From positions 10,353,892-10,373,891 of the forward strand of contig NC_057749.1 of the NCBI RefSeq assembly GCF_004010195.1: DNA of 20,000 nucleotides. The letters are read 5' to 3'. The notes below the pieces were generated by a model. The model saw nothing but the letters and a program-made list of their open reading frames with translations, was not told the DNA's origin and made no database searches. The position numbers were made by a program, and so were the translations under genes. Below are positions 1 to 20,000 of the stretch, in pieces. Source of the stretch: Chiloscyllium plagiosum (Eukaryota). How positions within the stretch are numbered: the first letter of the stretch is position 1; every line of letters begins with the position of its first letter.

Positions 1-40
1 AATTTTTCACCTGTTTGTAAGACATTCCTTTAGCCGCCAA

Positions 41-258
41 GGGATTTGGTTTAGCTCAGTCCGTTGGATGGTGGGCATGCAGTACAGCGTAAGGTGCGTT
101 CCATTCCCACACTGGCTGAGGTTATAGTGAAGGACTCTGCTTCTCAACCTCTTCCCTCACCTGAGGCATGGAAATTCACTGGTTGAAGCACTATCAATCA
201 TTGCTCTGTAATCGGAGAGCAGCCTTATGATCTGATAAGTTGATGATGAAATTCCCTT
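41..258 (+). mobile_element. Degenerate tRNA-derived SINE (family not named)
   Basis: A-box-like TTTAGCTCAGT at 49-60 and a decayed B-box (GTTCCATTCC). The body GGCTGAGGTTA...CTTCTCAACCTT.CCCTCACCTGAGG resembles a recurring shark SINE (recalled). Confidence 0.55.
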
Positions 259-490
259 TGTCTCCAAAGGTCAGACAACAGAGATTAACATATGCCCTAT
301 ATTCAATATAAGCCAAACACAACTTACTTCTAGATACTGATGCTACGGTGCACATGCTGATTTTGGAACAGTCCACAACATACCAATACACCAATTGCCA
401 GTTTATATACCACTCTTGGATATCTCTGCTACATCAGCCAACGTTGAGGTGGCAAATCCATGAAATAGGGAGGATTAAATCTTGGTGAAG

Positions 491-608
491 GATAGTTGCG
501 AATCAGTCTGTTCAAAGATGCTATGATACCCCTCTGGTGAAGGTAGGATTTGAAATTGGGCCTTCCAGGTCAGAGGTAGGGACATCACCACTATGCTGCA
601 AGAAGCCT
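491..608 (-). mobile_element. Short tRNA-derived SINE, same family as 10764-10869
   Basis: The reverse complement reads TAGTGGTGATGTCCCTACCTCTGACC...TTTCAAATCC...TGAACAG, aligning by eye to 10764-10869 (TAGTGGTAGTGTCCCTACCTCTGAACC...TTCAAGTACC...TGAACAG). Confidence 0.65.
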
Positions 609-763
609 CTAAATGTTGATGATGATTAATTGATCACTAGTGACCAGTTTCAATTCTCTATTATTTAAAGTCAAGTATTAACCAGCTATTGCAAGGCTCA
701 AAATATACAGGTCAACCAGATGTTCACAGTACCTTTACATGGGGTACTGTAGTTAACTCGATG

Positions 764-975
764 AATCAGAAGTGCGGTGCTACAAAAGCACAGCAGGTCA
801 GGCAGCATCCGAGGAGCAGGAGAATTGATGTTTCGGCCATAAGCCCTTCCTGATGAAGGGCCAGTACCTGAAACGCTGACTCTCCTGTTCCTCGGGTTCT
901 CCCTGACCTGCTGTGCTTTTCCAGCTCCACGCTTCTAACTATGAATTTCCAGCATCTGCAGTCCTCACTTTCTCA
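764..975. mobile_element. Non-autonomous Penelope-derived fold-back mini-element with TSD and decayed hammerhead
   Basis: Inverted arms at ~768-849 and ~855-936. CTGATGA at 850-856 and GAAAC at 870-874. Flanking direct repeat TTAACTCGATG at 753-763 and 979-989. Confidence 0.8.
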
Positions 976-1126
976 TAATTAACTCGATGGTTAAGAGTGA
1001 CTAGTTTTATTCACTAATCATCACCATAATTAAAAAGGCTACTGTCCACGCTTTTAATCCTTACATTTTATTGGCTTTCAGGTGTTAATGTCATTAGTAC
1101 TTTTCTGATGTTTCTGTCTCCTTTAG

Positions 1127-1255
1127 TATATCTGTGAGCGTCACTTCCAGAAAGTGTCAAACCGCAGCCTATTCACAGGACTTCGTTCTATCACTCACTT
1201 TGGGAGACCCCAGTTTATACCATTCTTCAACTCACTACAGGAGGTTCACCCAGAG
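1127..1255 (+). CDS. DUOX2: Dual oxidase, penultimate coding exon (NADPH-binding C-terminal domain)
   Basis: Acceptor tttctgtctcctttag, donor GAG|gtgagt, 129 bp, phase 0. Translates [43 protein letters not shown], near-identical to vertebrate DUOX ([43 protein letters not shown]). The paralog label rests on SORD synteny and the C-terminus. Confidence 0.96.
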
Positions 1256-1304
1256 GTGAGTTCAGTATCTGCTTTCATGTTAAGACAGTAACACCTTACG
1301 CAAA

Positions 1305-1615
1305 GGGCAGTACAGTAGCTCAGTGGTTAGCACTGTTGTCTCACAGCACCAGGGACCTGGGTTTGATTCTATCCTCGGGCGAACTGTCTGTGTGGAGTTT
1401 GCTCGTTCTCCCCGTGGGTTTCCTCCTACAGTCCAAAGATATGCAGGTTAGGTGCATTGGTCATGCTAAGTTGCCCATAGTGTCCAGGGATCCACAGGCT
1501 AGGTGGATTAGCCACGGGAAATGCAGAGTTACAGGAATTGGGTGGGATGCTTTTCAGAAGATTGGTGTGGACTCAATGGGCCAAATGGCCTGCTTCTACA
1601 CTGTCAGGATTCTGT
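1305..1615 (+). mobile_element. HE1-type V-SINE (elasmobranch)
   Basis: tRNA head (GTAGCTCAGTGGTTAGCACTG...GGGTTTGATTC), V-domain TGTGTGGAGTTTGC...GGGTTTCCTCC...TCCAAAGATATGCAGGTTAGG, and CR1-like tail GGGCCAAATGGCCTG...GGATTCT. Confidence 0.92.
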
Positions 1616-1754
1616 GTCTGCTATCAACGAGATCAAGGTCCTGACCCTGTGTCTTCTTTTTGTCTCATTCAGGTTAGAGAACTGAGTTTTAAACTCCTTC
1701 ATTAGCCCCTTTCAACAGGGCTTTCATAATTGCAATAAATAATTGGGTGAGGAC

Positions 1755-2090
1755 ACGGACTGAATAGAATTTTTAAAAGTCCAGCACAAAATGGTCCAGT
1801 TCTGTGCTGGACCCTTATGATGGGAAATCCAATTCGTCCCACTCCTCTGCTCTTTCTCTACAACTCGGTAATTTTCATCCTTTAGGTGGCGTATTTAACC
1901 AAACCTCCTTTGAAGGCCACATTCGCAAGGAAACTGATACACCTCCCACCGTATCAGTTGATGCATTCCAGGTCATTGAGTAAACCTGTTTTGCCTCATG
2001 TTAACTTTGGCTCTTCTGTCAAATGACTTCAATTTCTGGCTAGCAATTGTTCAGCTATTGGAAACAGTTTCTCTTTATTTACTCTGTTTG
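1755..2090 (-). mobile_element. Old CR1 LINE 3' fragment
   Basis: Decayed CR1 3' motifs on the + strand (TCCCACTCCTCTGCTCTTTC, TGCATTCCAGGTCAT, GGAAACAGTTTCTCTTTATTTACTCT). Boundaries approximate. Confidence 0.45.
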
Positions 2091-2398
2091 GAGCCTTTGC
2101 AAGTTACAGCTGCATATCATGAAGGGAAGATAATTCATTCCTGTCAGTTACCATCAATTCACTTTTTATATAAAATGCCTGGTTTGAAGATTCACAATAG
2201 AGGTTAGCTGTTCGACATCAACAATAATCTTTAGTTCAAAGCTCTACTATAACATTCTTTGATGTTGAGACTGATGCTTCTATTACTGACCGAAGATCAT
2301 CTTTAAATGATCTCAATCATCCTGGAGATCAACTCTGCACAATCCTCTGAGGTAGACATGTGTCCATCAGCAACCAGAATGAGATTGTCCAAAATTCA

Positions 2399-2843
2399 GT
2401 ATTGGCCAGGACACTGAAGAGAACTTACTGTTTTTTCTTGAACAGTTCAATATGACCTTTTCTGTCCACTTTGTGGAACCTGGCTTAAGACTTCAACTGC
2501 AACTTCGACAGTGCGGCACTCCCTCAGTACTGACCCTCGGCAGTGTGGCACTCCCTCAGCACTGACCCTGCGACAGTGCGGCACTCCTTCAGTACTGACC
2601 TTGCGGCATTGCAACACTCCCTCAGGACTTATTCTCCAATAATGCGGTACACCCTTAGCACTGACCCTCCGACATTGCAGTACACCCTTAGCAGTGACCT
2701 TCTGACAGTGCGGCACTCCCTCAGTACTGACCCTCTGGCAGTTCCTTGCTACTGCACTGATCACCAGCTGAATTTTATGCTCAAGTCCTGGGACATGAAC
2801 CCATAAATTTCTGACTCAACAGCGATATGCTCCCAACTGAACT
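2399..2843 (-). mobile_element. DeuSINE (SacSINE1/AmnSINE1-like) with internal tandem expansion
   Basis: The + strand shows the Deu-domain complement ATTGGCCAGGACAC..AGAACT and a tRNA-head complement (GCTCAAGTCC..TGAACCCA..TTCTGACTCA..AACTGA). It lies in the last DUOX intron. Confidence 0.75.
2505..2734. repeat. 33-bp minisatellite, 7 units, consensus CCGACAGTGCGGCACTCCCTCAGTACTGACCCT
   Basis: Units start at 2505, 2538, 2570, 2603, 2636, 2669 and 2702, head-to-tail with no spacers. This explains the 11-aa periodic ORFs 2447-2764 and 2543-2806. Confidence 0.95.
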
Positions 2844-3265
2844 CTCAATGAGGCTTAGGTATTTGTAGCTGGAACATGTTGGAGTCAGGTGGAAATCTTC
2901 ACAAATTATAGATTGCTTCCCTCCTCAACCCCTACCCCACTGCCATCTCCATATATGTACCCTTCAACCACCATCACCTTCCAACTTGTTCCATGTGCTC
3001 AATTATTCTGCAATGAATTATGCAGTCTGGTAAGGGATCATTGTTCACCATGCTTGATTGACTGAGCCTAGATGTTGTCTCAGTGATAAATAAGGGGAGC
3101 TGGAGAAAGTTGCTGAAGATAGAAGCTGAATTTTGTGACTGCAGAGATTTGAAATCTTTTGTATTCTTAAAAACAAGAGTTGGCTGTGAGCCAATGGGGT
3201 GGAAGGGTGGTATGCTATTGGGTTGGACTGGATCAAAGCTAAATTTGTTTAAACTTTATTAAAAG

Positions 3266-3388
3266 GTGGGAAAAATTGGAGTTTTCAGCTGTGGACCACC
3301 AGGACTGACCAAAAATGTGGAGAAAGCTTGTCAGCAAATCAACAAGAGAGACCAGGCTCACTTCATGCATCACTATGAGAACTTCTGA
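3266..3388 (+). CDS. DUOX2: Dual oxidase, terminal coding exon
   Basis: After acceptor ...ttattaaaag it translates [40 protein letters not shown], with TGA at 3386-3388. This has the NOX/DUOX CGP motif and ENF end, and joins in frame to exon 1127-1255. Confidence 0.96.
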
Positions 3389-3607
3389 ACTTCTGATCAA
3401 CTGAAAAGATATGCAGGAAGATCATAATTTATCCTCGCAAAATATAATCACAGGACATTTAATTACTCATCTCTGTTTTTTTTGTATCGAATTTGTCTCA
3501 TTCTTATCTCTCAATCATACATTTCCTCCTCATCTGATTTCAACACAATTCAAAATTGAAGCCTCCAAATTGTATTGACGACATTGAATGTGATCACATG
3601 CTGTCCA

Positions 3608-3623
3608 CCACTAGGTGGTGCCA
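3608..3623 (+). promoter_or_regulatory. Candidate CTCF motif
   Basis: CCACTAGGTGGTGCCA versus the core consensus CCASYAGRKGGCRS, with one C>T difference. Motif match only. Confidence 0.4.
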
Positions 3624-4141
3624 TTGTTGATATTTATTCTTCGAGGGATTGGAGGACCAACATAACTAAATTCAAGTGAAGTCTACATTCTCCTCAGTTG
3701 AGCGGTTATTTTAAAAATGATGTTCTGTAGGTTTGAAATGTTTTGCTCGACTTACCCTTGAAGAGCTCAACTAGATCGTGTTGGGCCAATGAGCTTATGT
3801 GTTGTACATGGTTCTTTGGAAGCAAAGGGGCTAATGGAACAAGTAAGATTTTCCTCAATAATTCTCATCTTCATCTGCCATTCAGACTCTGAGAAGTTGC
3901 ATGGGTACTAATGTCTTGATAAATCTTTGTAGGGTCAGACAGTCATATTCTACCAAGTGAAGAACGTTGAGGGATTTGGATAGCACCAAAGGTAGATGTA
4001 TTCTTCTATGATTAAGACAGAATACTATAATGAGGTGGGAGTGGGGAAGCAATGGCCTAATGGTATTCAAAATTTGTGAGAAGATTTGTAGCTCGGGTGC
4101 TTGTTGTTGTGGTTCTGTTCGCCGAGCTGGGAATTTGTGTT

Positions 4142-4181
4142 GCAGACGTTTCGTCCCCTGTCTAGGTGACATCCTCAGTGC
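4142..4181 (-). ncRNA. Minimal type I hammerhead ribozyme (intact core)
   Basis: RNA: GCA CUGAGGA U GUCACCU-AGAC-AGGGGAC GAAAC GUC^ UGC. Conserved core, stem II, palindromic ACGU stem III and stem I GCA/UGC are all present. Confidence 0.8.
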
Positions 4182-4603
4182 TTGGGAGCCTCCTGTGAAG
4201 CGCTTCTGTGATCTTTCCTCCGGCATTTGTAGTGGTTTGAATCTATCGCTTCCGGTTGTCATTTCCAGCTGTCCGTTGCAGTGGTCGGTATATTGGGTCC
4301 AGGTCGATGTGCTTATTGATTGAATCTATGTATGAGTGCCATGCCTCTAGGAATTCCCTGGCTGTTCTCTGTTTGGCTTGTCCTATAATAGTAGTGTTAT
4401 AGGACAAGCCAAACAGAGAACAGCCAGGGAATTCCTAGAGGCATGGCACTCATCCACAGATTCAATCAATAAGCACATCGACCTGGACCCAATATACCGA
4501 CCACTGCAACAGACAGCTGGAACTGACAACTGGAAGCGGCAGATACAAATCACTATAAATGCCGGAGGAAACATCACAGAAGCGCTTGACAGGAGGCTCC
4601 CAA

Positions 4604-4643
4604 ACACTGAGGATGTCACCTAGACAGGGGACGAAACGTCTGC
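4604..4643 (+). ncRNA. Minimal type I hammerhead ribozyme (intact core, weakened stem I)
   Basis: CTGAGGA at 4607-4613, GAAAC at 4633-4637, GTC at 4638-4640. A at 4604 (G in the other arm) shortens stem I. Confidence 0.75.
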
Positions 4644-5080
4644 AACACAAATTCCCAGCTCGGCGAACAGAACCACAACAACCTAATGGTATTATCCTGC
4701 TATGCCACAATGTGGCATTTGAATTAAAACAACGTCTCTAATTAAGAATCTAATAATGACCATGAAGCCATTGATGATGTCTAGTTCACGCTGGGGAAGG
4801 AAACTGCCATCTTTACCTGTTCTGGCCTATATGTGACTCCAGACCCACAGCAATGTGAGTCTTAACTGTGTTTGAGGCAATTAGGGATGGGTAATAACTA
4901 TTGGTCTAGCCAGTGAGGACCATGTCTTGTGAATGAATTTTTTAAAAAGTAGTAGCGTTGAATGTTGAAGGGGCTTTGGCTCGGAAACTCAGTTCCATGC
5001 GTACAATTTTCAGGCATTGAAATGGCCTGCTATGCTGCCATTATGGCAGGATTGAAAATTCTCTGCCTGCCATATTACAT

Positions 5081-5208
5081 TGTAGACAAGCAGGAGGGTG
5101 GGAGACACAGCAAGTCAGGCAGCATCAGGAGGTGCAGGAGTCGACTTTTCGTCTATAACCCTTCGTCAGGACCCCTTGGATTCCAGCATCTGCATTTTTT
5201 TTTAATCC
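5081..5208. mobile_element. Penelope-derived mini-element with TSD and decayed hammerhead (- strand, 5140-5172)
   Basis: The minus strand reads GTC CTGACGA AGGGTTATAGAC GAAA AGTC GAC, followed by a +-oriented tail TTCCAGCATCTGCA. Direct repeat CCTGCCATATT at 5066-5076 and 5209-5219. Confidence 0.75.
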
Positions 5209-5485
5209 CCTGCCATATTGCAATAGGTCTCTTTGTGGAGGGAGAGAGACATCCTGAACTGTGGGAAGAGTCTGAGTAAACTAGGAGCCGAACCATGTCA
5301 CTAGGATAACTGATACACAGTGTTTAAGATGAAATGGTGCAAGCGAGAGCTGCCCGGGGCAAGGAGGAGGAAGCAATATAGTGAAGGATGTGATACAATG
5401 ATTGTAGGAGAGGGATTTAAAGTGGGGCAGGGGTATGGAGGCTGCAAATGGTGATGATGTGGACAAACACCAGGAGCAGAGTGCC

Positions 5486-5970
5486 CTTACCTTGATGATC
5501 CTGATGAAATCATGGAGCATTTTTGTTGCTTGGAGTATTGCCATTGGTGCAGGCATGCCAGTGTGTAGTGGTGCCAGTCCTAAGCTTGGATAGACCTGGA
5601 GGGTTAGCAGCTGAAGGGCATTTGACTGTAAAACTATTCAACAATTTCAAATAATGGTGGATGTGAATGGATATGACCCCTATGCCAGGATGTACTATGT
5701 AGGCAATGTTCAGGCTCCCCATCTGTGGATTGAGCAAGGGTGACCATGCAGTGGATGAGGATGACCAGTGATGGAGAAGGGTTAAATTCAATTAGCATTG
5801 TGACCCTCAAGTCAAAGGGAGGATGCTCAGAGAAGTGGTCATACCTGGAGCTGAGGCTGTTAAATGTTTGTGCGCCCTTTCCCCATCAGCAGTGGATCTG
5901 GTACATGGAGGGTTTTCTGTCTTCAAGGGGGAAGAGGAAACGTGGTGCACTCCCAGGCTTCTAGGAGCCA
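5486..5970 (-). pseudogene. Possible relic of a Harbinger-type Myb/SANT-like DNA-binding gene
   Basis: Minus-strand pieces LLEA / FLFPLEDRKPSMYQIHC*WGKGAQTFNSLS (~5845-5970) and PMAILQATKMLHDFIRIIK|gtaag (~5486-5550) follow the Myb/SANT-like pattern. Frameshifted and interrupted. Confidence 0.4.
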
Positions 5971-6056
5971 CGTTTCCTTTTCCCAGACTGTATATCCCTT
6001 TAAAGGATCAGCCCAATATCTAACACCCCTCAAAAAGGCCAATGATTAAAGGTTGG

Positions 6057-6183
6057 CCTGATGAAGGGTTACACCCGAAACATTGACTTCTGCACCCCCT
6101 GATACTGCCTGGCTTGCTGTGTTCTTCCAGCCTCCTGCCTGACTACTTTGCATTCCAGCATCTGGAGAACTTTTGTCTCTAAC
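6057..6183 (+). mobile_element. Penelope pLTR fragment beginning at a hammerhead core
   Basis: CTGATGA(6058-6064) A GGGT-TAC-ACCC GAAAC ATT GAC, then GCCTGGCTTGCTGTGTTCTTCCAGC...TTCCAGCATCTG. Same family as 5081-5208 and 18604-18780. Confidence 0.8.
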
Positions 6184-6717
6184 CAATGAATACCACGGGC
6201 TGGCCTGATCACGTGTTTATTGCAGAGTAATGAACTACCTGGGGTTATGCTGATGGGCACCCAGTGCCCAATGCACCTCTCACACATCCAAACCCGACCC
6301 TATCCTTGTATATGCCCGCTTTCACATGCTGCCCAGGTCCTATGCCACACTCTCCTTTGAGAAGCTTTTGCCAACATTTCTGAGCAGGGAGAGGGCTGAC
6401 CCTGGCATCGTTTTCAATGTGCCAGGATCACTTTCACAGCAAAGGTTCCCAATAGTGATTTATATTGATTTAGTGTAGGAGAGGCTTTTAAAACTGAAAT
6501 CACTCAATTACCTTTCCATAAACCCCACAGCTAATAGAAGTACTTTGACTTGTTAATTAGATTGAAAAGAAGTCGATTATTTATTAATACTATCAATAGA
6601 AATTGGGCATTGTAGGGAAACATTTGCTGTGTGTAACTATGCGTTTTTTGACAATGAAATGTGAATAATATAAAATAATGTAAACCGTGAATTACTTAAT
6701 GATGGTTGTCTCCATTG

Positions 6718-6723
6718 AATAAA
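6718..6723 (+). terminator. First canonical AATAAA seen downstream of the DUOX stop (candidate poly(A) signal)
   Basis: AATAAA followed by GT-rich sequence at ~6738-6780. By eye, only variants occur earlier (e.g. ATTAAA at 4723 and 6045). Confidence 0.3.
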
Positions 6724-6784
6724 AAAAAATTAGACAATGTGTTGAAGTTGGGTTATTGCATATTACACTTGTTGTTGAGAGGAT

Positions 6785-7010
6785 AGAGTCCTACATCACA
6801 GAAACAGACCTTTCAGTTCAACTTGACCATGCCAACCAAGTTTCCCAAATTAATCTAGTCCTATTTGCCTGCATTTGTCCCATGTCTCTCTAAACCTTTT
6901 CTATTCATTTAGCTGTCCAAATGTCTTTTAAACGTTGTCACTATACCTGCATCTCCCACTTCCTGTAGCAGTTCATTCCACAGACAAACCACCCTCTGTG
7001 TGAAAAAGTT
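6785..7010 (-). mobile_element. CR1 (HER1-like) 3' end, host copy, part 1
   Basis: Aligns by eye with the CR1 tails at 11137-11422 and 16208-16632. It breaks at TGTGTGAAAAAGTT and resumes at 9001. Confidence 0.85.
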
Positions 7011-9000
7011 AGAATGTAGAACATAGAACATAGAACAATGCAGCGTAGAACAGGACCTTCGGCCCTCAATGTTGCGCCGACCTGTGAACTATTCTCAGCT
7101 CGTCCCCCTACACTATCCCATCATCATCCATGTTCTTATCTAAGGATTGTTTAATTCTCCCTAATGTGGCTGAGTTGACTACATTAGCAGATAGGGCATT
7201 CCATGCCCTTACCACTCTCTGCATAAAAAACCTGCCTCTGACATCTGTCTTAAATCTATCACCCCTCAATTTGTAGTTATGCCCCCTCATACACGCTGAC
7301 GTCATCATCCTAGGAAAAAGACTTTCACTGTCTACCCTATCTAATCCTCTGATCATCTTGTATGTCTCTATCAAATCCCCTCTTAGTCTTCTTCTTTCCA
7401 ATGAGAACAGAACAGACTCCAATCCCTCAGCCTTTCCTCATAAGACCTTCCCTCCAGACCAGACAACAACCTGGTAAATCTCCTCTGCATGTTTTCCAAT
7501 TCTTCCACATCCTTCCTGAAATATGGCGACCGGAACTGTACACAATATTCAAATGCAGCCGCACCAGCGTTTTGTATAGTTGCAGCATGATATTGCTGCT
7601 CCGGAACGCAATCCCTCTACCAATGAAACCTAACACACCGTCTGCCTTCATAACAGTACTATCAACTGGGGTGGCAACTTTCAGGGATCTATATCATGGA
7701 CTTCAAGATCCCTCTGCACATCCAAACTACGAACAATCTTTCCATTGGCCCAGTACTCTGCCTTCCTGTTATTTTTCCCAAAGTGAATCACCTCACATTT
7801 ATCTGCATTGAACTCCATTTGCCAACTCTCAGCCCAATTCTGCAGATAATCCAACTTCCCCTGCAACTTGCAACATTCTTCCACATTGTCCACTACTCCA
7901 CTGACTTTAGTGTCGTCTGCAAATTTACTAATCCATCCACCTATGCCTGCTCTCGAAGTCATTTATAAAAATGACAAACAGCTGTGGTCCCAAAACAAAT
8001 CCTTATGGCACACCACTAGTAACTGGACTCCAGACTGAATATTTTCCATCAACCACCACTCGCTGCCTTCTTTCAGAAAGCCAATTTCTAATCCAAACTG
8101 CTAAATTACCCTCCATCCCATGACTCTGCATTTTCTTCAACAGCTTACCATGAAGAACCTTATCAAAGGCTTTACTGAAGTCCATGTATACCACGTCAAC
8201 TACTCTACCCTCATCTATATGCGTGGTCACCTTCTCAAAAAACTCAATGAGGTTTGTGAGACACGACCTGCCCTTGACGAAACCATGTTGACTATCTGAA
8301 ACCAAATTGTTGCTTGCTAGATGATTATAAATCTTATCTCTTATTATCCTTTCTAAAACCTTTCCTACAACAAACGTAAGGCTCACTGGTCTATAATTAC
8401 CTGGTCTATAATCATCTCTACTGCCATTCTTGAATGAGGGTACGACATTTGCAATCCTCCAGTACTCTGGTACCAAACCTGTAGACAATGACGACTCAAA
8501 TATCAAAGCCAAAGGCTCTGCTATCTCCTCCCTAGCTTCCCAGAGAATCCTTGGATAAATCCCATCCAGCCCAGGGGACTTATCTAATTTCACTCCTTCT
8601 AGAATTGATAACATCTCTTCGTAACTAATCTCGATCCTTTCTAGTCTAGTATTTCATATCTCATTCTTCTCCTTTACAATATTCTCCTTTTCCTGAGTGA
8701 AAACCGATGAGAAATGTTTGTTTAGTACCTCTCCGATTTCTACAGGATCCACACTCAACTTCCCACTTCTGTCTTTGACTAACCCTATTCCTATCCTAGT
8801 TATCCTTTTATTGCTCACATACCTATAGAAAGCTTTATGGTTCTCCTTTATTCTACTTGCTAAAGACTGCTCGTGTCCTCTCTTTGCTCTTCTTAACTCT
8901 TTCTTTAAATCCTTCCGAGCTGATCTGTAACTCTCCATTGGCTCATCTGAACCATCTTGTCTCATCAACACATAAGCCTCCTTCTTCCGCTTAACAACTT
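7011..9000 (-). mobile_element. 5'-truncated CR1 LINE (HER1-like) with disrupted ORF2 reverse transcriptase
   Basis: ORF pieces KSPGLDGIYPRIL, NYRPVSLT, QHGFVKGRSCLTNLIEFF, DVVYMDFSKAFDKV, SGVP*G, FADDTK, WQMEFNADKC and SLERRRLRGDLIETYK. The (GTTCTAT)n tail is at 7011-7036. Contains stops and frameshifts. Confidence 0.97.
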
Positions 9001-9127
9001 GCACCTCAAGTCCCTTTTAAATCTTTCTCCTCTCACCCTAAACCTATGCCCTCTAATTTTGAACTCCCCTACCCAGGGGAAAACACCTTGCTATTCACCT
9101 TGACTATGTCCCCCATGATTTTATAAA
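9001..9127 (-). mobile_element. CR1 host copy, part 2 (continuation of 6785-7010)
   Basis: GCACCTCAAGTCCCTTTTAAATCTTTCTCCTCTCACC...GATTTTATAAA continues the sequence as in the uninterrupted copy at 16440-16565. Confidence 0.8.
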
Positions 9128-10064
9128 AGGTCTTTAAAGATCGCTGTAGTCAAGAAATTACTTTGTGAATGCTTAACACACAAATTTATCTTTGTCTGGT
9201 ACTCCAGTGGCAGAATTAAATAGTTCAAAACCAAAGCGCTTGATAAGTACATTAAAAAAATGGACAGCTGATTCGTTTGGCAAATTAGTTACAGTGTCCA
9301 TAAAACAAGTTTAAGAAACAATTCTCAAATGAAAACATTCCAAAGTAGATTTCATATGTTGCAACACCTGTTTTAAGAAATACTAGAACCAACACAAGCA
9401 AAACAAGAATTAATAGGTGAATGATTCTTCAGATAAAAAGGTACATTTCATTTTAACAACTGCATGCAACACAGATATCTGTTATGCAATTACAACCACC
9501 CAAATCACTTCCTATTGACATATGACACCCAATTCACTTCTAACTTTGATAAATCCATTCTGCAATATGCAGGATCTCTCATTTCCTCAATTAGTAATGA
9601 CCTTGAGTTGTCTTCACTGGCAATTATTTTCCATCCAAGGTCCCTTGATAATCGCCTTGGCCTCAACGCCCAAAAGCTACTGGAATCTTATTTTCTTTTC
9701 ATTGTGAAACAGCAAACTGACCTCTTCATAGAGAACTTTACTAGCTTTTCCTCATGTGAATTCTGTTCTCCTGTTATGTCTCTGGCTGCTGCCTCTACAT
9801 TAGTGTGCTGATCATCCTCTCCCTCCACCTCTCTTGGTTGTGACTCTGCTTTGTGTCTCACTACACGGATTCTGTGTTGACTTCATTCAAGGTGTACCAT
9901 CTCCAGGTTGAGGGTCACTTGACTCAGTATTTCTTATTATTCAAGGAAATTGCAATTGATCGCAATAGAAACTCTTCAAAATACTTTTCAAAAAATGTAA
10001 ACAATTGCAGATTCCCTAGACATTTGAAAGTCGAGATTTTCTTTCTGATGGACTGTTTCAAGGT

Positions 10065-10356
10065 CTCTCGTCTGGAATTGGAAAGGTTCATCCATTCGTG
10101 GCCAATTTCCACCTTGCCCTCACTTTCACCTGGTCTACCTCTGACTCCTCCCTTCCCTTCCTCGACATCTGTTTCCATTTCTGGGTAAAGCTGGCCGCTA
10201 ATATCCACTATAAACCCACCGACTCCCACAGCTACCTGGACTATACATCCTCGCACACTGCTTTTTGTAAAGACTGCATTCCATTCTCCCAGTTCCTCTG
10301 ACTCTGTCTTGTATGTTCCGATGAGGCCAACTTCAACAAGGGAATCTCCAAAACGT
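10065..10356 (+). mobile_element. Penelope reverse transcriptase internal fragment (pseudogenised)
   Basis: ANFHLALTFTWSTSDSSLPFLDI...IHYKPTDSHSYLDYTSSH...CKDCIPFSQFL*L, containing the PLE RT motifs LPFLD, YxKPT and SxHP-like. Confidence 0.9.
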
Positions 10357-10763
10357 TATTAAGTATATTTTCAGCTCTTCAATATTGACAAAGCTCATAG
10401 TGGTTCCATCTCTTATAAATTGCTTAATTGTGCTTAATGGCAATTAAATTGTCCCATTTGCAACATGCCATCGCGGATCTTTAATCTTCTTGTGCAATCG
10501 CTTAGCTCCATGTTCAGTGTACTGTCCTGCCTCAGCACTTCAGCCTCACTGTCCTGTGGTATGAGTTACGTAACTCTACAAATCGGAATTTTAATGCACT
10601 GGGTCAGTACTGTTTCAAATGCAGCTTTTTTACACTTCAGAATCATCTAAGGATCAATGTGACTGCCTATTCTGGAAAGTGGCCCTCCAAAATAGAATGT
10701 TTTTCCCTGTTTTTACATGAAAGTGCAATCAGACCCAGGGAGTTGGCATTTTCTTTGACATAA

Positions 10764-10869
10764 GAGCTCTTGTGATTTAGTGGTAGTGTCCCTACCTCTG
10801 AACCAGTAGGCCTGGCTTCAAGTACCCCACTCCAGAAACATGTCTGAACAGTTCATTTAGAAAATATCT
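10764..10869 (+). mobile_element. Short tRNA-derived SINE, same family as 491-608
   Basis: A-box-like TAGTGGTAGTG and B-box-like GCTTCAAGTACC. Matches 491-608 in reverse complement. Confidence 0.65.
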
Positions 10870-11136
10870 GCAATCTTTGGCATTGTATTTTAAATTAAAG
10901 TATGTATTTCATCTTTTCCCAGTTGTAAGATGTGCTGTAACAGATTGGACGCTTGGGCTATTAATAGCGGAAGACTACCAAACATGTATTGTTCATTTTA
11001 GCCTCTCAATCAAGACCAACAAAAGACATTTGGTACATCTGCACATTGTGTGTGGATTTTGTAGATAAAAGGGACGCCATTGTTTATAATACACGAACAG
11101 AATGCCAAACCAACTGGTGCTTGCCGATGGTTCTAC

Positions 11137-11422
11137 TCATGGAGACATAAAGCATGGAAACAGACCCCTTGGTCCAACGAGTCCATGCCGAATGTTGTCC
11201 CAAACTAAAGTAGTCCCACCTACCTGCTCCTGGCCCATATCCTTCTAAACCTTTCCTACTCTTGTACTTATCCAAATATCTTTTAAACATTGTAACTGTG
11301 CCCACATTCACCACTTCCTCGGGAAGTTCATTCCACACACGAACCACCCTCTGTGTAAAACATTTGCTCTTCCCACCTTTAAAATGTACTCCCAGTCTTA
11401 AAATCCCTCATCCTTGAGAAAA
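11137..11422 (-). mobile_element. CR1 (HER1-like) 3' fragment
   Basis: The minus-strand ORF VRVWNELPEEVVNVGTVTMFKRYLDKY is the CR1 ORF2 C-terminus, followed by the 3' UTR. Confidence 0.9.
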
Positions 11423-12069
11423 TCTTACAATGCTTCTTTACTTCACTCTATCAACATAACCTGTATTAACTTTGCCCTCACATTTTTAATCTATCTTCCC
11501 CTTAAAGATATCTATGCCCTCCAGCCTCAGCTGCTCCAAGTGATAGAATGTTCTCCCTTCCAATCACTTTTCGGCCTTGACTGAATTTCCCCATTGGATT
11601 TATCAGTGAATCTATACACAGTGCATAATTCTACTCTCCACCACCATAATTCATAATAACTAAAGACAGCTATTTGCTGTAGATTAGTCAGGTTGTTAAC
11701 ATTTTAGGAAACCACGTCAGGGCTCAATTGTGTTTGCTTCCTGTTGATTGTAATCTATTTCAAATATATGTGCATGCTTCTAATAATGTCAACATTTCGC
11801 TGATTGATTGCTAGACCATATTGATTCAGGTGAGGACAACTTGTGTTCCTGCTCTCAGTGACTTCAGTTTTCGTGAATGTTTCCTTTGCAAGTACACTGG
11901 AATCAAATGAATCAGAATTATTGCAAAATTACCAAGACAACGAGGTACTTGGGAAGAGTGGACTCATTCAGACTGTCTTGCCTGCCCCATCATTTAACAT
12001 GACAATAGCTGATTGAGTACTTCAATGCCTTTTACTCAACCCTCTACACAATTGACAATCAAAAATCTA

Positions 12070-12545
12070 CAGTGGGAATACAGGAGCAGGAGTATACAGG
12101 AGCAGCCCTGCTCTACCATTCAGTATGGTCACAGCTGATCATGCAAATCAGTACCTCTTGTTGTTCACTGGATATGGGCAGCATTGGCGAGGCCAGCATT
12201 TATTGCTCATTCCTTACTGCCCAGACAGTAATTAAGAGTTGATCTGTGGGTTTAGAGTCACATGCAGGCCAGATCAGGTAAGGACAGCCATTTCCTTCCT
12301 ACAAAGACATTAGGTTCTTCCTGACAATGAAGAGCTATTTCATAGTCGTTATTTGACTCTTAATTCCAGTTTTTTCCATCGTTTACCATGCAGAATTTGA
12401 TCCCGAGTCCCAGAACTTGACCTGATCCTCTGGATTAATAGTCTAGCAGTAATACCACTAGGTCATCACCTCCTCCATGCTTATCCCCCACTCCCTCCCT
12501 GTAAACTTGATCCCTTTAGCCCTAAGAACTATATCCAACACCTTG
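12070..12545 (-). mobile_element. CR1 3' tail split by SINE 12161-12473
   Basis: AGGAGCAGGAGTA...CCTGCTCTACCATTCAGTATGGTCACAGCTGATC, then after the SINE CTTGATCCCTTTAGCCCTAAGAACTATATC. Confidence 0.65.
12161..12473 (-). mobile_element. tRNA-derived SINE, same family as 4043-4948
   Basis: GCCAGCATTTATTGCTCATTCCT...GAGTCACATGCAGGCCAGA...AATACCACTAGGTCATCACCTCC is the reverse complement of that family. Confidence 0.8.
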
Positions 12546-12797
12546 GAGTCATGTTCTTTGAGTCATGCAGCAGAGAGGAGGCCTTTTAACCCATCAAGTC
12601 TGCACTGACATATCTACATGAATCCCACTTTCCAGCACTTGGCCTAGAGAATGGTCCATTCCAAGTGCTCATCCATATACTTTTGAAAGGCTGTGAGGAT
12701 TCCCGCCACAACCACCCACCCAGGCACTGCATTCCACATTCCCACTAATGTTTGGGTAAAATACATTTTCCTCCAATTGTTTCTAAACCTCCTGCTC
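12546..12797 (-). mobile_element. CR1 3' fragment (different subfamily)
   Basis: Minus-strand peptide YFTQTLVGMWNAVPGWVVVAGILTAFQKYMDEHL, plus a GAGTCAT-type tail. Confidence 0.8.
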
Positions 12798-13156
12798 TTA
12801 TCAATCTCTTCCTTATACATACTCAAAGACTGAGCCCCCAAAGCCATCAGTGGTAGAGAATTCCAAAGGTTCATAACCCTCTGAGTAAAAACAAATTCTC
12901 CTCAACTTGGATCCAAGTGGGATTCCCCTTATATTTAAATTGTCCTCTCTGGTTCTAGATTCCCCAACCAAGGGGAAATATCTAACCAAAAGTCTACACA
13001 TTTTTAAAGTGTTGTGCAAGGTTCAATGAGATCATCTGTCATTCTTCAAAATGCGAGAGAATACACACCCAATTTGCCTAATCTCTCTTCATAGTTCCAC
13101 TATCCCATGAACCTTTGTTACACTCTCTTTCTCTGGCAATAACATGTTTTCTGAGA

Positions 13157-13654
13157 CAAAAACAAATTGCTGGAAAAGCTCAACAGGTCAGGCAGCATCT
13201 GTGGAGAGAAGTCAGATTTAATGTTTCGGGTCCAGTGACCTTTCCTCAGAGCTGATGGTCAAAGTTATAAATCACACAACACCAGGTTATAGTCCAACTA
13301 GTTTTCGGAGCGCTGCTCCTTCATCCTGGTATTGTGTGGTTTATAACCTTGTCCAACCCAGTCCAACACCGGCTCCTCCACATCAGAACTGATGGTCATT
13401 AGGAAAAGGTTGTCCTTTCTGTAGAAGATAGGGTGAAGGGAGGGGATAGGGAGTAAACAGTAGGTGGAGATAGAGCCCAAAGAGAGACAATAACGATCAA
13501 CCTTGGAGAATGAATAGCTGCTAATGGGCACAATTGTGGCTAACAATTGGTTGTGTGTAATAGCAGGCCATTGATAACAAGGTCTGGTGTGTAGGGGTTG
13601 GGGTAAGAATATGGGAGAAGGTGCTTCAAGCCCTAAAATTGTTGAACTCGATTC
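13157..13654 (-). mobile_element. Penelope 3'/pLTR fragment with hammerhead (13214-13253) and 9-bp TSD
   Basis: The minus strand reads CTGAGGA A AGGTC-ACTG-GACCC GAAAC ATT, then GATGCTGCCTGACCTG...TTTTCCAGCA. TTTCTGAGA occurs at 13148-13156 and 13655-13663. Confidence 0.8.
13262..13382. mobile_element. Second Penelope mini fold-back element nested in the previous one
   Basis: Inverted repeats at 13262-13286 and 13325-13350 surround a partial hammerhead (- strand GATGA A GGAGC-AGC-GCTCC GAAA). TSD TCAGARCTGATGGTCA at 13246-13261 and 13383-13398. Confidence 0.8.
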
Positions 13655-14220
13655 TTTCTGAGATAAGGAGGCCAAAATTACACACACCATCCAGGTACGG
13701 TCTAACTAAGGGCCCAAGTAATGGAAGCAAAATGACCAAGCTCTGGAGGTGCAGTTAAAAAGAGAGTTGTGGTCTTTTAATACACAAAATGTAAAGCAAC
13801 AGGTCAACAGGCCATTTGGCCCAACTGGTCCATGCTGGTATGTATGCTCTGTGTCCTTTTGTTTACTTTATTGCAATGTCGCCTATGTCTTTATTCTTCA
13901 AGAATCATCTCAGGATGGTTCAGCTGCATTTGAATGCAGGTCTTGGAGGTGCTGGGGATGCAGGGGGAGGGCAAGGGGGAAGGGGAGAAACCTTGCGTAA
14001 GAGGGATGCTTACGAATGACTTACTCTGCCAATCCACAGGGGCATTGACATTCTCTGTTTCAATCACGTTGTTTGCACTGCAATTAGGTCACGCACATTA
14101 GAGACGGGAAAGCGATAGGCAAATGGCAGATGATTAATTAGCTTCACAGCTAATTTGAGCTATCCTGAGGTCACAGAAGTCGTTGTACAAATACAAGTTT
14201 CTTCCTTTGAACTGATTCTG

Positions 14221-14226
14221 TTTATT
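14221..14226 (-). terminator. Candidate SORD poly(A) signal
   Basis: TTTATT on + is AATAAA on -, about 290 nt after the SORD stop. Confidence 0.6.
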
Positions 14227-14517
14227 TTATAAATCTCATTATTGATCGTATCAAAATGTTCACTGGAACCCAAAAACAAGACTCAAGGGGAGACTGAAGT
14301 TAAAGTTGGAGTCCAGGTGGAAACAGGAAGAAAATGGAGAATACAGCTTTAATCAAAGGAAACATTTTAAAAGTGCCAATTTAATTACAAAGCCTCCATG
14401 ATTATCGACAAAACCCCCTTTCAATTGTTAACACATCGCCCCAGAGTTTGCTGCAGGCCATGAGAGTTAATGAGCCCAGGCTCACATGCTGAGGAACCTG
14501 TAAAAGGAGTCTTCCCC

Positions 14518-14665
14518 TTAGTCACATTTCAGCATCACTTTAATTCCTAGCCGTTTCCTTGTGGTCTCAAATGCCTCAATGGCCTGGTCCAGTGAGAAAC
14601 GATGTGTGATCAGAGGTTTCACGTCCACCTTCTTTGAAGCCAACATAGCAATCGCCATGGGATAC
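14518..14665 (-). CDS. SORD: Sorbitol dehydrogenase, terminal coding exon
   Basis: Acceptor ctctgtgttctccatatcag|G, with 1 nt completing a split codon, then [48 protein letters not shown]. Compare human [48 protein letters not shown]. I did not find the preceding exon in the window. Confidence 0.95.
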
Positions 14666-14686
14666 CTGATATGGAGAACACAGAGG

Positions 14687-15580
14687 GAACACAACAAATT
14701 AAAAGCAGGCCATTCAACCCCTCAGGCCTGTTCTGACAATGAATAAGAACACGGTTGGTCTAATTGCGGCCCCAACTATATTTTCAGATTTGATGCCTCA
14801 AAAACTCTTCAAAAGTCTGGTCGATTGAAAATGGACTTGATACAGCCTTGGATAGCCTCACGGTGGCCTGGTGGCCCAGTGATTAGCACTGCTGCCTCAC
14901 AGCGCCAGGGACCCAGGTTCAATTCCACCCTCGAGTTTGCACATTCTCCCTGTACCGACATGGGTTTCCTCCAGGTGCTCCAGTTTCCTCCCACAATCCA
15001 AAGATGTGCAGGTTAAGGTGGATTGGCCACATTGCACTGCCTATGGTGTCCAGTGTTGGGCAGGCTGGGTGGACTAGCCATAGGGAATGCCGGGGTAGGG
15101 TGGGTATGGGTGGGATGCTCTCCAAAGGGTTGGTGTGGACTCAATGGCCTGCTCCCGCCCTGTAGGGCTTTTCTGAATATGTTCAGTGACAGCCTCCACA
15201 GCTCTCTGAGGAAGAGAATGCCAAAAACTAATGATCCTCAGAGATATATTTTCTCTTCATCTCTGACTTAAATGAGAAAGCATTAATTTTTAAACCATGC
15301 CCGCAGTTCTGACACATCCACAAGAGAAACACCCTGTCAGCCACTACCCTGTCAGGTTCCCTCAGGAGCTTACTAATTTCGATATGATCGCCTCTCATTC
15401 TTCAAAATGCCAATGGATATGGGCCCAACCTATCTGACATTTCCTCATAAGATAACCACTTTATCCTCAGAATCAGACAAATGGACCTTCTTTGGACAGC
15501 TATTATATTCTTTCGGAAGGAAGCAGACCAAAACTGTGCAATGCTTAACCATACTTCATATTTTGTGTACCTAGCTGAAT
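14687..15580 (-). mobile_element. Old CR1 3' region split by HE1 SINE 14862-15175
   Basis: Tail GCAGGCCATTCAACCCCTC at ~14705. CAGCCTTGGATA (14843) resumes as TGAATATGTTCAGTGACAGCCTCCACAGC (15174). Peptide AQFWS...VQRR...LSYEEMSDRLG. Confidence 0.75.
14862..15175 (+). mobile_element. HE1-type V-SINE
   Basis: GTGGCCCAGTGATTAGCACTGCTGCCTCACAGCGCCAGGGACCCAGGTTCAATTCC...GGTTTCCTCC...TCCAAAGATGTGCAGG. Confidence 0.92.
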
Positions 15581-15713
15581 AACATTTGAAAAAAATAACT
15601 TGCATTCACACCAAAGCTGATAATACAAACACATTCCGAAGCACCTAATAGGACCCTATTGAACAAAATTTGGCACCGAGCAACATTGAGGTCAAAGAGA
15701 TCAGGTTTTGAGG

Positions 15714-16017
15714 ATTAGATTAGATTACCTACAGTGTGGAAACAGGCCCTTCGGCCCTACAAGTCCACACCAACCTGCCAAAGCGCAACCCACCCACACC
15801 CATTCCCCTACACCTAACACTACGGGCAATTTAGCATGGCCAATTCACCTAACCTGCACATTTTTTTTGGACTGTGGGAGGAAACCGGAGCATCCGGAGG
15901 AAACCCACGCAGACACGGGGAAAATGTGCAAACTCCACACAGCCTGAGGCGGGAATTGAACTCAGGTCTCTGGCGCTGTGAGGCAGCAGTGCTAACCACT
16001 GTGCCACTGTGCCGCCC
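15714..16017 (-). mobile_element. HE1 V-SINE, full length and young
   Basis: The minus strand begins GGGCGGCACAGTGGCACAGTGGTTAGCACTGCTGCC and ends in (TAATC)n. TGAGG flanks both sides (15709-15713, 16020-16024). Confidence 0.96.
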
Positions 16018-16020
16018 ACT

Positions 16021-16207
16021 GAGGGGAGAGAGAGATGGGGTGAGAGAGTTAGGGTGGGCTGCGATATGGGGGGAAAGGGAGATGAGAAAGAGATAGAGGG
16101 AGAAAGATGATGCTTGAGACAGAGAGTTGGAGAGACATAGAGAAAACGAGGTGGAGGGAAGAGAAAGACAGGAAAGAGAGCAAATGTGAAAGAGTTTAAG
16201 GGAGAGA
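16021..16207 (+). repeat. Purine-rich (GA) low-complexity tract; resumes ~16633-16715
   Basis: Runs of GAGAGA/GGGA with few pyrimidines. Confidence 0.7.
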
Positions 16208-16632
16208 GAGTTATAGTCATTGAGTCATACAAGCACGGAAACTGACAATTCGTTCCAACCAGCCCATGCCGAACATAATCCCAAATTAAACTAGTCCCAC
16301 CTGCCTGCTCCTGGCCCAAATCCCTCCATTCATGTACCTTCTTATTCATGTACCTATCCAAATGTCTTTTAAAGTTTGTGACTGTACCCACATCCAATAC
16401 TTCCTCTGAAAGTTCATTCCATACACGAACTGGTCTCTGTGTAAAAAAATTGCTCCAATGCCTGTTTTAAATATTTCTCCTCTCATTTTAAAAATATGTC
16501 CCCTAATGCTGAAATCCCTCACCCCAGGGAAACCATGGGCTATACCCTTCGAGATTTTATAAACCTCTAGAAGTTCACCTCTTAACCTCCTAGTGAAAAC
16601 CGCCCCAGTGAAAAATGTCCCAGCCTGTCCAG
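16208..16632 (-). mobile_element. CR1 (HER1-like) 3' fragment
   Basis: Peptides RRLRGELLEVYKI, RGHIFKMRGEIFK and DVGTVTNFKRHLDRYMN. Aligns with 11137-11422. Confidence 0.9.
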
Positions 16633-17764
16633 AGATGGTGGGAGAGAGAAGCAGATGGAGACAGAGAGATACACAGTTGGAGGGACAGTCATGGAGAGAG
16701 AGAGAGAGATGGAGGAACAGTGAAGTAGAGGGAAGCATTTCAGGACACATCAGAGGTTAGAATTGGAGAACAGATATGCTGGTATATCTTGGGGCTGAAG
16801 GAGGTTACTAGGACAGAAAGGGATTAAAGCTTAGTGGAATGTGAACCACAGTTTTAAAAAAGTTAAAATTTTGTAAGATGTGGGCAGAGCTCACAAGGAA
16901 ACTGAATTCGTGAGACATAGTTGCAATGAAGTCACAATTATTTAGAAATCTGTTCTAAAACAGGCAATAAAATATGATCTTAGTTAAGTAAGAGGATTAA
17001 ATATGATGCAATTGGGAACACCTAATTACTCCTTTAAGCAAGTACAAACAAACGAAAGCTCGGATTGTACAAGACTGAAGGAACTTGCAAAAGAGAAAGC
17101 TGATAAACTCACACAGGATGATGTCACGCTCAATGTTCCCTGTAAACTGTGCAGCTCAGAAACCACACACCCATCCCATCCTTCTTCATCTCCTGACCTC
17201 CAAACACTGAGTACAGACATCAGCACAGGAACATTTCAAATTAAAGAAAAATACTTCCTCCTTCAGTTGCTTTGTTAAAAACACTCACTGTATTTCTAAT
17301 TCAAGCAATTCATAAATCTAAACAAATTGCAATAATTCTGCAGAATGAATAAAATCTGTATCTAAAAGCTCTGAGTCTGTTACTAGGGCAGTGTCTGCCG
17401 ATCACACAGATTGAGAACTTCTTGAGCTGTCCCTCCCTCCACACCAGGAATATATGTCTGCAGTTTCTGTCGCATTTGTACAGGAGTTACATCAGTGGAG
17501 CTTTGAGCAAATTCCTGGCCATTAATAATTTCATTGTTTTTTTCTCAATGAATCCTTATCACAAAAATGTTCTTTTAATTGTTTAAGACACTGCCACCTC
17601 CTGTCACTTTGTAGCACTTCAACAAGTTCACCTTTTGCAGCACCAGGCATCCAATATCTGACCTAACCTTCTTACGGATATGATTTTATCATGGAGGCAA
17701 CATGCGCCCTATGGTAGTGAGGTTAATACTAGCAGCACAGAAACAGCTACCACTTTTACAAAGG

Positions 17765-17972
17765 AATCACAGACCTGTTACGGTGAAAAGAAGGCCATTC
17801 GGCCCAGTGTATCCTCACTGGCACTCTGAGCACGTGGACCATGACATGCCAATCTCCTGCCTTTTCCCCATACGCCTACACATTGCTCCCATTTAAATAA
17901 TTCACCAACATCACCTTGAATGCCTCAGTTGAATCATTTCCAGGCATTGCAACTCAGACCCTAACCATTCAC
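17765..17972 (-). mobile_element. CR1 3' tail relic
   Basis: AATCACAGA...AGGCCATTCGGCCCA...CCTGCCTTTTCCCCATA...CTTGAATGCCTC. Confidence 0.65.
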
Positions 17973-18159
17973 TTCTCCTCAAGGCTCACGAGGCTGGAAG
18001 TTTGCTCTAGCACCACCTCGAGACCGGAAGTCCATGCTGAGGCCATGCCAGGCTGGGAGATTGCCACGTACCACCAGAAGGCCATCATGCCAGACCAGGA
18101 AGCCACTACACCAGGCTAAGGGGACACCTCGCCAGTTCTGTTTCCTGACTGGGAGTAAG

Positions 18160-18357
18160 GAGAATTTAGCATTGACAATCCACACTAACCTACACACCCT
18201 TGCACAGTGGGAGGAAACCAGAGCACCCGGAGGAAACCCATGCAGACACAGGGTGAATGTGCAAACTCCACACAGACAGCTGACCAGGGATGAGTTCAAA
18301 CCCGGGTCCCTGGTGCTGTGAGGCAGCAGTGCTAACCACTGAGCCACCATGCCACCC
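18160..18357 (-). mobile_element. HE1-type V-SINE, 5' two-thirds
   Basis: GGGAGGAAACCAGAGCACCCGGAGGAAACCCATGCAGACAC...GTGCTAACCACTGAGCCACCATGCCACCC. Confidence 0.92.
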
Positions 18358-18603
18358 AAGATATGGCTGCAATAACTTATCCACTGCTCCTGTGTTAAGC
18401 ACTGGGCTGTCACATCACATGAGTAGCATGACGCCCAATCTTGAACTCCTGCTGTAATTTTCGCAGCCGTAGTAATCCTGGGGTGTGTGAGGCTCTGGAT
18501 TTGGGTGAAACAAGCAGAAACAGTGCAGCCACGAGAACAGGAACTCCTCCGATCCATGTGTAAGTAAAATCCTGATATTCCTGAAGCCAGTAATTTTAAC
18601 ATG

Positions 18604-18780
18604 GTAGGAGGCTGGAAGAACACAGCAAGCCAGGCAGCATCAGGAGGTGGAGAAGTTAATGTTTCAGGTGTAACCCTTCTTCAGGACTGGGGGTGGGTGT
18701 GGGGGGAACTGCAGGTAAAGGGTTGGGTGAATGGAGGAGAGGGAGAATGAGGTGGTGAGGTATGGATAGGTGAACACAGG
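18604..18780 (-). mobile_element. Penelope pLTR fragment with decayed hammerhead (18654-18687)
   Basis: The minus strand reads GTC CTGAAGA A GGGT-TAC-ACCT GAAAC ATT AAC. Same family as 6057-6183. Confidence 0.8.
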
Positions 18781-19268
18781 ATTAACACAGCGTCCTGCTC
18801 ACATGCCCACTTGTCTGCCCTCAGCATGCTGCAATGCTCCAGCAAATCACAGTGAGAACTGGAGGAGCACTGTTTCACCTTCAGACCAGGCATGTTACAA
18901 CCTTCTGGACTCAATACTGAGTCCAACACCTTCAGACTGTGAAACCGTTTCTTCCCTTTCTTTTAGCTTTCCTTGTTACATTCTCTGTCACTGAGTCCCC
19001 TCTCCCCTCAACATTCCAGTCTGTTCTTTCCTGTCTGGCAGGTAGACACACCATTGTTCTACCATTATCACGTTCTGATCACTTAATCTGAATGATCAAT
19101 ACACGTTCTACCTCAGCACTCTATTCCCCCTCACCATTGCATAACTACTGCCCCTTCACACTTCACAACTCTGATGAAGAGTCATCGCGACCCGAAATGT
19201 TGGCTTACTCTCTCTCCACGGCTGCTGCCTGACCCAGTTATTTCCAGCAGTTTTTGTTTTCAGTACAG
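18781..19268 (+). mobile_element. Penelope 3' end: GIY-YIG C-terminal relic, UTR and hammerhead (19167-19205)
   Basis: NTASCSHAHLSALSMLQCSSKSQ*ELEEHCFTFRPGMLQPSGLNTE resembles the PLE motif RKLEEQHLIFRLGTLQPxGLN. Hammerhead: CTGATGA(19171-19177) A GAGTC-ATCGC-GACCC GAAA T GTT. Confidence 0.85.
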
Positions 19269-19501
19269 GAGTTATCCTGTTCAGTTTTATTCTTTCCGAC
19301 TTTTTTCAAGAACTCAGAGGTCAATGACTGATATTTACAAGGAAAGGTTTTTTTTAAAAAATACTTCCGTGAAGCACTTAGTGCATTTCTGAAAGTACCA
19401 TTCATATATTTAACCTTTGAATTTTATGAGTTGACTCAATACTTTAATTGTCAATTGATTTATAACAAAGAATAATACAGTCATGTCATCACAAGATATC
19501 A

Positions 19502-19665
19502 AATCATAGAATCCCTACAGTGTGGAAAGAGGCCATTTGGCCCAATGGGTCCACACTGACCTTCTGAAAAGCACCCCAACCCATCCCTGCATTTCCTGTG
19601 GCTAACACACCCAGCCTACACACCCCCAAACACTATGGGCAATCCACCTAACCTGCACGTCTTTG
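19502..19665 (-). mobile_element. HE1-type V-SINE, 3' half
   Basis: AATCATAGAATCCCTACAGTGTGGAAAGAGGCCATTTGGCCCA...CCACCTAACCTGCACGTCTTTG. Confidence 0.88.
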
Positions 19666-19711
19666 TAGATTAGATTAGATTCCACCTGATGAAGGAGCAA
19701 CGCTCCGAAAG

Positions 19712-20000
19712 GAACCTTGGATGAAGAGAGCGGTGGAGCTTCTCGTCAAAAGGAAAAAAGTAGGGTGGAGGAAGGTGGAGGAAGCTAGGGTCAAGCTCAG
19801 CTCTACAGGATTACAGGCAGGAGAGGAAGGAGCTTAAAAATGGTCTGAGGAGAGCCAGGAGGGGGCACGAGAAAGGCTTGGCAGAACGGATTAGGGAGAA
19901 CACAAAGGCATTTTACACTTACGTGAGGAATAAGAGAATAGTCAAAGAAAGAGTAGGGCCGATCAGGGATAGCATAGGGAATTTGTGTGTGGAGTCTGAG
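19712..20000 (+). mobile_element. 5'-truncated CR1 LINE ORF2 (EN-RT linker), runs off the window
   Basis: EPWMKRAVELLVKRKK / RKELKNGLRRARRGHEKGLAERIRENTKAFYTYVRNKR...VGPIRD, homologous to ORF 8654-9004. There is a frameshift at a GGTGGAGGAA duplication. Confidence 0.9.

Follow-up and report, generated by a model that had tools for sequence, protein, structure and literature searches.

A fold-back insert in the Chiloscyllium plagiosum genome, read as a dead-on-arrival Penelope-like element in the head of an old tRNA-derived SINE

Overview

The fold-back insert at 4068–4681 (614 bases) of the window, that is, of the whole 20,000-nt stretch of Chiloscyllium plagiosum DNA analysed here, is very probably one dead-on-arrival insertion of an endonuclease-positive (EN+) Penelope-like element (PLE) of the Penelope/Poseidon type, which would have entered the head of an old tRNA-derived SINE by the mechanism proposed below. 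It forms the interior of the segment 4056–4693, which includes the target-site duplications. The insert holds no reverse transcriptase (RT), its share of the ORF being limited to the first 23/35 codons, and we have seen nothing that suggests a function for it.

Anatomy of the insert

The features of the locus are listed below, with element positions (q) counted along the direct arm.

4056–4067, no strand: left target-site duplication, CCTAATGGTATT, 12 bp, an exact direct repeat
4068–4102, minus strand: PLE "tail" of 35 nt, q287–q321, present on one arm only; family copies end at q~286 or q~321
4103–4396, minus strand: left (inverted) arm, from q286 back to q-8, including 4389–4396
4145–4178, minus strand: putative left-arm minimal hammerhead motif, core C3 to C17, located by regular expression and by comparison with PMC4209133
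4397–4682, plus strand: right (direct) arm, q1–q286, without tail, ending in the AC-rich RT-start region
4398–4625, plus strand: coding remnant, about the 72 last codons of the putative GIY-YIG endonuclease (IGQAKQRTAREFLEAWHSS...TEDVT) and TAG; read against the ORF ends of longer copies, with coordinates good to about one codon
4607–4640, plus strand: putative right-arm minimal hammerhead motif, cut predicted after C4640
4613–4681, plus strand: first 23 codons of the PLE ORF, MSPRQGTKRLQHKFPARRTEPQQ; the left arm reads the same frame
4682–4693, no strand: right target-site duplication, an exact direct repeat
4694–4947, plus strand: body of the old tRNA-derived SINE, the target, with 76% identity to a paralog over 4717–4947

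The inverted repeat described in the initial annotation was reproduced exactly: two arms of 286 nt (4103–4388 and 4397–4682), 95% complementary and 8 nt apart, differ by 13 mismatches and no indels. All mismatches fall at arm indices 78–228, so that the outer 78 and the inner 57 arm positions are identical, as had been noted; the probability of such clustering for 13 random mismatches is (151/286)^13, or ~2.5e-4 by our own arithmetic. The 12-bp duplication is likewise exact at both ends, and its position around the whole unit agrees with the earlier view of a single insertion in the form of an inverted double copy. The inverted repeat does not extend outward beyond the duplications, and base 4682 is common to the right arm and the right duplication copy. 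The 3' end of the left duplication (...ATT) probably marks the nick in the top strand.

The 35-nt stretch that separates the left duplication from the left arm was absent from the initial annotation, and the 8 nt at the centre had been called a loop. The reverse complement of these 8 nt (4389–4396) is CACTACTA, which sits directly upstream of q1 in most of 29 other copies; the "loop" is therefore element sequence, and the left arm is simply longer than the right one, by 8–10 nt. A TT microhomology occurs at the junction of the arms. As a single RNA strand, the 638 nt collapse into one hairpin with a free energy of -559.5 kcal/mol and, relative to 20 shuffles, a z of -73.

The interrupted SINE and the integrity of the locus

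The right flank of the insert is an old repeat with 1,705 first-look candidates in the genome, 40 of which were scored and showed 73–87% identity. A tRNA-like head of the form tggcctagtggtattatcactgg lies upstream of the matched body in five of the nine SINE paralogs inspected. In the paralogs that keep this head, the counterpart of the 12-mer is single and uninterrupted, which confirms the suggestion that an older SINE was split by the insertion. The first ~20 nt of the SINE remain to the left of the insert, at about 4047–4067, and the copy in the window lacks ~55 nt of the tRNA-like part immediately to the right of it. The left flank is unique, its one genome candidate being the locus itself; there is no paralogous empty site of the whole locus, and the SINE paralogs serve in its place.

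Since the arms belong to a high-copy repeat, an inversion introduced during assembly has to be weighed. None of the short-read contigs runs through the hairpin centre, and a contig of run X1, from either DNA or RNA, joins 4082 to 4665, skipping 4083–4664 and with them the hairpin. This near-exact deletion is, however, the product expected of a polymerase or reverse transcriptase on a real palindrome, and contigs from two independent runs, one of them from a relative with ~2% flank divergence, cross both flank/element junctions, one reaching into the tail that is unique to the inverted arm. Together with the exact duplication at both outer ends, the 13 differences between the arms and the 13 + 7 other fold-backs of the same architecture, most with duplications of their own, these observations make an artefact highly improbable. 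In the single-cell polyA RNA run X23, no reads were found at the locus; only ~6% of that run was sampled, which is too little to test expression.

The parent element family

The right arm drew at least 1,790 first-look candidates from the genome and is 97–98% identical to the 39 other copies among the 40 scored. With an RT probe, the 3.56-Gb genome yielded at least 57,659 first-look candidates, of which 111 were scored. The family unit measures 2,503 nt, which is the spacing of tandem units: in L051 and L059 the 321-nt end is directly repeated 2,503 nt apart in a pseudo-LTR tandem arrangement, and the copy L050 has a q211–321 piece upstream.

In longer copies, an ORF with Pfam RVT_1 (32.2, 33.3 and 29.8 bits, cut-off 29.6) lies upstream of the arm sequence and is followed by NVVYKIPCKDCTKHYIGQTGRQLTIRIHEH...REFLEAWH...N. 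The motifs of a GIY-YIG nuclease, VVY...C..C...YIG...R...HEH...E...N, can be read in its C-terminal domain, with the CCHH residues in place. Pfam made no GIY-YIG call on the family's own ORF or domain at E ≤ 1, and nothing significant came from searching PDB sequences with either the ORF or the endonuclease profile. A profile of the endonuclease domain collected 6,996 relatives. At E ≤ 0.001, Pfam GIY-YIG was found in 10 of the 43 short relatives, where it coincides in position with the domain; among ten long relatives, RVT_1 was found in nine at this threshold (eight of them above the Pfam cut-off), and GIY-YIG in four, again at the same place and with three exceeding the cut-off. An AF2 model of the domain reached a pLDDT of 90.1, and its top PDB matches are GIY-YIG nucleases; I-TevI (1ln0_B) was matched by Foldseek with a probability of 0.99, TM scores of 0.62/0.73 and an rmsd of 2.5, the E-values of all structure matches being weak (≥ 0.18). 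An earlier structure prediction from a shallow alignment (pLDDT 45.1) was discarded.

The domain sequence and the structural model together support the assignment of the source family to EN+ PLEs with an RT and a probable C-terminal GIY-YIG endonuclease. The Penelope origin first proposed for the insert is in line with these domains, which lie upstream in the longer copies. As a separate lead only, feature-level neighbours in the ESM Atlas carry RVT_1 and HTH_animal, with GIY-YIG on 47% of the members of one cluster.

The description of the arms as pLTRs needs correction. Roughly 230 of their 286 nt code for the last part of the endonuclease, and the next ORF has its beginning in the outer 70/107 nt. 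A non-coding "pLTR" is almost nil in this family. One ORF ends and the next begins within the hammerhead motif, which leaves the arms mostly coding: the endonuclease TAG (4623–4625) falls in loop 2, and the ATG of the PLE ORF (4613–4615) stands as A9-U-G10.1 at the start of stem II. In the longer copy L059, the frame of this ATG continues through an N-terminal domain to the RT. Inverted termini and a target-site duplication would also suit a fold-back DNA transposon or a MITE whose terminal inverted repeats measure 286 bp. This reading has almost no credibility: the arms come from the coding 3' end of an element with a reverse transcriptase, they are unequal, with a tail on one of them, and their lengths vary between copies, as those of the duplications do.

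The hammerhead motifs

Each arm carries one minimal hammerhead motif, CTGAGGA-T-GTCACC(TAGACA)GGGGAC-GAAA-CG-TC, at 4607–4640 on the plus strand and 4145–4178 on the minus strand, a call supported by agreement with published PLE motifs. The core, sought as C3-U4-G5-A6-N7-G8-A9 ... G12-A13-A14 ... U16.1-H17, is conserved (CTGAGGA ... GAAA ... TC) in the two arms, and 9 of 14 older copies have it as well. As described for minimal hammerheads (min-HHRs) in PMC4209133, there is one additional nucleotide separating position 9 from position 10.1, here U, and a G10.1-C11.1 pair. Helix II (GUCACC/GGGGAC) has five pairs and an A.G mismatch and closes a 6-nt loop, and positions 15.2–16.2 form the palindrome ACGU. 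Helix I comprises three pairs in the left motif (4142–4144 with 4179–4181) and two in the right, because the first arm mismatch, 4181/4604 (A at 4604), falls there. In the 14 older copies, changes occur only in loop 2, in the helix III CpG and in the flanks; no stem position varies, and the family is too uniform for helix covariation to be demonstrable. It is only the youth of the copy (~1% private changes) that has kept the motifs intact.

The hammerhead per strand claimed initially stands as a motif on each arm, and the Rfam and folding checks proposed with it were negative. The Rfam hammerhead models gave no match at gathering score, nor at E ≤ 10 on 751 nt or 81 nt. Neither the monomer nor the dimer of the 52-nt motif adopts a hammerhead in its minimum-free-energy fold or cofold, a result that is uninformative for a protein-assisted dimer-type ribozyme; nearest-neighbour folding favours a GACG/CGUC hairpin instead. 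Since both approaches were negative, the ribozyme is a motif-level call based on the published criteria for PLE min-HHRs and on position. The authors of PMC4209133 also needed a special descriptor to find such motifs, which are reported to cleave poorly, only as dimers or with protein (PMC4209133, PMC11167929).

In a read-through transcript, both motifs would be locked in the 286-bp duplex and so masked by it, as follows from the thermodynamics. It could be supposed that the insert is a working RNA device, either a self-masked or regulated pair of ribozymes or else a long dsRNA, or a miRNA-like precursor, that serves the host (ADAR/Dicer). Besides the extreme stability of the hairpin, the 13 hits of the Rfam scan at E ≤ 10 point in this direction, all being to miRNA-precursor models around the centre. 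However, the best of them has 59.4 bits against a gathering score of 100; as they stay far under that threshold and look alike on the two strands, we read them as generic long-stem matches. Even the isolated motif does not favour the hammerhead fold, and the insert is one among many independent dead copies whose arm lengths differ between loci. A device of this kind is very improbable.

Fold-backs elsewhere in the genome

Fold-backs make up 14 of 30 sampled loci, with exactly one tail in all 14 and a duplication of 6–15 bp, in some cases with one mismatch, around the whole unit in ~12. Seven further fold-backs have their junction in q-14..q11; five of these obey the one-tail rule cleanly, and six have their own duplication of ~10–13 bp. 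Arm lengths vary from locus to locus among these independent dead copies. In simple copies, the 5' ends are concentrated in the stretch from q-5 to q-110, so near-equal arm lengths from two independent short cDNAs are not very unlikely. The tight junction of q-10 with q1 recurs identically in L076. The idea that fold-backs with a common junction are daughters of one fold-back was rejected, as their duplications and marker haplotypes differ. The duplicated, inverted and one-tailed architecture is already in print, and the insert is in this respect an ordinary object.

Origin of the two arms

Seven of the 13 arm mismatches fall at family-polymorphic sites where both alleles are common, and only two of the seven involve CpG. 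Arm sites 104, 113, 149, 154, 160 and 176 are strongly linked (Fisher p values as low as 2e-6), and the haplotypes are T-C-C-G in the left arm and A-T-T-C in the right. Because these mismatches are linked lineage markers, the arms were probably not mutual copies at birth, which argues against simple self-priming by snap-back. Assembly mis-polishing of a high-copy repeat is thought an unlikely source of the marker differences, since both arms carry coherent minority haplotypes.

According to the snap-back explanation, a cDNA that has reached the RNA 5' end near q-10 folds on a 2-nt match and copies itself, the endonuclease trims one end at the tail boundary, and all arm differences arise later. 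Self-priming has been proposed for PLE inverted junctions (PMC3846280), and the tight junction, with its 8 nt and TT microhomology, fits it, as does the recurrence of that junction in independent insertions such as L076. For the present insert, though, seven of the differences are pre-existing family alleles, at least four of them in linked haplotypes found at other loci; the probability that at least 7 of 13 random later mutations would hit 14 polymorphic sites in 286, each with one specific base, is ~5e-10 by our arithmetic. We consider snap-back unlikely here, and slightly favour an origin of the arms of this single fold-back from two source lineages, with cDNAs primed on both nicked strands from separate template RNAs. 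The two RNAs may possibly have been held by a dimeric RNP, and the repeated use of a junction near q-10 may point to a short, discrete RNA as template.

The picture across loci is mixed. The same kind of marker difference is present in roughly half of 23 fold-backs, and in ~11 of the 23 the arms share their non-CpG markers without difference (own tallies), the latter being what snap-back would give. At marker sites, arms of the same fold-back are more alike than arms of different loci (41/138 vs 736/1806 differences, permutation P 0.003), which counts against two templates as a general rule.

Proposed course of the insertion

We infer the order of events as follows. The GIY-YIG nuclease would place nicks in the two strands of the target at a distance of 12 bp, that of the top strand following ...GGTATT, and each target 3' end would prime reverse transcription within the element RNA at either of two adjacent internal start sites. 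Use of the distal site by the top strand would give the arm with the 35-nt tail, and use of the proximal site by the bottom strand the tail-less arm. Both cDNAs would halt after ~290–330 nt, at q-10 and q1, and their 3' ends would be joined via the 2-nt (TT/AA) microhomology, each being completed on the other. The product would be a head-to-head inverted duplication with the 12-bp duplication at both sides, its arms copied from two template RNAs or template regions and not from one another.

Comparison with known systems

Canonical units of EN+ PLEs consist of an inverted 5'-truncated copy beside a direct copy, with a one-sided tail of 30–40 bp (Craig et al. 2021, PMC8557442, summarising Evgen'ev & Arkhipova 2005 and Arkhipova 2006; Arkhipova et al. 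2013, PMC3846280). The insert resembles these units, as described there, in its head-to-head inverted pair, encompassing duplication, tail at one end (35 nt), heavy 5' truncation and a parent with RT and a probable C-terminal GIY-YIG nuclease. It differs from them in having no full-length body between the arms, both copies being cut to ~290–330 nt, and in the near absence of a non-coding "pLTR" in this C. plagiosum family.

The biochemically studied PLE is PAc, a Poseidon element of Anolis carolinensis (Frangieh et al. 2024, PMC11167929). According to that work, RT starts at two internal sites, both strands are cleaved and extended, ATT is preferred, and the ORF starts at hammerhead stem II. 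In C. plagiosum, the PLE ORF likewise starts in the putative hammerhead, with the predicted cut ~25–28 nt after the ATG, and an AC-rich stem-loop contains the two sites, separated by 35 nt, at which insertions terminate; these RT-start positions lie 72 and 107 nt into the ORF, as against 111–118 nt in PAc. The target was apparently nicked after ATT, and both target strands appear to have been extended, as in PAc. Host and family are different, and the C. plagiosum element is described here at the sequence level. Here the target matches the template immediately beyond the tail at 5 of 6 bases, whereas PMC11167929 stresses a start site non-homologous to the target.

Cervera & De la Peña 2014 (PMC4209133) described minimal dimer-type hammerheads in metazoan PLEs, including motif pairs 100–700 bp apart on opposite strands. 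In the C. plagiosum motif no covariation could be demonstrated, the family being too uniform, and there is no Rfam match.

L1 twin priming produces inversions with 5' truncation from neighbouring, non-overlapping segments of one RNA. The proposed course resembles it in that both target 3' ends would prime cDNA in one event and give an inverted segment. An inverted duplication results here, unlike in twin priming, because each arm begins in the element's own 3' start region and the two overlap completely.

Significance

The insert itself is of little importance. Dead PLE fragments number in the tens of thousands in this repeat-rich, shark-type genome, and the shape seen here has been published as the signature of PLE integration. 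The insert can serve as a teaching example, since 640 bases display the duplication, the one-sided tail, two RT start sites, the nick after ATT and a hammerhead motif overlapping stop and start codons. Of more general interest are the linked in-arm markers, with which fold-backs can be used to test whether an inverted arm was copied from its partner or arose as a cDNA of its own, a question of transposition left open in PMC3846280, PMC8557442 and PMC11167929. In the PLE literature covered, we found no statement that inverted arms derive from different templates. If true, the two-template origin would provide evidence from natural insertions for priming on both target strands from separate RNAs.

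Structure of the Fold-Back

The insert at 4068-4681 is a fold-back of a Penelope-like element (PLE), with an inverted left arm and a direct right arm. Its features are as follows.

Features of the insert (coordinates in the window)
4056-4067 and 4682-4693: target-site duplication, 12-mer CCTAATGGTATT
4103-4388: left arm of the inverted repeat, 286 nt, pairing with 4397-4682
4397-4682: right arm of the inverted repeat, 286 nt, separated from the left arm by 8 nt
4145-4178 (-): hammerhead motif, left arm
4607-4640 (+): hammerhead motif, right arm

The initial annotation of the inverted repeat is confirmed in its coordinates, length, spacing and duplication, and the arms differ by 13 mismatches and no indels, all within arm indices 78-228. 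Folded as a single strand, the 638 nt form one hairpin of -559.5 kcal/mol (z = -73). That annotation overlooked the 35 nt (4068-4102) that separate the left arm from its flanking duplication, and it took the 8-nt centre, TAGTAGTG, for a loop. This centre is not filler: read as its reverse complement, CACTACTA, it is element sequence, which most of 29 other copies have directly before the arm. Thus, in unit positions of the family (q), the left arm extends from q321 to q-8 (q-10 if a shared TT is counted) and directly abuts the right arm, which spans q1 to q286; q287-q321 constitute the tail.

The Element Family and Its Nuclease

In the 3.56-Gb host assembly, the right arm alone yielded at least 1,790 first-look candidates, and the 40 that were scored were 97-98% identical to it. 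A 367-residue ORF fragment, running from the reverse transcriptase (RT) to the start of the endonuclease, gave 57,659 first-look candidates, with 111 scored. Longer copies carry, upstream of the arm sequence, an ORF with Pfam RVT_1 whose C-terminal end reads NVVYKIPCKDCTKHYIGQTGRQLTIRIHEH...REFLEAWHSS...INKH...TEDVT, followed by the stop. Runs of N (154-2,684 bases) occur in the longer copies fetched at five loci (L049, L053, L057, L058 and L060), so that a complete uninterrupted family ORF was not seen among the fetched stretches.

Pfam made no GIY-YIG call on the family's own domain. A profile built from ten natural copies gathered 6,996 relatives of the domain; PF01541 matched 10 of 43 short relatives at E <= 0.001, and among ten long relatives RVT_1 was found in nine and PF01541, at the corresponding place, in four. 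The predicted model of the domain, made with a deeper alignment, reached a pLDDT of 90.1, and its top PDB matches in Foldseek were all GIY-YIG nucleases (T4 EndoII, I-TevI, UvrC and Hpy188I), with a probability of 0.99 and TM scores of 0.62/0.73 for I-TevI; none of the PDB matches had an E-value below 0.18. Tandem copies are spaced at 2,503 nt. The family shows the complete set that PMC8557442 describes as defining EN+ PLEs: an RT followed by a GIY-YIG nuclease at the C-terminus, units in tandem, partial copies in inverted orientation and a tail at one side only. The family is one of EN+ Penelope-like elements, and the original Penelope identification was right in substance.

Content of the Arms and Their Ends

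The arms are not a non-coding LTR (pLTR); they consist mostly of nuclease coding sequence followed by the start of the next ORF. The sense strand of q1-q229 encodes the last ~72 nuclease residues, including the near-invariant Glu and Asn; the TAG stop codon falls within loop 2 of the hammerhead, and the next ORF also opens inside that motif, its ATG being A9-U-G10.1. In a tandem copy, the frame opening with this ATG, MSPRQGTKRLQHKFPARRTEPQQ..., continues through an N-terminal domain to the RT. The same layout is described for Poseidon of Anolis carolinensis (PAc), where the ORF begins at stem II, with C3 and G8 ahead of the ATG and the cut site 26 bp past it (PMC11167929).

Family copies terminate at either q~286 or q~321, both within an AC-rich loop closed by AGCUCGG/CCGAGCU. 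These end points match the pair of neighbouring internal start sites for RT, and the 30-40 bp "tail", reported for PAc. The top-strand target end in the window, ...GGTATT, fits the preference for cutting after ATT reported in that work (PMC11167929). The target left of the tail (4062-4067, reverse complement AATACC) shares five of six bases with the AACACC that follows the tail in tandem elements, and AA stands at the start of the tail-adjoining flank in 8 of 11 fold-backs read (14 in all), which could reflect target preference or microhomology at priming.

The Hammerhead Motif

Each arm contains the motif CUGAGGA-U-GUCACC(UAGACA)GGGGAC-GAAA-CG-UC once. Every feature listed for metazoan PLE minimal hammerheads by Cervera and De la Pena (PMC4209133) is present: an additional base between positions 9 and 10.1, the G10.1-C11.1 pair, a long helix II, a palindromic ACGU that stands in for helix III, and a helix I that is very short, with 3 bp on the left and 2 bp on the right. 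Motif pairs on opposite strands, 100-700 bp apart, are also mentioned there. Against the proposal of a hammerhead on each strand, none of the Rfam hammerhead models gave a match, whatever the setting, and free-energy folding favours a different hairpin in monomer and dimer alike. The family copies are too uniform to show covariation in the motif. By its sequence, the motif belongs to the published PLE type and occupies the corresponding position; it is not a demonstrated ribozyme.

In a read-through transcript, each motif would be paired with its own antisense over 286 bp, so the "self-masking" once suggested follows from thermodynamics. Editing or dicing of such a duplex, also suggested, is hypothetical; one RNA run, of which about 6% was covered, yielded no reads of the insert. 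No pointer to a function was found for this copy, which lacks an RT, a full ORF and any evident promoter.

Insertion Site and Age

To its right the insert is flanked by an old tRNA-derived SINE, whose head, tggcctagtggtattatcactgg, is unbroken in five of nine paralogs inspected; the insert was thus placed ~20 nt into the SINE, confirming the interruption that had been noticed at the outset. In the tRNA-like region of the window's SINE copy, ~55 nt ("actggact...ggttcaa") are missing, beginning 3 nt past the right-hand duplication (4694-4700 compared with paralogs L037-L045). A second fragmentary copy of the same family lies at 12170-12447 (-), with 75-76% identity to paralog L042. Elsewhere, at 8003-9016 (-), two adjacent open frames of 216 and 120 aa (GLDGIYPRILWEAREEIAEPL...HGFVKGRSCLTNL) look like a remnant of a LINE-type reverse transcriptase.

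Contigs from two public sequencing runs span both flank/element junctions. One run comes from a relative whose flanks differ at six positions, and the insertion is consequently older than that split, in line with the ~1% private change in the arms. In another run (X1), a 4,239-nt contig joins 4082 to 4665 with 2 nt of microhomology, losing the hairpin (4083-4664) almost exactly; this joint may represent an allele with a deletion, or else a polymerase or RT may have jumped over a palindrome that is really there.

Fold-Backs as Single Events

Sampling with the right arm gave 30 loci, 14 of them fold-backs. Each of the 14 bears one tail and no more, and in about 12 a 6-15 bp duplication, in some cases with a single mismatch, flanks the entire fold-back. 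With the 90-nt centre as query, seven further fold-backs were found with the junction in q-14..q11, six of them with their own duplications of ~10-13 bp. The fold-back is one event, ordinary and of a kind already known.

Inner ends of fold-back arms and 5' ends of simple copies cluster within ~25 nt near q-10 (q-14..q11; L001, L004, L025, L028, L075-L081), and one of these loci, L076, shares the window's junction but carries a different duplication. This pile-up might reflect a strong RT stop, or a discrete short element RNA whose 5' end lies there. A second preferred stop, with the inverted arm's inner end at q143-157, is seen in 5 of the 14 fold-backs (L008, L015, L018, L020 and L023).

Origin of the Two Arms

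The central clustering of the mismatches has a simple cause. Six of the 13 are private (five in the left arm, one in the right), and seven (q115, 135, 149, 154, 160, 176 and 208) are polymorphic in the family with both alleles common; only q115 and q135 are CpG sites. Linkage among sites 104, 113, 149, 154, 160 and 176 is strong (Fisher p down to 2e-6), which identifies them as inherited lineage markers rather than recurrent hits. At q149/154/160/176 the left arm carries T-C-C-G and the right arm A-T-T-C, and each haplotype recurs at other loci; hence the arms appear to have been already unlike at insertion.

Self-priming (snap-back) has been suggested as the origin of PLE inverted junctions (PMC3846280). 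A tight, recurrent junction is its expected product, and in our own tally non-CpG markers are identical between the arms in about 11 of 23 fold-backs; however, the different pre-existing lineage haplotypes of the present arms argue against it here. Instead, two cDNAs from two templates would have been primed on both cut target strands, and their 3' ends joined via TT/AA. Such a two-template origin would agree with the cutting and extension of both target strands described in vitro (PMC11167929).

At the marker sites, two arms of the same fold-back resemble each other more closely than do arms of different loci (differences at 41/138 versus 736/1806, permutation P 0.003; non-CpG markers, 27/98 versus 576/1286). 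Both routes, snap-back and two templates, may exist, or two RNAs may often share one source locus. Marker haplotypes are also partly mosaic, with many combinations in 43 arms despite strong pairwise linkage, a pattern compatible with frequent switching of template between RNAs used together. The single aspect of this insertion worth following up is the apparent derivation of its arms from two lineages.
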